Assembly: GCA_041653535.1 (NCBI GenBank)
Contig: JBAZFH010000002.1
Location: forward strand, 80,160-144,159
DNA length: 64,000 nt
DNA from: Patescibacteria group bacterium
GTDB lineage: Bacteria > Patescibacteriota > Patescibacteriia > JACRDY01
Direction of reading: 5' to 3'
The notes under the pieces were generated by a model. The model saw only the letters and a list, made by a program, of their open reading frames with translations, did no database searches and was not told where the DNA came from. Positions within the stretch are counted from its first letter, which is position 1, and each line of letters begins with the position of its first letter. The position numbers were made by a program, and so were the translations under genes. Below are positions 1 to 64,000 of this stretch, piece after piece.

Positions 1-37
1 ATCACGACAACGACGAGTACCTGAAGATCCGAATTAC

Positions 38-265
38 ATGGGTCCGATAGGGGGAGCAACAGCGTCTCAAAAAAAACACCCCCGCATGATATTTGAAGGA
101 AAGCACGAGAGTATTGATGAGCGAGATTTTGAAAAAAATCATTCAGTGCTTAACGAAGATAAGCCAATGTGGGTAACAATAGATATTAGCGAAACCGATC
201 CGTCAGTAAAAGACAATCCTTCACCTATCATCGCGCCGCGAGTGCGCCGACTAGACCTTGATTGA
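38..265 (+). CDS. small hypothetical protein (paralog A; conserved C-terminal TDPS..SPI(I/L)APRxRRL motif)
   Basis: ORF from track; its C-terminus is shared with the next ORF at protein and DNA level; no family recognised. Confidence 0.3.
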   Translation: MGPIGGATASQKKHPRMIFEGKHESIDERDFEKNHSVLNEDKPMWVTIDISETDPSVKDNPSPIIAPRVRRLDLD

Positions 266-277
266 AGGGGGGACAAA

Positions 278-547
278 ATGAGAATAATACCTGAATTTGA
301 CGATCCAAACTACTGTGGCTGGGTTGGCGCGTGTACCTGCTTTAGGAGATTGCCGCATTCTCGGTGGCACCAGAACCCGAGGGCAGTATTGGTTAGCGAA
401 CGCAAGTTTGAACCTCTGCGTGTTCAACAGCGTCGGCGGAAAATGCCTGCGTTTGAAACGGAAGATATTACCGAAACCGACCCTTCGGCGGCCGGTAAGT
501 CTTCACCTATACTCGCGCCAAGAGAGCGTCGGCTGAATTCCGTATAA
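278..547 (+). CDS. small hypothetical protein (paralog B of the preceding ORF)
   Basis: C-terminal ~25 aa similar to ORF 38-265 (ETDPS...SPILAPRERRL). Confidence 0.3.
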   Translation: MRIIPEFDDPNYCGWVGACTCFRRLPHSRWHQNPRAVLVSERKFEPLRVQQRRRKMPAFETEDITETDPSAAGKSSPILAPRERRLNSV

Positions 548-606
548 ATATCTATGGGGCGAGAGACGGTCCTTTCGCCCCCAGTTTTCTAAAAAGGAGA
601 TTTGCC

Positions 607-1011
607 ATGAACGATATCTTTATAAGAATCGTATTAGGGCATCTGGTCGGAGACTATCTGCTGCAAACCAAACATATGGCGTTGCGCAAATCTGATAAAG
701 GCTGGACCGGGGTTAAGCAATGCTTGATTCATTGCTTTATCTACACTGCGACTATTTGCCTTTTTGCTTGGTGGGTAGACCCGCTCTTTATTGTGTTGGT
801 TTTTGTCAGCCACTACCCCATCGACCGCTGGTCACTCGGTGGCGCTTGGTTAAAGATGATCCGTGGACGTACCTTTGTCGCAGCCTATACTTCGACCGAC
901 AAATACCGCGAATTTGACGTCGCTTTCACTAGTATTGTCTACACCGTGACCGACAACACCATGCATATCGTTTTGTTGTGGTTGATTGTACGGTTGCTGA
1001 TTGTCTGCTAG
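607..1011 (+). CDS. membrane protein, possibly DUF3307-like (HLVGDYLLQ motif)
   Basis: hydrophobic segments; N-terminal GHLVGDYLLQ recalled from DUF3307 proteins; ATG follows a GGAG. Confidence 0.4.
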   Translation: MNDIFIRIVLGHLVGDYLLQTKHMALRKSDKGWTGVKQCLIHCFIYTATICLFAWWVDPLFIVLVFVSHYPIDRWSLGGAWLKMIRGRTFVAAYTSTDKYREFDVAFTSIVYTVTDNTMHIVLLWLIVRLLIVC

Positions 1012-1020
1012 GAGGAAAAA

Positions 1021-1404
1021 ATGGAAAATGACTGTCCTTACCAGTTTCACGAGTTTAGTGTTGGTGATCGAGTGGTATTAACGGATAATATTCTTCTCCA
1101 GATGCAAAGGGAAAAAAATGGCGGTGTAACTATTAGCGGTCCAGGTTTGTATGAGGAAAATATTCCTTTTGAACTGGCTAGTCCCGACAATATTTACACG
1201 GTGTCGGCAGTAAAAAAAGAAACCCGCGGAGTTTGGGAGTCCACGTTTCAGCTTTGCGAGGAGACTCTGGAGTTCTATGACTTTCTTTTAATAGAGGTCG
1301 AGGGATATCCTGGTCGTTTCTTCATGTCATATTTTTTTAAGACGGCACGTAAGACATCCTCCATATCACGACTTTTACGAGTTGTTAGGCGGTCCGGACG
1401 GTAA
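1021..1404 (+). CDS. hypothetical protein
   Basis: ORF follows an RBS (aggaggaaaaaATG) and ends at an intrinsic terminator. Confidence 0.4.
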   Translation: MENDCPYQFHEFSVGDRVVLTDNILLQMQREKNGGVTISGPGLYEENIPFELASPDNIYTVSAVKKETRGVWESTFQLCEETLEFYDFLLIEVEGYPGRFFMSYFFKTARKTSSISRLLRVVRRSGR

Positions 1405-1421
1405 GCGTTAAACATCAACAA

Positions 1422-1455
1422 AACCCCTGTGCTTCAATAGCATGGGGGTTTTTAA
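1422..1455 (+). terminator. intrinsic terminator (hairpin + T-run); copy 1 of a duplicated 40-nt module
   Basis: aaaacccctgtgcttcaatagcatgggggttttt. Confidence 0.6.
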
Positions 1456-1636
1456 GTATGCAGGAGCTTGGTTTATTTCCTGCATACCGTATATCCCAAA
1501 GGGATCGCTTCGCGACTTACCCTTGCATACCTTTTTGTTTGACGGGTTGAATGTATATGTTAAGATATAAAATCATCACGTTAGTTATTTGAAAATTTAA
1601 AATATCAGGTGTCAAATTACTTGAAAGGAGGGCGCG

Positions 1637-2419
1637 ATGTTGAGACGAGGGGTTAACCACGTCAATTACTCTGGTGGCGATTTTTCTGAGGGGCGACCGT
1701 CAAAAAACAATCTTGTTATCGAAATGTTTGGTTCAGAAGAGGCGTTTCGAGAAGCAGAACGACAGATGATGGCTGACCTCGAAGCGCGAGAAAAAACTGC
1801 CAAGGAAAAAAGGCAACATGAACTCTATGGAGATAAGAGGAGTAAAAAGGAAATCGAAAAAGCCAAACAGCAGGAATACCGTCTGGCTGTTCGTTGGCGC
1901 ATGTTGTCAGGAATACAGGAAGCTGCGCCGGTAGCGGGTTTTGCCGTTGGCGATAAGATCACTCCGTTGCGGGTTGTTGGTCCAACCGAAAGAGTCGAGG
2001 AAGACGAACAGATTTGGATTCATCGTCCGTGCATTGATGCTTGGCATGGCCCTATTATGGTCCGATGGCCAGAAGGAGCAGGCTTTTTGCCCACCTCGTT
2101 GAAACCGGGCAAAAGCTACACGGTAACCAAGGTGGCGCGTTACGGTTGGTTTAACAAATACGTAGGAGCGGACGCTGATCCTTTTTTTGGAAACCTTCTT
2201 CGTAGCTACACTGTTGAAGAGTTTTATTACGTCCAGTTGATTCAGTTGGCAGGTCAGGGAGACAAATGGTATAGCGCGCCGTTTTTCGTTCGCTTTGGTT
2301 TATGCGCCGAAGGTCAAGATCCTTTTCCCGCCAAGTTAAACCGTCTTTTCCGAGATGGTCGCGGTGATTGGGTCAAAAAGATTTCGGGCAAACCCATCAA
2401 GCAGAAAAAAAAGAAATAA
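1637..2419 (+). CDS. hypothetical protein (moderately GC-rich)
   Basis: 260-aa ORF with an RBS-like aaggagg upstream and the same terminator module downstream. Confidence 0.45.
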   Translation: MLRRGVNHVNYSGGDFSEGRPSKNNLVIEMFGSEEAFREAERQMMADLEAREKTAKEKRQHELYGDKRSKKEIEKAKQQEYRLAVRWRMLSGIQEAAPVAGFAVGDKITPLRVVGPTERVEEDEQIWIHRPCIDAWHGPIMVRWPEGAGFLPTSLKPGKSYTVTKVARYGWFNKYVGADADPFFGNLLRSYTVEEFYYVQLIQLAGQGDKWYSAPFFVRFGLCAEGQDPFPAKLNRLFRDGRGDWVKKISGKPIKQKKKK

Positions 2420-2429
2420 TCATCAACAA

Positions 2430-2462
2430 AACCCCTGTGCTTCAACAGCATGGGGTTTTTTA
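2430..2462 (+). terminator. intrinsic terminator; copy 2 of the duplicated module
   Basis: catcaacaaaacccctgtgcttcaacagcatggggtttttt, nearly identical to 1411-1455. Confidence 0.6.
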
Positions 2463-2531
2463 ATTAGTATATAGGTCTTAGTATTTAGCGGTTAGCCAAA
2501 TACTAGATACCAAGACCTAAATACTTGCTTG

Positions 2532-3008
2532 TTAATTGCTAGTTCGTTTTTTTATATCGAACTGCTTTAGACAATAGCCCGCGGCGCCGACCACGATCAA
2601 GATGTCGGCGATATTGAACACCGGCCAGAAATTAAAATTGATATAATCAATCACTCCCCCGTAAGCCAGCCGGTCGATCAGGTTGGATAGCGCGCCAAGG
2701 ATGATAATAGTCAAAAAGATAGCTGCAGAAACTTTTTTATTTTGGTATTCTTTGATAGTTATGTAGACGAGAAATAAAATAACCACGCCGGTGATGGCCG
2801 AAATAATTTTTTGACTATCGCTGCCAAAAAGGTCGAGACTAAAAGCCATTCTTTCGTTTTGCCAAAACTGTAAGGTGAATATTTTAAAATCCCGAATCAC
2901 TTCGGGATTTTTTAGCAAATAAAATTTTATTAATCGGTCAAAGGCAAATAGAATGAAAATGACTAGGTTTAAAACGGTAATTCGCAGCGTTTTCATGGCT
3001 GATTTCAA
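2532..3008 (-). CDS. lspA: lipoprotein signal peptidase (signal peptidase II)
   Basis: 4-TM protein with the GALSNLIDRL and FNIADILIV motifs characteristic of LspA. Confidence 0.85.
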   Translation of the reverse strand: MKSAMKTLRITVLNLVIFILFAFDRLIKFYLLKNPEVIRDFKIFTLQFWQNERMAFSLDLFGSDSQKIISAITGVVILFLVYITIKEYQNKKVSAAIFLTIIILGALSNLIDRLAYGGVIDYINFNFWPVFNIADILIVVGAAGYCLKQFDIKKRTSN

Positions 3009-3367
3009 GACACTTTAGTTAGGCGATTTTTGCATGATATACATGCGGAAGAAGACGGACGGGCAAGCAGCCTTTTTTCATCAATCGGTTTGCCGCAGTA
3101 TTTGCAGATACCGTAAGTGCCATCATCGATATGCTTTAACGCTTTTTCAATATCGTGTAAGCTGGCCTGCAAGCTTTCTTCGATCGGAAGGTTATCGCTG
3201 TATTCCGCAACTTCAGCGGCATTATCATCTTCTTTGTCGCCGAATTCGGGAAATTTAGAATCAGTGGCGTCTTCATTACCGCCGGTAAAGACCGATAATT
3301 CCTTTTCTATTTTTTCTTTGCGTTCCAAAAGGTCGTTTTTTATTTTTTCTAAAGTTTTCTTGTTCAT
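3005..3367 (-). CDS. DksA/TraR-family C4 zinc-finger protein
   Basis: C-terminal CKYCGKPI...RLLARPSSSACISC four-Cys motif; acidic N-terminus; 4-nt overlap with lspA. Confidence 0.75.
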   Translation of the reverse strand: MNKKTLEKIKNDLLERKEKIEKELSVFTGGNEDATDSKFPEFGDKEDDNAAEVAEYSDNLPIEESLQASLHDIEKALKHIDDGTYGICKYCGKPIDEKRLLARPSSSACISCKNRLTKVS

Positions 3368-3799
3368 ATAAAGATTTGTTTTGTTTACCTCATTATAGCC
3401 TAAACAGATACTAAATAGCCAGTGTTCGGCTGGATAGTAGGCGTAATTATCTCAAAACAGCAGCTTTTGTCAATATTGGTTAAAATTTAGACAAAACAAA
3501 AAGGCGCAAGCTATAACCCAAATTTGTATTAATACATGGTTGCCGCGCCTTATGCGCTCGGGAAACACTTTATGGTCGTCCGTCACTTATTGGCAACATT
3601 GGTTACCCGCAAGTGGTGGACGACTCATAAATAGACTTTTTGCCCGAACAATGATGATTTTTCAAAACGTTTTTTGCCCCTGAAAACGTTACCGATTCAC
3701 CGGATCTTGGTAAATAGTGGATTTAGCACTTCTACCATTTTGCTTTTTGTTTTTTGTTGGGTAAGGGAGCTTCTTACCGGTTTAAATAAGATCGAGTAA

Positions 3800-4015
3800 A
3801 TTGGTGCATAGATAACGGAAGTTATCTACACATGTATTATACCATATATTTTAAACCACATCAATTTACGCAAGTGTTGTTTTTTGTTTAAGTTTAGATG
3901 AAAAAAAATGTGGATATTTACGTATTTTTTATTTTCTGTTCTTTTTTACTTTAAATTTTAATCAAGATGTTAACAGGATATCCACAAATAATGAAAAAAT
4001 GTGGATAAAGATTGA
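3800..4015. promoter_or_regulatory. cluster of DnaA-box-like 9-mers in a 640-bp AT-rich intergenic region (candidate oriC)
   Basis: tgtggataa (perfect, rc TTATCCACA) at 4003-4011; atatccaca at 3981-3989; tgtggatat at 3909-3916; ttatctaca at 3816-3824; AT-rich tract 4020-4045. Confidence 0.4.
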
Positions 4016-4044
4016 TTTAAAAATTTATTTAATTTTAAATAAAA

Positions 4045-5505
4045 CTATTTTAGACAGCCAGATATACCATAATCGGTCATTTTGAATGCCGAAATACTAA
4101 AAACTTCCCTATATCTAGCCAAAAAATTATTAGCCATGGTTTCTTGGAAGTTAAAAAACATTTGTGGATTAGCAATCTTCTGGCAAAAAGAGGTTAAATT
4201 AATGTTTTTTTCGCCGTTTATTAGCTGTTTAGTGGCGTCGAGCGATGTTGAGAGAATCAAGACGTCATCAATCTGCCCAAAAATAATTTTTAGTTTTGGC
4301 GCCTCTAGGTATTTTAGTTCGTATTTTCCGATTATTTCCGTTTTGGCGTCAAATCTTTTGGGATTAGCTACTAACTCGGTGTATATTGATTTATCCGGTA
4401 GCGACCTTTTTACTTTTTCGGGATACTGGTGGGCGAGGATGTTTTGTAGAATCCTATTAACGGTTTCCAGCGAGTTTTTGTCTTTGTTTTTTATGATAAA
4501 AGTATAAAACAGCTTGTTATCTTCTTTGGTAATAATGATTTGTGTTTGATTGTCCAAATATTTTTCTATTTCCGGAAAAGAAAACCGAAAAGTTTGTTCA
4601 TATGCTTGCCAGGTGCTGAATAGGTCTAAAAATTCTTTTGGTGAAAATTTTTGTAGCTGAACGGAAAAAAGACGGGAAAAATTCAAAAAATTTTCAGCGG
4701 CAATAGAAAAAGTTGTACTTGGCGGCAATTTTTTGGTGATTAGGTTGGCGCCTTTACCAAAATCGATACTTGATTTAATGTTAAAGTTAAAATTTTTATC
4801 TGCCGATATGTAAAAAGCTTTTATGTCGTTGTTTTTGAGGTAGTTTTGTAAAAGGGAAGAAAATATGGGAAAAGAAAGGTTTTTTTGTAATATTTCAGGG
4901 CGTAAAAAAATTTTTAACAAACCACGATCGTAAGCAGATAGCCAGCGATTGTTTTTAACGATCGACTGTTGTCGCTTGATTATGGTCGGGGCAGGAGCAG
5001 AGGTGTCCAGAGGGGCGATCAAATAGCGGCTGCCGGCGAATATTATTGTTTTTTGTCCGGAAATAATATTTTTTATTTCTTTTGGTTTTAGTATTTTGAT
5101 AACAAAATACCAATTATCGTCTTTGTTTAAATAAAGTCCGATTTCCCGGTCAATGTGGTTTTTGACAACAGAGATGTCAAAAGGCGGTAGTCCAGACATT
5201 CTTTCATCAATATCATCAAAAAATATACTGAAAAATTTTTCCGCCGGCGTACCGCTTTGTTCCAGGGGTAAATAGTTAAGATGTATATATATTTGCGCGT
5301 CAGCGGGGACAAATTGCGCTAGGTTGTCACCATTACGATTGCGACTGATAGCTAAAAATAAAATCCCGCTGAATATTATAATGATGGCGAGTAAAAATAA
5401 GATTGTTGCCAGGTGGCGAGGGCGGATGAGTTTGAGTTTTGCGAGTAGACGCTGGATCATGGTTTGATTATAACAAATAACAGGGTAATAGAGTAACGGG
5501 GGCAA
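4045..5505 (-). CDS. membrane-anchored hypothetical protein (N-terminal TM helix; start may be the internal Met at 5460)
   Basis: 486-aa ORF with a single N-terminal hydrophobic helix; no recognised domain. Confidence 0.5.
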   Translation of the reverse strand: MPPLLYYPVICYNQTMIQRLLAKLKLIRPRHLATILFLLAIIIIFSGILFLAISRNRNGDNLAQFVPADAQIYIHLNYLPLEQSGTPAEKFFSIFFDDIDERMSGLPPFDISVVKNHIDREIGLYLNKDDNWYFVIKILKPKEIKNIISGQKTIIFAGSRYLIAPLDTSAPAPTIIKRQQSIVKNNRWLSAYDRGLLKIFLRPEILQKNLSFPIFSSLLQNYLKNNDIKAFYISADKNFNFNIKSSIDFGKGANLITKKLPPSTTFSIAAENFLNFSRLFSVQLQKFSPKEFLDLFSTWQAYEQTFRFSFPEIEKYLDNQTQIIITKEDNKLFYTFIIKNKDKNSLETVNRILQNILAHQYPEKVKRSLPDKSIYTELVANPKRFDAKTEIIGKYELKYLEAPKLKIIFGQIDDVLILSTSLDATKQLINGEKNINLTSFCQKIANPQMFFNFQETMANNFLARYREVFSISAFKMTDYGISGCLK

Positions 5506-5684
5506 CTATAGAAATATAAAAGACACATAAATTGAGGCTCAGTATTGACAAAAAAATGTGTTTATATTAAGCTGCGACGATGCCTTTTGAAAATTGAATA
5601 TAGAGTAGAAAATAATGTTTTGTTAAAGGTTCGGGAAAGTGAACAGAGCCAATTTTTGGCTCGCTAAACCAAGGGAGACTTGAG

Positions 5685-6485
5685 ATGAAGATGAAAATGG
5701 CGTTCTTTTTTTGTGTGGTTATTTTCGTCGTGTCGTTGATCGGTTGCACGGTCGCTCCTAAAGCCTGCGAGGAAGCGGTGCTTGTCAAACAGCCGTGGAT
5801 TTTCGGCTCCGGTGGTATCGACCCGACGCCCGTTAAAACCGGTCTGAAATACGTGGCGCCGAGCACTCACGCGGTGATCGTTTCGACGTCGCCGCAGCAG
5901 TTTGCCATTCATTTTGACGATTTGATGTCAAGTGATGGCGTTCCGCTGGATTTCGATAGCGTGATCCGGCTCCAGGTTCTGGATTCGGTTAGTCTGGTCA
6001 AAAACTTCGGCGCCGACTGGTATAAGTTGAACGTCGAGAAGGAATTTATGAATCGAGTTCGGCAGGCCGTGCGTAAGCATGGCATGAACGAGACGGCCAT
6101 CAATACCGTTGCCATCGACGCTATCGACGCGGAGGTGTCGGAGGAGATGACCAAGTATCTAAAAGAGAAGACTGTTCCGGTCGCCCTTATCGGAGTGACG
6201 ATTGGAAAGGCGAATCCTCCCGACGCGATCAAATCGCAACGGATCGCGACTGCTGAGCAACAGCAGCGTATCCTGACCGAACAACAACGGAAGCTGGCGG
6301 AAGACCAACGCAAGCTGGCGGAAAAGTCCCGCGCTGCCGCCGATAACGCTTATCGGGAAGACATGTCGTTGTCTCCTGATCAATTTCTGCGTCTTGAAAG
6401 CATCAAGATGCAGCGTGAAGTTTGTTCCGGCGGCAAATGCACGTTTCTTTATGGCGGCGCATCCGCCGTCTATGACGTGAAATAA
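5685..6485 (+). CDS. SPFH/band-7-like lipoprotein (GC-rich)
   Basis: signal peptide with an LIGC lipobox; SPFH-like core; C-terminal QQQRILTEQQRKLAEDQRKLAE coiled coil; GC content well above surroundings. Confidence 0.55.
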   Translation: MKMKMAFFFCVVIFVVSLIGCTVAPKACEEAVLVKQPWIFGSGGIDPTPVKTGLKYVAPSTHAVIVSTSPQQFAIHFDDLMSSDGVPLDFDSVIRLQVLDSVSLVKNFGADWYKLNVEKEFMNRVRQAVRKHGMNETAINTVAIDAIDAEVSEEMTKYLKEKTVPVALIGVTIGKANPPDAIKSQRIATAEQQQRILTEQQRKLAEDQRKLAEKSRAAADNAYREDMSLSPDQFLRLESIKMQREVCSGGKCTFLYGGASAVYDVK

Positions 6486-6499
6486 TTTTTTTCAGCACC

Positions 6500-6533
6500 A
6501 AAAACCCCGTACAAAGATGTACGGGGTTTTTTA
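6500..6533 (+). terminator. intrinsic terminator
   Basis: aaaaccccgtacaaagatgtacggggtttttt. Confidence 0.65.
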
Positions 6534-6595
6534 TAACCTTTTGCCCTGCGCGGGCGGCGGATACTTTCTGCAAACAGAAAGTATCAAAAGATTTT

Positions 6596-6697
6596 CTGGG
6601 GTGGCATAAGCCCGAGTTTTATAGCACCTTACGGTTCTCTAAACCCGCCTCGTCCGCCGCGGCGGACTTCGGCTCGGGGCAACGCCACCCCAGAACC
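6596..6697. ncRNA. GC-rich structured intergenic element (possible small RNA or repeat)
   Basis: 11-bp closing stem tctggggtggc/gccaccccaga; inner stem cccgag/ctcggg; 16-bp palindrome gtccgccgcggcggac. Confidence 0.3.
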
Positions 6698-6825
6698 CCC
6701 GAGGTTTAGCATTTTATCTTTTTAAAAATAAAGTCAAAAGTATTCCCGTGTAGTCCGCGGTGTTACTGGCGTTTTTCTAAATACTATATACCAGCCCCTA
6801 TATACTCAACCGTGGTTAGAAAACA

Positions 6826-6858
6826 AAAACGTCCCGTTATAAACAGGACGTTTTTTAT
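6826..6858 (-). terminator. bidirectional hairpin terminator downstream of pnp
   Basis: aaaaacgtcccgttataaacaggacgtttttt. Confidence 0.55.
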
Positions 6859-6871
6859 TTAAGGGTAAAGT

Positions 6872-9139
6872 TTAGAATCTTGGTTTGCGAGGACCACCAC
6901 GATGAGGACCGTTGTTACGACCGTGGTTATTGTCACGCTCTCCGCCAGCCGCGCGTGGATCGTCTTTGTAGTTTGGATCCAGTCGTTTTATCGAGAGATT
7001 AATTCTACCTTGATCGTCAATTTCTTTGACAATTACTTTGACCTTGTCGCCGATATTTACCACATCGGTAACTTTTTCAGTCCGACCGGCTGCTAGCTCG
7101 GAAATATGCACTAGACCGTCTTGCTTTGGTAGGATTTCAACAAAGGCGCCAAAGTCCATTATTCGAACAACAGTACCTTCGTAAACTTCGCCGGCTTGGA
7201 CTTCTTTGACGATATTATTGATCCAATCAACGGCTTGTTTTACTTTTTCCTGATCAATACCTGTTACCATCACTAGACCGGTTTGTTCGATGTCGATTTG
7301 TACGCCAGTGGCGTCAATGATTTCATTAATCACCTTGCCGCCAGGTCCGATAACTTCGCGAATCTTATCAACTTTGATATAAAAGGAAACGATACGTGGA
7401 GCATAAGGTGACATTTCTGCTCGTGGAGTCGGAATTACTCGTTCCATGACATCGAGGATTTTTTCGCGACCGGCTTTGGCGCGAGATAAAGCTTGTTCGA
7501 TAATATCTAGATCAAGACCGTCGGTTTTAGTATCCATCTGGACGGCGGTAATACCGTCGCGAGTGCCGGTAACTTTGAAATCCATACCGCCAGCTCCGTC
7601 TTCTAGATCTTGTAGATCGGTCAGTAGTTTATATTTGCCACTGCCATCGCTAGCTAGACCAATAGCCACACCGGCGACGTGCTTTTTGATCGGCACGCCG
7701 GCGTCCATTAGTGCCAGAGACGATCCGCAGGTTGATCCCATAGAGGACGAACCGTTGGAACTCATAACTTCAGAGACTACGCGAATAGTGTAAGGGAAAT
7801 CTTCCTTGGCCGGTAGGACCGGGATCAAGGCTTTTTCCGCTAAAGCGCCGTGACCAATAGCGCGTCGGCCAACAGAGCCCATGCGGCCAGTTTCGCCATA
7901 GCTATATGGAGCATCGTTGTAATGATGCATGTAGCGTTTTTTGCCGTCTTCTTCCATTGAGTCGAGAGTCTGTTCATCTCCAGGTGAACCAAGAGTCACG
8001 GTAGAAAGGATTTGAGTCTCGCCGCGATTGAACAGCGCTGAGCCGTGAGTGCGCGGGAGCAGACCGACCTCGCAAGCCAGCGGGCGGATTTCATCAAGTT
8101 TACGTCCGTCGACACGTTGGTCGTTTTCCAGTATCGCTTTAGTAATTTGCACTTCGATAAATTTATCAAAATCTTTCAGGACCTTTTTACGGTTCTCTTT
8201 GCTCACTTGCTTTTCTAGCAGCATCGCTTCTACCTTTTCTTTTAACTCATCTAGGACGATATGGCGTTCTCTTTTAGTTCCTTTTGGGGTGTTAAAAAGA
8301 TACTGGTCAAGGTTTTGCAAGATAAAGGTGTGGGTCTCAGCTTCGATTTCTTCATAAGCTTTTTCCGCTTCCACGGCTTCTGTCGGAGTTTCTTCTTCGG
8401 GAAATTCAGCTTCGGCTTTTTCTTCGATTACTTCGGTCATTGAGATTTTTTCCTTACCTACCGCGGCGCGAATTTCTTCTATGAATTCAATTAATTTTTT
8501 GCCGTGTTTCATGCCAAAGGCAACGGCGTTATAAAAGTCAGATTCGCTGATTTCGTTGGCCGCGGCTTCAAACATCATTACTTTTTCTTTGGTCATAGAA
8601 AAAGCGATATCGCAAACGGATTTTTCTCTGGCGGTATAAGTCGGGTTGAGTACCCATTCGCCGTTGATTTGTCCGACACGGATACCTGCTAGCGGTCCGT
8701 TCCATGGGATATTGGAAATGTGCAGGGCAATCGACGCGGCGATCATGCCAACGACATCGGGATCGTTTTCACCATCAACGGAAAGCGCGGTGAGTATCAC
8801 TTGGACTTCATTGCGCAACTGTTCCGGAAAAAGCGGGCGCATACCGCGATCGATCATACGACCGGAGAGTACGGCTTCGTCGGTTGGTCTGCCTTCGCGT
8901 TTGATAAAGCGGCTGCCTTTGATTTTGCCGGCAGCGTACATTTTTTCTTCATAATCAACCATGAGCGGGAAGTAATCTATTCCCTCTCGCGGTTCCGGTG
9001 ACATAACGGCCGTAGCCAAAATAACCGTATCTCCGTATTGGACGGTACAGCTGGCATTGGTGTGTAGGGCTAGTTTCCCTACTTCTACTGTGAGTTTTTG
9101 GCCGGCAAACTCTGTAGAGAAGTTTTTCACTTCTGACAT
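6872..9139 (-). CDS. pnp: polynucleotide phosphorylase (polyribonucleotide nucleotidyltransferase)
   Basis: two RNase PH domains, KH and S1 domains; conserved PNPase motifs; position after rpsO. Confidence 0.95.
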   Translation of the reverse strand: MSEVKNFSTEFAGQKLTVEVGKLALHTNASCTVQYGDTVILATAVMSPEPREGIDYFPLMVDYEEKMYAAGKIKGSRFIKREGRPTDEAVLSGRMIDRGMRPLFPEQLRNEVQVILTALSVDGENDPDVVGMIAASIALHISNIPWNGPLAGIRVGQINGEWVLNPTYTAREKSVCDIAFSMTKEKVMMFEAAANEISESDFYNAVAFGMKHGKKLIEFIEEIRAAVGKEKISMTEVIEEKAEAEFPEEETPTEAVEAEKAYEEIEAETHTFILQNLDQYLFNTPKGTKRERHIVLDELKEKVEAMLLEKQVSKENRKKVLKDFDKFIEVQITKAILENDQRVDGRKLDEIRPLACEVGLLPRTHGSALFNRGETQILSTVTLGSPGDEQTLDSMEEDGKKRYMHHYNDAPYSYGETGRMGSVGRRAIGHGALAEKALIPVLPAKEDFPYTIRVVSEVMSSNGSSSMGSTCGSSLALMDAGVPIKKHVAGVAIGLASDGSGKYKLLTDLQDLEDGAGGMDFKVTGTRDGITAVQMDTKTDGLDLDIIEQALSRAKAGREKILDVMERVIPTPRAEMSPYAPRIVSFYIKVDKIREVIGPGGKVINEIIDATGVQIDIEQTGLVMVTGIDQEKVKQAVDWINNIVKEVQAGEVYEGTVVRIMDFGAFVEILPKQDGLVHISELAAGRTEKVTDVVNIGDKVKVIVKEIDDQGRINLSIKRLDPNYKDDPRAAGGERDNNHGRNNGPHRGGPRKPRF

Positions 9140-9239
9140 ATTTAGTTTGTTTAGCCCGGCCGCAGATTATTGTTACGTGGCTGACTACAAAAATAGTCAG
9201 GTCATCTAACAACAATGTTATTGGCCGGATTGTTTAATT

Positions 9240-9306
9240 GGTAGCGGGTAGTGAGTAGCGAGTACAGAGCAGATATTTTTACTCACTACTCGCTACCCAC
9301 TACTCG
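9240..9306 (-). promoter_or_regulatory. pnp 5' leader stem-loop (16-bp imperfect hairpin)
   Basis: ggtagcgggtagtgagtagcgagta ... tactcactactcgctacccactactcg between NYN gene and pnp start. Confidence 0.4.
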
Positions 9307-9312
9307 TTGATA

Positions 9313-9819
9313 TTACCTTTTTCCGATCAAATATTTCCGTGGGTTGTCGTCCAGGTTGATAAAGTCATCAGCCGCTTCAATCAGTTTAGCCGAAGTGGTT
9401 TTGCCGAAAGCGACAACTTCCACCATGCAGCCTTTATTTTCCTGGAGATATTTTACCATCGGGATAAAATCTCCGTCGCCACAGACCAGAATGATCGAAT
9501 CCAGTTTGTCGGCAAGTTTGATAGCGTCAACAGCGATGCCGACATCCCAGTCGGCTTTTTTGACTCCGGAAAAAAATATTTGCAAATCTTTGCTTTTTAC
9601 TTCAAAACCTTGCTTGTCCAGCGCGCCAAAAAATCCAGACTCTTCTTTGCTTTTTGATTCAATGACATAAGCGATAGCACGAATTAATTTGCGTTCGCCA
9701 ATAGCCGTTTTGAGTATTTCTTTGAAATTAACATTGGCGTGATAAAGGTTTTTTGCCGAGTGATACATGTTTTGCGTATCAACCAGCACGCCGACTCTTT
9801 GATCTTTATGTTTTATCAT
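9313..9819 (-). CDS. NYN-domain (LabA/DUF88-like) RNase
   Basis: GVLVDTQNMYHS and CGDGDFIPMV motifs typical of the NYN domain; sits between rpsO and pnp. Confidence 0.75.
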   Translation of the reverse strand: MIKHKDQRVGVLVDTQNMYHSAKNLYHANVNFKEILKTAIGERKLIRAIAYVIESKSKEESGFFGALDKQGFEVKSKDLQIFFSGVKKADWDVGIAVDAIKLADKLDSIILVCGDGDFIPMVKYLQENKGCMVEVVAFGKTTSAKLIEAADDFINLDDNPRKYLIGKR

Positions 9820-9945
9820 AAAACGTGAATTTTAAATTGGTTCTAAGTTATAAATTTTTGAAACTGACTTTGAAAAAAAGACTAGTTAAAAAATGAGCTA
9901 AAAATCAGAAAAGCCCGGAGCCGGGCTTTCCATAAAATATATAGA

Positions 9946-10317
9946 TTAAGGAGCGTCTTCTTTGACCGGCTCAACCGCTTCTTCCAGCTCTTCAACCGGT
10001 AAACCGAGTTCGTCTTCTTCAGCCTTTCTATTTTCCTCGGCGATTTCTTTACTTACTTTGATTTTTAGAGCTTTAACTAACTTTTCCCATTCTTCCAGAT
10101 TTTCCTTCCGTAGATATTTGAGAAGTTTCTTACGTTCGTTTACTTTTTTGATCAAACCGCGCCGAGACGAATAGTCATGTTTATGATCTTTGAGGTGACC
10201 AGTGAGTTCTTTGATTTCTTCGGTCAAGATAGCAATCTGAACCTGCGAAGAACCGGTGTCACTGGCGTGAGTGCGATACTTGGCGATAATTCTGTCCTTT
10301 TTTTGTTTGGTTAGCAT
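9946..10317 (-). CDS. rpsO: 30S ribosomal protein S15 (with C-terminal acidic extension)
   Basis: QVQIAILTEEIKELTGHLKDHKHDYSSRRGL; start set at the internal Met; precedes pnp. Confidence 0.9.
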   Translation of the reverse strand: MLTKQKKDRIIAKYRTHASDTGSSQVQIAILTEEIKELTGHLKDHKHDYSSRRGLIKKVNERKKLLKYLRKENLEEWEKLVKALKIKVSKEIAEENRKAEEDELGLPVEELEEAVEPVKEDAP

Positions 10318-10535
10318 AAATCCTTGGTTTTGGCGCGCCGCCGAGTAGAGGGTTGCAAGTCCCGAAAACCCAGTCAGCCGTCTATTAATTAAGTAATAGA
10401 ACAATATCATAGGATACAGGTTCAGTCAAGACGGACGTCGGGAGGAGTATTATTAGCTATTTAGATTCGCAGACTTGCTATAGATACGAAAAACGCCATA
10501 CGGATTTTATCCGGTGGCGTTAAAATTGGTTGTGT

Positions 10536-10754
10536 TTACTTTTCGCCCGCTTGGTTCGTAGCCGCCATTTCTTCGATTTTAATCCTGATAAGATCGGGCA
10601 TCGGTTTGGACGGTATTTTCCCGGCGGCGGCTTGGGCTACTTGCCATTCGTCCGGGCTCATCACGTCGACCTGGTTGCTGTTATCGAGCAGAACGTCTTC
10701 CAGAAGATTTTTTAGTGGATGGTCGGGTTTCTGTCCTTTTTTTGGCATTGGCAC
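10536..10754 (-). CDS. small hypothetical protein
   Basis: 72-aa ORF only. Confidence 0.3.
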   Translation of the reverse strand: MPMPKKGQKPDHPLKNLLEDVLLDNSNQVDVMSPDEWQVAQAAAGKIPSKPMPDLIRIKIEEMAATNQAGEK

Positions 10755-10922
10755 CTCCTTTTGCGAGTATTGGCTATATTGTTAGATTATGTCGTTTTAT
10801 GGTCTTTGTCAATGTATTTTTTAAGTAGTATGTTGGGTTTTATCAAAGGTTGCCGTAATTGACGCTTTATTATTTTTTTGTTAGTTTCAAAATAACAGTT
10901 GTCAAAAACAAGGGAGGCAAAT

Positions 10923-11408
10923 ATGACGGATGAGGACACTCAGGCGATTCCGAGAGCGGATTGCTATGATCCGAAAAAATGGCGGGACTTAAAAAACCGC
11001 GCCAGAAAGCACGAAAATGCTAAAATTGATTGGGCGGCAATCGAACAGGCTGTAAAACAGACCGTGCCTGAGATAAAGAAATTAGTGGACGATTTTTTGG
11101 TCGCTAATCCAGGATGGAAGGTTTCTTTTTTCTGTTTAGATTTGCCGCCGCGGATTGAGATTTGTTTCGCCTTGGACTGCGAAGCGCGGCAAAAAAGAGA
11201 AACCGTTGTTAGTTCCCAGCTCGGCGTGATCGCCCGGAAAATTAGCCCGGACGAAACGGACATGGTAGCGACTTTTGTCGCCCAGATCATGACCAAAATT
11301 GGATTTAAGGTAAAAAGAATCAGTCACGTCAGTTTGACCGAGATTCTTGAATATCGGATCCATCCGGAGTACGGTAAATTTACCAAAACCCCGGTCGCGA
11401 CGACGTAG
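10923..11408 (+). CDS. hypothetical protein
   Basis: ORF with RBS aagggaggcaaatATG; terminator follows at 11429-11466. Confidence 0.45.
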   Translation: MTDEDTQAIPRADCYDPKKWRDLKNRARKHENAKIDWAAIEQAVKQTVPEIKKLVDDFLVANPGWKVSFFCLDLPPRIEICFALDCEARQKRETVVSSQLGVIARKISPDETDMVATFVAQIMTKIGFKVKRISHVSLTEILEYRIHPEYGKFTKTPVATT

Positions 11409-11428
11409 GTTGCCGTGAACATAAAATC

Positions 11429-11466
11429 AAAAACCGTTCGGAAACATTTCCGGACGGTTGTTTTTT
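11429..11466 (+). terminator. intrinsic terminator
   Basis: aaaccgttcggaaacatttccggacggttgtttttt. Confidence 0.6.
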
Positions 11467-11680
11467 AACCAGTCAAACTAACCTCTGTCGATAGATGCGA
11501 GCCGGTTTTTTCCCACTGTGCCTCTGGACGCCTGCCTGCCGGTAGGCAGGGGGCAGGCCGAGTTTTTAGAAATAAAGAAGTTAAAAACTTTTGGCGGTAA
11601 ACTTGCTAGCGCATGTTGTACTGGCATCTGCTGCTTCGCCTACGTCACTTTAAATAAAAAAATAAATTTACGAGCAGGGT

Positions 11681-12316
11681 TTAGGAGCGATCAATAAATT
11701 CTATCTCTTTAGCAATTTCGGCTTTCCATTTTTCCGGCGGGACGTCTTTGCACTTGTCTTTCATGTCGCGGATCAGTTGGAAAAATTTGTCTATCTTTTC
11801 GGCGGCAGCCTCTTTTTTTTCCAAACCGAAAAGGTAGTTGAGCGGTGAGTATAGATTGCCGAACTCTTCAAACTGTCTTGGTGCGGCGGTTTTACCTTTT
11901 ACTATGCCGAGGTTGTTCAGAATCCTTAGCATCTTGGGGCAAAGCTGAGTGGAACAAGTCGGCACGCGAAAAGAGTTTAGGGCACAGCCACTGCGGCGCA
12001 ATGCCGGACAAGGACCGTTACCGGGCAGGCGGCGTTTGCCTACTTCTAGCCAGTTGGAATTTTTTTCGGCCAGTTTTTTACTCCAGCCAGGACCGTTCAT
12101 GGCTTTCTGCGCCCGGTCGATAAAATTCCAATGATCCTGTACTTGGTTATCGAGCAGGCAGCAACACATTTCGTCGCGGTCGATAAAGCGTCCTTCTTTT
12201 ACCATTTCCAGACTTTTATCAAAGCAACGTTTGCATAAATCGTCAAAAACGCGAAAAAAACCGATCAGTTCTTTTTCGGCTTGGCGGTAGATGGTGAGTT
12301 TTTGGCGTTCGTTCAT
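11681..12316 (-). CDS. cysteine-rich hypothetical protein
   Basis: 211-aa ORF with multiple Cys clusters (MCCCLL, PCPALRRSGC, PTCSTQLCP). Confidence 0.45.
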   Translation of the reverse strand: MNERQKLTIYRQAEKELIGFFRVFDDLCKRCFDKSLEMVKEGRFIDRDEMCCCLLDNQVQDHWNFIDRAQKAMNGPGWSKKLAEKNSNWLEVGKRRLPGNGPCPALRRSGCALNSFRVPTCSTQLCPKMLRILNNLGIVKGKTAAPRQFEEFGNLYSPLNYLFGLEKKEAAAEKIDKFFQLIRDMKDKCKDVPPEKWKAEIAKEIEFIDRS

Positions 12317-12413
12317 GTTGTTAGGAGGATAGGATTATTATAGAAGCAGTTGGTTAAAAGTCAAAGGGAGGCTTGCGCCATTTGAGTAAGTGTCGTAAAA
12401 TAAACACATTGTT

Positions 12414-13388
12414 ATGTCGAAAACTGGAAACAACCTAATCACCGATTTTCTCGAGTATCTGGAAATCGAGCGTGGACGATCGCAGGCGACTATCCGCAAC
12501 TATGATTTTTATCTGCGGCGTTTTTTTGATTGGGCGATTAAACGACAGAAGAGTTTTGATGTTAAAGATATTGATTCGCAGGCTATCAGACAGTATCGGT
12601 TGTTTCTTAACCGTGCCGTTGATGACAGAGGAAAGCAGCTTAAAAAAAGCACGCAAAATTATCACCTGATTGCTCTGCGGACGTTTCTCAAATTTCTTGC
12701 TAGAAATGATATCAAATCTTTGTCTCCGGAAAAAATCGAGCTGGCCAAACAGTCCGAACGCCAGATCGAATATTTGGAAGGGAGCGATCTTGGTAAATTT
12801 CTCGAAGCGCCGTTGCAAGTTGATGAGCAAAAAATCATCCAGCTGCGCGACAAATCAATGCTGGAAACGTTGTTTGCCACCGGGCTTCGTGTTTCCGAAT
12901 TAGTTAATCTTAGAAAAGATCAGGTGAATCTGAATAAAGACGAATTCACCGTGCGCGGTAAAGGAGATAAGCTGAGAATAGTTTTTCTTTCCAACCAGGC
13001 CAAATATTGGATTAAACAATATTTGGAAAATCGCAAAGATGCTTCGCCGTTTATGTTTGTCAGTCATGACAGGGCGAGGCAGTCCAGGTCTGGTGTTAGC
13101 GGCACCAAAAAAGATATTTTAGAAGAAGTTGAACATCTGACGCCACGGTCGGTGCAGCGGATAATCAAGAAATATGCTCAGATGGCGGGTATTACCAAAA
13201 AAATCACGCCGCACACTTTGCGTCATAGTTTTGCCACTGATTTATTGACTTCCGGCGCTGATATCCGTTCCGTGCAAAGTTTACTCGGACATTCATCGAT
13301 TACTACTACGCAAGTGTACACTCATATTGCCGATCAGCATCTCAAAGAGGTTTATAAAGCGTTTCATGGAAGGAAGATGAAGAAATGA
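12414..13388 (+). CDS. tyrosine site-specific recombinase (XerC/XerD family)
   Basis: core-binding N-domain; C-terminal RHSFATDLL...GHSSITTTQVYTHI with catalytic R-H-R-Y residues. Confidence 0.85.
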   Translation: MSKTGNNLITDFLEYLEIERGRSQATIRNYDFYLRRFFDWAIKRQKSFDVKDIDSQAIRQYRLFLNRAVDDRGKQLKKSTQNYHLIALRTFLKFLARNDIKSLSPEKIELAKQSERQIEYLEGSDLGKFLEAPLQVDEQKIIQLRDKSMLETLFATGLRVSELVNLRKDQVNLNKDEFTVRGKGDKLRIVFLSNQAKYWIKQYLENRKDASPFMFVSHDRARQSRSGVSGTKKDILEEVEHLTPRSVQRIIKKYAQMAGITKKITPHTLRHSFATDLLTSGADIRSVQSLLGHSSITTTQVYTHIADQHLKEVYKAFHGRKMKK

Positions 13389-13530
13389 GTATATAGTGGT
13401 TAGTATATAGTATATAGGGAGCAAATAGAGTATTTGTGTTTTATGGATATATAATTTTGGTCGTTGACTTTATGGAAAAATCTGCTAAAATATACTAACG
13501 TTATTGAAAAAAATTTGATTATTTGTTATT

Positions 13531-13612
13531 ATGCGCCCGTAGTTTCCTCCTTTGTCCGCTGCGGCGGGCTTCGGCGGACAAGCAATGGATAGATATGTGG
13601 GCGCAATTTCGT
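13531..13612 (+). other. degenerate duplicate of the tRNA-Arg 5' region interrupted by a GC-rich hairpin
   Basis: ttatgcgcccgtagtt + 38-nt GC insert (gtccgc..gcggac hairpin) + caatggatag + tgggcgca; no anticodon or T arm. Confidence 0.5.
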
Positions 13613-13625
13613 TTGTTTCTTTTAT

Positions 13626-13697
13626 GCGCCCGTAGTTCAATGGATAGAACGAGAGCCTTCTAAGCTTTAAATCTAGGTTCGATTCCTAGCGGGCGCG
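13626..13697 (+). tRNA. tRNA-Arg(TCT)
   Basis: cloverleaf folded by eye: acceptor gcgcccg/cgggcgc, anticodon loop cttCTaa, T-loop ttcgatt. Confidence 0.8.
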
Positions 13698-13733
13698 GAG
13701 ATAATTAACAATTATTAATTAGTATTTGAATAT

Positions 13734-13809
13734 GGTGGCTATAGTGTAATGGTTAGCACTCGACTCTGTGGAAGTCGCGGTTCGGGTTCAAATCCCGATA
13801 GCCACCCCA
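13734..13809 (+). tRNA. tRNA-His(GTG) with G-1 and encoded CCA; attL of the integrated island
   Basis: acceptor gtggcta/tagccac, anticodon loop ctGTGga, T-loop ttcaaat; extra 5' G. Confidence 0.8.
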
Positions 13810-15393
13810 CAAGGCACTCTTCTTTACGGAAGAGTGTTTTGTTTTGGAAATTAAGCCAATTTGGACAGGTTCTAAGGTTTTTATTTCTTCCAACCCAGTT
13901 TTTACAATTTCAAAGGGTTTTTGCAGGTTCAAAGATAATTGACGGTCTTTCAAAATAAAACCAGAGCCTAAAGATATTAAGATAGTCTTTTTAGTATCTA
14001 AGTCGCCGTTTTTAAACCAATGACGCGCATAGCAAGAGAATTCAAAAGTCTTCTCAACGTTCTCCCTCCAGTTGTCAGCTCGGCTTTCATAATTTTTTAA
14101 TTGCTCAGCCATTTTTTCCCTCTCTTGCAAAAGTTTATTTTTCCGTTCAGTATATTCGGCATCATTTATTAGTTCACTTATTCTCATTGAAAGCAGGCTG
14201 TCTAATTTCTTTTCTACATTATCGTAAGCTTTTTGTTGGGTGGCTCGGATTATTTCTCTTTCCTTAATCTCACCATCATTAAGATTGTTGAGCCATTTTA
14301 TAGCCCAGTTTTTAAAATCTTCTGGTATTTGTATTTTTTCTAAATAAGCGTCAACTTGTTTTTCGAGCTCTTTTATCTCGAGGGTTTTTTGGCTACACTT
14401 CGGGCAAACATTTTTCCCCTTGCCACAGCGATAGTAGGTGTAATGGTGGGCGTTGCCGTTTTTTTGTTTCTTGAATTTTTCCTCCGCAGTTATCATAGAG
14501 CCACACTCTCCGCAGCGTATAAGCCCCGTAAACGCAAAATTATGCGTTTTAGGGCGTGACTTACCCTTTCTACCCAGTATCTCTTGTACGCGCCAAAAAT
14601 CATCTTCTGTGATGATTGTTTCATGTGCCCCCTTGTACCACTCGCCCCTATATTGGAATTTTCCAAAATAGAATGGGTCAGCCAAAATTCTATAGATAGT
14701 ACTCTCAGCCATTGGTCTGCCACCCTGTCTTTTAGTTTTAGGAGTTAAATATCCCCATTCATTATTCATCTTGTCTAACACTTGAGCGACAGTATATTTT
14801 TGGGTCAGAATCAACTCGAAAGCCTTTTTAATTAATGGCAACCTTGCGGTATCGGGTAGGAGTTTCTTGTCCCCTTGTTCGGAGAGTTTGTCTGGTAAAT
14901 ACCCTGGCTTAGCTCCAGGCAACCACCCCATTTTTACTTTTTGCATCAGCCCCCTAATTGTATTTCGGCGTAAGTCGATAATAAATTGGTTCGCTACCCC
15001 AAACTCCATATTCATAAGAAGCACATTGTCTCCTGGATAGTAGTCTCTCTCGGGAGTTTTAATGTGTTTAATAATACCTTGCTGCAAAAGCCAATTAATT
15101 CTGCCACCATCTATTGGGTTCCTAGCTAGGCGGTCTAATTTCCAACAGATTATACCCTGCGCCTCTCCGTTTTCTATTCTCGTAATCATCTCATTGAAAA
15201 TTGGGCGCCCTGGGCTTTTAGCCGACATGGATTCTTTGAATATATGTATGCTGTTTAAACTAAACTTTTTCGCCGCCTCCTCACTAGTTGAAAGCTGCGC
15301 GGGAATAGATAAGGCTTGCCTGTCTTCCGCGGCTTCAGACTTTCTAGCATAAACGAAGTACTTTATAGTGTCTAAATTTTCCAAATTAGTCAT
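13753..15393 (-). CDS. large serine recombinase (resolvase/invertase N-domain + recombinase domain + zinc ribbon)
   Basis: N-terminal YARKSEAAEDRQALSIPAQ with catalytic Ser; C-terminal CGECGSM...YYRCGKGKNVCPKC zinc ribbon; 3' end overlaps tRNA-His. Confidence 0.85.
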   Translation of the reverse strand: MTNLENLDTIKYFVYARKSEAAEDRQALSIPAQLSTSEEAAKKFSLNSIHIFKESMSAKSPGRPIFNEMITRIENGEAQGIICWKLDRLARNPIDGGRINWLLQQGIIKHIKTPERDYYPGDNVLLMNMEFGVANQFIIDLRRNTIRGLMQKVKMGWLPGAKPGYLPDKLSEQGDKKLLPDTARLPLIKKAFELILTQKYTVAQVLDKMNNEWGYLTPKTKRQGGRPMAESTIYRILADPFYFGKFQYRGEWYKGAHETIITEDDFWRVQEILGRKGKSRPKTHNFAFTGLIRCGECGSMITAEEKFKKQKNGNAHHYTYYRCGKGKNVCPKCSQKTLEIKELEKQVDAYLEKIQIPEDFKNWAIKWLNNLNDGEIKEREIIRATQQKAYDNVEKKLDSLLSMRISELINDAEYTERKNKLLQEREKMAEQLKNYESRADNWRENVEKTFEFSCYARHWFKNGDLDTKKTILISLGSGFILKDRQLSLNLQKPFEIVKTGLEEIKTLEPVQIGLISKTKHSSVKKSALWGGYRDLNPNRDFHRVEC

Positions 15394-15401
15394 ATTTGCC
15401 T

Positions 15402-15614
15402 CTATTTTGTCGTTTCGCCTTCTTTGCCCTCTTTATCTTCCTTGGGGTTTGTTAGTCGGTTGTTTCCGCAAAATTGGCAACCTTTCCGATAGAAAGGCAG
15501 TATAAAAATCCAAAGTCCGCCGGTGACCAATACGGCGATAAATGTGCCGAAAGTAAAATGCCTTTTTGAGGTGACGTTCCTTTTACAAAGAACGCAATAG
15601 CCGAATCTTCGCAT
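15402..15614 (-). CDS. small membrane protein with CxxC pairs
   Basis: 70-aa ORF: CVLC...CQFCGNN plus a TM helix. Confidence 0.3.
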   Translation of the reverse strand: MRRFGYCVLCKRNVTSKRHFTFGTFIAVLVTGGLWIFILPFYRKGCQFCGNNRLTNPKEDKEGKEGETTK

Positions 15615-15869
15615 AAATGTCTATTTATTAATTAATTTTATAGCCATACTACTAAAACTGCTCGAAACTAGATAAAGCTACTAAGATTTATTCAAAATTA
15701 CCTCGTTTTGTAGTTTGACAACTAAAAAGCCCCCACCCATCGGTTTTTACGAACTTGCGTTCGTATGTGCGTCAACACTAGCCGAGGATGAGGGCATCCT
15801 AAGTGTTGACGCACAAAGTTGTATTGATATTCTACCGCTGTTTTAGGCATAAATCAATACTTTCGTGCT

Positions 15870-16217
15870 TTATTTGTCGAATAATGAACGCCATTCCTCT
15901 TGTGTTCGTGGGCGCATGCTTTTGAGTCCATATAATCTTTTTTCAGAATCCTCGATGTTTTTGGATATTGCCTTTTTGTGCTCTGTGAGAGCTTTAATTT
16001 GGTTAGGGTTCATGGAGTATAGCGAGCTACCCTGTTTATCAATCAGTTCTTGTTCATATTTTGTTATTCTGCGCAGGTTCCAAAAATCTAAGGCGATATC
16101 TTCCACCAATTCGATTTCTAGTTCGGTGACTGGTTTTAGTATCAGCCTCATCCTCTCTTTCAATTTAGTAAGTTCCTCAAGATTATCATTGTTAGTTAAG
16201 GAATTTTCATTTTCCAT
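15870..16217 (-). CDS. hypothetical helical protein (island cargo)
   Basis: ORF; start overlaps the stop of an upstream 48-aa ORF. Confidence 0.35.
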   Translation of the reverse strand: MENENSLTNNDNLEELTKLKERMRLILKPVTELEIELVEDIALDFWNLRRITKYEQELIDKQGSSLYSMNPNQIKALTEHKKAISKNIEDSEKRLYGLKSMRPRTQEEWRSLFDK

Positions 16218-16357
16218 ACTTTTTGTAGTTATTAATTATTTTATCTAAAAAACCAGCAATGGTTTTGGTGTCTCTGTTATCGTCCAGATAATCCCTTTGT
16301 TTTGGGTCAATACGCACCAGGGCTTTAAATCTCGTTTTTCTTTTAGTTGATGTCATA
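16211..16357 (-). CDS. 48-aa ORF, possibly a ribbon-helix-helix DNA-binding protein (antitoxin-like)
   Basis: MTSTKRKTRFKALVRIDPKQRDYLDD: basic beta-strand then helix; ATGGAAAATGA stop/start overlap with the downstream gene. Confidence 0.25.
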
Positions 16358-16671
16358 AGTATACTTAATAGCTCCCTCTGGCTCTCCTGCCCGAATAGAC
16401 ACTTGTTCGCCTGGTTTTTAGATGGGACTGCCCGAGAATCTCGTCTCGGTCAAAGCAGTTTTTATCATTCGGTGTAGGTGTCGCCGTCGGTCGCTATCTT
16501 AATTCAGTTAATTGATAATTGAATTAAGATAAAGACCATTATTTTTTGATTGGCTTGTATATAGTTTTAAATAGATTCAAAAGGTTTGTAGCTTGTTTGG
16601 CGGCTTCAGCGCTACTAATTTCTATCCCGCAGCTATCCTTATATATTTGTTGAAATTCTTTTATAGCCGTT

Positions 16672-16923
16672 TCAGTCAGCATAAACTCTGCTTTTTAACT
16701 CTTTAAGAGTATTGAAATAAATTAGCGGGTCGACGGTTAGTCCATGAGCCCAAAATAATTGTATTAGTTGGTCTAAATACTCGTCTCGTCTTATAAGGAA
16801 TTTTATTTTTTGTGGGTTTTCTTTGTCTGTTGCTTCTACGCAATATCCGAGGCAACCGAGCGTCGCACATAAGGAAAGGTCAGAGGTCTTAAAATAATCA
16901 TTTTCATTTAATTTTTGGGTCAT
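16672..16923 (-). CDS. hypothetical protein
   Basis: 83-aa ORF. Confidence 0.3.
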   Translation of the reverse strand: MTQKLNENDYFKTSDLSLCATLGCLGYCVEATDKENPQKIKFLIRRDEYLDQLIQLFWAHGLTVDPLIYFNTLKELKSRVYAD

Positions 16924-17065
16924 ATAATTTTCATTAATTTTGTTTTTATTATGACAAAACCACCTATCCGGTGTTGAAAAGGTGGTTTTTATTAAACAAA
17001 AAATAGCCTTAATTTGGCTATTATTTATTTAGCTTTCTACGTTTTAGGTAAAAAGATTACCACTT

Positions 17066-17815
17066 TTACTTTTTTGTTTTTTTATTTTCAACCCAAACCT
17101 TCCTGCCTTTTACGTGGAAAGAGAATCTTTTATTAAGACCGTTTCTTTTTAATGTCCTTTGTATTTCCTTGATGGTGGTTTTTATTTTTTCAATTTTTTG
17201 CCATTCATTATAGTCGTCGGTCAGTAATCCGTTTTTTTGGTCTTTTGGCTCTTGAATTATATTAATTATCTCATTCGTAGAAGTGGCTAAGCCAAAATAG
17301 TCCCAGAGACGTTTTATTAGCCTACCTTGCCTAGTGTTATATTTGGCGACTTTTATATTCCTACTGTCAATATTTAAATAACAAAATTTAATATTCCCTT
17401 CTTTTTTGATAGAAACTTTACTGGTAGTTTTATCATTAGATGGGTATTTTAAATTTTTTATTTGTAAAGAATTTTGATAGGCGGTAGCTTTTGTTTTGTA
17501 TGATTTCTTAAAATTTTTAAATTCATTTTTAAATTTTTGTTCGTTAGTAGAAAATTCGAAATAACCATTAATATCTTCTTCAAGTGGGTATTTAATATTT
17601 TTTATTACCCCCTTCTTCTGCAATATTTGAAAAGCCCAAATTCTTCCTTTGATAAGTTCGGTTAGTTCTACACCCTTTATCCCTTTATTGTATTTATTTG
17701 CTACCCACCCGCCTAGCAATGGTATTTTAATTTTATTTTTCTCGGATACAAAGAAGCTCCTTATTTCTTGCAAGGCATTCCAGACTCTCTCTGTTTCCTT
17801 TCTATCTAAATACAT
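17066..17815 (-). CDS. lysine-rich hypothetical protein (island cargo)
   Basis: 249-aa ORF, no recognised domain. Confidence 0.4.
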   Translation of the reverse strand: MYLDRKETERVWNALQEIRSFFVSEKNKIKIPLLGGWVANKYNKGIKGVELTELIKGRIWAFQILQKKGVIKNIKYPLEEDINGYFEFSTNEQKFKNEFKNFKKSYKTKATAYQNSLQIKNLKYPSNDKTTSKVSIKKEGNIKFCYLNIDSRNIKVAKYNTRQGRLIKRLWDYFGLATSTNEIINIIQEPKDQKNGLLTDDYNEWQKIEKIKTTIKEIQRTLKRNGLNKRFSFHVKGRKVWVENKKTKK

Positions 17816-17974
17816 TAATCTTAATTTTAATCTTAATTTATATTCTTATTTTAGCACTTTTAGTTAGTTCTTTAAAGATGAAAATCAGCCAGAGTTTACC
17901 CGTTATGTATTTATTCAGAAAATGAGCTATAATTAAACTCGCAGTCTTGCTGGAGTATTAAAACATTAAAATGT

Positions 17975-19165
17975 ATGGAAAATCCTATTTTTATACCAAA
18001 ATTAATCCAAAACGAAGCTGGCTTTGTAGATAAAATAAAATTGCCAGCTATTTTAATGGACGCTAATATTGTTGCCTTTTCCCCTAAAATATCCGGCAAG
18101 ATAAGAGCGTCTGCAGATAGTTTTATTATCAATCCGGTCACTAATTTTTTTGTTGAAAATTCATTCATAGGCAAAAAAGCATTTAAGAAGTTGCCTACGG
18201 CTCCAGCTAAGCCCTATAGAGTTGAAGAGCTATTAACAAACGAAAAGTTAAGACGAGATGAATTGGTTTGGAAAAATATTGAGTATCAGATTAACAATAA
18301 AGCTAATATAATTATTATCCCTTACATTTATTCTGACAGCATTAATGATTCCAAATTCGGAATAAATTTAAGTATGATTTCTGACGCTTTAAAATTATTA
18401 AAAGTAAATAAAATAAATATCCCAGCGTATGCCATGATTAACATGGGCTCAAGTGTTTTGAATGATTTTACTGGACTAAATAACTTGATAGAAAGATACC
18501 GTGATGATTTTAATGACAAGATAAATGGTTTTTTTATGATGTTTGACGGCTTTGATTGTAGAAAAGCCGTGGATGATTCATTAATGGGTTTAGCCTATTT
18601 AACATTTTATTTGTCCGAGAATAAAAATACCTTCATTTTAAACCTGGGTGATTTTGGGGATGTATTATGTGCTATAGGTGCAAGGGGATATAGTAGCAGT
18701 TTGGGCGGTGGTGAAATATTTAATGTAGAAAAGCTATCCAAGGAAACTAAGAGTCGAGGCAGAAATCATAAAATTTTCTCTTACGTGCCCGAGGTGTTTG
18801 ATTATTTAAATAATGAATCATTAAGAAAAATTGGTTATAAATGTCCCTGCTCTATTTGCGATAATGGAATACCTAATGGCTGGAATAACGCAAAAGCCCA
18901 TTTTCTAAACAGAAAATTGGAGCGGATGGATAATTTAGCCAATTTAAATCGTGACCAGAGAATTGATTTTATTAAATTAAAAATTGAGCAAGCCGTTGAA
19001 CTAATATCTGTATATAATGCAAATTTTGCATTATCTATAAAGACGGATTTTTTGCTAAGATGGAAGAATGTTTTGGAAAAATCACGCCACTGGTCTTATA
19101 GCAAGCGAGAGACTGAAGCGGTGGATTTAGATAAAATAATTGAAGAAGCTAGAAAAAACAAATGA
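17975..19165 (+). CDS. tRNA-guanine transglycosylase (TGT)-like / DpdA-like protein
   Basis: NGFFMMFDGFDCRKAV resembles the TGT GIDMFDCV catalytic-Asp motif; C-terminal YKCPCSICDNG...AKAHF matches the TGT CxCxxC...H zinc site; N-terminal NPIFIPKL resembles TPxFMPV. Confidence 0.5.
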   Translation: MENPIFIPKLIQNEAGFVDKIKLPAILMDANIVAFSPKISGKIRASADSFIINPVTNFFVENSFIGKKAFKKLPTAPAKPYRVEELLTNEKLRRDELVWKNIEYQINNKANIIIIPYIYSDSINDSKFGINLSMISDALKLLKVNKINIPAYAMINMGSSVLNDFTGLNNLIERYRDDFNDKINGFFMMFDGFDCRKAVDDSLMGLAYLTFYLSENKNTFILNLGDFGDVLCAIGARGYSSSLGGGEIFNVEKLSKETKSRGRNHKIFSYVPEVFDYLNNESLRKIGYKCPCSICDNGIPNGWNNAKAHFLNRKLERMDNLANLNRDQRIDFIKLKIEQAVELISVYNANFALSIKTDFLLRWKNVLEKSRHWSYSKRETEAVDLDKIIEEARKNK

Positions 19166-19608
19166 GAATCGTGCCAGATACAAATTTATTAATTCAAGGA
19201 TTGCTTTTTAGAGGCACAGCTAGAAAAATAATCAACTTGGCTTATGAGAAAAAAGTTGATTTTTATGGTAGTGCGAATTCTTTTAATGAAATAAAAAGAG
19301 TAGTCTACTATTCTCGATTTAAAAAATACCTTGAGAATGAAATATTTTCCCCAGAAAAAATAATGATTTCTTTTAAGTCCCTCATCACCGTTGTTTCTAT
19401 AGACTCAAAATATAAAAATTCAAAATTTGTCGCCGATGATGCAGATGACGATGAGTTTATAAGAATAGCTAAGACAGTACAATCAAAATTTATTATTTCA
19501 AGCGATAAGCATTTAAAGAATATAAAAAAAGTCGACGATATAAGAATCGTCGAGCCAGAAATTTTTTTGAAGATATATCCAACTATATCAGGAAAAACAT
19601 TTTTTTAA
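19162..19608 (+). CDS. PIN-domain nuclease (VapC-like)
   Basis: MRIVPDTNLLI start, acidic DDADDDEF and SSDKHL motifs; start overlaps upstream stop (AAATGA). Confidence 0.65.
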   Translation: MRIVPDTNLLIQGLLFRGTARKIINLAYEKKVDFYGSANSFNEIKRVVYYSRFKKYLENEIFSPEKIMISFKSLITVVSIDSKYKNSKFVADDADDDEFIRIAKTVQSKFIISSDKHLKNIKKVDDIRIVEPEIFLKIYPTISGKTFF

Positions 19609-20259
19609 TTGTTGTTTTCCTAAGATAAACTCAGCGGCTAAATTAAACTTATGCCTATTTAAGGGTCGAGTGGCTTTTACTCGACTTATTTTTTTTGTAT
19701 GCTTATCGGGGTCAAATAAAATTAATCCTATATTATGTTTTTTAAGTAGCTCGCGGTCTACTAGATGACCTCTAGCAGCTGGCATGGCTAGGTATGCTTT
19801 ATTAGCAAAAGATTTATATCTATTGGCTTGCACAAATCCCTTTTTCCAATCTTTAAGTTTGGCTTCAATGGCAATGATTTCTTTAGCGATGGGCATCCAA
19901 CCATTTATCTTGAAATAGTATTTGTTATCAACTTTTTTTATAAAGCCATTATTTTCTAGGGTTTTTAAATATTTATATTTTAGAGTTGCCTTTGGAATAT
20001 TTAGATTTTTAGTTAGGCTGTTTAGGTCAACTTTTTTATTAGCGCCTAGCTCTGGCAAGTAATCAAAAATTTTAAAAAATTCCTCATTTTTTATTTTTTT
20101 GTATTGTTTGTTTTTGTTTCTGATGGCGCACTTATCTGGATTGACTCTAAATAGGACTAAATCTGCAACCCCATAACCAACGCCAACCTCCCTTTTGGTT
20201 AAGAAACCTTCCTTAATGAATTTTTCTTCCAAAAGTTTGACAAATTTTTTTTCTGTCAT
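19588..20259 (-). CDS. PD-(D/E)xK-fold nuclease with inserted winged-helix domain
   Basis: GYGVADLVLF ... IAIEAKLKDWKKGFVQANRY (D...ExK) with a wHTH segment between; converges on the PIN gene with ~20-nt overlap. Confidence 0.5.
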   Translation of the reverse strand: MTEKKFVKLLEEKFIKEGFLTKREVGVGYGVADLVLFRVNPDKCAIRNKNKQYKKIKNEEFFKIFDYLPELGANKKVDLNSLTKNLNIPKATLKYKYLKTLENNGFIKKVDNKYYFKINGWMPIAKEIIAIEAKLKDWKKGFVQANRYKSFANKAYLAMPAARGHLVDRELLKKHNIGLILFDPDKHTKKISRVKATRPLNRHKFNLAAEFILGKQQLKKCFS

Positions 20260-20357
20260 AATAAAATTATAGCATAGTTTAAAGTAATACTGAAATCCAC
20301 AGTCATCCGCCCCGTTAGGGTTTTTATTACCCCAGATTTTTTATTGGAATTTTGTGT

Positions 20358-20660
20358 TTAAGGTGCATCGACAGTATCTACGGTTTCTAAGTCGTCTAGA
20401 GCCCATTCCATATCATCGCAGCTAGACCATGAATAGTCTTGAGCATCTTCTATGTTAGAATTACACTCCTCTATGTTGTTGTTGGCTTGTTCTAGGGCAT
20501 CTTGATAACTATAAAGTTGGTTTTCACAATAGTAAAGTTGGCTGTCGTAATAGAGAAGTTGGTTTTTCATTTCCTCTGTAGCTTGATTATTTTTCCATAT
20601 CCAAATACCACAAACTAGTATAACTAAAAAGATTAAAATTTTTAGCTGTTTTACCCCCAT
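20358..20660 (-). CDS. membrane-anchored acidic small protein
   Basis: N-terminal TM helix, acidic Cys-containing C-terminus. Confidence 0.35.
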   Translation of the reverse strand: MGVKQLKILIFLVILVCGIWIWKNNQATEEMKNQLLYYDSQLYYCENQLYSYQDALEQANNNIEECNSNIEDAQDYSWSSCDDMEWALDDLETVDTVDAP

Positions 20661-20848
20661 ATATTAATCATTTTTTTTAATCAATTCTTTCCAAACGTAA
20701 ATAGTTAATATTACGAACGGTATTGGTGCTAACGCAATTGCATCACTGTTCGGCTTTTCAATTATAACCGACCAAGCGAAGTAAACCGATAGAATTAGAA
20801 TGATAATTCTGAGCCAACGAAAAAAATTTTTCATATAAATAAATTAAT

Positions 20849-21247
20849 TTATTTTTTCTTAGCTAGCCAATATCCACCAGCTCCAGCTCCGCCTAGTCCC
20901 AAAACCCAAGCCCAGGTATTATCTGATTTATCAGAAGAATCTTGTTCGGAGTTGATTTTAGCAATTGGTCGCTGATTAACTTCGAGTTTAGGGATTTCAT
21001 ATTCTGGTGCGGGTTCTGTTGTTCCTGTCCCATTAGCTCCGTAAGTGCTTTTTATGGGCTCTTCTGGCTGAGGCAAAGCTTTAGCTTGGTGGCAATGATA
21101 TTCGCCCGTGCCGAGACCCCAAGAGGAGCAATTTGTTCGACAGGTATGACAACCAGAAGCATCGGTTCTGCCAGGATGTGCTTGAGCAATCAGAACAAAG
21201 CTAAAAGAGGCAATAAATAGTGCTATAGATAGGGATACTTTGTACAT
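20849..21247 (-). CDS. secreted YHYH-like small protein with C-terminal hydrophobic anchor
   Basis: signal peptide; HPGRTDASGCH...GEYHCH resembles YHYH-domain proteins; C-terminal GLGGAGAGGYWLAKKK. Confidence 0.4.
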   Translation of the reverse strand: MYKVSLSIALFIASFSFVLIAQAHPGRTDASGCHTCRTNCSSWGLGTGEYHCHQAKALPQPEEPIKSTYGANGTGTTEPAPEYEIPKLEVNQRPIAKINSEQDSSDKSDNTWAWVLGLGGAGAGGYWLAKKK

Positions 21248-21499
21248 ACTTTAATCATATCGGAAAATGGTGATAATTTAAATAGGGCGCTTTTGTTTCA
21301 AGAAAATAAACCCGTAGAGTTTCAATTATCTCAATCAATCCGTTTCTAACTTCCTTTCGCCCGCCACCCCATAAAAAAGCATTTGCCTTTTGGCATAATG
21401 CTTTTTTATTTTGTAAGACTGAGGGGTTTGAACGGTCCGCCAGCTGGCGGATGCCCAGGGCGATGAACCCAGCTGCGGGGCTCTGCAGCTGGGGACGAG

Positions 21500-21517
21500 A
21501 TCCCGATAGCCACCCCA
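21500..21517 (+). repeat. attR: 18-nt direct repeat of the tRNA-His 3' end
   Basis: exact match to 13792-13809. Confidence 0.65.
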
Positions 21518-21882
21518 TGAAAAATTCTCACCGCTTCGGCGGTTGAGAGGTTTTTATTTTTTTAATTTTAAAAGGCTTGCCTTGCGGCAAGTCTTTATAA
21601 TTTTTAGTTATCAGGGGTTGACGTAGTGGTCAAACCTGTTATACTAACCGCACTTATGGTTCAGCTTGAGCCTAGGATAATAAATAAAGACAAAGGTATG
21701 ACACATTTTGATGATGAGAACACTGAAGCTACCGCTACCGAAGCTACCGAAGCTGAGGTTACTCCTGAAGCAACAGAAGAAGAAACTGTTGCTACCCCAG
21801 AAGAGACTGGCGACCAAGCCGTCTAACTCTCCAGCGATTATTCGCTAAAAAAAGTAGAGCCCTTAAATTGGGCCCTATTTTT

Positions 21883-23046
21883 TTATTTAATCGCGTTAGC
21901 CACTGTCGCAACTAATCCCGGATCAAAAGCGCTTGGTAATATATTGTCTTTTTTTGGCTCCACCACCCGGGCGGCGATATTTTCCGCAGCTTTGGTTAAC
22001 ATTTTATCGGTGATTTTGACCACTTTATTGTCCAGCGCTCCGCGAAAAATTCCCGGAAAAGCCAAGACATTGTTTATTTGGTTGGCAAAATCAGATCGTC
22101 CGGTGGCAACTATTAGCGCTCCAGCAGCTAGCGCCTCGTCGGGCATGATTTCCGGTGTGGGGTTAGCCATGGCAAAAATTATTGGGTCAGGATTCATCAA
22201 TTTAATCAGTTCCGGTTTTAAAGCTCCGGCGACGCTAACACCGATAAAAATATCCGCACCTTTTAGCGCGTCAGCTAGGCTACCTTTGATGCAAGCGGTG
22301 TCATCCTGATCGCGGAGACAAGCTAGGTTGGTGAGCTTGGCCAACTTTTCTTTAATCGGATTGAGACCGTCGCGGTTTTTATAAATAGCGCCTTGGCTGT
22401 CACAAACGACGATATTAATAAAACCATAAGCAAGTAAAAAATTAGTAATAGCCAGCCCGGCTGCTCCGGCACCACTGACAACTACGCGTACAGACTCTTT
22501 TTTTTGCCCTTTGACTTTTAACGCGTTAATTAACGCTGCTAGCACTACTACTGCTGTTCCCTGCTGATCATCGTGGATTACCGGAATCGACAGTTCGTTT
22601 CTCAGTCTTTCCAAAATTTCGAAGCATCTTGGCGAGGAAATGTCTTCGAGATTGATCCCGCCAAAAACCGGAGCGAGCTGTTTAACCGCTCTAATAATTT
22701 CTTCCGTATCTTGTGTGTCCAGGCAAATAGGAAAAGCGTCCACTCCGCCCAACTCTTTAAACAGTAATGCCTTCCCTTCCATTACCGGGATGGCGGCGAG
22801 CGGACCGAGGTTGCCCAGACCTAAAACGGCAGAACCGTCGGAAATAATCGCGATCGTATTTTTTTTGAGAGTGTATTCATAAGCCAGCTGCGGATCACGG
22901 GCGATCTCTTGGGAAACCTTGCCCACGCCAGGCGTGTATGCCAGCGACATGTCTTGTTTGGTTTTGAGTGGTACTTTACTGCGCACCTCCAGTTTGCCCT
23001 GATATTTTCTATGCAAATCTAGAGCCGCTTGTTCGATTGGGGTCAT
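21883..23046 (-). CDS. NAD(P)-dependent malic enzyme (short form)
   Basis: N-terminal malic-enzyme domain (LAYTPGVG...) and Rossmann NAD-binding domain (VVSGAGAAG). Confidence 0.9.
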   Translation of the reverse strand: MTPIEQAALDLHRKYQGKLEVRSKVPLKTKQDMSLAYTPGVGKVSQEIARDPQLAYEYTLKKNTIAIISDGSAVLGLGNLGPLAAIPVMEGKALLFKELGGVDAFPICLDTQDTEEIIRAVKQLAPVFGGINLEDISSPRCFEILERLRNELSIPVIHDDQQGTAVVVLAALINALKVKGQKKESVRVVVSGAGAAGLAITNFLLAYGFINIVVCDSQGAIYKNRDGLNPIKEKLAKLTNLACLRDQDDTACIKGSLADALKGADIFIGVSVAGALKPELIKLMNPDPIIFAMANPTPEIMPDEALAAGALIVATGRSDFANQINNVLAFPGIFRGALDNKVVKITDKMLTKAAENIAARVVEPKKDNILPSAFDPGLVATVANAIK

Positions 23047-23163
23047 ATTTTTTTAGATTAATTCAAGAAGTGATTAAATTTTAGTCTTTTTGGGTTGTCC
23101 TGTCTAGTAAACGGAGGTAAAAAGAAAAACCGCTCCGCTATGTAGTGGAACGGTTGTTTTGGT

Positions 23164-23580
23164 TTATTTGGCGAGCGCCTTCTGTCGTAAGAGGCCATTT
23201 TTGATCTCGTCGCCTTTACCGACGATAATTTTGACGAGACGTCGGTTGTCGAGATTGTAGACAACAATTAGGTGAGTGATGATCTGGGAAGGCTTCACGA
23301 GAGAGAAAATCAATTCCCAATCCTTTTCGTTGTTTTTCGGCGATGGGGCTTTTTCGATTTTGAGGTGAGGGTTTTGGAAATCAATGTCTTCGAACCATGC
23401 CATCCAGATCTCGTGGCGTTTATTGACGCACGGGTTTTCAATTTTTGCGAAGTCAGCAATACCTTCTTTTTCCTTGTATTTGGTGACGAAGATGTGTGTT
23501 CTGTACGCGTACCATTCTTTTCTCACCGCCCACAAAAAAGGAAAATCCCGCAACATTCGCACCATTCTCTTGTGTAACAT
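23164..23580 (-). CDS. hypothetical protein
   Basis: 138-aa ORF; weak resemblance of the C-terminus to RelE/ParE-type toxins, not supported further. Confidence 0.35.
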   Translation of the reverse strand: MLHKRMVRMLRDFPFLWAVRKEWYAYRTHIFVTKYKEKEGIADFAKIENPCVNKRHEIWMAWFEDIDFQNPHLKIEKAPSPKNNEKDWELIFSLVKPSQIITHLIVVYNLDNRRLVKIIVGKGDEIKNGLLRQKALAK

Positions 23581-23757
23581 TTTTCCTCCCCATCTTTAAG
23601 CTCGATCGAGCCGGGTCGGGATTGGAGGCAAAATTGCCTCGGTCTTTGTTTTTACCATAGTAGCCACTTTTTGTCAATATACTAGTGATTTTATGAAAAA
23701 GAAAAAGACCCTTGAAGTTATCGCTGGGTCTTGATATTAACTTGTTTTGTCGGAAGC

Positions 23758-24360
23758 CTAATTTGCCTCGGCTTCCTTGTTTTTTGACTCAATCGGTTCC
23801 GGAGAACATTCCGGAGGGTAATAACCGATCGTTTTATAAACGGTCGTTCGAAATTTTGCCAACATCATAATTTTTTCCAACCCCTGCGCTTTGATGACAA
23901 TGGCAAGGGAGACAGCGGCGATTTCCGCCGCAAACAAGATGGTGGCAGGAATGGCAACCATCCACCCTGTGGCGCCGGAGAAATATGTCGCCGCCGTAAG
24001 CATAACGGAAGCGGCAAAGAAAATAACCGACTGAATGAGTCCGATAATACTCATTTTTTTGTCGGCTGTTTTGTACGTTTCTCTTAGCCAAAGAGAACCT
24101 TCTTGGTAGTACATTTCAATCTGCGCCGGGTTTTCTTTGGCGGCAATGACAACGAGCATTTTTCGGCACGTTTGTGCGAGAACGTCATTGTCGTTTTTCG
24201 CCATACACAGTTGCAAAGCTCGTTCATAGTTCGCCGCTTCCACGAGCCTGGTTAGCCCATGGATAAACCCTCCGGCGCTATATTGTTTTTTTATTTGTCG
24301 TTTAGTTAAAACTACCCCAAGCACCATCAAAATAGTCATCGCCCAAAACAAATAAATCAT
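23758..24360 (-). CDS. membrane hypothetical protein
   Basis: 200-aa ORF with 3-4 TM helices. Confidence 0.45.
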   Translation of the reverse strand: MIYLFWAMTILMVLGVVLTKRQIKKQYSAGGFIHGLTRLVEAANYERALQLCMAKNDNDVLAQTCRKMLVVIAAKENPAQIEMYYQEGSLWLRETYKTADKKMSIIGLIQSVIFFAASVMLTAATYFSGATGWMVAIPATILFAAEIAAVSLAIVIKAQGLEKIMMLAKFRTTVYKTIGYYPPECSPEPIESKNKEAEAN

Positions 24361-24578
24361 TCTTTTTCCTCCTTTTTAGTAGGTGTTTTTGTCAAAGTAT
24401 CATTATACAATATCATAAGTTTTTATTTCTGTCAATCTTTTTAAGATTTATTATCTATTTTAGATAAATATTAATATCTATGTCTATTTAAAGTTTTTTG
24501 TTATTCTTTAGCTACTTGACAGCTATGTTAGAAATATATAACATAGGGGTATAAACTAATAATTAAACAAAAAGCATT

Positions 24579-25124
24579 ATGACCGCCAAACAATTTTTAT
24601 TTTTTAAATTAATAGTAGTGGTGATTCTGGCCGGCGTTGTCTCCTCTTTTATTACTGTCGGTAATTATGTAATACCGCTTTTGGTATTAATGACAGCAGG
24701 AGTGCTTCTTTATTTTATAAAAAAAAGAGTCAAGGATGTTATGGAAGACGAACGCGATTTTGAAATCGCCGGCAAAGCCGCCAGGTATGCGATGACAATT
24801 TTCAGCTTAGTTGGTGGAGTGGTTATTATTGTTATTTTTGCTTTACGCCATACCAATCCAGATTTAGAGCTGGTCGGCTCAGTGTTTGCTTATGCGGTTT
24901 GTTTTTTGTTGCTTTGTTACAGCCTGTTATTTAAATATTTTCAACAATCTCCCGGCAGCCGTCGACGATATGTTTTGTCGGTTGTAATAGTGGTCGTACT
25001 CTTTTGTTTGTTGGTTTTTGGTTTGCGCTTATTTTCCGGTGAAGATAATTGGATTTGCCAAGGCGGGCAATGGTTACAACACGGTCAACCCGACTTTCCC
25101 GCTCCCGCAGAATCTTGCAGATAA
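24579..25124 (+). CDS. DUF2178-like membrane protein
   Basis: 4 TM helices with a MEDERDFEIAGKA segment; immediately followed by an XRE regulator, a known pairing. Confidence 0.45.
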   Translation: MTAKQFLFFKLIVVVILAGVVSSFITVGNYVIPLLVLMTAGVLLYFIKKRVKDVMEDERDFEIAGKAARYAMTIFSLVGGVVIIVIFALRHTNPDLELVGSVFAYAVCFLLLCYSLLFKYFQQSPGSRRRYVLSVVIVVVLFCLLVFGLRLFSGEDNWICQGGQWLQHGQPDFPAPAESCR

Positions 25125-25133
25125 GCTTTGTTT

Positions 25134-25328
25134 ATGCAAAATAAAATAAAAGAGTTACGAAACAAGCTAGGGCTGACTCAGGAATATCTTGCCAGCAAAG
25201 TTGGCGTGCGGCGCGAGACCATAGTTTTTCTCGAACAGGGGAAATATAATCCTTCGCTACAACTAGCGCACAATATAGCCGTAGTGCTAGAGGTGAAGGT
25301 TGACGATTTATTTTTATTTGAAAAATAG
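25134..25328 (+). CDS. XRE-family helix-turn-helix transcriptional regulator
   Basis: [32 protein letters not shown] classic HTH_3. Confidence 0.8.
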
Positions 25329-25530
25329 ACGGTTGGCAAAATAAAGAAGAGAAATCCGTTTTATTATGCGGCAGAACGGATTTTTAAATTATTTTGTGAT
25401 AAATTTGTGAAAAAATAACGCGCCTGAGCGCCAATTTCGCCGTCTTCGGCAGTGATGATTGGGGCTTGTGGTTCTTCGCTAAGATCGAAAAAAAAATGAT
25501 CAAGGTAGATAATGGGATAAAACGGTTTGA

Positions 25531-25929
<399 letters not shown>

Positions 25930-25964
25930 TGGCTAGACTTTAGTCTCTATATAACTCCTACCCA

Positions 25965-25994
25965 CTTTGGGTGGGAGTTTTTAGTTAAAAAATT
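25965..25994 (+). terminator. intrinsic terminator
   Basis: ctcctacccactttgggtgggagttttt. Confidence 0.6.
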
Positions 25995-26027
25995 TTTAAA
26001 ACCCCGGGAGTTGTCCCGGGGTTTTTG

Positions 26028-26318
26028 TCAGCCGTTTGCCGCTTTTTCCCTTTCTTTAATTTTCAGTTTGTCGTGTTGTTTGCTGTCTCCGACAAAGGAA
26101 AAAGCATCAAGCTGTTCTCTCTCAAGAATTTCCGTTACTGCGGCGGAAATCCTTTCTTCATCCGGACAATGGTCGCCGGACCCTAGATTATATCGTAGGT
26201 GCATAACCAGCATCGCCACCGCCATATCTTTGCCGATTATTTCGATCACCATGTTGATTCCCTTGATGCCGTCGGTTTCAAGAATTTTTGCCGCTCGCTG
26301 CAGCACTTCAGAAATCAT
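26028..26318 (-). CDS. hypothetical protein
   Basis: 96-aa ORF. Confidence 0.35.
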   Translation of the reverse strand: MISEVLQRAAKILETDGIKGINMVIEIIGKDMAVAMLVMHLRYNLGSGDHCPDEERISAAVTEILEREQLDAFSFVGDSKQHDKLKIKEREKAANG

Positions 26319-26446
26319 TTATAAATCCTCCCTTTTTTAAGACCTCGATTTGATTTTATAGCTTAAGCTGTTCTCTCATTTTTGTCAATATTTTACCCGC
26401 TAAAGAAAAAACGCTCTAGGTGTCTAGGGCGTTTTTTAAAAAAAAG

Positions 26447-26788
26447 TTAATCTTCTTCCGGCTGAAGGCGTTTTTCCAAATCCCGGAAAAAATTTGTCAT
26501 GCTGGCAATTTCCATTTGAATATCTCGGATAATTTTCAGCGTTCGGATCCGGGAATTTATGTCCGCCGTCAGTTCTTCAATCGTCTGCGCGTTTGCGCCG
26601 TTGCCGTTGACGACATTCATGAGAGTGATGAGCATGTCTTGATCGGTGTTTTTTATGGCTTGTTCCAAGATGTTGATTAGTTCCGAAATGTCTTTATCCA
26701 GCCAGTCAAAAGAAAGCCCTGCCATCTGACCCAGTTTGGTAGCGAAATTGCCAGCCAAATGAGAAAAATTTTTTCTATCCAGAGCCAT
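26447..26788 (-). CDS. hypothetical helical protein (possibly PhoU/DUF47-like)
   Basis: 113-aa all-helical ORF; family assignment weak. Confidence 0.3.
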   Translation of the reverse strand: MALDRKNFSHLAGNFATKLGQMAGLSFDWLDKDISELINILEQAIKNTDQDMLITLMNVVNGNGANAQTIEELTADINSRIRTLKIIRDIQMEIASMTNFFRDLEKRLQPEED

Positions 26789-26909
26789 TATTGCCTCCTT
26801 GGTAGGGGGAAGAGAGTATTTACTCTTGGTTAAAATGTTCAGTGTCGTTTATGTTAGGTTACAGTCGGGTAAAAGTCAAGAATATTAGGGTTTTACTTTT
26901 GTTCCGGTA

Positions 26910-27488
26910 TTGTTAGAATATGTTATATATATGACAAGCGGTAATATCAAAAAAATAACCGATTACGTGTTTATTAACTCCGTACCTTGCCGAGCCGACG
27001 TAGCAATAGTTTTTGGCACTAGGCATTCCGAGCCAATAGACCTGGTCGCGAAATTGTGTCAGAATGGTCATGTTGAGAAAGTCGTATTGTCTGGTGGTGT
27101 TAACAGTCAAACAGGACAAGTAGAGGCCGAGGTAATGAAAAATCTTTTGGTTGGAATCGGAATAGACGAGAGTCGATTGATAGTAGAGAATCGTTCAACC
27201 AACACGCTAGAAAACGTTATTTTCTCAAAAAATGTGATCAGCGAGCAAATCGGTCTGGAAAAAATTGGAACTATCATTGCGGTGGTAAAACATTTCCATG
27301 CTAGACGCGCCGTCATGACTCTTCGAAAACATTTTCCTAAAAATATAAAAATAGTGCCGGTAGCTTACGATATCCACGGCTTCGGCAAAGAAGACTGGTA
27401 TAATTGCGATGATGGTATCGAGAAAGTGATGGGAGAGTTGGAAAAAATAGAAAAATATCTAGATAAAGGAGATATTGAGGAATTATAA
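26910..27488 (+). CDS. DUF218 (YdcF/ElyC-like) protein
   Basis: ENRSTNTLENV and surrounding fold motif of DUF218. Confidence 0.55.
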   Translation: MLEYVIYMTSGNIKKITDYVFINSVPCRADVAIVFGTRHSEPIDLVAKLCQNGHVEKVVLSGGVNSQTGQVEAEVMKNLLVGIGIDESRLIVENRSTNTLENVIFSKNVISEQIGLEKIGTIIAVVKHFHARRAVMTLRKHFPKNIKIVPVAYDIHGFGKEDWYNCDDGIEKVMGELEKIEKYLDKGDIEEL

Positions 27489-27497
27489 AAAATTATT

Positions 27498-28709
27498 ATG
27501 CTTTATTATTTTATCCTAGGACAATCGTCTAAACTATCCGTTGCTGAAATCTGCGCTTATTTGCAGAGAGCCGGTATCGATTTTAAAATAAACAAATTTT
27601 CCGACGAAGTATTGGTTTTAGAGACTAAAAAAGAAATTGACGCAGAAAAGACTTTAGACTGTCTGGGCGGCACTATAAAAATCGGACAGATACTGCTTGA
27701 CTCGCCTTCAATCAAAATTTCTCCAGAACTTGTTACCTCCAAGCTAAAAGTATCAACAACCGATTCCAAGTTTCATTTTGGTTTTTCTACTTATCAACTG
27801 GTCAAATACAATTTCCGTCTGCCGCGAAATTTCGGTCTGGAGGTAAAACGTTTACTAAAACAAAAAGGTATTTCTTCGCGGCTAGTTACTTCCAACGAAC
27901 CAAATCTTTCCTCTGTTACTGTGGCCAAAAATCGCCTACTCAAAAACGGCGCAGAGATTTGTTTGATTATTGACAAAGATAAAGTCTATATCGGTCAAAC
28001 GTTGGCAGTGCAAAAATTCGGTGAATATTCACGACTAGACTATGGTCGACCGGGACGCGACAGTCTTTCCGGTATGTTGCCACCAAAAGTAGCCAAGATG
28101 ATGGTTAATATTGCGGCGATAGAAAGCAGTAAAGCAAAAATTTTGGATCCGTTTTGCGGCAGCGGAACAGTACTGCAAGAAGCGGCATTGCTTGGTTATA
28201 CCGATCTGATCGGTTCGGATATTTCGACAAAGGCGATCGAAGACACTAAAAAGAATTGGGAGTTTCTTACTGCCAGTAGTTCATCGGTAGTCGATAGTCA
28301 TTTAGATATTCATGTTCTTGACGCCACTAGACTTTTTTTAAAAATTAAACCAGGCTCTGTTGATACTATCGTTACCGAACCGTTTCTTGGTCCCCCGCTG
28401 CGAGGCGGCGAATCGTTGAGAGAGATTAAAGAAATTACCGATAAGCTTGCGGCATTATATTTTAAATCCTTTGGTGAGTTTAAAAAAGTATTAAAACCTG
28501 GCGCCAAAGTAGTGATAATTTTCCCGATAGTAAAAAGCCGACCGTCTATTGGCAACGATCAGCTAGAGCAGATAAAAAAACTTGGTTTTACTTCGGATTG
28601 GGATTTGCCCAAAGGAGTTGAATCTATTTTGACAGAGCGACAGTCGATCATCTATTCTCGACCAGGGCAAAGAGTAGAAAGAGAAATATTTGTTTTTAAA
28701 TTAAAATAA
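27498..28709 (+). CDS. SAM-dependent RNA methyltransferase (THUMP/RlmL/Trm14-like)
   Basis: DPFCGSGT motif I; TEPFLGPP motif IV-like; N-terminal THUMP-like region. Confidence 0.6.
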   Translation: MLYYFILGQSSKLSVAEICAYLQRAGIDFKINKFSDEVLVLETKKEIDAEKTLDCLGGTIKIGQILLDSPSIKISPELVTSKLKVSTTDSKFHFGFSTYQLVKYNFRLPRNFGLEVKRLLKQKGISSRLVTSNEPNLSSVTVAKNRLLKNGAEICLIIDKDKVYIGQTLAVQKFGEYSRLDYGRPGRDSLSGMLPPKVAKMMVNIAAIESSKAKILDPFCGSGTVLQEAALLGYTDLIGSDISTKAIEDTKKNWEFLTASSSSVVDSHLDIHVLDATRLFLKIKPGSVDTIVTEPFLGPPLRGGESLREIKEITDKLAALYFKSFGEFKKVLKPGAKVVIIFPIVKSRPSIGNDQLEQIKKLGFTSDWDLPKGVESILTERQSIIYSRPGQRVEREIFVFKLK

Positions 28710-28769
28710 TTTTTTGAGTGGATCAAAAAAACTGGCAGGGATTACCCCGCCGATTTTTTGGGAAAATAG

Positions 28770-28802
28770 AAACCCCGTACTAATAAAGTACGGGGTATTT
28801 TG
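28770..28802 (+). terminator. intrinsic terminator
   Basis: aaaccccgtactaataaagtacggggtatttt. Confidence 0.6.
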
Positions 28803-29227
28803 TTAAGGCGGGAGTTAACCGTGCGACCGTTGTCCTAGACTAACGACTAGGAACAATCGCTCTACCACTCCCAAGGAGAAATGATCACCCCCTCTCATAG
28901 GAACGAGTTGTTTAAAACCTCATTTTTTCGGACGAAGTTTTTCAACAGCCTCATTTCTCCCCCTCCTTTCTTAGGCAGGCTGGGTTAATCGAAATAGCGG
29001 TCCAACAACCAAAAGGCGCCGTTACCTATCAGCTCTTTGGCCGTTCCGCCGATCTCCTGATAAACCGGAAGTGCCAGTTTATCATAGAGATATTGGAGCA
29101 AAAAGACATAAAAAAACGGAGGGCAAATTGCGCATAGAAAAAGTTTTTCTTTGGCATTCATTTTTTTCCCTCCTTTGGTATTTTTCTTGATGTTCTAAAT
29201 ATATTGTAGCGCGTTCGTGGAAAAAAG

Positions 29228-29292
29228 CTAGGTGGTAGCTGGTAGTTGGTAGCTGGGGATAAATAGGAGATTGGTAGGTGGTAATTAGGGGT
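29228..29292. repeat. low-complexity GGTAG/TAGG tract (left arm of inverted repeat flanking a four-helix-bundle gene)
   Basis: gctaggtggtagctggtagttggtagctgggg...ggtaggtggtaattagggg; inverted partner at 29705-29733. Confidence 0.55.
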
Positions 29293-29340
29293 AAAAAGTT
29301 TAGATATTTTTAACATCTTATCCTTTATTCTGATTCTATT

Positions 29341-29703
29341 ATGAGTAATTCAATAAAAGACTTTACGGATTTAGAAACCTGGTGGGAAGCCCAGCGCCTA
29401 CTTTTAGAAATCTATAAAACAACCGAAGACTTTCCTAAAGACGAACTTTTTGGGTTAGTTAGTCAGATTAGAAGAGCTTCTGTTTCTGTTACGTCAAACA
29501 TTGCCGAAGGTTTTTCTAGGTATTCTTTGGCGGAGAAAACAAGATTTTATAATATAGCCTATAGTTCTGTCGTCGAAGTTTATAATCAATTGATTGCAGC
29601 TAAAGACTTGGGTTATATAAAAAAAGAATGCTTCGAACAAAACATTTTGATTATAATCAGCGTCAAAAAATTGATTAACGGTTTGATAAAAAGTCTCTGT
29701 TAG
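29341..29703 (+). CDS. four-helix-bundle protein (TIGR02436; 23S rRNA intervening-sequence protein family)
   Basis: FPKDELFGLVSQIRRASVSVTSNIAEGFSR family signature. Confidence 0.8.
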   Translation: MSNSIKDFTDLETWWEAQRLLLEIYKTTEDFPKDELFGLVSQIRRASVSVTSNIAEGFSRYSLAEKTRFYNIAYSSVVEVYNQLIAAKDLGYIKKECFEQNILIIISVKKLINGLIKSLC

Positions 29704-29704
29704 T

Positions 29705-29733
29705 CACCCCAACTACCAACTACCACCTACCAT
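29705..29733. repeat. right arm (CCAACTACC tract) of the inverted repeat flanking the four-helix-bundle gene
   Basis: ccccaactaccaactaccacctacca = reverse complement of the upstream tract. Confidence 0.55.
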
Positions 29734-29734
29734 T

Positions 29735-30814
29735 TTAATTACTAAACCTAAAATGACAAACATCGCCGTCTTGCATGACATAGTCTTTACCCTCGATCCG
29801 CAGTAGACCTTTTTCTTTGCAACCAGTTTCACCATAGGCGACAAAATCCTGCCAGCGACAAACTTCGACGCGGATAAAACCTTTTTCAAAATCGGTATGG
29901 ATCCTGCCTGCTGCTTGCGGCGCAAAACTGCCACGCTGTACTGTCCAGGCGCGAGTCTCATCTGGACCGGAGGTAAGAAAAGTTATGAGATCCAAAGTTT
30001 CGTAACCTTTTTTAATCAGCTGATCAAGGCCGCTTTCTTCAAGTCCCAATGTCTGTAAATATTCTTTTTTTTCTTCATCAGCAAGTTCAGCTAGTTCGGC
30101 TTCAATTTTTGCTGAAATGGGAAGAATCAAATTTTTATCTATGCCTTTGATTTCCGGCAATGGGTTTTTGACCGCGCCTTCGTCGACGTTTAAAATATAC
30201 ATTACCGGTTTGGCGGTCAGTAGATTGAACTCTTTGATCATGCTTTTTTCATCATCGGTTAAATCAAGAGAATTGACCATTGTACCGGCTCCTAATTTTT
30301 CTTTTATTTTTTTTACCAATTCTAGTAATTTGGTGTCTTCTTTACTGACGCCAGATTTGATCTTCCTTTCCAGATCGCCAACACGCTTGGTGATTGTTTC
30401 CAGATCTTTGAGCGCTAGCTCGGTATTGATCACTTCAATATCAGAAGCAGGATCAACCTTGCCACCAGACTCGATAATAATATTTGGATCAGTAAAATTG
30501 CGAACCACTTGAGCAATAGCATCGACTTCGCGAATATTGGCTAGGAATTGATTACCCAGTCCTTCACCAACCGAAGCGCCTTTGACTAGTCCGGCAATAT
30601 CAACAAATTCAATCACTGTCGGGACGATCTTTGCCGATTTTGCCGCGTCAGATAGTTTTTGCAATCGTTCGTCAGGTACCTCAACAATACCCACGTTTGG
30701 TTCGATAGTACAAAAGGGGTAATTGGCAATATTGATTTGTTTTTTGGTCAGAGCTTTGAAAAGCGTTGATTTACCAACGTTTGGCAGACCGACAATACCG
30801 ATGGATAGAGACAT
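29735..30814 (-). CDS. ychF: ribosome-binding ATPase YchF (Obg-family GTPase)
   Basis: [15 protein letters not shown]-loop; C-terminal TGS domain. Confidence 0.9.
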
Positions 30815-30817
30815 GAA

Positions 30818-30865
30818 AATTAGGAATTAGGAACTGGGAATTAGGAGCTGGGAGCTAGGAACTAT
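30818..30865. repeat. low-complexity TAGG/CTGGGA tract abutting the ychF start codon
   Basis: aattaggaattaggaactgggaattaggagctgggagctaggaact. Confidence 0.5.
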
Positions 30866-30939
30866 GTTACCTTTATTTATTGATAAAATCAACTATTATC
30901 GTTTGATTTAACTATGATTTACTGTATAATATTGTCATT

Positions 30940-31881
30940 ATGTTTTCTCTTGCCACCATATCTCATTTTCTTATTATTATTCTCGGACTTTGCGTTTTTG
31001 AGATTATTTCGAGTATTGATAATGCTGTAGTCAACGCCCATGTTCTCAAAACCATGCCGGAACGTTACCGCAAGATTTTTCTGTTTTGGGGCCTGCTTTT
31101 TGCTGTTGTTCTAGTACGCGGTCTGCTACCTTTTGTTATTGTTTGGATTGCCAATCCGGCACTTTCGGCGCTAGAGGTAATACGCGCTTCTTTTTCTTCC
31201 AGTGATCAAGTTGCCGTCTCGCTAGAAACGTCAAAACCATTGCTACTACTCGGCGGCGGCATGTATCTTTTCTTAGTTTTCTTGGCCTGGCTTTTCTTAG
31301 AAGAAAAAAAATATGCTTTTCTGGTCGAACATTTTATCCATCGCCAGTCAGTCTGGTTTTACGCCATCTCGTCGATATTTTTCACTACGATTATTTATCT
31401 AGCGATCAAAACCAATCCGATGCTAGCCCTAGCCGCCGCTATTGGTACTACGGCATTCTTTATCACCGATGGTTTTAAGAAAAACGCCGAAGAGCAAGAA
31501 AAAAAATTAGTCAGTGGGTCAAACATGAGCGCTTGGAGTAAAATTTTATATTTGGAAGTACTTGACGCTTCTTTTTCGATCGACGGCGTAATTGGTGCTT
31601 TTGCTTTCACACTTTCTATTCCCCTGATTATTATTGGTAACGGCATTGGCGCATTTGTTGTCCGAGAGTTTACTATTCGCGGCATCAACCTTATTTCCAA
31701 ATTTGCTTATCTAAAAAATGGAGCGATGTATTCCATCGGTATGCTCGGCACTTTAATGGTTTTGGAAAGCTTCGGCAAGCATTTTCCTTTTTGGGTGGCG
31801 CCAATAAACACCTTTTTACTTCTAGGTTTTTTCTTACTGCTATCTTATCTGGAGGTGAGGAAACAGAGTGAGATTAAATAA
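30940..31881 (+). CDS. integral membrane protein, TerC/DUF475-like
   Basis: multi-TM with SIDNAVV motif. Confidence 0.45.
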   Translation: MFSLATISHFLIIILGLCVFEIISSIDNAVVNAHVLKTMPERYRKIFLFWGLLFAVVLVRGLLPFVIVWIANPALSALEVIRASFSSSDQVAVSLETSKPLLLLGGGMYLFLVFLAWLFLEEKKYAFLVEHFIHRQSVWFYAISSIFFTTIIYLAIKTNPMLALAAAIGTTAFFITDGFKKNAEEQEKKLVSGSNMSAWSKILYLEVLDASFSIDGVIGAFAFTLSIPLIIIGNGIGAFVVREFTIRGINLISKFAYLKNGAMYSIGMLGTLMVLESFGKHFPFWVAPINTFLLLGFFLLLSYLEVRKQSEIK

Positions 31882-31886
31882 CCCTT

Positions 31887-32921
31887 TTATTTTTTGAGGA
31901 AATCATCGAAAATATCGATGGTTTTTTTGATGTCAAAAACAGATGCCCCTTTGTCGGTGCCGGTTATTTTCGGACCCAGTTCGAGATTGATAACATTAAA
32001 TCGTTCCTGCGTAATTACGCTATTTTTAACAACAAAACCAACCAGATCAAGGAACCTTTCTTTTTCTTCGGGTAAATGTTTAAGGAATTTGTTGATACCA
32101 ATATGGCTGTCGAGCTGATAAGACAGTCCCCAGACGATCATTTGCCATAAATAAGTTTTTGATTTTGTATGCGTTCCGTTGATTATTTTGCGATAATTTC
32201 AGTGCGGTGAAACCAGATGGGCGTAGTTGATTTTTGGTAAAAGTCCGTATCGCAGTAAGTCTTTTTTAATTTCTTCATAATCTCCGCCGTAGTGTATTAA
32301 TGTATGGCTGAAATCAAAGGTAATTCCCCAATTTTCATTGTTTCCCCAGCGTTGAACAAGAGGTTCAAAATCTTTAAGATCTGAACCAAAACATCCGCCG
32401 TGAATTTCGCCGCAAACCGTTTCGATATTAACTATTACGCCGTTATCTGCGGCTATAGGTAGTACTTGTTCAAAAATTTTTCCTATTTGCAAGGTATTGT
32501 CGTCAAAAGATTTTTTTCTTCTGCCCAAGTGAATAGTGATAATTGCCGGTTTATCGGTACCAGGAGAGACGTCTTTTAGCCGGCGTAAAAATTTTATTTG
32601 TTCAATCAGTAATTTAACCCCGTCTTGCGGGTTGGCTAGATAATCAACTTGATTGCTGAGTAGACCAAAGGCGATTAATCCGTGCAGACGGAGTCCGTGC
32701 TCGCCGTTAGTTAGCGGCATCTTTTTTTCTTTAAAAAGATTGATTATTTTTTCCGCCGCGCCCTTTTTTAGCTCGATTTTTTTCCAATCCACCAGCGGTG
32801 GCGACAAAAAAAGCGTCGGTTCTACGCCGCTGATTTTATTTAAGGCTTCCCGTGCCGTTGGAAAAATATAGGAAAATGCCTTGAGATAACGATAAGCTGA
32901 GCTAGGAATGATGAAATTCAT
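31887..32921 (-). pseudogene. sugar-phosphate isomerase/epimerase (xylose-isomerase-like TIM barrel), apparently frameshifted
   Basis: two consecutive ORFs (32199-32921 and 31887-32141) in different frames together cover one domain (HLG...NIETV...FDFSH | ...LDSHIGIN). Confidence 0.45.
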
Positions 32922-33325
32922 AAAATATAGTTTGATATATACTATTGTATTCTCTTAGGCGTAAAAAGCAATCAGGTCATAAGCAGGTTGACTTTTTTTG
33001 CTTTTAATCGATTCTATTGTTTAAAGTGCGTTGTGTTTTATTAGCTTAACAAATATGTTTGTTTCGTCAATAATCAGTAAAATATTAAGATATCAAGGTT
33101 TATTTAACTTTTTAAAGATAATAAAAAGGCTAATATTTATTTTTTTGAAAAATCTTATTATTTGGCGGAGATGTATTTTTGCCTACGCCGGAGCAAGCGT
33201 AATGGCGCGGTAAAATGCCGGTATTGAAAACAAAAGAACACCATCTGTATTGCAAAATGATGTTCTCTTTTATTGGCTCCATTCGTTACGACTGAAGCCA
33301 AACTATTATATTTCTCTCTTGTGAA

Positions 33326-33568
33326 TTATATTAGTCTCTTGTTTCTAAAGGTCATACCAGATGCTGTCTTTAGATATTTTTCAAAATCCAAAGCCCGTTT
33401 TTTGTCATCAAAAGCGGAATAATAAAGCATTTTCCACGGCTTAAACTTATTGGTATGAGGAGATTTTCCTTTATTATGATCAGCTAACCTTTCATCAATA
33501 TCTTTTGAAAAGCCAGTGTAAAACTGTTTTGGAAAATTTACGCTCTGGATGATGTAGACGTAAAACAT
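33326..33568 (-). CDS. GIY-YIG nuclease family protein (YhbQ/UPF0213-like)
   Basis: MFYVYIIQS...YTGFSKDIDERLADHN GIY-YIG motifs; ~80 aa. Confidence 0.8.
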   Translation of the reverse strand: MFYVYIIQSVNFPKQFYTGFSKDIDERLADHNKGKSPHTNKFKPWKMLYYSAFDDKKRALDFEKYLKTASGMTFRNKRLI

Positions 33569-33590
33569 TTGATTTGATTATTACCTATTG

Positions 33591-33702
33591 GCCGTGCCAT
33601 CCGTAGCTCGCGACAAGAATAGCAGTGTAAACGTCAACAAAATACAGCCCTCCTTCGCTCTTCGAGCTACGGAGGATATTCTTCGCTCTAGTGAGCGAAG
33701 AA
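33591..33702 (-). repeat. conserved ~110-nt structured element, copy 1 (between tRNA-Ala and the GIY-YIG gene)
   Basis: shares a 27-nt 5' block and a 58-nt 3' block with 34982-35094; internal stems ccgtagctcg/cgagctacgg and ttcgctc/gagcgaa. Confidence 0.5.
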
Positions 33703-33778
33703 TGGTGGACCCTACCGGGCTCGAACCGGTCACCTCTTCCATGCCATGGAAGCGCTCTACCAAATGAGCTAAGGGCCC
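33703..33778 (-). tRNA. tRNA-Ala(GGC), CCA encoded, G3:U70
   Basis: gggcccttagctcatttggtagagcgcttccatGGCatggaag...ggtccacca. Confidence 0.8.
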
Positions 33779-34215
33779 CCACACCAACCTTAAACCGTCG
33801 GTAATTTGTTAAGAATAATGATTTTAACAAAACGACGTTTTAGTACTTTGAATAGTCTAATCAAAGTTGGTTTGGGGGCAAGCCCAAGAATAAATTAAGG
33901 ATAAAAGTTAATCAACGAACCAAATGCTTGTCCGCCGCCTGTCTACGCGAAGTTCGCCGCGGCGAACGAAGGCAGGAAGCCCGAATGTAATGAGGGCGAA
34001 GGTGGAAGCTAATGGCCCAAAACTAAATAAAAAATTAAAAATCAAATATCAAAAATATTGTACGATGACAGTATTTTAGCAAATTGGACGAATAATGCAA
34101 CAAGGTAGTTATAGTATAAGAAAACTGAATTAAAACAGCTTCGGTATTTATTTTAAATATTTTACGACTCTTGATTTTGTTTAATTTTAGATATTATTTA
34201 CCACAACCACCATTT

Positions 34216-34250
34216 ACCATCTACAAATTTGTTTCACGTGAAACATTTTT
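34216..34250. repeat. left terminal repeat containing the perfect 16-bp palindrome TGTTTCACGTGAAACA
   Basis: accatctacaaatttgtttcacgtgaaacattttt; inverted partner at 36388-36422. Confidence 0.55.
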
Positions 34251-34270
34251 TCTTCTTAGCGAATTTGACT

Positions 34271-34303
34271 GGATAAAAAGATGGTAGTAATATATTATTG
34301 TCT
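34271..34303 (+). promoter_or_regulatory. sigma70-like promoter (TTGACT-N17-TAATAT)
   Basis: ttgactggataaaaagatggtagtaatat directly upstream of the structured region. Confidence 0.45.
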
Positions 34304-34446
34304 GAACGGCTAAATTTCCTCGACCATCCTTGAGAGAGAACAGTTTTGAACAAACAGCCAGACCAGGCAGCCAGCATTTTTTTACTGCCGTTCAGACGTC
34401 AGTCAATCAGTCGGGTCTCACATGGGACCCGACTTTTTATTTTTTG
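34297..34446 (+). ncRNA. candidate small RNA (~150 nt) with closing stem and intrinsic terminator
   Basis: closing stem tgtctgaacggc/gccgttcagac; terminator gtcgggtctcacatgggacccgac + T8; promoter upstream; no ORF. Confidence 0.4.
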
Positions 34447-34981
34447 CCACTACCCTTTTTATTGCTAAGGTGGCTTACTCCTTTTTGCCTCAAAAGACAA
34501 GAGGTCTAGGGAAAGGGGAGTAGTGGTAAAATATAAGAAAGTACCATAATTTTTGACAAAATCATCTGAAAAAGATAAAATAATAGCATGATTTATTCGT
34601 CGAGCAGCCATTTTTAATAGCTGCCGCAACCTTTTTGGCAACGTGTATTGGCCACGTTGGACGAATAGATTATTCCGTGAGGGGCATCCGCCTTACCGCG
34701 AAGATGATCGTTTAACGACGGAACGACCATACAAAACGACTACCAAACCTAGCCGGCCAATATAAGCAATGTCTTTTGACGCTCAGCTTTATATACGACT
34801 AGCCAAGAATGTAGTACGTCGTTCACCTACCCAATAGAACGCTTCGGCGTTCTTTTTAATTCCTTACAGGAAACCCCGCATGACCAAAGCGCCCCGAAGC
34901 TGGGCGCGAATGGAGTGCGGTGAGGACGTTGTTTACAACGAAAAACGGGGGTATTCCCCCACTGTCTTTTAAATAATTTTG

Positions 34982-35094
34982 ACCGTGCCATTCGTAGCTT
35001 GCGACAAGGGAAAAGAAATAAGTAACTTATAGCTCTCCTTCGCTCTTCGAGCTACGGAAGACATTCTTCGCTCTAGCGAGCGAAGAATAGTGGG
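34982..35094 (-). repeat. conserved ~110-nt structured element, copy 2 (abutting a tRNA-Val 3' fragment)
   Basis: accgtgccattcgtagcttgcgacaag ... ctccttcgctcttcgagctacggaagacattcttcgctctagcgagcgaagaatagtgg. Confidence 0.5.
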
Positions 35095-35150
35095 CATACG
35101 TGGATTTAAACCACGGACCTCTGTCGTGTGAGGACAGCGTCCCGCCCGCT
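35094..35150 (-). pseudogene. tRNA-Val-like 3' fragment (anticodon arm + T arm + 3' acceptor only)
   Basis: shares acctctgtcgtgtgaggacagcg with the intact tRNA-Val; no 5' acceptor or D arm. Confidence 0.5.
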
Positions 35151-35205
35151 TTGTCTAGCGATAAGTAATAAACTTGTTATATTTTAGAGGCAAAAAATGA
35201 TATTC

Positions 35206-35282
35206 TGGTGGGTTCGACAGGATTTGAACCTGTGACCTCTGTCGTGTGAGGACAGCGCTCTAACCAACTGAGCTACGAACCC
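35206..35282 (-). tRNA. tRNA-Val(CAC), CCA encoded
   Basis: gggttcgtagctcagttggttagagcgctgtcctCACacgacag...cgaacccacca. Confidence 0.8.
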
Positions 35283-35350
35283 TCTAATTAATAGACGAAG
35301 CTAGGCGGGCGGGTATAACCAGCTGAGCTATATGTCCCGCGATAAATAAA
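35283..35350 (-). pseudogene. tRNA 5' fragment (acceptor + D arm, then GC-rich hairpin)
   Basis: gcgggacatatagctcagctggttatacccgcccgc on minus strand; no anticodon or T arm. Confidence 0.4.
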
Positions 35351-35369
35351 AAGTAATTAGACAAGTTAA

Positions 35370-35978
35370 TTATTCTTGTTCCGGGAATTTATCGGGAAAA
35401 AGACTGAAAAAAGATACTTCTCCGGTATTTTTGTTAATTTTAACACCTGGTTTCTCTAATATTTCTGATCTTGGCATATTGATCTGATGACTACTTAAAG
35501 CAACTTTTATACCTGCAGAGATAATATCACCCGCATTAAATAGCCTTATTTGGCAGTCAGAAATTTTTAAGCCGTAACTTTTAAGCCTGTATTTTAGCTG
35601 ATTAATTAAATCTTCAGTAATTCCATTTTCGAGATTTAGCGAAAGATGCAACATTCCGGCTATTTTCCTTTCAGGTTTAGCCAATGTTATAATGGCACAA
35701 GATATTGGCAATGCTTCTAGATAATCGATATTATCTTTTTCTCCAATAATGTCTAAATCGTCGGTAAAAACCTCTCGTGATTTTATTTTCTCAGAAGAAC
35801 AACCAATGTAGTTCTGCTTTTCCGGGTTTTTACCGGTTTTTTCTTGGTATAGCCTATCTGCTTCCAATATCCCCTTTGCCAGACATTCAAAAACAATCTT
35901 TCCGCCGGCGGAGTTGTCCCGATAAATAAATTTTTTTAATTCTTCGGTATGGTTTGCTTTTGGTTCAAATTTTTCCAT
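35370..35978 (-). CDS. hypothetical protein
   Basis: 202-aa ORF inside the tRNA cluster; no family recognised. Confidence 0.4.
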   Translation of the reverse strand: MEKFEPKANHTEELKKFIYRDNSAGGKIVFECLAKGILEADRLYQEKTGKNPEKQNYIGCSSEKIKSREVFTDDLDIIGEKDNIDYLEALPISCAIITLAKPERKIAGMLHLSLNLENGITEDLINQLKYRLKSYGLKISDCQIRLFNAGDIISAGIKVALSSHQINMPRSEILEKPGVKINKNTGEVSFFSLFPDKFPEQE

Positions 35979-35990
35979 AAATTTAGATAT

Positions 35991-36064
35991 TTGGTGGACC
36001 TAGGCAGAATCGAACTGCCGCTTCTACAATGCGAATGTAGTGTCATACCACTAGACCATAGGCC
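35991..36064 (-). tRNA. tRNA-Ala(CGC), CCA encoded, G3:U70
   Basis: gggcctatggtctagtggtatgacactacattCGCattgtag...ctaggtccacca. Confidence 0.7.
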
Positions 36065-36142
36065 CACGGTAAGTAAAAAGTTAAAAGTAAAAAAATACAG
36101 CACTCTCCCCTTTTTACTTTTTAATTTTTACTTTTAAAATTC

Positions 36143-36215
36143 GCCCACGGAGGGAATTGAACCCCCAACCTTTTCCTTAGGACGGAACCGCTCTATCCAT
36201 TGAGCTACGTGGGCA
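36143..36215 (-). tRNA. tRNA-Arg(CCT)
   Basis: gcccacgtagctcaatggatagagcggttccgtCCTaaggaaa...ccgtgggcg. Confidence 0.75.
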
Positions 36216-36221
36216 TAAAAA

Positions 36222-36293
36222 CGTCCCCGAGAGGACTCGAACCTCTGTTACGGGCTTCGGAGGCCAGCGTCTTATCCATTGGACGACGGGGAC
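36222..36293 (-). tRNA. tRNA-Arg(CCG)
   Basis: gtccccgtcgtccaatggataagacgctggcctCCGaagcccg...tctcggggacg. Confidence 0.7.
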
Positions 36294-36387
36294 AAATTAG
36301 TATATGGGTCTTGGTGTTTAGGTCTTAGAGCGAAACATTTGGTATTTGTATTTTTCCTATATACTATATACTAAGACCTCCATACTA

Positions 36388-36422
36388 ATTTTTGTTTCAC
36401 GTGAAACATTTTTGTAGATGGT
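36388..36422. repeat. right terminal repeat containing the TGTTTCACGTGAAACA palindrome
   Basis: aatttttgtttcacgtgaaacatttttgtagatggt; gtagatggt is the reverse complement of accatctac at 34216. Confidence 0.55.
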
Positions 36423-36575
36423 ACGCGATGCTTGGTAGAAATAAACTCTAAAATTAAACTAATTCAAGTGTCGTACAATGTATTACTAAACTTTAGAAAT
36501 TTTTAATTTGCTTTTTGATAAAACTAACAACGGTGGTATAATTCTAGCTGATAATCTACTTAAAATCAATCTTTT

Positions 36576-37652
36576 ATGGAAATAATTCTTGGAATCATAA
36601 TACTCGCGCTTTTATTGGCCATTGGCATAGTTGCCTATTTGTATAGTAAAAAAGGACAAATTACCACACCGCCTGCCGATCAGAACAGTTTATTACTAAT
36701 TCAGAACCAACTCAATGAATTAACTCGGACAATCGATAGTAAAATAGGAGAGTCGTCAAAAATGATGAACCAGTCGGTAATTACTCAGTTTTCCGAGTCG
36801 CAAAAATTGATAAAAGAAATCACCCAAGAGCTTTCTCAAGTAAAAGAAACTGGCAAAAGAGTGGAAGGCTTTGCTGATCAGTTGCAAAGTCTGCAAGATA
36901 TTTTAAAAAATCCAAAGCAGCGCGGAATACTCGGAGAATATTATCTGGAAGCTGTGCTGAAAAATGTTTTGCCGCCGGGCAGCTATCAGATGCAATATAA
37001 GCTTGGTAAAGACGAAGGTGGAAAAGATTTGATTCCCGATGCCGTAGTTTTTGTCAAAGATAAAATCATTCCGGTTGATTCCAAATTTTCTCTAGAGAAT
37101 TATAATCGCATCGTCGAGGAAAAAGATTCGGCAGAAAAATCTCGTCTAGAAAAACTTTTCGTCAACGATCTTAAAGAACGTATTGTCGAGACCGCAAAAT
37201 ATATTCAGCCAAGCAAGGGGACTATGGATTTTGCTTTTATGTTTATTCCGCACGAAGCGATTTATTACGATTTGATTGTAAATAAAATCGGCGCTCTCAA
37301 AGAAGATACGGAAAGTCTGATCCAGCGCGCTGCGTCGAAATATAAAGTAATTATTGTTTCGCCAACATCTTTTTTAGCTTATCTGCAAACGGTTTTGCAG
37401 GGACTGAAAGCCATGCAAATCGAAGAGCAAGCAAAAGATATTGTGAAGCGCGTTGGTGACCTGACAGTGCATCTGAAAAAATATGCAGAAAAATATGACA
37501 AGCTTGGTCGGTCGCTCAGCACGGTAGTAAATCAATACGATGATGGCGCTAGTGAGTTTAAAAAAATAGATAAAGATTTGATTCGTATTAGCCAGACCGA
37601 TGAAGCATTGGGATACGAGCCGTTGAAAATAGATAAACCGAGAGGGGAGTAA
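36576..37652 (+). CDS. rmuC: DNA recombination protein RmuC
   Basis: N-terminal TM, long coiled coil, conserved RmuC C-terminal domain (FAFMFIPHEAIYYD...VIIVSPTSFLAYLQTV). Confidence 0.85.
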   Translation: MEIILGIIILALLLAIGIVAYLYSKKGQITTPPADQNSLLLIQNQLNELTRTIDSKIGESSKMMNQSVITQFSESQKLIKEITQELSQVKETGKRVEGFADQLQSLQDILKNPKQRGILGEYYLEAVLKNVLPPGSYQMQYKLGKDEGGKDLIPDAVVFVKDKIIPVDSKFSLENYNRIVEEKDSAEKSRLEKLFVNDLKERIVETAKYIQPSKGTMDFAFMFIPHEAIYYDLIVNKIGALKEDTESLIQRAASKYKVIIVSPTSFLAYLQTVLQGLKAMQIEEQAKDIVKRVGDLTVHLKKYAEKYDKLGRSLSTVVNQYDDGASEFKKIDKDLIRISQTDEALGYEPLKIDKPRGE

Positions 37653-37787
37653 AAAAATATAAAATTTTTATAAAAAAGAAGGGACGGAAATATTTCCGTC
37701 CTTTTTGTTGTTATTGGTCGAGATTTTTTTGTGCTCGACATTTGTTGGTGGTCGGTCGTATCCGGCTAATTTTTTCGTTTTGTTTTC

Positions 37788-38030
37788 TTACGGTGTGAAG
37801 ACGTGTCTGCATTTTGGGCAGGTCACGTTGTTGTTATTGTTGATGTCGTTGTAAGCTTTTACAGCCTTACTCCCGCCAAGCCGATAAAGCTCGGCTATTT
37901 GAGCGCGTTCTTCAGCGGCATTATTGTTTGAAGGAGAGGCGTAAGGATCTCCTCCGATAATCACGCCAATAATAAACAATATAAACGCGATGAGCAGTAA
38001 CATTCCTTCGCTAGGCATTTTAACCTCCAT
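37788..38030 (-). CDS. small membrane protein with C-terminal CxxC
   Basis: 80-aa ORF: TM helix and CPKCRHVF. Confidence 0.3.
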   Translation of the reverse strand: MEVKMPSEGMLLLIAFILFIIGVIIGGDPYASPSNNNAAEERAQIAELYRLGGSKAVKAYNDINNNNNVTCPKCRHVFTP

Positions 38031-38179
38031 AAATGAAGTAGCATCTTTTTAATGTTCCAGATTATAAATAATATCGTTTTATACACTTTAGTCAATAGCA
38101 GATGGCAATATTTACATACATTACTGGTTTATCTTGACTAATTCTAGGTAATTATCTATACTGACAACACTTGATTGGT

Positions 38180-38220
38180 CTAACGACTAACCACTAACGA
38201 CTAACCACTAATGACTAACT
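38180..38220. repeat. low-complexity CTAACGACTAACCACTAA tract abutting the rpsT start codon
   Basis: ctaacgactaaccactaacgactaaccactaatgactaact. Confidence 0.5.
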
Positions 38221-38487
38221 ATGCCTATTAAACAAGCAGCCAAAAAGGCTCTGCGACAAACTATCACCAGAACCAGTCGTAATTTAGACGTAAAAAAGAA
38301 ATTGGAATTTTTGGAAAGAAATATTAAAAAAGCTTTTGCCAAAAATAATTTAGAAGAGGTAAAAAAAGTCTATAAGGAATTACAGCAGGTGGTCGATAAA
38401 GCGGCAAAAAATAAAGTTTTTCACAAAAGCAAGGTTGATAGAATGAAATCTCGTTTGATGAAAAAGATCAACGCTTTGAAAAAATAA
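38221..38487 (+). CDS. rpsT: 30S ribosomal protein S20
   Basis: MPIKQAAKKALRQTITRTSRN ... typical S20. Confidence 0.9.
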   Translation: MPIKQAAKKALRQTITRTSRNLDVKKKLEFLERNIKKAFAKNNLEEVKKVYKELQQVVDKAAKNKVFHKSKVDRMKSRLMKKINALKK

Positions 38488-38498
38488 ATGAATTTAAA

Positions 38499-38527
38499 AA
38501 ATCCGGCGCTAAGCCGGGTTTTTTTGT
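38499..38527 (+). terminator. intrinsic terminator
   Basis: aaaaaatccggcgctaagccgggttttttt. Confidence 0.6.
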
Positions 38528-38555
38528 GTACCAAGGTGGGGTGACGCTCCGTTGT

Positions 38556-38690
38556 CATCCTGAGCCTGCGAAGGATCCCTCTTTATAACCCATGTACGGG
38601 AAAAACAATCTTCACGTAATCATCGACGGTTACGTTTTAATATTCGCGTTTAGCTCTTTTCCGGAGGGATCCTTCACTTCGTTCAGGATG
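38556..38690. repeat. MITE-like element: ~28-bp imperfect inverted repeats around a ~75-nt core
   Basis: gtcatcctgagcctgcgaaggatccctc ... gagggatccttcacttcgttcaggatgac. Confidence 0.5.
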
Positions 38691-38736
38691 ACAGTAGGGT
38701 TTATCCTGGGCGTAGGTGAGGGATTTGGAATGACAG

Positions 38737-39687
38737 CTAACTCATTATTTTCGCTAGCAACAAATCAAAAAGCACCACACTGTCGGCATAGCTGGTTTTT
38801 ATTTTTATATCCGTTTCCAGTAAAAGAGAGTAAATATTTTTTAGTTTATCCAGGGAAAAATTTCTGATTTGTGCCAAAGCTTTTTGTGCGACAAAAGGGT
38901 GAATTTTTAGTTGCGAAGCGATTTGTTGTTTGTTTGTCGATCCCAAATCTTTAATAAGCAGCAGAATACGAAATTGACGAATCAACATTGAAAGTAAATA
39001 AAGCTCATTGGCGCCGGAGTTTAGTTGATCATCGAGTAGTTTGTGAGCAAGACGGTGGTTTTTATTTGCTATGGCATCAATAAAGTTAAAAATATTATCA
39101 TCAAACTTGCTTTTAACTAAGGTAACAACGTCATCAGCTTCGATGGTTTTTTTGTTTTTGAAAGCGATCAATTTGTCTATTTCCGAGTTAACCGTCCACA
39201 AGTCGTTACCTACCATCTCGGAAAGTTTGACGATTGCTTCTGAGGAAATAGCACCGCCACGGCGTTTGGTTTCCAGATGAATCCAGTTGCGGAGATCGCT
39301 GTCACGCAGCGGATCAAAGCGCTGAGCGTATTTTTCTTTGTTTAGTCTTTTGAAAAGCACGGTGCGTTCGTCCGGTTCACCTGGTTCCCAAAAAACAATG
39401 ATATTGTCTTTGGTTAAATTTTCTTTTTCTAGTACTTCGATTACTTGCCGACCGACTTCCTTATTTTTATTTTGACCAAGCAGACCGCTAACTACGATCA
39501 TGCGTTTGCGCGCTAAAAAAGGCGGCGTGGCAATAGCCGAATTAAACTCCTCAACTTTCATTTTGGCGCCATCGATAAAAGTCAGGTTGAGAGATGACTC
39601 GTCAACGTCTTTGAGGAATTTTTCCTTTAGCTCGGTTAATTTGTGATGGCTGCGATAAGTATCGGGACCATATAGGAAGAAGATCAT
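38737..39687 (-). CDS. holA: DNA polymerase III delta subunit
   Basis: MIFFLYGPDTY start, length and helical C-terminus; upstream of polA. Confidence 0.7.
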   Translation of the reverse strand: MIFFLYGPDTYRSHHKLTELKEKFLKDVDESSLNLTFIDGAKMKVEEFNSAIATPPFLARKRMIVVSGLLGQNKNKEVGRQVIEVLEKENLTKDNIIVFWEPGEPDERTVLFKRLNKEKYAQRFDPLRDSDLRNWIHLETKRRGGAISSEAIVKLSEMVGNDLWTVNSEIDKLIAFKNKKTIEADDVVTLVKSKFDDNIFNFIDAIANKNHRLAHKLLDDQLNSGANELYLLSMLIRQFRILLLIKDLGSTNKQQIASQLKIHPFVAQKALAQIRNFSLDKLKNIYSLLLETDIKIKTSYADSVVLFDLLLAKIMS

Positions 39688-39690
39688 AAA

Positions 39691-39730
39691 ATTGGTAGTT
39701 GGTAGATGGTAGCTAGGGACTAGATTAGTC
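39691..39730. repeat. low-complexity GGTAG tract abutting the holA start codon
   Basis: aattggtagttggtagatggtagctagggactagattag. Confidence 0.5.
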
Positions 39731-39828
39731 TAGCCCAAATAGTAGGGGAAGGCAATTTATCCTAAGAGTCGTTCCGGGTTTTTTGTGATCAAAAAGGACG
39801 ATCAGAATAGTCGCCCTTCCTCTATACT

Positions 39829-42591
39829 CTATGCTATTCTTTCCGTTTCTCCCCAGTTATCACCAACTTCCACATCAACCACTATTGGCACGCGAAGCTT
39901 GTAAACATTTTCCATAGTGTCGCGCACCAGCTTGGCGACTTTTTTTACCAGCACGTCTTTGACTTCAAAAACCAACTCGTCGTGAACCTGTAAAACCATT
40001 TTTACTTCATTTGGCGCAAATTCTTTTTTGATTACCTTATCAATTTCAATCATGGCAAGTTTGATCAGGTCAGCAGCGGTTCCTTGAATCGGTGCGTTGA
40101 TTGCCATACGCTCTGCCGCGGCGCGAATTTGTCCAACGCCGGAATTGATGTCTGGAATATAGCGAACGCGACCAAACAGCGTTTCGACATAGCCTTCTGC
40201 TTTAGCGAGGCGAATAGTCTCTTCTAGATACTCTTTGACTCCGGAAAAGCTTTCAAAATATTTTTCGATAAATTTCCGCGCTTCATCAACAGAAATCTTG
40301 GTTCGCCAGGACAGACCGTAAGCGCCCATGCCGTAGAGAATGCCAAAGTTAACAGCTTTAGCATTGCGGCGCATTTCTTTAGTTACTTTTTCCAGCGGCA
40401 CATCATTAATCGCCGCCGCGGTTGCTTGGTGGATGTCCTTTCCTTCTTCAAAAATTTTCAACATCTTTTTATCTTTAGCCAGTGACGCCACGATGCGCAG
40501 TTCGATTTGCGAGTAATCAGCTTTGAGTATTTTATAGCCTTCTTCTGCAATAAAAGCGCGGCGGATTTTGCTGCCGAGTTCGGTACGGATAGGAATGTTT
40601 TGTAGATTGGGGTCAGATGAAGAAAGGCGACCGGTAGCAGTCACGGTTTGATTGAAACTAGTATGAACGCGGCCGGTTTTTTTGCTGATCAGTTCGGGAA
40701 GAGCGCGGGTATAAGTGGATTGCAATTTGGCTAGCTCACGGTGATCAGAGATATAGTCAATAATTTTGTGGCGACCGCTCAGTTTTTCCAGCTCCGGCGC
40801 GGCGGTAGAAATACCGGTTTTGATTTTCTTTATGCCTTCGCTGGAGATTTTGAGCCGGTCAAAAAGCACTTCTTTTAACTGTAGCGGCGAATCGATATTA
40901 AAGCTGATGCCGGCTATTTTGTAGATTTCTTTGTCGATTTTTTGCCGGTCTTCTTCCAGTTGTTTATCGAGCTTATCGAGAAATTTTTTGTCGATTTTTA
41001 CGCCAGTGGTTTCCATTTTGGCTAAAATTGGTATCAACGGCATTTCGATTTTTTCCATCAGACCAAGAATGTTTTTTTTCTCTACTTCGGAATACAATTT
41101 TTCAAAAAGTTGAAAAGTGTAGTCGGCATCTTCCGAGCAATAGTCGGCCACGCGGTTAACATCGACTTGTTCCAGGGTGATTTGTCCTTTGCCCTTGGGA
41201 CCAATCAGCGCAGTGATGGGAGTCATCTGATAACCGATTTCGGTAAAGGCTAAAGTATCCAGGTCGTGAGCGCGACTACCGGGATTTAGCAGGTACGAAG
41301 CAATCATAGTATCAAAATAAACCCCGCCAACTTCGAAGCCGGCTTGTTTTAAAATCTCGATGTCATATTTTAGGTTATGACCAATCTTTTTCACCTTGTT
41401 GTCTTCAAGTACGGCGCGCAGCTCGCGGCTCGCAGCTCGCGGCTGCTCGTTAAAAACTAGATAATAAGCCTCGCCTGATTTCCAGCAAAAGCCGATGCCT
41501 AAGAGTTTTGCGGTTATCGTGTCTAGACTAGTAGTTTCGGTATCAATAGCGATAGTATCTTGTTTTTTTAGTTCTTTGATAAAGCTTTCGTAGCTTTTTT
41601 CATCGGCAACGAGGTGATAGCCTTTGCGGATTTTGAAATCGGCACTAGGAGCTGGGAGCTGGGAGCTAGGAGCTCCAAATAAATCGCCTTGTTTGGTTTC
41701 CGCCACTGCTTTGCCGCTGATGTCTGGTAGGCGAGATAAAAGAGATTTAAATCCAAGATGCTGAAAAAGATCAAAAACTTTTTTCTGGTCAGGCGGGACA
41801 ACTTTGTTCTCGTTGAGCCTAAAATCTATCGGCGCGTCGAGTACGATCGTTGCCAGATGCTTTGACATCTTGGCATCTTCCTCGTGTTCGACTAGTAAAG
41901 CGCGATAACGATCTTTGATTTTTTTATCGCCTTTTTTAGCTGCTGCCAAAACTTTTTCCAGTGTGCCAAATTCCCGCAGCAATTCAACAGCGGTTTTTTC
42001 GCCGATACCTTTGACCCCGGGAATATTGTCCGAAGCATCGCCGCGAAGCCCTTTGTAGTCAATCATTTGGTATGGTTTCAGACCGTAGCGTTCTTTTACC
42101 GCAGCAGCGTCATAAATCACAGTATCGTTAACTCCGCGTTTGAGAGTAAAAACTTCCGTGTCGTCGTCGATTAGCTGCAGTGTGTCCATATCGCCGGTGA
42201 CGATAATGCTTTTGACCTTACCTTCGGTTTTATGACAAATGGTGCCGATCAGGTCGTCAGCTTCAAAACCATCAAGTTCATAAAGCGGAATATTGAAAGC
42301 TTTGGCTAAATTTTTGACGATTGGGATCTGGGCGTAGAGCTCGTCTGGTTGTTTGGTGCGCGTTGCTTTGTACTCTTTATATTCTTCGTGACGAAAAGTC
42401 TTTTTGGCTTTATCTAAGGTTAAGGCAATATAGTCTGGTTTTAGCTCTTTGTAGATTTTAAATAATATCAAAGCAAAGCCATAAACGGCGTTTACTAGTT
42501 GGCCGTCTTTGCTGGTGAGTGGTGGCAAAGCGTGAAATGCCCGGTGGATCAGGGCGTTACCATCGATGACAATTAGTTTTTCTTGTTTCAT
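39829..42591 (-). CDS. polA: DNA polymerase I
   Basis: 5'-3' exonuclease, 3'-5' exonuclease and polymerase domains (KLKSTYTDAL-like region, RRxAKAVNFGILYG, QVHDELVFE). Confidence 0.97.
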   Translation of the reverse strand: MKQEKLIVIDGNALIHRAFHALPPLTSKDGQLVNAVYGFALILFKIYKELKPDYIALTLDKAKKTFRHEEYKEYKATRTKQPDELYAQIPIVKNLAKAFNIPLYELDGFEADDLIGTICHKTEGKVKSIIVTGDMDTLQLIDDDTEVFTLKRGVNDTVIYDAAAVKERYGLKPYQMIDYKGLRGDASDNIPGVKGIGEKTAVELLREFGTLEKVLAAAKKGDKKIKDRYRALLVEHEEDAKMSKHLATIVLDAPIDFRLNENKVVPPDQKKVFDLFQHLGFKSLLSRLPDISGKAVAETKQGDLFGAPSSQLPAPSADFKIRKGYHLVADEKSYESFIKELKKQDTIAIDTETTSLDTITAKLLGIGFCWKSGEAYYLVFNEQPRAASRELRAVLEDNKVKKIGHNLKYDIEILKQAGFEVGGVYFDTMIASYLLNPGSRAHDLDTLAFTEIGYQMTPITALIGPKGKGQITLEQVDVNRVADYCSEDADYTFQLFEKLYSEVEKKNILGLMEKIEMPLIPILAKMETTGVKIDKKFLDKLDKQLEEDRQKIDKEIYKIAGISFNIDSPLQLKEVLFDRLKISSEGIKKIKTGISTAAPELEKLSGRHKIIDYISDHRELAKLQSTYTRALPELISKKTGRVHTSFNQTVTATGRLSSSDPNLQNIPIRTELGSKIRRAFIAEEGYKILKADYSQIELRIVASLAKDKKMLKIFEEGKDIHQATAAAINDVPLEKVTKEMRRNAKAVNFGILYGMGAYGLSWRTKISVDEARKFIEKYFESFSGVKEYLEETIRLAKAEGYVETLFGRVRYIPDINSGVGQIRAAAERMAINAPIQGTAADLIKLAMIEIDKVIKKEFAPNEVKMVLQVHDELVFEVKDVLVKKVAKLVRDTMENVYKLRVPIVVDVEVGDNWGETERIA

Positions 42592-42597
42592 AAATAT

Positions 42598-42636
42598 GAT
42601 GGTAGGAGGCTAGGATAATAGGAGGCTAGGATTAGT
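42598..42636. repeat. low-complexity GGTAGGAGGCTAGG tract abutting the polA start codon
   Basis: ggtaggaggctaggataataggaggctaggattag. Confidence 0.5.
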
Positions 42637-42712
42637 TGTTGGAACGACACGCCCTCTGGGCGTGTTATCGTGCACGATGCTTTAAACGTAAGGCATGAAA
42701 TATGTAACATGA

Positions 42713-42763
42713 AACAATCTTAAATAAACTTTCGTTTCGTGTTTCATGTTATGTGTCTTATTT
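42713..42763. promoter_or_regulatory. 12-bp perfect inverted repeat (TAACATGAAACA ... TGTTTCATGTTA) upstream of polA; related to the TGTTTCACGTGAAACA palindrome
   Basis: taacatgaaaca at 42713-42724 and tgtttcatgtta at 42752-42763. Confidence 0.35.
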
Positions 42764-42832
42764 TACCATTTATTGCTGAATAAAAAAACCGTTAGAAAAC
42801 TGACGGTTTTTGGGAGACCATGACCGGATTTT

Positions 42833-42882
42833 CTCCCTTCGGGAGATGTCCCCTCCAGAGGCGGGCAAGCCGCAGGGACAGA
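42833..42882 (+). repeat. ~50-nt structured direct repeat, copy A (flanks tRNA-Cys)
   Basis: tctcccttcgggagatgtcccctccagaggcgggcaagccgcagggaca; the copy at 43019-43068 is identical. Confidence 0.6.
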
Positions 42883-42915
42883 ACCGGTGAGGTCTTAAAC
42901 TAGACGGGGTGAAAA

Positions 42916-42986
42916 AGGCCTGGACCGGATTTGAACCGGTGATAAGGGTTTTGCAGACCCTTGCCTTACCACTTGGCGACCAGGCC
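42916..42986 (-). tRNA. tRNA-Cys(GCA)
   Basis: ggcctggtcgccaagtggtaaggcaagggtctGCAaaaccc...ggtccaggcct; discriminator U. Confidence 0.8.
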
Positions 42987-43018
42987 ATAAAAGAAACAAA
43001 CGGTAAATTGTTAATGTT

Positions 43019-43068
43019 TTGTCTCCCTTCGGGAGATGTCCCCTCCAGAGGCGGGCAAGCCGCAGGGA
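43019..43068 (+). repeat. ~50-nt structured direct repeat, copy B
   Basis: identical to 42833-42882. Confidence 0.6.
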
Positions 43069-43176
43069 CACAGACCCTTGCCTTATCCGCCGCGGCGGAC
43101 GACGTGACCGAACAAAAACAGTTTAACAAAAATATATTTAAAAATCAATGTTTTTCTAAAATATTTTGTATAAAGA

Positions 43177-43214
43177 AAAAACCGAGCTAAGTGTGACACT
43201 TGCTCGGTTTTTTA
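43177..43214. terminator. bidirectional hairpin terminator
   Basis: aaaaaaccgagctaagtgtgacacttgctcggtttttt. Confidence 0.55.
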
Positions 43215-43232
43215 AAATGGTTGATTAGGGCT

Positions 43233-44702
43233 TTAACGACTTCCGTCGACCAGCCCTTTTTTTAGTATCGACCCAGCCCTATTGATCAGGCCGGGAGCGA
43301 TACACTGGGAAAACATTCTGAACGACTCACCGCGTTGGCGGTGGTCGAAAAATCGACGAAAAAGCTGGGTTGTCCCTCCTTCGGTGAGTATCGTCGGAAG
43401 GACGAATCGTTCGCCGTTTTTTTCGACGAGGATCATCCAATCTTCCTCGCCGTATAATTGTTGGACATTGAAACCGATTGGTTCCAGGGCGGTTTTGACC
43501 GCGGTCAAAACTTGTTGGTAATTCCAACCGGCGAGACTTCCGGCGCGCGTCATAATTTCTTTTTCCAAATCATCGATATTGATTTGGTTATCCGATGCCG
43601 GATGATTGGAATCGGATGATGAATTATGGGGGTAGCTGTTGTAGCCGTAATCGCCGGGATTCTGGACGGCATCGAAATTAATGAACCCGCCGCCCTTTTT
43701 TTGCTTTACGCCATTATTTTTGTTGTTCTTAGTCTTCGCAACAAAAATAGCGACTAAGGTTACGATCACTCCGCCCAAGAAAAGAGCGAAGTAGATCAGT
43801 GGGGAGTCTTTTTTTGGATTGACGATCGAATCTATTGCCGCTTGGCAAGCGGCAATTTTAGACTCGCGATCGGCTTTTCGGGCTTTCCATGCCTCAAACT
43901 GACCGCTATATTTTTCGTTTTCCGTCGTCACCGCTTCCGGGACGATATAGGAGATAGAAAATTCCTCTACGTCTTCCAACGCGGTGAAGACAAAGTTAAT
44001 GCCTTCCGGATCGGAAGGTAGTTTTGGCTTAATCGGTTGATCTTGCGCTTTTGCGCGGATCACGCCGGTGCAGCCGACCTCGCCATTTGCCGTGATCTCC
44101 ATTTTTCCGGTGCAAACCCTCCCGGTTGCACTGTAGGAGATATTCTTCATTTCCGGCAGTTGCCAGAAATTGTAAACTTCGCCCCTTTGCATACTGACGG
44201 TTTCGGTTTCCTTGGAAACAGGCTTGTACCCCGTCAGCAGCTTTTGTGGCTCAGGATCGTTCACCTGAGCGATTGTCAAAGCCTCGATTTTTCTTTGTAC
44301 CTCTTCGATTTTGTCGACGGCGTGGTGAACCCGTCGGAGAAACATCTCGTCCGCCACGTTCGGCGCACAAGATTTTAGAATACCGCTTCCAAGGAGGAGC
44401 AGCGCCATCAAGATGGCAAAACCGCTCCACTTGCCTGTTTTCAACGATCCTCGGACAGCGAGTCCGATGATGACGACCGCGACAACCGGGACGAGGTTCG
44501 TCCAGGTCAGCCAGCCGACCATGAACGGTACGGCAATCAGGGCGACGGTCGCCATGATGGCGATCATTTTCCAATTTTCTTTCAGTTGCTCGACCAGCTT
44601 ATCCAAGCCGGTGTTACCTTCGGCGGTATAGCCGAGGTTGTTGCTCTTTTCATCAATCGGCGGCTTGGTCGGCCGCGGAGCTGGTTTTTGTGACATTGTC
44701 AT
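43233..44702 (-). CDS. GC-rich multi-pass membrane protein, unknown function
   Basis: 489-aa ORF with several TM helices; GC about 50%; downstream partner of the SPFH gene. Confidence 0.5.
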   Translation of the reverse strand: MTMSQKPAPRPTKPPIDEKSNNLGYTAEGNTGLDKLVEQLKENWKMIAIMATVALIAVPFMVGWLTWTNLVPVVAVVIIGLAVRGSLKTGKWSGFAILMALLLLGSGILKSCAPNVADEMFLRRVHHAVDKIEEVQRKIEALTIAQVNDPEPQKLLTGYKPVSKETETVSMQRGEVYNFWQLPEMKNISYSATGRVCTGKMEITANGEVGCTGVIRAKAQDQPIKPKLPSDPEGINFVFTALEDVEEFSISYIVPEAVTTENEKYSGQFEAWKARKADRESKIAACQAAIDSIVNPKKDSPLIYFALFLGGVIVTLVAIFVAKTKNNKNNGVKQKKGGGFINFDAVQNPGDYGYNSYPHNSSSDSNHPASDNQINIDDLEKEIMTRAGSLAGWNYQQVLTAVKTALEPIGFNVQQLYGEEDWMILVEKNGERFVLPTILTEGGTTQLFRRFFDHRQRGESFRMFSQCIAPGLINRAGSILKKGLVDGSR

Positions 44703-44718
44703 TGTTCACTCCTTCCTG

Positions 44719-45903
44719 TTAAGAAGACTTGTCAGGAGACTTCCCACTTTTTTTGCCGCCGCTGTTTACCGAAAGTTCGGCGCCAAAACCCTTGAAGTTG
44801 ACATCACCGAGCAGTAACGCCAGGGCGAGTGCCTGCGGGTAGGTGATATTTTGGATCGACCTTACGTACTGCTCCAAAACTTCTTTGTCGCGGAGCATGG
44901 CTTCTTGTTCGTCGATCGCCTTCTGAATGGCGGGCGACGCCTTCACATTTTGGATCACCACTGAAGTAGCTTTGATGCCAAAACGATCCAGCCCTTCGAC
45001 GCTGGGAAGCGCTACCCACTCCCAGGAATATTCACTCTGCGGTTCGACATCAACCTCTCCTGTGGAGGTCTGCATTGTTTTCAGCGCGTAATAACCTCCC
45101 CAGTTGATGATCTCCATTAGCTGACGCGAGAATTCTTTTTTTTCTTCTCGGGTCAGATGCATGGCGGCGTTGAGCGCCAAATCACCGAAAATGAAATTGA
45201 TTGCCGCTTCCACCTTTTGCTGGATGATTTCTTGAAATTCATCCTTGGAGAGCTCTGTGAGAAACGACACGGCGCTGTCTTTAACAATAGCCGGGTCTTC
45301 TCCGTCACGGTTGATCTCAAACGTGGTGGAGAGGTTTATGAATACTGTTGGCGTACCACCAATCACGCCTCTTTCGACAGCGGCCATAATTTTATCGATC
45401 AGAGTCGGGGGAATCGTATCGCCGATATTTTTTTTCAGACCTTCGGTGATCTCGGCGAGGTTCGGCAAAGCCGTGTTTGTTTCAAACGCCGGAACGTCAA
45501 CCGGCAACTTACGCAGGTTGACTGTTCCAATGTGCATGTCGTGCCATTTCAGGACGACAAGACTTGTCTTCGGTCCGAGGATAAAACGAAGACCTCGTCT
45601 TTTTCCTCTTTCGAGGACCGTTCCGCTTAGTGCCTTTCCCAGCACCACTAAATGATTATCTTTGACTTGGCAAATCAGGGGGATTGGCCCCGTCATGCCG
45701 GCTTCCCAGATGCCGAAGAGCGGCTGACCTAAAAATGTCGTAGACAGGGCGTTTAGCCAGCTCACGATTTTTCTGTAGATAGATTGGAACATTACGTTCC
45801 TCCTTTCGAAGAGAAGAGTAGAAGTAATCTTGTTTCCGTCTTGCTCGTAGCAAAACGGGGTTATTTCCGTTGTTTTGTTCTTATATAGACACTGAATTTT
45901 CAA
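44719..45903 (-). CDS. SPFH/band-7 (flotillin/stomatin-like) domain protein, GC-rich
   Basis: SPFH-like beta/alpha core (LVVLKWHDMHIGTVNLRKLPVDV...) followed by coiled coil. Confidence 0.5.
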   Translation of the reverse strand: MKIQCLYKNKTTEITPFCYEQDGNKITSTLLFERRNVMFQSIYRKIVSWLNALSTTFLGQPLFGIWEAGMTGPIPLICQVKDNHLVVLGKALSGTVLERGKRRGLRFILGPKTSLVVLKWHDMHIGTVNLRKLPVDVPAFETNTALPNLAEITEGLKKNIGDTIPPTLIDKIMAAVERGVIGGTPTVFINLSTTFEINRDGEDPAIVKDSAVSFLTELSKDEFQEIIQQKVEAAINFIFGDLALNAAMHLTREEKKEFSRQLMEIINWGGYYALKTMQTSTGEVDVEPQSEYSWEWVALPSVEGLDRFGIKATSVVIQNVKASPAIQKAIDEQEAMLRDKEVLEQYVRSIQNITYPQALALALLLGDVNFKGFGAELSVNSGGKKSGKSPDKSS

Positions 45904-46018
45904 TGTTCAGAATATATAATCATAGCATATTTGGTATTTTTTGTCAACAGAAAGAAGGTGTATTTTTTGTAATTAAAAAATGGCTAGAAATAGCCATTTT
46001 ATTAAGTTTTTATTGATT

Positions 46019-46498
46019 TTAGATAGAGCCGATCATTCTTAAGAAAAAGGTAAGTAAGGCATAACTGGAAAAAACAACCAAAATACCGACTATTGACCAC
46101 ATCATAATATCACGACCTCTTTTAACTTTTTCTTCGTTTCCGCCGGAAAATATCCAGAAAAAACCGCCGATCACGAACATTAGAAAGGCAAGTCCGCCAA
46201 TAGGGATGATGGCGGCGCGAGCAACGCGAGCGGCTATTTCAGCAATATTCACCGAATCAATATCAGCCGCGGTTAAATCTTTTTGGACTTTTATGTCATC
46301 TTCCTCGTTTGGATTTAGCGGGTTGGGAATTTTAATTCTATCGCCAAAACCAGTTTGTTGTTCAGAATTACTTTCTTCAGAATTACTTTCTTCACTATTA
46401 TCCTGAGCAAAAACTGGTTGGGCAAAGTAATTAAAAAAATAGATAGCAATAATCAAAACGCAAATAATTGAGATAAATTTTGGTATGATTCTTTGCAT
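46019..46498 (-). CDS. small secreted/membrane protein, TrbC/VirB2-pilin-like topology
   Basis: signal peptide, SNSEE repeats, two C-terminal hydrophobic helices. Confidence 0.35.
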   Translation of the reverse strand: MQRIIPKFISIICVLIIAIYFFNYFAQPVFAQDNSEESNSEESNSEQQTGFGDRIKIPNPLNPNEEDDIKVQKDLTAADIDSVNIAEIAARVARAAIIPIGGLAFLMFVIGGFFWIFSGGNEEKVKRGRDIMMWSIVGILVVFSSYALLTFFLRMIGSI

Positions 46499-46560
46499 AA
46501 AAGCCTTGTTTTTATAGGTTTTTTAGCTTGCTATATTATATCACGATAAGGACAAAAAAC

Positions 46561-46596
46561 AAAAAATCCTGCGTTTTTGCAGGATTTTTTAAAAAA
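46561..46596. terminator. bidirectional terminator
   Basis: aaaaaatcctgcgtttttgcaggattttttaaaaaa. Confidence 0.6.
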
Positions 46597-46612
46597 GACA
46601 GTTTATTTAATC

Positions 46613-47167
46613 TTAGAGAAGTTCAACTTTTACATACTTTACGCCAAAAGCTTTGGCCGCTTCTCGGGTTTTCATCCAGATGTCCATTCTCTGGGTATAG
46701 CGGGCGTTCATTCTGTCTTGAACGGTAAAGACGCGGTCACCGAATAATTCCGGCATACGGATTTCTGAACCAAAAGGGAGAAAGTTGGCAGCAACCACGT
46801 TTTCTTGGTTGTTTTCACAAAGGTTAAAGCCATTTGCGGTAATACACGGGGTGCTGTCACATTGATCAACGGTGCTGGAATAAGCAGTAATAGTGATCCA
46901 AATGGTTTTTTTAGCTTCTTTGTCCATAGCCATAGGTAAAGACTTACTATTAAGATCAACTTTTGCTTCCGGAAAACGAAGGTCGGTTGTTGCAGTAGTT
47001 CCTTCTATTTCAGAATAGTTTTGATTTTCAAGGCTTTGAGCTAAAGTTATCTGAGGAAACATAAATTCTACCAAGAAAATAGCTAAAACCGTCATTTCCA
47101 GCCATTTACAGTTTAAATGCTTGGCTAATTTTAGGGAATTTTTTACAAGTTTCTTCAAATTATGCAT
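46613..47167 (-). CDS. 3D-domain protein (MltA/RlpA-like cell-wall-binding)
   Basis: ITAYSSTVDQCDSTPCITANG...LPFGSEIRMPE...DRMNARY 3D-domain signature; signal peptide. Confidence 0.7.
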   Translation of the reverse strand: MHNLKKLVKNSLKLAKHLNCKWLEMTVLAIFLVEFMFPQITLAQSLENQNYSEIEGTTATTDLRFPEAKVDLNSKSLPMAMDKEAKKTIWITITAYSSTVDQCDSTPCITANGFNLCENNQENVVAANFLPFGSEIRMPELFGDRVFTVQDRMNARYTQRMDIWMKTREAAKAFGVKYVKVELL

Positions 47168-47418
47168 ATTGTTGCTATTAATAGTATTATAAAAACCCGC
47201 ATCTTACGGGTTTTTGTTTTTATTAATCTAAGATTATAGCATAACTAAGTTATGCTGTCAAGAGTGTAGTAAATCTTAGCAAGCCAAACCGATTCGGTCA
47301 AGGGTTTGTTTCGGCATAAACAAGATATTGCTTTTTTCCTCTTTGTGTATTAAACTTCTAGCACCGAACGTTGATTAACTGAAAAAATTTGCTATAATTT
47401 GTTTGTTTTTAAGTGTTG

Positions 47419-47492
47419 GGGCATGTAGCTCAGATGGTTAGAGCGCGTCACTGATAATGACGAGGTCGGAGGTTCGATTCCTCCCATGCCCA
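47419..47492 (+). tRNA. tRNA-Ile(GAT)
   Basis: gggcatgtagctcagatggttagagcgcgtcactGATaatgacg...cccatgccca. Confidence 0.8.
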
Positions 47493-47496
47493 CTTT

Positions 47497-47546
47497 GCCG
47501 AGGTAGCTCAGTGGTACCTGCCTGCCGGCAGGCAGGGAGCGAAGGA
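47497..47546 (+). other. duplicated 5' portion of tRNA-Phe, split by a 20-nt GC palindrome
   Basis: gccgaggtagctcagtggta + cctgcctgccggcaggcagg + gagcgaagga; the same 30 nt are contiguous in the intact tRNA-Phe at 47796. Confidence 0.55.
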
Positions 47547-47555
47547 TAAAAAAAT

Positions 47556-47795
47556 ATGCAGTATTTTATTTATGTTATAAAAAGCAAAAAGGATGGTCGA
47601 TTGTACGTTGGAATGACATCCGATCTTGAAGAAAGGTTGTTTTATCATAATGCCGGTTATCAATTTTCGACAAAAGGATATAGGCCGTGGGAAATAGTAT
47701 ATTCAGAAAGAGCGGCTTCTAGATTGTTGGCTAGACAGCGAGAAAAATATTTCAAGAGTGGTTGCGGAAAAGAATTTTTAAAAAGTTTTATTTGA
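47556..47795 (+). CDS. GIY-YIG nuclease family protein (YhbQ/UPF0213-like)
   Basis: MQYFIYVIKSKKDGRLYVGMTSDLEERLFYHN; stop codon directly abuts tRNA-Phe. Confidence 0.85.
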   Translation: MQYFIYVIKSKKDGRLYVGMTSDLEERLFYHNAGYQFSTKGYRPWEIVYSERAASRLLARQREKYFKSGCGKEFLKSFI

Positions 47796-47870
47796 GCCGA
47801 GGTAGCTCAGTGGTAGAGCGAAGGACTGAAAATCCTTGCGTCGGCGGTTCAATCCCGCCCCTCGGCACCA
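47796..47870 (+). tRNA. tRNA-Phe(GAA), CCA encoded
   Basis: gccgaggtagctcagtggtagagcgaaggactGAAaatcc...cctcggcacca. Confidence 0.85.
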
Positions 47871-47880
47871 CTTCATTTTT

Positions 47881-48153
47881 ATGTATTACCTATATTTACT
47901 AAAAAGTAAAACTGACAATAAATGTTATATTGGTTCTACAAACGACTTAAAGAGGAGGCTGGAATAACACAATAAAGAATTAGTTGTTAGTACAAAATCG
48001 AAAAGACCATTTGAACTTTTGTATTATGAGGCTTACAAAAACGAAAAAGATGCTAGACTTAGGGAAAGCAGGCTTAAGTTGAAAAGCAGGGCATATGAAC
48101 AATTAAGGAAAAGATTAAAAAATAGTATAAAAGAAAGTGAAACTGCTGTGTAG
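47881..48153 (+). pseudogene. GIY-YIG nuclease gene interrupted by an in-frame TAA at 47965-47967
   Basis: MYYLYLLKSKTDNKCYIGSTNDLKRRLE*HNKELVV...; GIY-YIG motifs lie on both sides of the stop. Confidence 0.6.
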
Positions 48154-48226
48154 TTGGAAGGAGCGTCCGCCCTGGGCGGATGAGACCAGCGAGTTTGAGT
48201 CCATTATTGGTCAACAATTTATTTAT

Positions 48227-48300
48227 CGGGGTGTAGCTCAGTTGGCTAGAGCGCGTGCTTTGGGAGCATGAGGCCGCAGGTTCGAGTCCTGTCACCCCGA
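48227..48300 (+). tRNA. tRNA-Pro(TGG) with C1:G72
   Basis: cggggtgtagctcagttggctagagcgcgtgcttTGGgagcatg...gtcaccccga. Confidence 0.75.
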
Positions 48301-48315
48301 TTTTCAGAAATATTA

Positions 48316-48575
48316 TGGATGACCTAGAAAAAGAAATAGACCTGATCAAAGAACGCAACAAAAGAGTAGAATCGGATAAAGCCTGGGAACTAAGTTTTTT
48401 TAGAAAACTAGTTATTGCTATTTTGACTTATATCCTGATCACTCTTTTTTTCTTAGCTGCCGGAATAGAAAAGCCGTTTGTTAATGCGCTAGTGCCAACA
48501 GTTGCTTTTATTTTATCTGGTTTATCTTTGGCATTTTTTAAGAAAATTTGGTTAAAATATTTTTATAAAAAATAA
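48316..48575 (+). CDS. small membrane protein
   Basis: 86-aa ORF with two TM helices; the track ORF start at 48255 lies inside tRNA-Pro and is rejected. Confidence 0.35.
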
Positions 48576-48589
48576 TCGCGCGGGTATCG

Positions 48590-48661
48590 TATAGCGGTTA
48601 TTATCTCAGTTTTCCAAACTGATGATGCGGGTTCGACTCCCGCTACCCGCTGATAAAAAAT
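48590..48661 (+). tRNA. tRNA-Gly(TCC)
   Basis: gcgggtatcgtatagcggttattatctcagttTCCaaactga...ctacccgct. Confidence 0.8.
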
Positions 48662-48708
48662 AACCAATAATCTGGTTATTTTTTATTTTTAGTGTTACTG
48701 TTGAGTAT

Positions 48709-49302
48709 ATGCTTCAATATCTTATTTTTATAGCCGCTATCGTTCAATTGATGGGATCTCTCTTGTATGTTAAAGAAACTCTTAAAGGTAAAAATAAGCC
48801 AAACAAAATAACCTGGCTAATCTGGTCATTGGCTCCTTTTATCGGCACTGCCGCAGCTATGAGTAACGGAGTGGGTTGGGCGGTGTTGCCTGTTTTTATG
48901 TCGGGGTTTGGCCCATTTTTAATATTTATATCATCTTTTTATAATCCGCAATCTTATTGGAAGCTAGGGTTTTTTGATTATGTTTGTGGGGCGCTAGCTA
49001 TTCTTGCTTTAGTCTTGTGGGCAATAACAAAGCAGCCGATAGCGGCTATATTATTAGCGATAACCAGTGATGTTTTGGCGGCCATACCAACGGTTATAAA
49101 AACTTGGCGGTATCCAGAAACCGAAACCGTACAGCCCTACATTACCAGTTTGTTTGGTGCTCTGACCGGGTTTTTTGCTATCAAGGTTTGGATATTATCA
49201 GCCTATGCTTTTATCACCTACCTAGCTCTGCTAGATAGCTTTGTTGTGATTATGTATTACTATCGTTTAAAAAAGAAGGCTTCTTATGCACAGAATCAGT
49301 AA
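48709..49302 (+). CDS. membrane hypothetical protein
   Basis: 197-aa ORF with 5-6 TM helices. Confidence 0.45.
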   Translation: MLQYLIFIAAIVQLMGSLLYVKETLKGKNKPNKITWLIWSLAPFIGTAAAMSNGVGWAVLPVFMSGFGPFLIFISSFYNPQSYWKLGFFDYVCGALAILALVLWAITKQPIAAILLAITSDVLAAIPTVIKTWRYPETETVQPYITSLFGALTGFFAIKVWILSAYAFITYLALLDSFVVIMYYYRLKKKASYAQNQ

Positions 49303-49942
49303 GTATAAAATCACCAGCAAAAATATTGATTCGACGGCGGGTCGCGTGCTTAGCGACAAAGATTTTCTAAAAGTAATGTCGGAGTACGAAAAGACTTTAG
49401 TTGTTCCAGATAAAGGAAAAAAGGGAGTTATTCTTTGTCCAGTCGGGCAGGTGGGTGCGGGTAAAACTACGGTGGTAAAGCCGCTGGCCAAAAAGCTTGG
49501 TTTGTTGCGAATCTCTATGGATGAGATCCGCCGGATATTACTGCGCGATGGATTTAACTTAGTGCGAACCAAAGAAATGTTTTTGCAGTTGATGCTTAAG
49601 TATTTGGATCGTGGCTATGATTTTGTTGTTGATGCGGATTGTTCGCGAGATGTGAGTTTGATAAAAAAGATTGCCAAGGATTACGGCAAAAAAGTCATCT
49701 GGATCCACGTGAAGCCGCCGGAAAAGTATATTTTAAACAAACTAAAAAATTATAAACACTCTTGGCTTTTCAAAGATTCGGCTGAAGCGATCGCTTGCTA
49801 CCGCGCTCTCAAAAATATCCGTCGTGGTGTAGAAAAGAGAATAAAGTTTTTTTATACTTTCGATCCGTCAAAACCGGATCTAAATAAACAGGTTGAAAGA
49901 TTTTTAGTAAAATTGAATAAAGAGTCGACCGTGGGTCGATAG
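49286..49942 (+). CDS. P-loop NTPase / kinase-family protein
   Basis: ILCPVGQVGAGKTTV Walker A and DADCS Walker B-like motif. Confidence 0.5.
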   Translation: MHRISKYKITSKNIDSTAGRVLSDKDFLKVMSEYEKTLVVPDKGKKGVILCPVGQVGAGKTTVVKPLAKKLGLLRISMDEIRRILLRDGFNLVRTKEMFLQLMLKYLDRGYDFVVDADCSRDVSLIKKIAKDYGKKVIWIHVKPPEKYILNKLKNYKHSWLFKDSAEAIACYRALKNIRRGVEKRIKFFYTFDPSKPDLNKQVERFLVKLNKESTVGR

Positions 49943-49954
49943 TCTCCGTAGGGG

Positions 49955-49995
49955 CGATTCATGCCTGCCCGCCTCTGGAGGGAATCGCCCCTACC
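49955..49995 (-). repeat. third, inverted, partial copy of the tRNA-Cys-flanking repeat
   Basis: gcctgcccgcctctggaggg is the reverse complement of ccctccagaggcgggcaagc; embedded in a 13-bp stem gtaggggcgattc/gaatcgcccctac. Confidence 0.45.
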
Positions 49996-50023
49996 ATGAC
50001 CAACACCCAGAACATGGCTAATA

Positions 50024-50057
50024 AAAAATCCGTGTCTTACTGACACGGGTTTTTTAT
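50024..50057. terminator. bidirectional terminator between the P-loop gene and 16S rRNA
   Basis: aaaaaatccgtgtcttactgacacgggtttttt. Confidence 0.6.
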
Positions 50058-50157
50058 TTAACAACCAAAATGTGATAGAAACGCACTAACTGTAAAGTTG
50101 ATTAACCGCTCGACCAAAATTTTTACCTTAATAAAAAGGTAAAAACGTCTCTCCTTA

Positions 50158-51641
<1,484 letters not shown>

Positions 51642-52337
51642 GAGTTTTTAATAAAAGCTCTAGAAAAATTTTAGGTTTTTTTAATGAAAGCCCAAAAAAA
51701 CATTATACGAGGGCAAGGTTTTTACGCCCTGCCAATAAAAGATCAAATAGAAATAGGCGATTAACCACTATAAAGTGGTGGTTTCTATCACACTTCGATT
51801 GTCAACGACCTTTTTCGTTTTTTCTAAATTTAGCTAACGAAAAAACAGTGCCGGCCAAATCAGCTCCCCCACTTCCTACGCCATTTTTTATAAATCTGGG
51901 TAGAAAGTTGAGCCGTTATTTTCACTCCTCTAAGGCTCTGGAGTGAAAAGTGGGGGATACTCAGCCATCACTGTTTTTTCACTACTTATCACTCCTGCTA
52001 ACAAGCGGGGGGACAGTATAGGTCCAAAATTGAATTGTTATGTATTTTGGAGGAACTTTTTAACCTTAAAATTTAGGTGGTGTTATTATATATCATCCAT
52101 AAATGTTGTCAAGGGGAGAACGAGGGATGGAGAAAAGGATTTCTTGGATATATATATATTCTGTATCCGGCACCATGTTTTCTCGGTTTTCTTAATCTTT
52201 TTGACTTTTAGTGCTAATTTTACTATATTAACCCGTGTGGGATAAAACCGCTACGCCTAGTAGGTCTGGCGACCCGCACTTTGACAATCCTAATCTACTG
52301 CTCTGAAAGTCGGAGCAACGGAAAAAAGGAGAGGAAA

Positions 52338-53228
52338 ATGGATCAAAAGAAGAGGCTACGTAGTTTTGGCGTTCTGATTTTATACAACCCTTGGACCGGC
52401 AAGCAAAACGAGTTGATTGAACTGAACGATAAAGCCTGGGAAAAAGTAAATGACAAAGATTGTTTTACTTTTTCCGTGTATGGTTCTTGCGATGAGAATT
52501 GGTCTCAACAAGAAAGCCATGGTCGTTCTTTGTTCACCATCGTCATCGACAACAAAAACGACAAATCTTCGTTAAGGGATCCCGAAGAGGTTCTTAATAA
52601 CCTCGATACTATTGTCGGATTGATGAGCAAATATCGTTTCTTTGAAAACGATATCGGCACCAAGGTGGTCAAGGAGTTTGTTTCTTTGGTTATTCCTGTG
52701 TTTGGTAGCGCGGTGAAGCGTTGGCTTAAAGCCGGCATTGACGATATTAAGGATGATGAAGTTAGTGACCTTTATGGTTTGGCTGTCGTCCTGCGGAACA
52801 TTTTAGAACTTCATCAGGAAAGAAATACCGGTGGGTTAGTTGCAACTAAAAAAGCGATCAACGCCATCGAAATGTTTTTCCGTGGCATCTCGGAGGAAGT
52901 CAAAAAAATGTTGGAAGCGGAGCCGGTCGGATTGGTTATGCGGGTTCGCGGCGAGGAAAAACAAAATTCCAAGCCTCCACGAAAATTGCAACTCGGTGAT
53001 CAAATGTATTGGAATCAAATGAGCCGAAAGATTGGTTTTAGACGTGGTGATGACCGACTGTGTCTTGATTCTGACGACGATGACAATATTACCATTCCTG
53101 TCAGTATACAGGAAGAGGAAGAGTTTTATCGTTTGGCGCGGATGATCGCCTCAACTCATCGTTTGAAGGTGAATATTATTCCGCAAAATTTGCCGTGGTA
53201 TTTTGTGGTTGAGTTCGTCGCGTCATAA
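52338..53228 (+). CDS. hypothetical protein
   Basis: start chosen at the Met after RBS aaaaaggagaggaaaATG (track ORF begins at 52281); no family recognised. Confidence 0.45.
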   Translation: MDQKKRLRSFGVLILYNPWTGKQNELIELNDKAWEKVNDKDCFTFSVYGSCDENWSQQESHGRSLFTIVIDNKNDKSSLRDPEEVLNNLDTIVGLMSKYRFFENDIGTKVVKEFVSLVIPVFGSAVKRWLKAGIDDIKDDEVSDLYGLAVVLRNILELHQERNTGGLVATKKAINAIEMFFRGISEEVKKMLEAEPVGLVMRVRGEEKQNSKPPRKLQLGDQMYWNQMSRKIGFRRGDDRLCLDSDDDDNITIPVSIQEEEEFYRLARMIASTHRLKVNIIPQNLPWYFVVEFVAS

Positions 53229-53441
53229 AAAAAATATCAGTGCATATCTGTAACGCTTAGCGGCACTGTGGTGAGCATTTCTTTGCTCGCACTAATTTAG
53301 TGTTCCGCCAGCCGTCGCAAATGATGGATTGGGACAAGTTCGATTAACAACATTCAACAAAACCCCGTTAGAAACGACGGGGTTTTTAAATATTAGAAAA
53401 ATTTAATCTTGGATATTATAGGGTCAAAATAGGCCCTATTT

Positions 53442-54095
53442 TTATTTTTTGCTTATCCCTTTTCGCCACTCGGCGATTTTTTTGTGGTCACCGGAAAGGA
53501 GGATTTTTGGCACACGCCATTTTTGTTTGCCGGCAGTAAAAACTCCCGGGCGAGTGTAATGAGGATATTCTTTGTAGTTTTTGTCGCCAGAAAAGGTTTC
53601 TTCTTTCGTCGATTCGTGTTTACCTAGCACACCGGGGATCAGTCGTGTCGTTGCTTCGATCACAGTCATAGCTGGTATCTCTCCGCCGGATAGGACATAG
53701 TCGCCAGTTGAGATTCTTTCATCAACTAGTTTTTTGATTCTTTCATCAAATCCTTCATAGCGGCCGCAGAGCATTATTATTTGATCGTAGGTCAAAAACT
53801 TTTGCGCCATCTTTTGGTCAAACTTTTTTCCGGCTGGGTCAAACATTATGACGTGTGTTTTTTCGGCGCGTTTAATCTTTTTTAAAGTCTTATAAAAAGG
53901 CTCAACCATCAGTAGCATTCCCGGACCGCCACCATAAGGTCGATCGTCGACAGTATGATGTCGATCGGCAGTAACCTCGCGAAGATTGTGGATCCGAATT
54001 TTCACCTTCTTTTTTTTCTGGGCGATCTTAAGAATCGACTCGTTGATATAAGAATCGAAGATACGGGGAAATATTGTGATAATATCGAAAAGCAT
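53442..54095 (-). CDS. trmD: tRNA (guanine37-N1)-methyltransferase
   Basis: MLFDIITIFPRIF...RPYGGGPGMLL...LCGRYEGFDER TrmD signature. Confidence 0.92.
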   Translation of the reverse strand: MLFDIITIFPRIFDSYINESILKIAQKKKKVKIRIHNLREVTADRHHTVDDRPYGGGPGMLLMVEPFYKTLKKIKRAEKTHVIMFDPAGKKFDQKMAQKFLTYDQIIMLCGRYEGFDERIKKLVDERISTGDYVLSGGEIPAMTVIEATTRLIPGVLGKHESTKEETFSGDKNYKEYPHYTRPGVFTAGKQKWRVPKILLSGDHKKIAEWRKGISKK

Positions 54096-54099
54096 AAAT

Positions 54100-54152
54100 A
54101 GGATGATAAGAGGTTAGGAGGGTAGGATGTTAGGATGTTAGGAGGGTAGGTG
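54100..54152. repeat. low-complexity TAGGATG/GGTAGG tract (left arm; also abuts the trmD start)
   Basis: ggatgataagaggttaggagggtaggatgttaggatgttaggagggtaggtg; inverted partner at 54604-54650. Confidence 0.55.
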
Positions 54153-54245
54153 AAATAGTTTAAAAATATTTAATAATTTTTTTTAGATCTATTTAATCTA
54201 CCATTAGCTATATTCTAGACGCTTTAACTAATAACTGCAAATTCT

Positions 54246-54605
54246 ATGACAACCAAATCGTTTCGTGATTTAATCGTCTGGCAAAAAAGCTTCGAGCTAA
54301 CTAAAGAAATCTATCAATTAACCAAATTATTCCCAAAAGACGAGCTATTTGGCTTAACCTCTCAGATTAAGAGAGCGACCGTTTCTGTCCCCTCCAACAT
54401 CGCTGAAGGGTGCGAAAGAGGCTATAAGCAAGAATTGCTTAGGTTTTTATTGATTGCCCTCGGTTCTGCCGGCGAATTAACAACTCAATTATTGATTGCT
54501 AGAGATTTGAAAATGGCAGAAAAAAAATATTTTATAAAATCCGAAGGGCTACTATTAGAAACGACTAAATTATTACATTGTTTTATCCGCAAGCTTAAAT
54601 CTTAA
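54246..54605 (+). CDS. four-helix-bundle protein (TIGR02436; 23S rRNA IVS protein family), second copy
   Basis: FPKDELFGLTSQIKRATVSVPSNIAEGCER signature. Confidence 0.8.
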   Translation: MTTKSFRDLIVWQKSFELTKEIYQLTKLFPKDELFGLTSQIKRATVSVPSNIAEGCERGYKQELLRFLLIALGSAGELTTQLLIARDLKMAEKKYFIKSEGLLLETTKLLHCFIRKLKS

Positions 54606-54650
54606 CATCCTATCCTTATATCCTCCTAACATCCTATCCTCCTATCTTCC
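54604..54650. repeat. right arm (CATCCTA tract) of the inverted repeat flanking the four-helix-bundle gene
   Basis: aacatcctatccttatatcctcctaacatcctatcctcctatcttcc. Confidence 0.55.
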
Positions 54651-54711
54651 TGTAAAAAACAAAAACCGCCGATTTTTCAACCGACGGTTTTAGTATCTAA
54701 AAGTTCAAAAT

Positions 54712-55074
54712 TTAGATTCTCAGATTGTCAACGTCAGAAGTGTCAATATCGACATGATCATTACGATCGTTGCGATTGTCGCTTCTGCGAACGTGGGTAG
54801 AACCCTCTGGTTCGTTGATTTTCAAGTTAACGCGAGCGTTGTTTTTTGCACCGACAATTTTGAGAAGAGTGCGGATCGCTCTAGCAGTTTGACCCTGGCG
54901 ACCGATAACATAGCCCATATCGGCTGGGTTGATGGACAGGGTGATAAGAACACCGCGTTCATCGATTGTGCGCACGGTCTTGACGTCTTCCGGGTGTGAT
55001 ACGATTGATTTGACCACATCCTCGACAAACTTTTGATCGAGTTCCATAGTTTCTTCATTTACTTTATTAAACAA
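54712..55074 (-). CDS. KH-domain RNA-binding protein (YlqC/UPF0109-like)
   Basis: VIGRQGQTARAIRTLLKIV GxxG KH motif; genomic context of rpsP and trmD. Confidence 0.7.
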   Translation of the reverse strand: MFNKVNEETMELDQKFVEDVVKSIVSHPEDVKTVRTIDERGVLITLSINPADMGYVIGRQGQTARAIRTLLKIVGAKNNARVNLKINEPEGSTHVRRSDNRNDRNDHVDIDTSDVDNLRI

Positions 55075-55229
55075 CTCGGTTAGTTACCCAAAAGGGACTT
55101 AACCGTAATTAGCTATCATTATAGCAGATAGATCCATTTTGTCAATAATTTAAGGTAAAAATGTTTAAATTTACTTGATTTTTTTCTTTAAATATGCTAA
55201 AATTTAAAAAGATAAAATAAATTATTTTT

Positions 55230-56927
55230 ATGCCAAATAAAGAGAATAATTCCCTTTTTAGACCAGTAGGAAAAGAGAAAAAAAGGACAGCCGAGCAAGA
55301 AGTTGCCTTAGAGGTTTTGTTGGAGTTTTTACTTGTAAAACATGCTCATAAAGTCAATGAGGGAAGCAAAGGTGTTATTTATCACCTCAATACTACCGAA
55401 GTGGCGGCTGACATTATGGCTTCTTTGGAAAAAACAGATACCAGGCTAGAGTCAGAGGAGGCTCTAAAAGTTTTGAAAATATACAATCCAGGAGAAGGGG
55501 TGGAAGAGTTTGCTATGCAGAGTATGGCTTACGAGATAGTTGAAACAGCGAGGCAAATGGGTATGACTGATTTGGCGTCGGTTCCCAAGCCAATACTTTT
55601 TAAAAAACTAAAAATAAAGTCAGAGGATCAAAAGATGTTGGAAGGTGACGGTATAGAGTTTGATGATGATGGTGATGTGGAAATGATAGTAATGGATTTT
55701 ATTCACGGAGAGGATCTAGCGACTATTTATTATAAAGCAGTGGTCTGGGATCGACTACAAAAAGAATACCACGCAAAAGGAGCAAGTCCCGACAGCCCAG
55801 AGTATCAGACAGCAAAGCAGGCTTTTGACGATATTTGTCGTAATGGTTTTGATCGGATCAGCCAAGAAGCCACCGCCAATCTTTTTAATCAGACCAGAGC
55901 GCTCGATTCCAGTGGTGTAGAAAGAGAAAACACCAAAAGGCTCTGGGATAAATTGCGTGAGATAAAATTTTCTTTATCTGGTGATATTCCGCGACAGATA
56001 GAGCGGACTATTCGGCTTTTTGAAGCCTGCGGTTTTGAATACCTCGATGGTCATCAGAGAAATTTTATGGTTTCTGGTGATATCCGTTCTTTGGGCGGAC
56101 CGGACGCACCGCAGACATCTATTATTGACTACGGCAAAGCGGTAAAAAGAAATCAGCCCATATCTACTATGCCTGATAGATACAAAGATCAGGTGATGGG
56201 GCAAGAAGTTTCTTATCGTGATCCGCATAGTATCGTGACAGAGATAAATATGATCAACAAGGTAATCACGGCTAGTCCGGAATCAAATAAACAAGAAAGA
56301 ATAAAAGAAGTCAGAGGTCTGATTGATACGGAAAAGAAAAGCGCTAGACACAAAAATTTGCTAGCCGCTATCAGTGCCCAAGGAACCGAAAAGTCAGTGC
56401 CGGCTATTGAGCAATTAGCAAGAAAAGCACATCCGGACAAAGATTATGGGGTTGGTTTGTGTACCGCAGTTTTGTCTTTGATAGAAAGTGGCGAACTGTC
56501 GAAAGCAGAATCTGTTGCTTATCTGCAGGATGTTTTGGAAGAAACAACGATAAAAGAAATAATTGGCTCAGCTTTTTTACAAGGCAAAACCAGGGAAGAT
56601 CTGGTTGTTGAAATGCAAAAGATAGAGCAAAAAGAAAAGAAGGCGGTAAAGTCCGGTAAAGAATTGTCGGAAAAAAGTAAAAAAATGAAACAAGTTTTAA
56701 ATAAAGTCTTGCCATATCTGGAAGAAATAAAAGCCGAGGTTGATGATTTGCGAGGCGTGCCGGGACAACTAACTACTGAGGTTAAAAACAACTTTAGGGT
56801 GATTGGTCAGTTCTTGACGCTACTTGATTCTGGTGACACCCAAGCAATCGAAAGACAGCATATTTTTTCATTGCAGGATAGAGAAGTGATTGAGCAAGTA
56901 GCAAAAAAGTTTTTGTCGATAACTTAA
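55230..56927 (+). CDS. atypical protein-kinase-like fold protein with C-terminal helical extension
   Basis: glycine-loop-like EGSKGVIY; candidate lysine in LKVLKI; hinge IVMDFIHGEDL; catalytic-loop-like LDGHQRNFMV; DFG-like IIDYGKA. Confidence 0.45.
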   Translation: MPNKENNSLFRPVGKEKKRTAEQEVALEVLLEFLLVKHAHKVNEGSKGVIYHLNTTEVAADIMASLEKTDTRLESEEALKVLKIYNPGEGVEEFAMQSMAYEIVETARQMGMTDLASVPKPILFKKLKIKSEDQKMLEGDGIEFDDDGDVEMIVMDFIHGEDLATIYYKAVVWDRLQKEYHAKGASPDSPEYQTAKQAFDDICRNGFDRISQEATANLFNQTRALDSSGVERENTKRLWDKLREIKFSLSGDIPRQIERTIRLFEACGFEYLDGHQRNFMVSGDIRSLGGPDAPQTSIIDYGKAVKRNQPISTMPDRYKDQVMGQEVSYRDPHSIVTEINMINKVITASPESNKQERIKEVRGLIDTEKKSARHKNLLAAISAQGTEKSVPAIEQLARKAHPDKDYGVGLCTAVLSLIESGELSKAESVAYLQDVLEETTIKEIIGSAFLQGKTREDLVVEMQKIEQKEKKAVKSGKELSEKSKKMKQVLNKVLPYLEEIKAEVDDLRGVPGQLTTEVKNNFRVIGQFLTLLDSGDTQAIERQHIFSLQDREVIEQVAKKFLSIT

Positions 56928-56957
56928 AAATATCTCTGTTTTTTAGATAAAAAAGAA

Positions 56958-56990
56958 AACCGCTCGCCTAGGCGAACGGTTTTTGATTTG
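56958..56990. terminator. hairpin terminator
   Basis: aaccgctcgcctaggcgaacggttttt. Confidence 0.5.
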
Positions 56991-57377
56991 GATTTAATCC
57001 AGGATTTCTATTGGCGACCGACCAATAGTCTTGCCGCCTTTGCCTTTCCACTGCAGTTTGTTTCCTTCACAGGAGACACAAACGACTAACCCTCGCTCTT
57101 TGGCCTTTTTTTTCAGTAAATCGAGTTGTTTTTTTTGGGCAGTGGTCAGGACAATTCTTTTTTTGGACTCCTTTTTTTTCTTGATTTTTTGCATGTTCAT
57201 GATGTTTTCCCTCTCTTGACCCCATTAATCCAAATAAAAAATATTGAGCTAAGGTATATTAGGATAAAGATAATAATTTGTCAAGGTAATGACAAGAATT
57301 GACTAGATGCTATTTTGATAAAAATAAAAACCGGCAACCTCGATGAGGCTGCCGGTATGGATGTTTGTGTCCAGAGG

Positions 57378-58037
57378 TTATTTTTTGGTTTTTTGTTCGA
57401 ATACCGACCAGGCGAAAATTTGCGCTAGGTCGTCCTGCTCTACCGGTTCCAGAAAGCTTTGTTCAAGCCAAGCCCTTGTCGTAGCAAGATCTGTCTCGAG
57501 ATTTTTTGCTACCGGCCGGACAAAGGTGTGGCGCTCCAATGCTTCTCGGAAGATAGTGATCACTCCGAGCAGTCGATGAACGATCTGCATCAAGCCGCTC
57601 GCGCGTTGACTTAATTTGCAAATCATTTCGTTCTTTTCCGTGACCGTTTTTGTGAGCTGCTCATTACGAGTCAGTTGACTCGCGAGTTGCTCCTTCAATT
57701 CGGCGTACGTCGGCCCACCATCTTGGGGCTTGTCCCAACTTGCGCCGGGGATCGCCGCGCCGGAACGGATGTCGAGCACCAGCTCGGCCATGGTTTTCAG
57801 CTCTTCGGGCTTGCAAGCTCCTTCGATGGTAAACTCAAAGTAGCTCACCGCCGCCTTGCCGCTGGTGTGTCCGATTTCCAGCGACACTTCCAGTTTGACC
57901 CCGTCTTTTTGGTAGATGCCGCGCTGGCGACAGCCGCCGCTAAGCAGACTGGTTTCGGTCCATTTGATTCTGACCGAAGCACTCATAACCGCCGCCAGCA
58001 GCTCTTCCGGCACTCGACCTTCGAGTATATCTAGCAA
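57378..58037 (-). CDS. GC-rich hypothetical protein (TTG start)
   Basis: 219-aa ORF with GC about 50% against ~38% background; preceded by a 28-aa ORF with a good RBS. Confidence 0.45.
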   Translation of the reverse strand: MLDILEGRVPEELLAAVMSASVRIKWTETSLLSGGCRQRGIYQKDGVKLEVSLEIGHTSGKAAVSYFEFTIEGACKPEELKTMAELVLDIRSGAAIPGASWDKPQDGGPTYAELKEQLASQLTRNEQLTKTVTEKNEMICKLSQRASGLMQIVHRLLGVITIFREALERHTFVRPVAKNLETDLATTRAWLEQSFLEPVEQDDLAQIFAWSVFEQKTKK

Positions 58038-58340
58038 CTTGAGGTCGACGTGATAAGTCTCGCCTTGATTAAATTGTCAAAGGCGAATTCCCGCAATTTC
58101 TTTCTTGTCCTTATTGCCGGGAACTTCTTTTGCTTGGGTAGAGTCAACAAACAAGCGAATAACCATGGTACACTTCCTTTCTGCCAACTTTTGGTCCGGT
58201 GGGTCGGTGGTCCGCCCATCCGAAGTTGGTCAGTAAATTGGGAACGATCAATTCCTCACACTATGTGAGAGAATACTAAACAATATCATATTTTATAAAT
58301 ATTGTCAATAGTAGCTCGTTACCAATGCTTATAAATAGCA

Positions 58341-58369
58341 AAAACCCCTATATTTAGGGGTTTTTGATA
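58341..58369. terminator. bidirectional terminator downstream of rpsP
   Basis: aaaaacccctatatttaggggttttt. Confidence 0.6.
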
Positions 58370-58391
58370 GGAGTAGTGTGGAAATAGTTTT

Positions 58392-58802
58392 TTAGGCAGT
58401 AGCAGCTGGTTCTTCTGGTTTAACTTCTGGAGCTGAAGCGGCTTCAGCTGGTGCAGCAGGCGCTTCTGGGGCAGCCTCTGGAGTAGCAGTAGTAGCAGGC
58501 TTTGGAGCGGCTTCAGCTGGTTTCTCGGTCTTTACTAAACGAAAGGCTTTCACCTTTTTACCTTCGACAATTTTTTGGTCAACCAAAAGATTGTGAACCG
58601 TTGGAGTGGGTTGGGCGCCTTTACTTAGCCAATATTTGATTCTTTCAGTATTAAACTGGATAGTTTTAGGATTGGTTCGTGGATTATAAGAACCGAGATA
58701 CTCGATAGCCTTGCCTAGATTGTCTTTGGCACGGTCAAAAATAGCTAAACGGTAAGTTGGACGTTTTTTCGCGCCAAATCTGGCTAAACGTATTCTAATC
58801 AT
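58392..58802 (-). CDS. rpsP: 30S ribosomal protein S16 (with Ala/Pro-rich C-terminal extension)
   Basis: MIRIRLARFGAKKRPTYRLAIFD typical S16. Confidence 0.9.
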   Translation of the reverse strand: MIRIRLARFGAKKRPTYRLAIFDRAKDNLGKAIEYLGSYNPRTNPKTIQFNTERIKYWLSKGAQPTPTVHNLLVDQKIVEGKKVKAFRLVKTEKPAEAAPKPATTATPEAAPEAPAAPAEAASAPEVKPEEPAATA

Positions 58803-59047
58803 AGTATAAAATAAAGGGTTTTATTTAATAGTCACGGTTGAGCACAATGACGGTAGGAATAGAATAACAAAACGGCTTAATTTAGTCAAGGACGTAAAGT
58901 AGGGGGTGTGGCATCTTGTCAAAAGCGTATTTTAATCATGTGTTAGACATTTCGTATCTTGTTTATAACTTTTTGAAATATTGACCTAAGCGGTATGCGG
59001 GCGGATAATTTATTAATAAATGGTAATTTTTAATTTTACGAAAAGAT

Positions 59048-59341
59048 ATGGATTTTCCCGAAAGCCAGAAGAGTTCTATTGCTAATAGCTCGACGCTAAA
59101 AAAAGTAATGTCCAAAGACGCAGCGTCTTTAATCGCTGAAATCGATAATTTGCGTACTAAGATAGACGCGGCAAAGGTTTTTCTAGCGGAGAATGAAAAT
59201 ATCGATCCGGGTGTGATTAATGTTACCGAAGCGGAAATCTCCCGTTGTCAGGAGCGAATATATTTTTTGGAGCGAGAGGTGGAAAAGTTTGACCGTGATA
59301 GCGGGCTGAAGAAAAACCAAAAAAATAATCAGCAAGATTGA
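59048..59341 (+). CDS. hypothetical coiled-coil protein
   Basis: 97-aa ORF; terminator at 59363-59396. Confidence 0.35.
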   Translation: MDFPESQKSSIANSSTLKKVMSKDAASLIAEIDNLRTKIDAAKVFLAENENIDPGVINVTEAEISRCQERIYFLEREVEKFDRDSGLKKNQKNNQQD

Positions 59342-59455
59342 AAAATATAAATTAGTTAAATAAAATCGCCTGGTAGTTATCGGGCGATTTTTTTTGTTAT
59401 CATAAAAAATCTCGCCATACAGCGAGGCGTTGTTACTTTGTGGGTCATGGTTTTA

Positions 59456-61729
59456 TTATTTTGCCCATTGTTCACCTTCTTCCAGTTTCACTGAAAGTAA
59501 TTTTGAGATTCCGTCATCACCCATGGTGACACCATATAAAACATCTGCCCGACGCATGCTGGCGCGATTATGGGTAACTACTATAAATTGGGTTTGCGCT
59601 GCTAATTTTTCCAAAATAGCCGCTAGCCGTTCGGAGTTGGCTTCGTCAAGAGCCGCATCGACTTCATCGAGTACAACGAACGGAGATGGATTGCAGGCAA
59701 TAATAGCACAAATTAAAGCAATAGAAGTCATTGCTCTCTCACCACCGGAAAGAGTGTTGAGACTGGCTATTTTTTTGCCTGGAGGACAGGCCTTGATATC
59801 TACTCCGCCATATTCGTATTCAACGTTGGTTTTCTTATTATTTATTTTCACTTCTTGTTCGTTTTCGGTTTCCTGTTCATCGTCGTCATCTTTTGGTTTT
59901 ACTTCAAACATTATTTTTTCCAGAGAAGCGCGACCGCCGGCAAAAAGAATAGTAAAGTATTCCCCAAATTTTTCATTAATATTTTTGAAAGTTAGATCAA
60001 AGCGCTTGTGAATGTCTTCATCAAGTTCTTTTATTACTTTTCTAAGAGAGTCGATAGCTTTTATTAAATCGTCATATTGCGTCTGCAAAAATTCAAAGCG
60101 TTCTTTAATTTCTTCATATTCTTTGAGGGATTCCTCGTCCAGACCGCCGATGAGTTCGAGTTGATGCTTAACACGCTGGATTTTTTCGTAGTTTTCAGCC
60201 ACTTCGCTTTTTGGCAGCTCGGTTCCTTGGTTGCGGATTTCTGTTCTCAGTTCTTCAACAGCGACTTCGCGTTCAATCTCGTTTTCCAGATCTTCCTTAC
60301 GGGTTTCTAGTTTCGCCAGCTCTACTTTGATGTCGTTGAGTTCTATAGAAATAGTATTGATTTCGGTTTGTTTGCCGGAAAATTGTCGCTGCAATTCGAA
60401 AAACTTACCCTTTTTTTGTTCTTGAGATTTGTTATGGTCGGTTATTTCCGTTTGCACTGTTTGTAATTCCTTTTCTATCGCGTCAATTTCGCTGTTTACC
60501 AGTTCCAATGTTTTAATCAGCTCGTCATCAATTTCAATTTCTTCTTCATTAGGTTGTTTTACTTTTTTGAGCAATTTTTTGAGTCGATCGATTACCGTTG
60601 TCGTTTTTTCTTTGGCGTGACCAAGGTGTGACAGCTCTGTTATCTGATCAAGGTGATCTAGCAGTTGGCTGTGCAAATCAAGCAGTGCTTCTATTTCTCG
60701 CGCCATTTCTGTCGCAGAAATTGGGATGAATTCTCTTTTAGCTTCTTGTTTGGCAACATTGATTTTATGTTGCAGCGAAAGTTGTTTTTCCCGCAATGCG
60801 TTTTTTTTATCGAGCGTAGCGCTAAACTTTTTTTGCAAAGCAGCAAAAATTTCCTGACCTGATTCTTCTTGCTCTAGGGAATCAAGCTGTCTTTGGATGG
60901 CAGCGATTTCTTTTTGTTCTATTTCTATTTTTTTATTTAGTGTCAAAAATTGTTCATGATAGTTTTTCCATTGGTGAGAAATTTCGAAATATAGCGCGCC
61001 GTAATATTGTTTTTGTAATCCGTGCAATTCTTGTTCCACCTCTTCGCGTTTTTCCAAACGTTTGACCATGCGGCCGAGTGAGCGGTAGCGCGGACCAAGC
61101 TCGCCCAGGGTGATTTCGGTTTGTTTGAGATTATCCTCGGTTTTTTCCAGTCGAGAGATGGTTTGGTCTTTTTTGATCTGGTATTCTTTTACTCCGGCTG
61201 CCTCATCAAAAAATTCTTTACGCTCGGCTTGCGAGGCGACCAGAAAATGGTCAACCATGCCTTGTCCGATAACACTGTAAGTGCGTTGACCAAAGTTGGC
61301 TTTAGCAAGAAGTATTTGGATATCTGCGAGACGAACCTTTGTTTTATTAAGTAAATATTCTGATTCGCCGTCGCGGTATAGCCGGCGGGTGATTACCAGC
61401 TCCGAATAGTCTATTGCCGCTGAACCGTCTTCATTGTTTAAATAAAGAGAAACCTCTGCCATACCCATACGCGCTTTGCGATCTGAACCAAAAAATATGA
61501 CGTCTTCTGATTTTTTCCCGCGCAAAGTTTTCATTGACTGTTCACCGAGTACCCAGCGGATGGCGTCGGCGATATTGGACTTACCGCTGCCATTGGGACC
61601 GACGACGGCAGTAATGCCTTTACCCTTGCCGTTGGCCGAAGGGAATTCTAAAATCGTCCGCCCAGCGAACGATTTAAAACCTTGGATTTCTAGTTTTTGC
61701 AGATACATAAAAGCTGTTTTATTATACAA
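59456..61729 (-). CDS. smc: SMC-family chromosome-segregation ATPase (short, apparently hinge-less, 757 aa)
   Basis: N-terminal GFKSF...VVGPNGSGKSNIADAIRWVLGEQS Walker A; coiled coil; C-terminal LSGGERAMTSIAL and VLDEVDAALD; no hinge motif seen. Confidence 0.8.
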   Translation of the reverse strand: MYNKTAFMYLQKLEIQGFKSFAGRTILEFPSANGKGKGITAVVGPNGSGKSNIADAIRWVLGEQSMKTLRGKKSEDVIFFGSDRKARMGMAEVSLYLNNEDGSAAIDYSELVITRRLYRDGESEYLLNKTKVRLADIQILLAKANFGQRTYSVIGQGMVDHFLVASQAERKEFFDEAAGVKEYQIKKDQTISRLEKTEDNLKQTEITLGELGPRYRSLGRMVKRLEKREEVEQELHGLQKQYYGALYFEISHQWKNYHEQFLTLNKKIEIEQKEIAAIQRQLDSLEQEESGQEIFAALQKKFSATLDKKNALREKQLSLQHKINVAKQEAKREFIPISATEMAREIEALLDLHSQLLDHLDQITELSHLGHAKEKTTTVIDRLKKLLKKVKQPNEEEIEIDDELIKTLELVNSEIDAIEKELQTVQTEITDHNKSQEQKKGKFFELQRQFSGKQTEINTISIELNDIKVELAKLETRKEDLENEIEREVAVEELRTEIRNQGTELPKSEVAENYEKIQRVKHQLELIGGLDEESLKEYEEIKERFEFLQTQYDDLIKAIDSLRKVIKELDEDIHKRFDLTFKNINEKFGEYFTILFAGGRASLEKIMFEVKPKDDDDEQETENEQEVKINNKKTNVEYEYGGVDIKACPPGKKIASLNTLSGGERAMTSIALICAIIACNPSPFVVLDEVDAALDEANSERLAAILEKLAAQTQFIVVTHNRASMRRADVLYGVTMGDDGISKLLSVKLEEGEQWAK

Positions 61730-61881
61730 TATTGTAAAAAGAAAAACAAAGGTTTTAGCGGATAATTTGGGATTTTATCTTGACGTAATTTATAAAAAGT
61801 GTTAAGTTAAGATATTGAATTTTGACAATAAATTAATTACCAAAAGCCAATAGAGTTTCGAATCTCGGAAAGGAGATATAG

Positions 61882-62949
61882 ATGACAACGGATAAAATCT
61901 TCAGAAGGCTTTCGAAATTATTACCCGCCTCTCATGAAGACCTGGTTTCTTTAGCGCAGAGGTGGAAAAAAAGCATGGTACGACAAGAAATAAAGAAAAC
62001 CGTGCGTAACAAAGGAGAGGGAAGCTTTTCCATGGCTATAAGGCATGTAGATGTTTTATGGTCAGAAAATACTAAAACTGCGGCTGCAAAGAAGGCTGCC
62101 GCGCAAGACATTCATTCTTGTTATCCTAATATCGGATTAGTGTTCAGGGTTTTGTTTTGTTTCGCGGCTTTATGTATTATACCTATTGCGATATATTTAG
62201 AGTGGAGCTTGAAGGTATCCCTGATCTCTGTTTTTTCGTTTGGATTTTTTGCTTTCGTGCAAAGACCTATTGCCTATCTTTTTGAGTGGCGTGCTGCCAG
62301 GAAGGCATTGCTGCAGGAAAGACTTGATGCCGCCGGCGACGTGGAGGACGTCGTCGTCGATTATGCAAAAGATATAATCAGTAAAGAAGAATTTTTGATG
62401 ATTGGCGCAGAAAGCCGATATCAGAAATTGTTTGATAAGTTGCAAAGCGCTCGCAACCAAATCGGTGCTCTTCTTGAAGAATTACGTTTGGTTGTGCAAA
62501 CCGGAGAGACTTATTGTGGCAGTCGCGTGGAGCAAGCGATCAAGCGCGCCGAGGCTATTATTTCCAAGCTCGATGACAATATCAATGATTTACAAAAATG
62601 GCGCGACGTAGTGGCAGCGCATTTTTCGGATTGTTTGACGCGAGCGAAAAAAATGTCCGGACCGCTCCACGAATATCGCTTGCTCAAACAAGTCGATAAG
62701 CTGGAGCTTGTCGGCGAACGCTTAGCTTTTGATACCGCTGAGTTTATTTCCAGCTCAAGTGCAGAGCTGGTTCAGCGGCTTAGCACTGCGGAAGGGTTGA
62801 TCATGCAGACGTATGACGATGTTAATGTTCGTAATCTTGTTGAGAGCACGAAGTTACATTTGGTGAATATCGAAACTTTTCCGATGTTGGAAATCGACGG
62901 TGCGGTGAACCGTATCGTTGAAAGCGGCAAAAAGATTAACTTCTCATGA
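61882..62949 (+). CDS. membrane hypothetical protein
   Basis: 355-aa ORF with RBS aaaggagatatagATG, two central TM helices and helical C-terminus. Confidence 0.45.
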   Translation: MTTDKIFRRLSKLLPASHEDLVSLAQRWKKSMVRQEIKKTVRNKGEGSFSMAIRHVDVLWSENTKTAAAKKAAAQDIHSCYPNIGLVFRVLFCFAALCIIPIAIYLEWSLKVSLISVFSFGFFAFVQRPIAYLFEWRAARKALLQERLDAAGDVEDVVVDYAKDIISKEEFLMIGAESRYQKLFDKLQSARNQIGALLEELRLVVQTGETYCGSRVEQAIKRAEAIISKLDDNINDLQKWRDVVAAHFSDCLTRAKKMSGPLHEYRLLKQVDKLELVGERLAFDTAEFISSSSAELVQRLSTAEGLIMQTYDDVNVRNLVESTKLHLVNIETFPMLEIDGAVNRIVESGKKINFS

Positions 62950-63163
62950 ATTATTTACTCCCTGATAGTTATTGTCAGGGAGTTTTTTTATTGGTGATTA
63001 ATAGCCGGAGGGCATTAATTAGTGTCCTGATTACTAGATTATCGATCTTCGGTTAATAAATTATTGACAAAAATCATTATATTTGATAAACATAGTTAAT
63101 GTTCATTACATATAAATTAAGCGATTTAATAATCGTTTTTGCCGTAAAAGGAGGAATGGTAAA

Positions 63164-64000
63164 ATGAAAGTGGCTATCATTATCAGTAGGGAGCTGCGAG
63201 AGGATGTCGAGGCGTTTTTTGCCAGGCTTTCGCCACCACCGGACGACATTTTGGAGGTATTTGGTTTTTCTCTTGATAACATGCCGACCGAGCAGGAAGT
63301 TCGGAGAGCTTACGGCGAGATGGTAAAAAAATATCATCCCGATGGCTTTTTCCAGTTTCAAGATAAAGAAATTTTGGAGAAGACCGACTATATTTTTCGG
63401 ATTATTCGGGGTGCTTACGAGCGTCTCGATACCATGCAGAAGATCATTGATTATCAGGAACAAGCCGCGGCGGGTGCTGTCAAAAACGCAAAAAGTCAGC
63501 GACTGCAGCGAGACTTGCAAGGTATTATTGCCTTTGACAAGGCAATGGGATGTTTGAATTATAAGGACTACCGCAGCGCTGTTGAGTTTTTCAAAATCGC
63601 TTTGGACATCAATCCGTCCGATCAGGATCGGATGAGCTATTACGCTTGGGCGTTATTTAAACTGTCTTTGCAAATCAAAGAAGATGCAGCTCGCGCTGTT
63701 GCTGAAGGAAGAAAGATTGACAACAAAGAAGATTTCGTCGAGATGCAGGCGAGGTCGCGGGATCTTCTAAATCAGGCAGTGGAAAGAAATAAGAAAACCG
63801 CATCCATCGCTTATTTATTCCTGGGGCATATTTATTTGTCCGAGGGACTGATCGAGATGGCGGAGACTAATTACCACCTGGCTTTAGCGCGCAATCCGAA
63901 TTTAGCGGAGGCGATTCGCGTTTTGCGCAATATCGACATCAAGCGCCGTCAAAAAGAAGCCGAAGCCCTGGAAGCTTCAAAGGGTATGTTTGTTCGTTGG
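63164..64000 (+). CDS. J-domain (DnaJ-like) protein with TPR repeats, 3' truncated by the window edge
   Basis: EVRRAYGEMVKKYHPDGF (HPD motif); TPR-like repeats (YKDYRSAVEFFKIALDINPSD...); RBS aaaggaggaatggtaaaATG; open to window end. Confidence 0.75.
   Translation, partial: MKVAIIISRELREDVEAFFARLSPPPDDILEVFGFSLDNMPTEQEVRRAYGEMVKKYHPDGFFQFQDKEILEKTDYIFRIIRGAYERLDTMQKIIDYQEQAAAGAVKNAKSQRLQRDLQGIIAFDKAMGCLNYKDYRSAVEFFKIALDINPSDQDRMSYYAWALFKLSLQIKEDAARAVAEGRKIDNKEDFVEMQARSRDLLNQAVERNKKTASIAYLFLGHIYLSEGLIEMAETNYHLALARNPNLAEAIRVLRNIDIKRRQKEAEALEASKGMFVRW

Follow-up and report, generated by a model that had tools for sequence, protein, structure and literature searches.

Both genes of the PF05635 family in the 64,000-nucleotide stretch of Patescibacteria DNA analysed here (the window) were confirmed to be bracketed by partner-specific inverted arms built of tandem 7- or 8-nt units. 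With a probability of roughly 60%, each gene is best explained as the cargo of a hairpin cassette of the intervening-sequence (IVS) type that lies outside rRNA, between protein-coding genes of a Patescibacteria genome.

Gene 1 and gene 2 were assigned to the family by matches of 115.4 and 124.7 bits to PF05635 (profile positions 1-106; curated cut-off 33.8 bits) and of 106 and 120 bits to TIGR02436 (curated cut-off 24 bits). Matches to Avd were weak (18 bits for bAvd in Pfam, where the cut-off is 40; 19 bits for the NCBIfam Avd equivalog, where it is 80), and together these were the only Pfam and NCBIfam matches of both genes, with no Y1/HUH (RAYT) transposase among them. An exact look-up of gene 1 gave no match on record. 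The S23p/"four helix bundle" family comprises 22,321 clusters (50% identity) at E<=0.001 and 7,886 at E<=1e-10, and we know of no function for it outside the Avd of diversity-generating retroelements (DGRs). The nearest solved structure to both proteins was the Xanthomonas S23p-type protein 2GSC (sequence match, E 9e-20), which PMC4990558 describes as a homopentamer. The parts of the two cassettes, with the strand where one was assigned, are as follows.

29222-29258: 5' arm of cassette 1, about five 7-nt units (TAGGTGG TAGCTGG TAGTTGG TAGCTGG GG), G-rich, "TAG-type"
29272-29294: extra partial copy of the cassette 1 5' arm, TGGTAGGTGGTAATTAGGGGT, complementary to 29718-29732 too
29295-29340, plus strand: AT-rich spacer of cassette 1 from arm to ATG, within which the gene promoter is presumed to lie
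29341-29703, plus strand: gene 1, PF05635/TIGR02436 four-helix-bundle protein (S23p/IVP, Avd-like) of 120 aa
29705-29737: 3' arm of cassette 1, CCCCAACTACCAACTACCACCTACCA, "CTA-type", beginning 1 nt past the gene 1 stop
54098-54154: 5' arm of cassette 2, 6.5 8-nt units of TAGGAKGN, 2 nt from the trmD start (54095, minus strand)
54155-54245, plus strand: AT-rich spacer of cassette 2, between the arm and the gene 2 ATG
54246-54605, plus strand: gene 2, PF05635/TIGR02436, 119 aa, 45% identity to gene 1
54600-54654: 3' arm of cassette 2, CATCCTAT/CCTCCTAA units, overlapping the gene 2 stop codon
54662-54691, minus strand: terminator-like hairpin downstream of the KhpA gene, just outside cassette 2

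The arms of cassette 1, whose unit is the 7-nt GGTAGNK, pair over 26-28 nt with 89-92% complementarity, and those of cassette 2, whose unit is the 8-nt TAGGAKGN, pair over 46 nt with 80% complementarity. In predicted folds of both cassettes the arm-arm stem was present in the MFE and centroid structures and closed a loop of about 450 nt, with z-scores of -3.5 and -4.3 and with none of 100 shuffles folding as well. Nine strict tracts in the window had a period of 7 or 8, the periods 5, 6, 9, 10 and 11 yielding none, and unit-pattern matches for the two families numbered 17 and 13 against expected values of 0.75 and 0.11. Among 331 control ORFs from CPR DNA (90-170 aa), just six (1.8%) had comparable flanking inverted repeats, two of the six being the window's own two genes. 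The bracketing of both genes by inverted tracts, first reported in a preliminary description of this DNA, therefore stands, with arms, folds and controls in agreement.

Cassette 1 is neighboured by ychF and a 58-aa ORF, with the end of its 3' arm forming the ychF stop codon (29735-29737, minus strand), and cassette 2 by trmD and KhpA. Both cassettes run antisense to the genes on either side, which is rare in the family (3 of 83 genes), and neither is adjoined by a recombinase gene or a reverse transcriptase gene. Promoter scans of both cassettes gave no signal above chance, and terminator scans returned one terminator-like hairpin, outside cassette 2. Rfam searches of the 64-kb window returned one 16S gene and 12 tRNAs, no 23S gene, and no RNA family at the arms; this result, together with heptamers like those of the Coxiella stem, supports the earlier view that the stem-plus-ORF architecture of rRNA intervening sequences occurs here outside rRNA. 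Independent assemblies of the same strain were 99.985-100% identical, so that no copy-number variation was seen in the repeats.

Related tracts also occur in the window apart from the two cassettes, and comprise one hairpin lacking an ORF, five solo tracts and two tracts within a coding region.

9240-9306: ORF-less hairpin of the GGTAG/AGTAG heptamer family, 11-nt loop, z -7.1
12318-12340: short solo tract, TTAGGAGGATAGGATT, cassette-2 family, 5 nt from the start of the minus-strand gene 11681-12316
30817-30864: ychF solo heptamer tract, TTAGGAA/CTGGGAG units, 2 nt from the ychF ATG
38176-38220: rpsT solo heptamer tract, six CTAACSA units, abutting the rpsT ATG
39689-39722: holA solo tract, cassette-1 family, CTA-type on the holA sense strand, ending 1-4 nt from the ATG
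41411-41446, minus strand: polA in-frame heptamer tract, aa 382-394
41637-41679, minus strand: polA in-frame heptamer tract, linker, aa 305-319, resembling the ychF solo tract
42595-42640: polA solo tract, cassette-2 family, ending about 3-8 nt from the polA ATG

The tracts that had been placed directly against the start codons of ychF, rpsT, holA, polA and trmD were recovered at those positions, 1-8 nt from each start, and the identities of the five genes were confirmed with Pfam. Unit-pattern matches tied the holA tract to cassette 1 and the polA tract to cassette 2, in line with the suggestion that single arms belong to the repeat families of the cassettes, and the cassette-2-type tract at the start of gene 11681-12316 was added to those already listed. 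The GGTAGNK and TAGGAKGN families each occupy four sites in the 64 kb, and the ychF tract had no partner arm within the window. Two entries required amendment. The hairpin at 9240-9306, listed before as that of the pnp leader, lies 7 nt past the stop codon of a gene with an NYN domain, pnp following about 100 nt downstream, and the tract encoding a linker inside polA is one of two coding tracts in that gene, not the only one. Replacement of Shine-Dalgarno sequences by the tracts was considered as a special feature and was weakened, since most window genes have no such sequence anyway (SD-like motifs were found for about 16 of 66 window ORFs, and about three quarters of genes are without one).

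Between relatives, the cassette is present or absent as one unit. Relative L001 carries an extra whole cassette that is absent at 55075-55229 of the window, and the empty site holds no tract. The preliminary description had offered a choice between a mobile IVS-like element and a leader motif; the cassette present in the relative and absent here agrees with the former, and the latter, as a motif tied to particular core genes or to a translation factor, was not supported. Leaders of polA and holA carried no tract in any relative's orthologue examined, so the tracts at these genes were gained rather than conserved as a leader motif, and an rpsT leader tract was found in one of three relatives (L166, where a CTAACCA/CTAGCCA tract abuts the rpsT start). 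Coding tracts in polA occupied the same two positions in three relatives, with different units.

In Flavobacterium, cassettes were found at one orthologous site in eight species, with both arms co-diverging, and cassette orientation was identical within orthologous sets (the window and L001; the eight Flavobacterium species). Stray tracts were related to resident arms in 25% of same-locus pairs versus 1.5% of cross-locus pairs, and a cassette's own unit family recurred beyond the cassette for both window cassettes (2-3 other sites each) and at loci L142, L020, L004 and L007. In 873 kb of related genomes the heptamer tracts numbered about 40 and the family genes just one, from which it follows that tracts may not depend on cassettes. 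Across 80 RmuC-centred metagenome loci synteny was mostly lost and few holA, polA or rpsT orthologues were present; look-ups based on holA performed better.

Recurrence was assessed on 82 homologous loci from many phyla, drawn from the best ~80 matches to the query. An arm complementarity score of at least 30 was reached at 41 of the 82 loci, compared with 3 of 82 in a direct control and 1 of 82 in a reverse control. Among 74 non-orthologous cassettes this score was reached by 49% of cis pairings versus 0.7% of trans pairings, and the cis score lay above the 95th percentile of trans scores for 49 of the 74. The same design was present in about half to two thirds of the 82 sampled relatives, and the classic rRNA IVS therefore looks like one case of a wider element. 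Arm sequences differed at every non-orthologous locus, with period, polarity and position conserved. In 267 kb of family loci, lag 7 gave 127 tracts and lag 8 gave 32, compared with 0, 1, 9 and 1 for lags 5, 6, 9 and 10, and 114 of 159 tracts lay within 260 nt of a family gene.

The G-rich "(T)AG" arm came first (5' arm G>C) in 37 of 41 cassettes (p 1e-7); arm polarity was reversed in L028, a divergent family member. Co-directional neighbours on the same strand enclosed 64 of 83 family genes, the median gaps being about 50 nt. Of the tracts that lay within 12 nt of a neighbour's stop codon, 22 were TAG-type and 2 CTA-type, and of those within 12 nt of a neighbour's start, 12 were CTA-type and none TAG-type, the arms usually spanning from the stop codon of the upstream gene to the start codon or ribosome-binding site of the downstream gene. 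None of 20 further family loci lay in an rRNA context. Stops in all three frames occurred in 38% of 5' arms (11% in shuffles) and in 26% of 3' arms (1.4% in shuffles); as only 26-38% of arms qualify, a three-frame stop insulator was rejected as the sole reason for periods of 7 and 8.

In the IVS-type reading, a cassette consists of a G-rich arm, an optional AT-rich spacer, a PF05635 S23p/Avd-like ORF and, from its stop codon, a complementary C-rich arm, with 3.5-6.5 tandem 7- or 8-nt units of consensus (T)AG plus 4-5 variable bases in the 5' arm. In transcripts running through the cassette in either direction, the two arms would zip into a stem of 25-45 bp, which would loop the cassette out and bring the flanks together. 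The stem may be a substrate for RNase III, by extrapolation from the Coxiella IVS; cut in this way, the host RNA would withstand the insertion, and a short leader poor in G would be left to the downstream gene. The repeats of the arms are the probable binding site of the pentameric protein, by analogy with its homologue Avd, which grips an RNA stem-loop with all five protomers. ORF-less hairpins and solo arms may be decay products or footprints of cassettes. Cassettes with a spacer (both of those described here and those of Flavobacterium) are perhaps transcribed from inside the 5' arm, in which case the mRNA of the gene would lack one arm.

Several observations count against the IVS-type reading. 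The score stays under 30 at about half of the homologous loci, each window cassette runs antisense to the genes beside it, the terminator-like hairpin lies between KhpA and cassette 2, the polarity of L028 is reversed, and a search of the 64-kb window for the RNase III signature motif found none. The surplus of heptamer tracts over family genes in related genomes and the possible transcription start inside the 5' arm of spacer-bearing cassettes count against it as well. Mismatches between arms, in which 84% of positions are Watson-Crick, carry no wobble signature (G·U-type 40 versus A·C-type 46; 32 versus 33 in the sense-in-operon subset), although this comparison is weak evidence on RNA selection because transversion mismatches are tolerated too.

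The absence of a G·U excess over A·C is also what would be expected of a serious rival, which we nevertheless judge rather unlikely: a DNA-level repeat-plus-gene system like REPIN-RAYT. In REPIN-RAYT systems a Y1 (HUH) transposase gene lies between inverted copies of a fixed palindromic repeat about 25 nt long, and the repeat family, one per gene, is scattered extragenically as hairpin doublets and singlets. By this account the arms would be terminal inverted repeats or DNA hairpins, the PF05635 pentamer would bind and propagate its cognate repeats as doublets and singlets, and RNA pairing would be a by-product. The unit family that each window cassette shares with 2-3 other sites in the 64 kb, and its counterparts at L142, L020, L004 and L007, agree with such a system. 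Stable inheritance at one orthologous site in eight Flavobacterium species agrees with it as well, RAYT genes being likewise stably inherited at a fixed site over long periods, and the co-divergence of arms is compatible with gene conversion between them. However, no nuclease or recombinase activity is known for the protein, a small four-helix bundle, and its only characterised relative, Avd, binds RNA. The outer ends of 39 cassettes gave no sign of target-site duplication (mean longest common substring 3.72 nt versus 3.71 nt in mismatched controls), and the co-orientation of the ORF with host operons (64 versus 3) suggests a reliance on transcription by the host. No more than 25% of the stray tracts nearby match resident arms, and units that differ at almost all loci would demand co-evolution of protein and repeat at every locus.

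Improbable, to a degree beyond the preceding, is an origin of the tracts as autonomous, slippage-born heptamer repeats like the cyanobacterial STRRs, with solo tracts that never held a cassette and family genes that merely lie among them; the tracts would then function as unstructured leaders poor in G, as insulators with stops in three frames, or as hairpins for processing. In favour of such repeats, related genomes contain far more tracts than cassettes, two lineages retain the rpsT leader tract with no cassette nearby, the same two polA positions hold different units in three relatives, and three-frame stops are enriched in arms. They would not account for the proximity of most tracts to a family gene (114 of 159 within 260 nt), for the specific complementarity of each arm to its own partner, for the gain and loss of cassette and arms as one block that leaves an empty site with no tract, or for stray tracts that match resident arms 16 times more often than the arms of other loci; nor do tracts occur in the polA and holA leaders of the relatives examined, or in the rpsT leader of two of the three.

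An inverton, in which the arms would be recombination sites that flip the segment and so switch the gene or a promoter, is suggested by 25-45-bp inverted repeats around a segment of about 450-550 bp with an AT-rich spacer as a possible promoter site, but is very improbable given the identical orientation in all orthologous sets, the 64:3 sense bias, the lack of an adjacent recombinase gene and the unrelated arm sequences at different loci. Chance complementarity of low-complexity arms, whose several possible pairing registers inflate alignment scores, was refuted by direct and reverse scoring, shuffling, trans-partner pairing, control small ORFs and other repeat periods, and can practically be dismissed.

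If most members of the family are repeat-armed cassette cargo in operons, the rRNA IVS would cease to be a peculiarity of rRNA and would mark one of the places where a general element lands. A concrete ligand candidate for the family would be at hand in its own flanking repeats, and an origin would be provided for intergenic heptamer hairpins and for the odd G-poor leaders beside core genes. For annotators, the cassette layout is a simple structural signature. The literature searched contained no general description beyond the Coxiella IVS, which is not proof of being unpublished.

A broader proposal is put forward tentatively, as possible rather than expected. PF05635 genes and their 7- or 8-nt arms could form a widespread and long-lived partnership of the REPIN-RAYT type founded on an Avd-like, nucleic-acid-binding pentamer in place of a transposase, in which each pentamer would recognise its own (T)AG-N4-5 family (arms of about 4-5 units, five protomers) and seed hairpins and solo arms at gene boundaries, so that rRNA IVSs, intercistronic cassettes and possibly cyanobacterial STRR hairpins would be one system. 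The stem would then join the upstream stop to the downstream start, and translational coupling could survive insertion in a shunt-like manner, the stop-to-start stem resembling the shunt geometry of the CaMV leader.

Among known systems, MITEs and TIR transposons likewise have inverted ends around a small gene, ORF-less derivatives and presence/absence polymorphism; unlike them, the cassettes have no target-site duplication and no transposase, and their ends differ from copy to copy. Cyanobacterial STRRs are intergenic tandem repeats of 7-nt units whose copy number changes fast, and heptamer-repeat hairpins are also found in a tRNA-Leu intron and in RNase P RNA; tandem 7-nt units build or lengthen hairpins in both cases, in a different phylum and with different unit sequences, and we know of no reported link of STRR repeats to a PF05635 gene. 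As in REPIN-RAYT systems, the window genes are flanked by inverted repeats that are also dispersed as doublets and singlets, whereas the protein is an Avd-like four-helix bundle, the arms are tandem 7- or 8-nt arrays and dispersed copies are few. Avd is a pentameric, positively charged four-helix-bundle barrel that binds an RNA stem-loop through all five protomers; the window genes encode a homologous four-helix-bundle protein, but match Avd profiles weakly and, unlike DGRs, have no adjoining reverse transcriptase gene.

Closest are the ORF-bearing 23S rRNA IVSs with an S23p ORF, which occur in Leptospira, Coxiella burnetii, Xanthomonas and Brucella. The 23S IVS of Coxiella has a 28-bp terminal stem with tandem GACAGAT heptamers ahead of the S23p ATG, is cleaved by RNase III at the first repeat, and varies in heptamer copy number between strains (PMC4990558). 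The window cassettes differ from 23S rRNA IVSs in lying not in 23S helix 25 or 45 but between protein-coding genes, in being antisense to their neighbours with a spacer of about 90 nt, and in the presence, elsewhere in the window, of single arms and of hairpins without an ORF that belong to the same families; for the cassettes, excision by RNase III is a prediction. What the two have in common is the PF05635 protein, a stem of at least 20 bp (about 25-30 bp in IVSs) that encloses the ORF, tandem heptamers in the 5' arm (8-nt units in cassette 2), and the purine- or G-rich character of that arm.

The two ORFs at 29341-29703 and 54246-54605, on a contig of a Patescibacteria (CPR) metagenome-assembled genome, were identified by profile searches as clear members of PF05635/TIGR02436 ("four helix bundle protein"), the S23p or 23S rRNA intervening sequence (IVS) protein family. 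Both matched Avd, the accessory protein of diversity-generating retroelements (DGRs), only weakly, and Xanthomonas 2GSC is the nearest solved relative of both proteins. The preliminary description had placed each gene between inverted low-complexity tracts, and these were confirmed as arms of 26-46 nt with 80-92% complementarity:

29222-29258 and 29705-29737: arms of cassette 1 (26-28 nt, 89-92% complementary)
54098-54154 and 54600-54654: arms of cassette 2 (46 nt, 80% complementary)

The arms are built from tandem 7-nt units in cassette 1 (GGTAGNK) and tandem 8-nt units in cassette 2 (TAGGAKGN). In both cassettes the 3' arm starts at the stop codon of the ORF, an AT-rich spacer of 82-102 nt separates the 5' arm from the ATG, and the arm-arm stem is present in MFE and centroid RNA folds (z -3.5 and -4.3). 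Cassette 1 lies between ychF and a 58-aa ORF and cassette 2 between trmD and KhpA, both antisense to the neighbouring genes. Their location outside any rRNA also held, with protein-coding neighbours on both sides and no 23S rRNA gene within the 64-kb window, where a lone 16S gene (50159-51641) has no linked 23S.

Strict tandem tracts in the window had a period of 7 (seven tracts) or 8 (two tracts), with none at periods 5, 6, 9, 10 or 11, and pattern matches to the two unit families numbered 17 and 13, where 0.75 and 0.11 would be expected. Flanking inverted repeats of comparable score were found at 6 of 331 control CPR ORFs of 90-170 aa (1.8%), and two of these six are the window genes. Chance complementarity was rejected.

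Cassette architecture across the family was assessed at 80 loci with relatives, taken from contigs of one genome per species and spanning Patescibacteria, Bacteroidota, Acidobacteriota, Clostridia, Planctomycetota, Elusimicrobiota, Gammaproteobacteria, SAR324 and others, by scoring the local complementarity of the 260 nt ahead of each ORF to the 130 nt after it. Scores of at least 30 were obtained for 41 of 82 genes, compared with three in a direct-repeat control and one in a reverse control, and the median over the 82 genes was 29.5 versus 16 in controls and shuffles. Complementarity was partner-specific: with orthologues removed, pairing in cis exceeded the 95th percentile of pairing in trans in 49 of 74 cassettes, and the 5' arm thus fits its own 3' arm rather than just sharing a common motif. 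Arms had a median length of 30 nt and a unit consensus of (T)AG plus 4-5 variable C-poor bases, with G exceeding C in the 5' arm of 37 of 41 cassettes (p = 1e-7). Tracts in the family loci numbered 127 at lag 7 and 32 at lag 8 (0, 1, 9 and 1 at lags 5, 6, 9 and 10), and 114 of these 159 lag-7/8 tracts lie within 260 nt of a family gene. Very similar arm units (AGTGGTT, AGTGGGT, AGTGAGT, AGTAGTR) occur at L051, L069, L032, L075, L081 and L072, loci of unrelated genomes (Thiohalocapsa, Ruminococcus, Peregrinibacteria, Clostridia, Cyclobacteriaceae and Nomurabacteria) with proteins 36-50% identical and unrelated flanks, which suggests that certain unit sequences are preferred.

Co-directional genes on the same strand flank 64 of 83 family genes, at a median distance of about 50 nt on either side, so that the arms fill the intergenic spacers; the antisense arrangement of the window is rare (3/83). 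Polarity strictly follows the neighbouring genes: within 12 nt past a neighbour's stop codon there are 22 TAG-type (G-rich) and 2 CTA-type (complementary, C-rich and G-poor) tracts, and within 12 nt ahead of a neighbour's start codon 12 CTA-type and no TAG-type tracts. At L142, a CPR locus, the dnaB stop codon lies within the first repeat unit of the 5' arm, which ends 3 nt before the cassette's own ATG, and 5 nt separate the end of the 3' arm from the recR ATG. In Clostridia, the downstream gene's Shine-Dalgarno motif and then its ATG come after the 3' arm. A family gene directly precedes recR in two separate CPR loci (L142 12259-12710 and L028 1430-1875), one of them labelled Saccharibacteria; downstream of recR at L028 (2527-2892) is a second, divergent gene, four-helix-bundle-like by eye, with reversed arm polarity. 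At L062 (1200-2300), from an uncultured Clostridia MAG, a cassette sits inside an ORF that by eye from its translation resembles a PglX/BREX-type methyltransferase; the host frame is open through the entire ~420-nt cassette and the family gene uses a different frame.

Cassettes can be stably inherited, since family protein pairs at least 64% identical were all orthologous with conserved flanks and one cassette site is common to eight Flavobacterium species. Arms of the Flavobacterium set keep one unit family (AGGTTCAR) except at L039, where both are now AGGYRCTR and each is the other's best partner (57 versus 15-31 in trans), a double switch indicating that both arms co-diverge. Insertion or deletion is seen at L001 (86% protein identity), which shares the order trmD, cassette 2, KhpA with the window and carries, between KhpA and the gene after it, an additional cassette whose arms are of the TATGGTTT type; the matching window site comprises only 155 bp with no arm remnant. 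No target-site duplications were found flanking arms.

All tracts listed in the preliminary description are present in the sequence. Those at ychF, rpsT, holA, polA and trmD each end 1-8 nt from the start codon and are CTA-type on the sense strand of their own gene in every case, and gene 11681-12316 has an extra short tract of the cassette-2 family (12318) 5 nt from its start. The supposed pnp leader hairpin (9240-9306) forms a strong hairpin locally (z -7.1), but it lies about 100 nt ahead of pnp and 7 nt past the stop codon of a gene with an NYN domain. The cassette-1 unit family recurs in the holA tract and this hairpin, and the cassette-2 family in the polA and 12318 tracts; the ychF tract is similar to a coding tract inside polA, and the rpsT tract has no partner within the window. 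A Shine-Dalgarno-like motif precedes only ~16 of 66 window ORFs, despite a canonical 16S rRNA end (CCTCCTTTCT).

Related CPR genomes (873 kb) contain about 40 heptamer tracts, several of them ORF-less hairpins, versus one family gene. These tracts show the stop/start polarity of cassette arms. Stray tracts in loci with a cassette matched the arms of that cassette in 25% of cases, versus 1.5% across loci (p = 0.004); a clear example is L142, where TAAGAGK units build the cassette arms and recur in a hairpin at the stop codon of RmuC and in a solo tract at that of rplU. The polA and holA orthologues of relatives lack the tracts that these genes have in the window, one polA orthologue having a normal GGAGGA motif instead; L165 does have an ORF-less hairpin ahead of holA, but a different one. 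The rpsT tract (CTAACSA, 38176-38220) also abuts the ATG in L166 (11747-11781), a fairly distant relative (holA 58% identical), but is absent from L165, a closer relative, and from L148. Such tracts thus come and go at gene boundaries and are not leader motifs conserved for particular genes; independent simple-sequence leaders are a minor alternative. In-frame heptamer tracts inside polA are found in three relatives at two shared variable positions, and their units differ from one relative to the next:

Window: 41411-41446 and 41637-41679
L165: 4398-4436 and 4616-4694
L166: 3964-3999

One of the L165 tracts forms a local hairpin within the reading frame (GGTTCGC / GCGAACA). At L004 (3940-4118), an ORF-less heptamer hairpin with TAGTAC units, of the family of the local cassette arms, lies directly against a tRNA gene at its 5' end. 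Upstream of holA in L166 (9900-10000) is another kind of intergenic hairpin, a long non-periodic inverted repeat of the gtcattgcgagg...cctcgcaatgac type.

In transcripts crossing a cassette, the arms would zip into a 25-45-bp stem that may loop the cassette out, bring its flanks together and serve as an RNase III site. The family protein probably binds the repeated arms; its DGR homologue Avd is a positively charged pentameric barrel, and an 11-bp RNA stem-loop is contacted by all five protomers (bioRxiv 10.1101/2023.10.23.563531). Three points speak against an RNA-level reading alone: no wobble bias is seen among arm mismatches (40 G·U-type versus 46 A·C-type), spacers of some cassettes may contain an internal promoter, and related genomes have more tracts than cassettes. 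For these reasons a DNA-level system like REPIN-RAYT is retained as a serious rival. Inversion switching was rejected.

In the Coxiella 23S IVS, the S23p ORF lies within a 28-bp terminal stem, three or four tandem GACAGAT heptamers (copy number strain-variable) directly precede the ATG, and RNase III cleaves at the first repeat (PMC4990558). The cassettes have the same design but lie outside rRNA. ORF-bearing rRNA IVSs are already known. The literature searched contained no description of members of this very large family that carry the same repeat-armed hairpin outside rRNA across phyla, of their placement in operons, or of hairpins and solo arms from matching repeat families dispersed alongside them.

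Follow-up and report, generated by a model that had tools for sequence, protein, structure and literature searches.

Two copies of the perfect 16-bp palindrome TGTTTCACGTGAAACA, separated by 2.16 kb in a 64-kb stretch of Patescibacteria DNA (hereafter the window, 64,000 nucleotides in all), very probably represent chromosomal parS, the centromere-like site at which the ParABS partition system loads. At all 16 positions the palindrome agrees with TGTTNCACGTGAAACA, the consensus for parS in B. subtilis and C. glutamicum; it is also identical to the parS of Hyphomonas neptunium, and several parS sites usually occur together (PMC7022226), as the two copies do here. Among publications that carry GTTTCACGTGAAAC, the abstracts examined all concern ParB/parS. 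A preliminary description of this DNA had proposed the operator of a dimeric transcription factor, used twice. Identity to canonical parS does make the palindrome a site for a dimeric helix-turn-helix protein that is used twice, but that protein is expected to be ParB/Spo0J rather than a transcription factor, and the sites are thus predicted ParB loading sites.

The two copies are the only matches to TGTTTCACGTGAAACA in the 64 kb scanned when up to two mismatches are allowed, with two exact copies observed against 0.01 expected, and none of 100 dinucleotide shuffles of the window yielded two matches. The presence of the perfect palindrome in duplicate is thereby confirmed, as are the inverted 9-nt outer flanks reported earlier (ACCATCTAC at 34216 and GTAGATGGT at 36414), and the tRNAs, tRNA-Val fragments and 202-aa open reading frame (ORF) lie where they had been placed (Table 1). 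The right site precedes genes on both strands, lying 99 nt ahead of the minus-strand tRNA-Arg(ccg) and 168 nt ahead of the plus-strand rmuC ATG. Exact look-ups with RmuC and with the 202-aa protein retrieved no further contigs. Five fragments of the same species (L206 to L210) were retrieved via their S20, GIY-YIG and DUF3307 proteins; three of these (L206, L207 and L210) duplicate the window, save for 725 nt that L210 adds on the left, while L208 and L209 span the left parS site with a sequence there identical to that of the window.

Table 1. Features of the window at and around the two predicted parS sites.
Feature	Coordinates	Strand	Remarks
DnaA-box-like 9-mers (five)	3822-4171	.	One perfect TTATCCACA; in and next to an AT-rich intergenic stretch
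Left arm (71-nt outer flank of left parS)	34159-34229	+	Inverted copy of right arm
Left parS site TGTTTCACGTGAAACA	34230-34245	.	Exact match; 16/16 to consensus TGTTNCACGTGAAACA
Promoter-like TTGACT-17-TAATAT	34265-34293	+	Promoter scan
Candidate structured small RNA	about 34300-34445	+	MFE -50.6 kcal/mol, z -5.65
Intrinsic terminator closing candidate small RNA	34409-34434	+	Terminator scan
tRNA cluster between sites	35206-36294	-	tRNA-Ala(cgc)/tRNA-Arg(cct)-rmuC order common to L031, L043 and L077
tRNA-Val(cac)	35206-35282	-	
202-aa orphan ORF	35370-35978	-	No family match
tRNA-Ala(cgc)	35992-36065	-	
tRNA-Arg(cct)	36141-36215	-	
tRNA-Arg(ccg)	36221-36294	-	
Right parS site TGTTTCACGTGAAACA	36393-36408	.	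Exact match
Right arm (71-nt outer flank of right parS)	36409-36479	-	54/71 against reverse complement of left arm
rmuC	36576-37652	+	Syntenic anchor beside right parS; Pfam PF02646, E 1.7e-54
SMC-family ATPase, 757 aa	59456-61729	-	Pfam SMC_N, E 1.4e-64, residues 9-742

A comparison with the RmuC loci of 80 other Patescibacteria species (1.19 Mb) reveals that parS-like sites are strongly enriched and conserved beyond chance at such loci. Seven were found, comprising one exact, four one-mismatch and two two-mismatch copies, compared with means of 0, 0.025 and 0.43 (about 0.45 in total) for 200 control palindromes with permuted half-sites. All seven are confined to three loci (L031, L043 and L077), with none in the other 77, and these three, alone among the 80, share the arrangement of the window, in which tRNA-Ala(cgc) and tRNA-Arg(cct) immediately precede rmuC. 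Each of these relatives bears two or three sites inside 0.4-0.6 kb, every one of them on the tRNA-Ala side of the tRNA cluster, and in the variants TGTTACACGTGAAACA and TGTTCCACGTGAAACA the change falls at position 5, the known degenerate position of parS. The closest RmuC relatives, L001 and L002, have no parS beside rmuC, and the tRNA synteny is absent from them as well. A blastn comparison of positions 33000-37000 with the 80 loci returned only the tRNAs and rmuC, and no non-coding homology.

The hallmark of ParB/Spo0J proteins is a GERRxRA N-domain accompanied by a helix-turn-helix. A motif scan found neither a ParB nor a ParA gene within the 64-kb window; tblastn with Spo0J and Soj queries was negative against the window and all loci, and Pfam and NCBIfam searches of about 43 window ORFs, of which Pfam covered all but three, reported no ParB or ParA. 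The B. subtilis Spo0J query was verified as 100% identical to its database entry, and a database search with it returned only Bacillus proteins, a result uninformative about Patescibacteria. The literature searched contained no description of ParB/parS in this group. The window does encode an SMC-family ATPase bearing a GPNGSGKSN motif, 23 kb from the parS sites; the domain search reported no hinge, and the assignment of this ATPase as a true SMC is therefore incomplete. In other bacteria, SMC is the complex loaded by ParB-parS. In addition, five DnaA-box-like 9-mers cluster about 30 kb from the parS sites and form a candidate oriC, no such density (at least five boxes inside 350 bp) having arisen in 1000 block shuffles. 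The SMC gene and the DnaA-box cluster are consistent with an origin-proximal location; neither dnaA nor dnaN was found in the window, and proximity to the origin is only suggested because the GC skew shows no sign change there.

The organism would accordingly be expected to encode a ParB that occupies both sites, the dimer reading the 16-bp palindrome via its helix-turn-helix domains before closing as a CTP-dependent clamp that slides to flanking DNA. The resulting partition complex would form near the origin and load SMC and, where ParA is present, would be moved by it; all these steps are established ParABS knowledge. As each site occupies an intergenic region that bears promoters, bound ParB may incidentally reduce the activity of promoters nearby, but any such effect would be secondary, a side effect and not the function. 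The window sites thus share with chromosomal parS the identical 16-bp palindrome, the presence of more than one copy close together in intergenic or near-genic positions, an SMC-family gene in the same genome, retention at a syntenic locus in related species and, in the copies of relatives, variability at position 5. They differ in their inverted flanking homology of about 71 nt, which is no described property of parS, and in their host, a Patescibacteria (Parcubacteria-type) metagenome-assembled genome whose cognate ParB is absent from the 64 kb available. The 16-bp Noc-binding site (NBS) of Firmicutes is described in the literature as a comparable palindrome bound by a ParB-family helix-turn-helix dimer, the paralogue Noc, that uses CTP. 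The NBS has a different sequence, with a ATTTCCCGGGAAAT core, and the window site matches parS and not the NBS; to our knowledge Noc is restricted to Firmicutes.

The palindromes are, then, very probably textbook parS and ordinary biology, and the sole oddity is that each copy ends a roughly 90-base inverted duplication. The 35-nt repeats first noted at the sites exist, but they understate an inverted repeat of 87 nt with 80% identity (34159-34245 and 36393-36479). The palindrome constitutes the inner end of each arm, and the homology extends outward, not inward; with the palindrome removed, 54 of 71 positions remain identical (binomial p about 3e-15). Because the core is palindromic, a 23-nt stretch also forms a perfect direct repeat (34228-34250 and 36391-36413). 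Neither the window nor about 200 loci contain a third copy of the arm, the arms hold no convincing sigma-70 promoter in either direction and none is called there by the promoter scan, and Rfam, at gathering and E-value thresholds, matched neither the palindromes, the arms nor the GC-rich stretch at 34260-35090. The 71-nt arms show that one parS site was copied from the other together with its flank, by a local duplication in inverted orientation. The left site is probably the ancestral one, since L031, L043 and L077 have all their parS sites on the tRNA-Ala side; the right-hand copy, with tRNA-Arg(ccg) and rmuC as its neighbours, would then be derived.

The 16-mer alone suffices for ParB, and hence ParB loading leaves the conservation of the flanks unexplained. 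A broader proposal, unlikely even when pooled with the variant that follows, takes the copied unit to be a module of about 90-105 bp composed of parS and a conserved arm with the blocks TACCATCTACAAA, GTTTAATTTTAGA and TACGACnCTTGA. The arm would be a second functional element, for example a site bound by a further protein, or a promoter with its leader that faces inward. New centromere sites in these small genomes would arise through local inverted duplication of the whole module, and ParB bridging of the two modules would enclose the tRNA operon in a loop. More remote still, and considered since no ParB gene was seen in the 64-kb window, another protein might read the sites, such as a catalytically degenerate LAGLIDADG dimer of the kind encoded between parS copies in L031 and L043.

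A further inverted pair upstream of polA (TAACATGAAACA at 42704-42715 and TGTTTCATGTTA at 42740-42751) had been described as related to the palindromes. The pair exists, with its half-sites everted and 24 nt apart, but the claimed kinship reduces to a heptamer that occurs in the window at the frequency given by base composition (TGAAACA, 5 against 4.8 expected; TGTTTCA, 8 against 7.2). P. aeruginosa ParB is known to bind the half-parS heptamers GTTCCAC and GTTTCAC, with which the TGTTTCA and TGAAACA of the polA pair overlap by six to seven bases; the polA copies, however, read TGTTTCAT and not TGTTTCAC, in addition to their everted arrangement, spacing and chance frequency. The polA pair is unrelated to the parS palindromes.

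Several other explanations of the repeated palindrome merit consideration. That it serves as the operator of a dimeric transcription factor other than ParB, co-regulating the candidate small RNA (which has no Rfam family), the tRNA operon and rmuC, is very unlikely, even though promoter-like hexamers occur in the intergenic regions around both sites and no ParB gene was seen in the window. The -35-like hexamer TTGACT begins 19 nt past the left site, and L077 repeats this layout with parS, 18 nt and then TTGACT. The palindrome is nevertheless the exact parS consensus; three-mismatch copies occur in the 64 kb at chance level (7 found, 6.4 expected), no relaxed copies are located at other promoters there, and in both L031 and L043 one copy directly follows a stop codon, which is no position for an operator. 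Operators of the CRP/FNR, LacI and LexA types were also considered and dropped given the identity of the palindrome to parS. The notion that the palindrome works at the RNA level, its hairpin serving intrinsic termination or processing, draws on the run of five to six T that follows both copies on the plus strand and is extremely improbable. The hairpins would be weak (-4.7 to -5.7 kcal/mol, six pairs, only two of them G-C), the terminator scan calls neither palindrome, and the stable G+C-rich hairpin with a U run that typifies an intrinsic terminator is not found at either. Moreover, a hairpin would not need the exact conservation of loop and stem that extends from AT-rich Patescibacteria to GC-rich phages.

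The inverted repeats might instead bound a 2.2-kb segment that is mobile or invertible through a transposase or site-specific invertase, and indeed a long inverted repeat here flanks an orphan gene, tRNA-Val fragments and unassigned GC-rich DNA, while the window holds a tyrosine recombinase (12414-13388) and a large serine recombinase (13753-15393). These recombinases are about 20 kb distant, and as the 202-aa ORF matches no family (Pfam, NCBIfam, PHROGs and PADLOC; its AlphaFold model, at pLDDT 51, is too low for a fold search), neither the segment nor its immediate surroundings yielded a recognisable recombinase or transposase. By eye, no direct repeat that could represent a target-site duplication lies outside 34159 and 36479, L208 and L209, from the same species, show the same left junction, and the best-conserved part of the repeat is its inner end, which is simply parS. 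Content variability, a mark of mobile elements, is not seen for the tRNA part of the segment, as the tRNA-Ala(cgc)/tRNA-Arg(cct)-rmuC order is kept in three other species (L031, L043 and L077), and this arrangement, shared together with parS, makes the tRNAs conserved neighbours and not cargo. The segment thus resembles invertase switches and insertion-sequence ends in having two inverted copies around some 2 kb, but differs from them in its lack of an adjacent recombinase or transposase, its syntenic enclosed tRNAs and a conserved core that is a self-complementary protein-binding site with a known role of another kind. The suggestion that the repeats are termini of a composite mobile segment was consequently set aside as highly improbable, the adjacency of tRNAs and rmuC in three species and the outward direction of the homology both speaking against it. 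There is scarcely any likelihood, too, that a homodimeric LAGLIDADG homing endonuclease targets the palindrome and that paired copies mark past insertions. L031 and L043 carry a LAGLIDADG-family gene with a single motif (PF00961, E 3e-8) that two parS sites bracket exactly, and its homologues in L203 and L204 retain decayed parS copies on both sides. Both acidic residues of the motif are replaced, however (ISGLISTGG and VAGLVNKCG), which renders nuclease activity unlikely; insertion would split a target site and not duplicate it; the loci appear orthologous and therefore count as one event; and the window holds no trace of such a gene. As an explanation for the window, LAGLIDADG was rejected on the grounds of this small family with orthologous loci and lost catalytic residues, and of the missing remnant.

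The identification of the palindromes as parS removes a false lead, in that they represent neither a new regulator nor a new mobile element. The question that remains is a small one, namely why about 71 nt of flank were copied and kept with the second parS, and were the module proposal true, it would mean that parS sites in small genomes can multiply by local inverted duplication. Recognition of parS marks the partition-complex, or centromere, region of the chromosome of an uncultivated Patescibacteria member and, together with the DnaA-box cluster 30 kb away, is of practical use in finding the origin domain and in the annotation of such genomes.

The palindrome TGTTTCACGTGAAACA occurs twice in the window, and a motif scan allowing up to two mismatches recovered these two copies alone, against an expectation of 0.01; two matches were reached in 0 of 100 dinucleotide-preserving shuffles. 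The preliminary description was accurate as to both copies, their 9-nt outer flanks ACCATCTAC and GTAGATGGT, and the tRNAs, 202-aa ORF and tRNA-Val fragment enclosed between them. Papers containing GTTTCACGTGAAAC in a full-text search were, among the matches listed, nearly all concerned with ParB, parS, Noc or replication origins. The parS consensus of Bacillus subtilis and Corynebacterium glutamicum is TGTTNCACGTGAAACA, and the parS of Hyphomonas neptunium is exactly TGTTTCACGTGAAACA (PMC7022226); by this match, both sites are, as sequences, canonical parS, an ordinary finding of a bacterial centromere site of known kind. parS is a highly conserved palindrome of varying copy number, present in most bacterial chromosomes and mostly inside the ori domain (PMC7022226). 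The earlier suggestion of a dimeric transcription-factor operator used twice thus holds as to kind, a site for a dimeric protein, but not as to function, which is that of a parS centromere.

A search with RmuC, encoded beside the right-hand site, gathered 80 loci from other Patescibacteria species (1.19 Mb in total; protein identity to the window RmuC at most 79%), none of which has non-coding DNA in common with the window. These loci hold one exact copy of the 16-mer, four copies with one mismatch and two with two mismatches, where 200 control palindromes with permuted half-sites averaged 0, 0.025 and 0.43, respectively. In the relatives' variants TGTTACACGTGAAACA and TGTTCCACGTGAAACA the change falls at position 5, which is known to be degenerate in parS. 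The parS-like sites fall in exactly three loci (L031, L043 and L077), 1.3-6.7 kb upstream of rmuC, with none in the remaining 77. Of the 80, only these three share the window's arrangement, in which rmuC is directly preceded by tRNA-Ala(cgc) and tRNA-Arg(cct); the tRNAs therefore belong to a conserved rmuC neighbourhood and are not the cargo of a mobile segment. At 8065-8646 of L077, parS-like sites enclose a GC-rich ORF of 83 aa that looks foreign, and two of these sites form an inverted pair 11 nt apart with 35-nt arms.

The proposal that the palindromes are termini of a composite mobile segment, or bound an invertible one, fails, as no recognisable recombinase or transposase lies inside, the enclosed tRNAs stand in conserved synteny, and no flanking direct repeat was seen by eye. 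An operator of a regulator other than ParB is unlikely for a sequence that is exactly identical to parS, has no relaxed copies elsewhere in the window, and lies directly 3' of stop codons in L031 and L043. As an RNA hairpin or terminator, the palindrome is weak (-4.7 to -5.7 kcal/mol), and it was uncalled in a terminator scan. A homing-endonuclease target is suggested by the LAGLIDADG-family gene bracketed by parS in L031 and L043, but both acidic residues of the protein's motif are replaced, the loci bearing the gene look orthologous, and the gene leaves no trace in the window. This single-motif gene (PF00961, 121-125 aa; L031 6012-6418 and L043 3310-3720, in Magasanikbacteria-type genomes) is bracketed exactly, with one parS in its 5' leader and another starting 1-2 nt past its stop; decayed parS copies persist on either side of its more distant homologues (L203 and L204). 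The inverted pair upstream of polA, formerly considered related to the palindrome, is instead a separate, hairpin-forming inverted repeat with only a heptamer in common, at chance frequency.

Coordinates of the parS sites and other features of the window
Feature	Position	Strand	Remarks
Left parS	34230-34245		
Right parS	36393-36408		
Inverted arms with palindromes	34159-34245; 36393-36479		
tRNA-Arg(ccg), tRNA-Arg(cct), tRNA-Ala(cgc)		-	between palindromes
tRNA-Val(cac), intact	35206-35282	-	between palindromes
tRNA-Val pieces	35091-35340	-	5' part ~35337-35314; 3' part 35147-35091, between palindromes
202-aa ORF	35370-35978	-	between palindromes
Candidate small RNA	34265-34445	+	11-bp closing stem, strong terminator, z -5.65; no Rfam family
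rmuC	36576-37652	+	
polA-upstream pair	42704-42715; 42740-42751		
GC-rich repeats	33588-33708; 34979-35093		3' of tRNA-Ala(ggc) and outer tRNA-Val; ~90% identity
GC-rich repeats	42820-42880; 43020-43075		either side of tRNA-Cys
C-rich leaders	42592-42640; 39688-39730; 12317-12345	-	polA; holA; ORF 11681-12316
XerC/D-like tyrosine recombinase	12414-13388		
tRNA-Arg(tct), tRNA-His	13625-13809		flanked by the two recombinases
Large serine recombinase, 546 aa	13753-15393		overlaps tRNA-His gene, opposite strand
DnaA-box-like cluster	3822-4171		five 9-mers
SMC_N-family ATPase, 757 aa	59456-61729		

Together with the palindromes, the inverted arms measure 87 nt at 80% identity (repeat finder, confirmed by alignment), longer than the repeat first noted. 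The homology extends outward from each palindrome and ends at its inner edge, with 54 of 71 positions outside the palindrome identical (p ~3e-15). ParB requires the 16-mer only, so the 71-nt flank homology lacks an explanation in the parS model; most simply, one parS was duplicated locally, in inverted orientation and together with its flank. A third copy was absent from the window and from some 200 other loci, and repeats around parS in relatives span 18-22 nt only. In L031, L043 and L077, tRNA-Ala always stands between rmuC and the parS sites, from which we infer that the left parS is probably the ancestral one and that the right parS, which separates tRNA-Arg(ccg) from rmuC, was copied from it. 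The left arm and left parS are unchanged in the same-species contigs L208 and L209. Mismatches between the arms are unevenly distributed, with one 15-nt block nearly unrelated and TACCATCTACAAA, GTTTAATTTTAGA and TACGACnCTTGA retained, a pattern in two sequences that could reflect constraint; no convincing promoter emerged from a scan of the arms. Read inward, the arms (ACCACAACCACCATTTACCATCTAC) are similar in character to the leaders of polA, holA and ORF 11681-12316, which are C-rich and G-poor directly before the start codon, their CCTCC or ACCA repeats being anti-Shine-Dalgarno-like and not Shine-Dalgarno-like.

Removal in silico of the ~175 nt between the tRNA-Val pieces gives a complete tRNA-Val(cac), called by ARAGORN for almost any junction. 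A 14-bp helix (CCCGCCCGCCTAGC / GCTAG..GCGGGCGGG) closes the intervening stretch, which has the intact tRNA-Val(cac) nested inside; the fold has z -3.9. The split gene may be an old one that was disrupted, or an insertion or intron of unusual kind may sit at the D arm/anticodon stem junction. The GC-rich repeats (~60-120 nt) directly flank tRNA genes and have no Rfam match, and in assemblies of other samples the contig breaks off at the first repeat. The 202-aa orphan resembles a two-module fusion, of which the N-terminal module (~65 aa; YRDNSAGG...FEC...TGKNPEKQ) also forms the beginning of a Fic-family protein and of other proteins, and the C-terminal module stands alone in proteins of 147-156 aa; structure prediction is confident for the N-terminal module only. 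The region 12414-15393 may be an element integrated at a tRNA.

Occupancy of both sites by ParB would be expected from their sequence identity and conservation. By established ParABS knowledge, as summarised in PMC7022226 and in abstracts, a ParB dimer nucleates at the palindrome via its HTH domains, closes into a CTP-dependent sliding clamp and spreads to adjacent DNA, giving a partition complex near the origin that loads SMC and that ParA, if present, moves. The DnaA-box-like cluster, in and beside an AT-rich intergenic stretch 30 kb from the parS sites, includes one perfect TTATCCACA, reached a density matched in 0 of 1000 shuffles, and is a candidate oriC; GC skew does not switch within the window, which holds neither dnaA nor dnaN. 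Together with the SMC_N-family ATPase encoded in the window, the cluster is context in favour of a working centromere region. No ParB or ParA gene was found in the 64 kb by motif scan, by tblastn with B. subtilis Spo0J (query 100% identical to the database entry) or by family profiles (Pfam or NCBIfam on ~43 ORFs; Pfam on all but three). Both parS sites lie in promoter-bearing intergenic DNA, the right one between the tRNA operon and rmuC and the left one ending 19 nt before a promoter-like TTGACT-17-TAATAT ahead of the strongly structured candidate small RNA, which in L208 and L209 is rearranged, with ATTTCCTC shifted to the opposite side of its partner GAGAGAGAA. Local promoter dampening by ParB is reported for Pseudomonas aeruginosa and Streptococcus pneumoniae, and by analogy ParB might damp the promoters here as a possible, secondary effect.

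Viral contigs, too, carry the exact 16-mer: at least 120 do so, and several of them hold 3-5 copies. Five IMG/VR contigs (L086, L100, L101, L103 and L141) are genuine phage contigs encoding a portal protein, phi29-like capsid and Gp16 packaging ATPase, in which 3-5 perfect host-type parS are arrayed between small genes; a tBLASTN search using Spo0J of B. subtilis found no ParB gene on these fragments, and the phages may exploit the host partition machinery. No description of ParB/parS in Patescibacteria was found in the literature searched. The coincidence of parS with the tRNA-Ala/tRNA-Arg-rmuC order in three loci shows conservation of the parS surroundings among distant Patescibacteria, and the remaining oddity of the locus is the inverted duplication that carries its second parS.

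What the first reader, a model, noticed from the sequence alone, without database searches (positions are those of the whole stretch)
34271..34446. Promoter- and terminator-bounded ~150-nt structured RNA candidate in an ORF-free 1.5 kb region
A TTGACT-N17-TAATAT promoter is followed by a region whose ends pair as a 12-bp stem (tgtctgaacggc/gccgttcagacg), and then by a strong intrinsic terminator (gtcgggtc...ggacccgac + T-run). No ORF of 60 aa or more exists from 33831 to 35369. I could not match it to tmRNA, RNase P RNA or SRP RNA motifs, so it may be 6S-like or novel.
Basis: seen in the sequence. Interest (0 to 1): 0.5.

Follow-up and report, generated by a model that had tools for sequence, protein, structure and literature searches.

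The report
Orphan small RNA gene candidate
A roughly 140-nt stretch in an uncultivated Patescibacteria (CPR) genome looks like a stand-alone small non-coding RNA gene, with a promoter-like site, an 11-bp clamp helix and a strong terminator, but it matches no known RNA family and occurs only in this one species-level population, so it stays a modest orphan candidate.

Summary
The described features are present. They are TTGACT-N17-TAATAT (34265-34293), a perfect 11-bp helix plus one U·G pair (34299/34300-34310 with 34387-34397/98), and a strong + strand intrinsic terminator (34409-34434 plus T-run). They sit in a 1.5-kb stretch with no ORF of 60 aa or more. The fold is far more stable than shuffles (z -5.8). 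In this genome strong terminators mostly lie 5-85 nt behind a same-strand ORF, whereas this one is 2.5 kb from any. No Rfam family matches even at E<=10, so it is not 6S, SRP, tmRNA, RNase P or a group I intron. No homologue was found in the window, in the closest relative's syntenic locus, in GTDB species genomes or in viral contigs. Two other metagenome assemblies carry the same locus with 100% identical flanks but a rearranged inner hairpin. Its pyrimidine arm has moved from the 5' to the 3' side of the purine tract, a net +4 nt change. This excludes coding, keeps the clamp and keeps total fold energy (-50.8 vs -50.7 kcal/mol). Best reading: a lineage-restricted, independently transcribed small RNA of unknown target. 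The main rival is an orphaned terminator and hairpin in a decaying, recombination-prone tRNA/GIY-YIG region. Interest is low to moderate.

The parts
34159..34245 (+). Upstream element, 80% identical to the reverse complement of 36393-36479 (the leader or upstream region of the tRNA-Arg/Arg/Ala operon). It ends in the perfect 16-bp palindrome TGTTTCACGTGAAACA (34230-34245), centred about 62 nt before the proposed start.
   Evidence: Only two copies occur in the window. A regulatory role is inferred, not shown.
34265..34293 (+). Sigma-70-like promoter candidate: -35 TTGACT, 17-nt spacer, -10 TAATAT. The implied start is near G34300.
   Evidence: 9 of 12 matches; this match quality occurs at chance frequency. 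Its position 7 nt before the helix is read directly from the sequence. It is similar in form to the promoter-like hexamers read from the sequence upstream of tRNA-Ile (TTGATT-N16-TATAAT) and found by the consensus scan upstream of RmuC.
34299..34310 (+). 5' arm of the clamp helix: U·G wobble plus GUCUGAACGGC.
   Evidence: pair probabilities 0.98-1.0 in both alleles.
34314..34346 (+). Variable inner hairpin. In allele A (window) AUUUCCUC lies 5' of GAGAGAGAA. In allele B (L009, L012) the same 8-mer lies 3' of it, with an extra TGAA; net +4 nt.
   Evidence: The hairpins are weak (-6.1 and -6.8 kcal/mol, z about -0.9).
34355..34386 (+). Mostly unpaired C/A-rich segment CAGCCAGACCAGGCAGCCAGCAUUUUUUUACU with three CCAG repeats. 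Proposed interaction surface. Identical in both alleles.
   Evidence: mean unpaired probability 0.67-0.68 over the first 22 nt, CAGCCAGACCAGGCAGCCAGCA. The function is inferred.
34387..34398 (+). 3' arm of the clamp helix: GCCGUUCAGAC plus G.
34398..34408 (+). Linker made of GTCA-like tetranucleotide repeats (GTCA GTCA ATCA GTC). Both allele-B contigs from independent assemblies stop at 34401.
   Evidence: Repeat-length polymorphism as the cause of the contig ends is an inference.
34409..34446 (+). Intrinsic terminator: 11-bp stem (7 G-C, one U·G), ACAU loop and a U-rich tail. It works on the + strand only, because the - strand lacks a T-run after the stem.

Best explanation
The segment is an independently transcribed, lineage-restricted small non-coding RNA of about 135-145 nt in a Patescibacteria (CPR) bacterium.

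Proposed transcript (inferred): transcription starts near G34300 from a sigma-70-type promoter and stops at the intrinsic terminator, around 34440.

Shown by folding: the body is closed by an 11-bp clamp between its first and last nucleotides. The clamp encloses weak hairpins and a largely unpaired C/A-rich stretch with three CCAG repeats. That stretch is unchanged between alleles.

Most likely mode of action (inferred, not shown): the clamp and the terminator hairpin protect both ends of the RNA. The exposed C/A-rich stretch then acts in trans, either by base-pairing with an mRNA or another RNA, or by binding a protein.
For: 1. Structure: MFE -50.6 kcal/mol, z -5.8, 0 of 200 shuffles as stable. 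Clamp pair probabilities are 0.98-1.0.

2. Terminator census: 32 strong terminators in the window. Most sit 5-85 nt after a same-strand ORF stop, and one follows a tRNA gene. The one at 34409-34434 is among the strongest (11 bp, 7 G-C) yet lies 2,527 nt from any same-strand ORF of 80 aa or more. Something non-coding therefore ends there on the + strand.

3. Promoter position: a promoter-like site ends exactly 7 nt before the clamp. At the local hit density, about 0.01 such coincidences are expected in a given 10-nt interval (my estimate).

4. Composition: the body is 47-48% GC between spacers of 17-33% GC. This is the usual signature of RNA genes in AT-rich intergenic DNA.

5. Not coding: allele B differs by net +4 nt in otherwise 100% identical DNA. 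This frameshifts every reading frame on both strands. No Pfam signal was found in any ORF fragment.

6. Alleles: both keep the clamp, a UUUCCUC/GAGAGAGAA hairpin and the same total energy, -50.8 vs -50.7 kcal/mol.

7. Strand: U·G wobbles in the clamp and terminator would be A·C mismatches on the other strand (sequence).
Against: There are no transcription data.

The promoter match (9 of 12) is at chance frequency on its own.

No homologue or paralogue was found anywhere. The searches covered the window and 13 related loci with a covariance model, the closest relative's syntenic tRNA locus, GTDB species genomes (three hits, all chance matches in unrelated phyla), viral contigs, and phage and plasmid collections.

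There is therefore no covariation support at all.

The inner hairpins are not more stable than shuffles.

No convincing target appeared among 67 translation-start regions in the window. The best duplex (-30.7) was weaker than the mean best for shuffled RNA (-38.7).

The surroundings show signs of decay and rearrangement: tRNA fragments, duplicated flanks, a truncated neighbouring gene. An orphaned terminator plus a fortuitous hairpin is therefore possible.
Confidence: 0.45

Rival explanations
1. It is a non-functional remnant. Under this reading the terminator was orphaned by gene loss, and the 11-bp inverted repeat is a fortuitous or mutation-driven hairpin. Both lie in a decaying, recombination-prone stretch between tRNA genes and GIY-YIG selfish-gene flanks, and the promoter match is chance.
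For: The island is bracketed by duplicated 115-120-nt flanks, DR1 33588-33708 and DR2 34979-35093. tRNA fragments lie nearby.

The neighbouring TIM-barrel gene is 240 aa against 345-350 aa in its only homologues.

The locus is absent from the nearest relative.

The promoter match is at chance frequency.

The only differences between near-identical strains are indels inside the element, as expected for unconstrained hairpin-prone DNA.
Against: No pseudogene trace was found: no Pfam hit on island ORF fragments, and no tblastn hit from 1,283 ORF translations of the window and related loci apart from DR1 against DR2.

The promoter, clamp and terminator are arranged in exact register.

The body is a discrete GC-rich patch.

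The rearranged allele keeps the clamp, a hairpin and the fold energy.

The 535 nt of non-coding DNA just upstream shows no difference at all between the same strains.
Confidence: 0.33
2. It is part of a - strand transcript or a DNA-level element. One version is a long 5' leader of tRNA-Ala(GGC) driven by the - strand promoter-like site at 34559-34530. Another is a protein-binding or recombination inverted repeat.
For: The only consensus-like - strand promoter in the island is TTGTCA-18-TATATT at 34559-34530, 10 of 12 matches.

The - strand folds as well as the + strand (-51.6 kcal/mol, z -4.8).

Both allele-B contigs break at 34401, which hints at a structural polymorphism next to the repeat.
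Against: The T-run follows the terminator stem only on the + strand.

The wobble pairs favour the + strand.

There are no target-site duplications and no other copies, so it is not a MITE- or REP-type repeat.

No recombinase gene is nearby.
Confidence: 0.08
3. It is a known housekeeping RNA, such as 6S, SRP, Y/YrlA-like or RNase P, that has diverged beyond detection in this fast-evolving lineage.
For: CPR RNAs are often divergent. Orthologous tRNA-Val genes of this genome and its nearest relative are only about 78% identical. The size (100-143 nt) and the paired ends superficially recall 4.5S or Y RNAs.
Against: No Rfam hit at E<=10 on a 1.7-kb query with permissive filters.

ARAGORN finds no tmRNA.

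There is no SRP helix-8 motif, no rod with a central bubble, and no T-loop (sequence).

A housekeeping RNA would not tolerate a rearranged hairpin between near-identical strains, and it would be found in relatives.
Confidence: 0.05
4. It is a type I toxin-antitoxin-like or small-peptide locus. The structured RNA would be the 5' untranslated region of a 33-aa hydrophobic peptide (34422-34523, MGPDFLFFATTLFIAKVAYSFLPQKTRGLGKGE). The start codon lies in the terminator loop, and a - strand promoter could make an antisense RNA.
For: An ATG-started 33-aa ORF with a hydrophobic core is present. A convergent - strand promoter-like site lies at 34559-34530.
Against: There is no Shine-Dalgarno sequence before the ATG.

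The hydrophobicity comes from translating the terminator's T-run.

The ORF lies downstream of a strong terminator.

It is not called as a gene in any assembly on record.
Confidence: 0.04

Closest known systems
Terminator-ended trans-acting bacterial sRNAs (the general class, for example enterobacterial or Bacillus sRNAs of 80-200 nt)
   Same: It has its own sigma-70-like promoter and a 3' intrinsic terminator hairpin with a U-tail. It is non-coding and about 140 nt long. It has an exposed single-stranded segment and is restricted to a narrow lineage.
   Different: No target, chaperone or expression evidence is available. The body is closed by an unusually long 11-bp clamp between its 5' end and its 3' part. 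No homologues exist from which to define a family.
6S RNA (Rfam RF00013 and related models)
   Same: Both are stable-RNA-like, with 5' and 3' parts paired and a loosely paired interior.
   Different: There is no covariance-model hit at E<=10. It is too short: about 100 nt without the terminator against about 180 nt. It lacks a terminal helix opposite the closing stem, so there is no open-promoter mimic. It also carries an intrinsic terminator, which I do not recall as typical of 6S RNAs (from memory, not checked here).
Bacterial small SRP RNA (4.5S, RF00169) and Y/YrlA RNAs
   Same: The size is similar (about 100-115 nt) and the ends are paired. The stretch ACCAGG...AGCA faintly recalls SRP helix-8 loop residues.
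   Different: There is no GNAR tetraloop hairpin, no symmetric or asymmetric loop arrangement and no model hit. There is no T-arm-like module as in YrlA. No Ro or SRP-protein context was examined.
Riboswitch or attenuator leaders (aptamer closed by a P1 helix and followed by a terminator)
   Same: The architecture is similar: a P1-like closing helix around a multi-branch interior, followed 11 nt later by a terminator.
   Different: There is no same-strand gene to regulate. The next + strand ORF of 60 aa or more starts at 35949, beyond - strand tRNA genes and a - strand ORF. No convincing anti-terminator pairing was found, and nothing is conserved.

Membership tests
6S RNA | Match to the 6S covariance models | tested here: not met
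   No hit at the gathering threshold or at E<=10 on 33700-35400.
6S RNA | Rod of about 180 nt with closing stem, large central bubble and terminal stem-loop (open-promoter mimic) | tested here: not met
   The MFE and centroid show an 11-bp clamp around three weak hairpins and an 18-nt single strand, with no opposing terminal helix. The body is only about 100 nt.
SRP RNA (4.5S) | Helix 8 with a GNAR tetraloop and conserved symmetric and asymmetric loops; match to the covariance model | tested here: not met
   No hit at E<=10. The sequence lacks the hairpin.
tmRNA | tRNA-like domain plus tag reading frame | tested here: not met
   ARAGORN finds no tmRNA in the window. No Rfam hit.
RNase P RNA | Conserved catalytic core (P4 and related) of about 300-400 nt; match to the covariance model | tested here: not met
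   No Rfam hit. The element is too short.
Group I intron in a Patescibacteria tRNA gene (PMC13011429) | Group I core detectable by covariance model, flanked by the two halves of one tRNA | tested here: not met
   No Intron_gpI hit at E<=10. No tRNA halves flank the element on the + strand.
Riboswitch / transcription attenuator | A downstream same-strand gene under its control | tested here: not met
   There is no + strand ORF of 60 aa or more until 35949, and - strand tRNA genes and ORF202 lie in between.
MITE / REP-type repeat | Many copies per genome; terminal inverted repeats flanked by target-site duplications | tested here: not met
   It is a single copy in 64 kb. No duplication flanks the repeat. 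There are no related copies in the public collections. The rest of the genome could not be read.
Terminator-ended trans-acting sRNA | Intrinsic terminator at the 3' end that is not serving a protein gene | tested here: met
Terminator-ended trans-acting sRNA | Non-coding | tested here: met
   The +4-nt allele lies in otherwise identical DNA. No Pfam signal.
Terminator-ended trans-acting sRNA | Own promoter and a discrete transcript | tested here: inconclusive
   The promoter-like site is well placed but has chance-level quality. Expression cannot be tested with these tools.
Terminator-ended trans-acting sRNA | Complementarity to a target RNA | tested here: inconclusive
   No duplex better than shuffled controls among 67 start regions of the window. 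The rest of the genome was not available.
Type I toxin-antitoxin | Translatable small hydrophobic toxin ORF with an overlapping antisense RNA | tested here: inconclusive
   A 33-aa ORF exists at 34422-34523. It has no ribosome-binding site and lies after the terminator. It is not on record as a called gene.

The most novel reading that the evidence does not exclude
The element could be the first seen member of a clamp-closed small RNA class peculiar to this CPR lineage. Under this reading its inner hairpin is under diversifying or structure-preserving selection, shown by the arm-swapped alleles in otherwise identical genomes. It might be tied to the tRNA-targeting GIY-YIG selfish genes around it, for example as an immunity or regulatory RNA co-controlled with the tRNA operon through the shared palindrome-bearing upstream element.
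Probability: 0.06. Interest if true: 0.6.

Novelty: new member of a known kind. Interest (0 to 1): 0.28.

Why it matters
I found no report of a regulatory RNA in Patescibacteria/CPR bacteria in two full-text searches. These organisms have tiny genomes, and from general knowledge, not checked here, many lack the usual RNA chaperones. A verified stand-alone sRNA would be a useful entry point into RNA regulation in this group. The arm-swapped natural allele would also be a neat case of structure-preserving rearrangement. As it stands, the element is a single-species orphan with no expression or covariation evidence, so its value is as a candidate for metatranscriptome checks rather than as a discovery.

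Tried and rejected
- Rfam at the gathering threshold and at E<=10: nothing on the element. ARAGORN: no tmRNA.
- Synteny through RmuC homologues. The nearest relative (87% RmuC, L001) keeps the tRNA cluster but shows no similarity to the element. The 77%-identity relatives have no synteny.
- ORF202 and the TIM-barrel neighbour have almost no relatives, so they are useless as anchors.
- Exact-pattern scans. The interior 22-mer gave 0 hits in GTDB genomes, 0 in viral contigs, and 1 metagenome contig that is the same locus. The clamp-with-gap pattern gave 0 viral hits and 3 genome hits, which were chance matches in Curvibacter, Dehalococcoidia and Puniceicoccaceae with unrelated interiors.
- Covariance model R1 over 176 kb of held sequence: only itself.
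- Phage and plasmid BLAST of the island: nothing.
- Pseudogene search by Pfam and tblastn: nothing except DR1 against DR2.
- Similarity between the element and the next unit (34588-34862): not above shuffles.
- Target search with duplex energies: no signal.
- MITE, integron attC, retron, group I intron and T-box readings were considered and dropped. The required parts were missing: no other copies or target-site duplications, no R'/R'' cores, no reverse transcriptase, no intron core or flanking exons, and no downstream gene.
- Look-ups of exact RmuC, ORF202 and three small island ORFs to obtain more alleles: not on record.
- Literature: two full-text searches for CPR small or structured RNAs gave nothing relevant. 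The paper on Patescibacteria tRNA group I introns (PMC13011429, found) was read and does not apply.

Full report
**Source organism**

RmuC (36576-37652) and the hypothetical protein at 35370-35978 are 100% identical to proteins of a 'MAG: Patescibacteria group bacterium' (locus tags WC310_...) on a 323-kb contig. The window carries many tRNA genes and a lone 16S rRNA gene. Its GC content is about 40%. The closest relative in a database of 5.8 billion proteins has only 87% RmuC identity, and the next are about 77%. This lineage is therefore very thinly sampled.

**Checking the observation**

- The promoter-like site is TTGACT-N17-TAATAT at 34265-34293. It scores 9 of 12. Sites of this quality occur at chance frequency in the region, 5 found against 4.2 expected. 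However, it ends exactly 7 nt before the first base of the helix.
- The helix is a perfect 11-bp inverted repeat, 34300-34310 with 34387-34397, plus a U·G pair. The spacer is 76 nt.
- The terminator at 34409-34434 has 11 pairs, 7 of them G-C. A T-run follows it on the + strand only.
- The 151-nt stretch folds at -50.6 kcal/mol. Shuffles average -30.4, giving z -5.8. Without the terminator z is -4.0.
- No ORF of 60 aa or more lies between 33831 and 35369.

**Is it more than chance?**

I made a census of strong terminators in the window and found 32. Most lie 5-85 nt behind the stop of a same-strand ORF, and one follows a tRNA gene. The genome therefore uses canonical intrinsic terminators. The terminator in question is 2,527 nt from any same-strand ORF of 80 aa or more. 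A + strand transcript must therefore start between the - strand tRNA-Ala(GGC) gene (33703-33778) and 34409, and it does not encode a protein.

The body is also a 47-48% GC patch between spacers of 17-33% GC. That pattern is typical of RNA genes in AT-rich intergenic DNA.

**Known families**

- Rfam gives no hit on the element at the gathering threshold or at E<=10 with permissive filters.
- ARAGORN finds no tmRNA.
- The predicted shape is a clamp around three weak hairpins and an 18-nt single strand. It is not the rod with a central bubble of 6S RNA, and it lacks the SRP helix-8 hairpin.
[quoted passage not shown] No intron core or flanking tRNA halves are present here.
- A riboswitch or attenuator reading fails because there is no same-strand gene downstream.

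**Relatives and conservation**

- In the nearest relative (L001, GCA_016218485.1) the tRNA-Val / tRNA-Ala(CGC) / tRNA-Arg / tRNA-Arg / RmuC arrangement is kept. Nothing there resembles the element. Even the orthologous tRNA-Val genes are only about 78% identical.
- More distant relatives have no synteny.
- The neighbouring genes have almost no homologues.
- A 22-mer from the unpaired interior is absent from GTDB species genomes and from viral contigs.
- A clamp-with-gap pattern hit only three unrelated genomes with unrelated interiors. About one hit is expected by chance.
- A covariance model found only the element itself in 176 kb of held sequence.

**A natural variant**

The 22-mer did hit one metagenome contig, L009 (JGI Ga0172380_10233473). 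A look-up of the adjacent GIY-YIG protein brought in a second, independent assembly, L012 (ENA ERZ27247358).

Both are 100% identical to the window over 1,331 nt and 1,091 nt upstream, and over the last 55 nt. Between 34314 and 34346 they differ:
- the 8-mer ATTTCCTC is missing from the 5' side of the purine tract GAGAGAGAA;
- it reappears 23 nt downstream, on the 3' side;
- an extra TGAA is present, making the net change +4 nt.

This has three consequences.
- No reading frame on either strand survives, so the element is non-coding.
- In both alleles the pyrimidine block can pair with the purine tract. These hairpins are weak, -6.1 and -6.8 kcal/mol, and are not significant on their own.
- The clamp, the unpaired C/A-rich segment and the total energy are unchanged, -50.8 against -50.7 kcal/mol.

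The 535 nt of non-coding DNA just upstream shows no difference at all, so the changes are concentrated in the element.

Both allele-B contigs end at exactly 34401, just before a GTCA-GTCA-ATCA-GTC linker. This suggests further polymorphism there, which is my inference. Whether all this reflects selection on structure or the known mutability of hairpins cannot be decided from two alleles.

**Surroundings**

The element lies in a 1.4-kb island (33779-35205) between tRNA-Ala(GGC) and tRNA-Val(CAC), both on the - strand. The island also contains:
- a hairpin at 34447-34529;
- a second unit with the best promoter match of the region, TTGACA-17-TAAAAT at 34553-34581 (11 of 12), running about 270 nt to a terminator at 34836-34853;
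- a strongly structured GC-rich segment at 34855-34964 (z -4 to -5) that ends in a bidirectional terminator.

The 87 nt upstream of the element (34159-34245) are 80% identical to the reverse complement of 36393-36479, upstream of the tRNA-Arg/Arg/Ala operon. The match includes a perfect 16-bp palindrome. Common regulation is possible but unproven.

The island is bracketed by two 115-120-nt direct repeats, each directly following a tRNA or tRNA fragment. These repeats contain tRNA-like pieces and, in one case, precede a small GIY-YIG gene.

Two more GIY-YIG genes sit among tRNA genes at 47556-48153. One is wedged between a 5' fragment of tRNA-Phe and the intact gene. The other carries an in-frame stop. 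The region is thus a hot spot of tRNA-associated selfish-gene activity and rearrangement. This supports the main rival reading, that the terminator and hairpin are leftovers. Against that rival, no pseudogene trace was found in the island.

**Verdict**

The most likely explanation (about 0.45) is a genuine, independently transcribed, lineage-restricted small RNA. Its ends are protected by a clamp and a terminator hairpin, and its unpaired CCAG-rich stretch is the probable interaction surface. Only the structure, the terminator context and the non-coding nature are shown. The promoter use, the transcript and the mode of action are inferred.

A non-functional remnant is the main alternative (about 0.33). 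The element is not 6S-like and not a member of any described family. It rates as a new, orphan member of the familiar kind 'terminator-ended bacterial sRNA candidate'. Interest is low to moderate until expression data or homologues exist.

Noticed in passing
window 35091-35340 (- strand); also L001 about 1940-2340 (- strand): The intact tRNA-Val(CAC) gene (35206-35282) is nested inside a disrupted tRNA-like gene. A 5' fragment (acceptor plus D-arm, about 35314-35340) is followed by the GC-rich linker CCCGCCCGCC-TAG. Downstream lies the complementary linker TAG...GCGGGCGGG and then a 3' tRNA-Val-like fragment (35091-35140). The relative L001 shows the same layout around tRNA-Arg(CCG) and tRNA-Arg(CCT), with linkers CCGCCTGCCAACGCC-TAG and TAG-GCCTTGGCGGGCAGG. 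It could be a processing stem, or the scar of a tRNA-carrying insertion into a resident tRNA gene.
   Followed up: partly
window 33326-33568 (-), 47497-47870 (+), 47881-48153 (+): Three small GIY-YIG nuclease genes (79-90 aa) lie directly beside tRNA genes. One sits between a 31-nt 5' fragment of tRNA-Phe, itself interrupted by a 20-nt GC hairpin, and the intact tRNA-Phe. Another has an in-frame TAA and is probably a pseudogene. This looks like homing-endonuclease-type selfish genes targeting tRNA genes, as for phage T4 SegB (PMC2330249).
   Followed up: partly
window 33588-33708 and 34979-35093: Two direct repeats of 115-120 nt (80-90% identical), each starting at the 3' end of a tRNA or tRNA fragment on the - strand. 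They contain hairpins and tRNA-like pieces (CCGTAGCTCG...GAGCGAAGGAG). DR1 is followed by a GIY-YIG gene and DR2 is not. Together they bracket the ORF-free island.
   Followed up: partly
window 34553-34862 (+): A second candidate RNA unit. It has the best promoter match of the region (TTGACA-17-TAAAAT, 11 of 12). A 14-bp closing stem starts 7 nt after the -10 box. The unit runs about 270 nt to a terminator at 34836-34853 plus T-run. Fold z is -2.6 and there is no Rfam hit.
   Followed up: partly
window 34855-34975: A GC-rich (about 60%), strongly structured segment (-45.8 kcal/mol, z -4.1 to -5.3). It ends in a GGGGG/CCCCC hairpin that works better as a - strand terminator, probably for the tRNA-Val transcript.
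   Followed up: partly
window 34159-34245 and 36393-36479: An 87-nt inverted repeat (80% identical) that includes the perfect palindrome TGTTTCACGTGAAACA. One copy lies upstream of the candidate RNA. The other lies between the conserved - strand promoter-like site TTGATT-17-TAGAAT (36569-36541, also present in L001) and the tRNA-Arg/Arg/Ala operon.
   Followed up: partly
window 21423-21555 (+): Another ORF-poor, GC-rich structured element. It has a GGGGU/ACCCC closing stem, two GC-rich hairpins and a terminator with a U-run. Fold is -66 kcal/mol, z -3.8, with no convincing Rfam hit. This is a further orphan sRNA candidate.
   Followed up: partly
window 6594-6695 and 38549-38700: Two other intergenic elements closed by perfect 12-bp inverted repeats with 78-82-nt spacers. 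The first shares a 22-nt palindromic core (CGAAGTYCGCCGCGGCGRAC) with 33948-33969 in the island. The second lies inside a longer TGTCATCCTGAGC.../...GTTCAGGATGACA repeat.
   Followed up: partly
window 31887-32921 (-): The TIM-barrel (AP_endonuc_2) ORF is 240 aa, while its only homologues are 345-350 aa. It is possibly a truncated or split gene, a hint of local gene decay.
   Followed up: no
window 50159-51641 (-): The 16S rRNA gene stands alone. There is no 23S rRNA gene anywhere in the 50 kb downstream within the window, so the rRNA genes are unlinked. Its 3' end reads GGAUCACCUCCUUUCU.
   Followed up: no
L001 361-470 and 2339-2450: In the nearest relative a different hairpin-like element of about 110 nt (78% identical copies, rich in TTAAAAC) also occurs twice. 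One copy is upstream of the tRNA operon and the other is beside an ORF-free stretch. This loosely parallels the duplicated upstream element in the window.
   Followed up: partly
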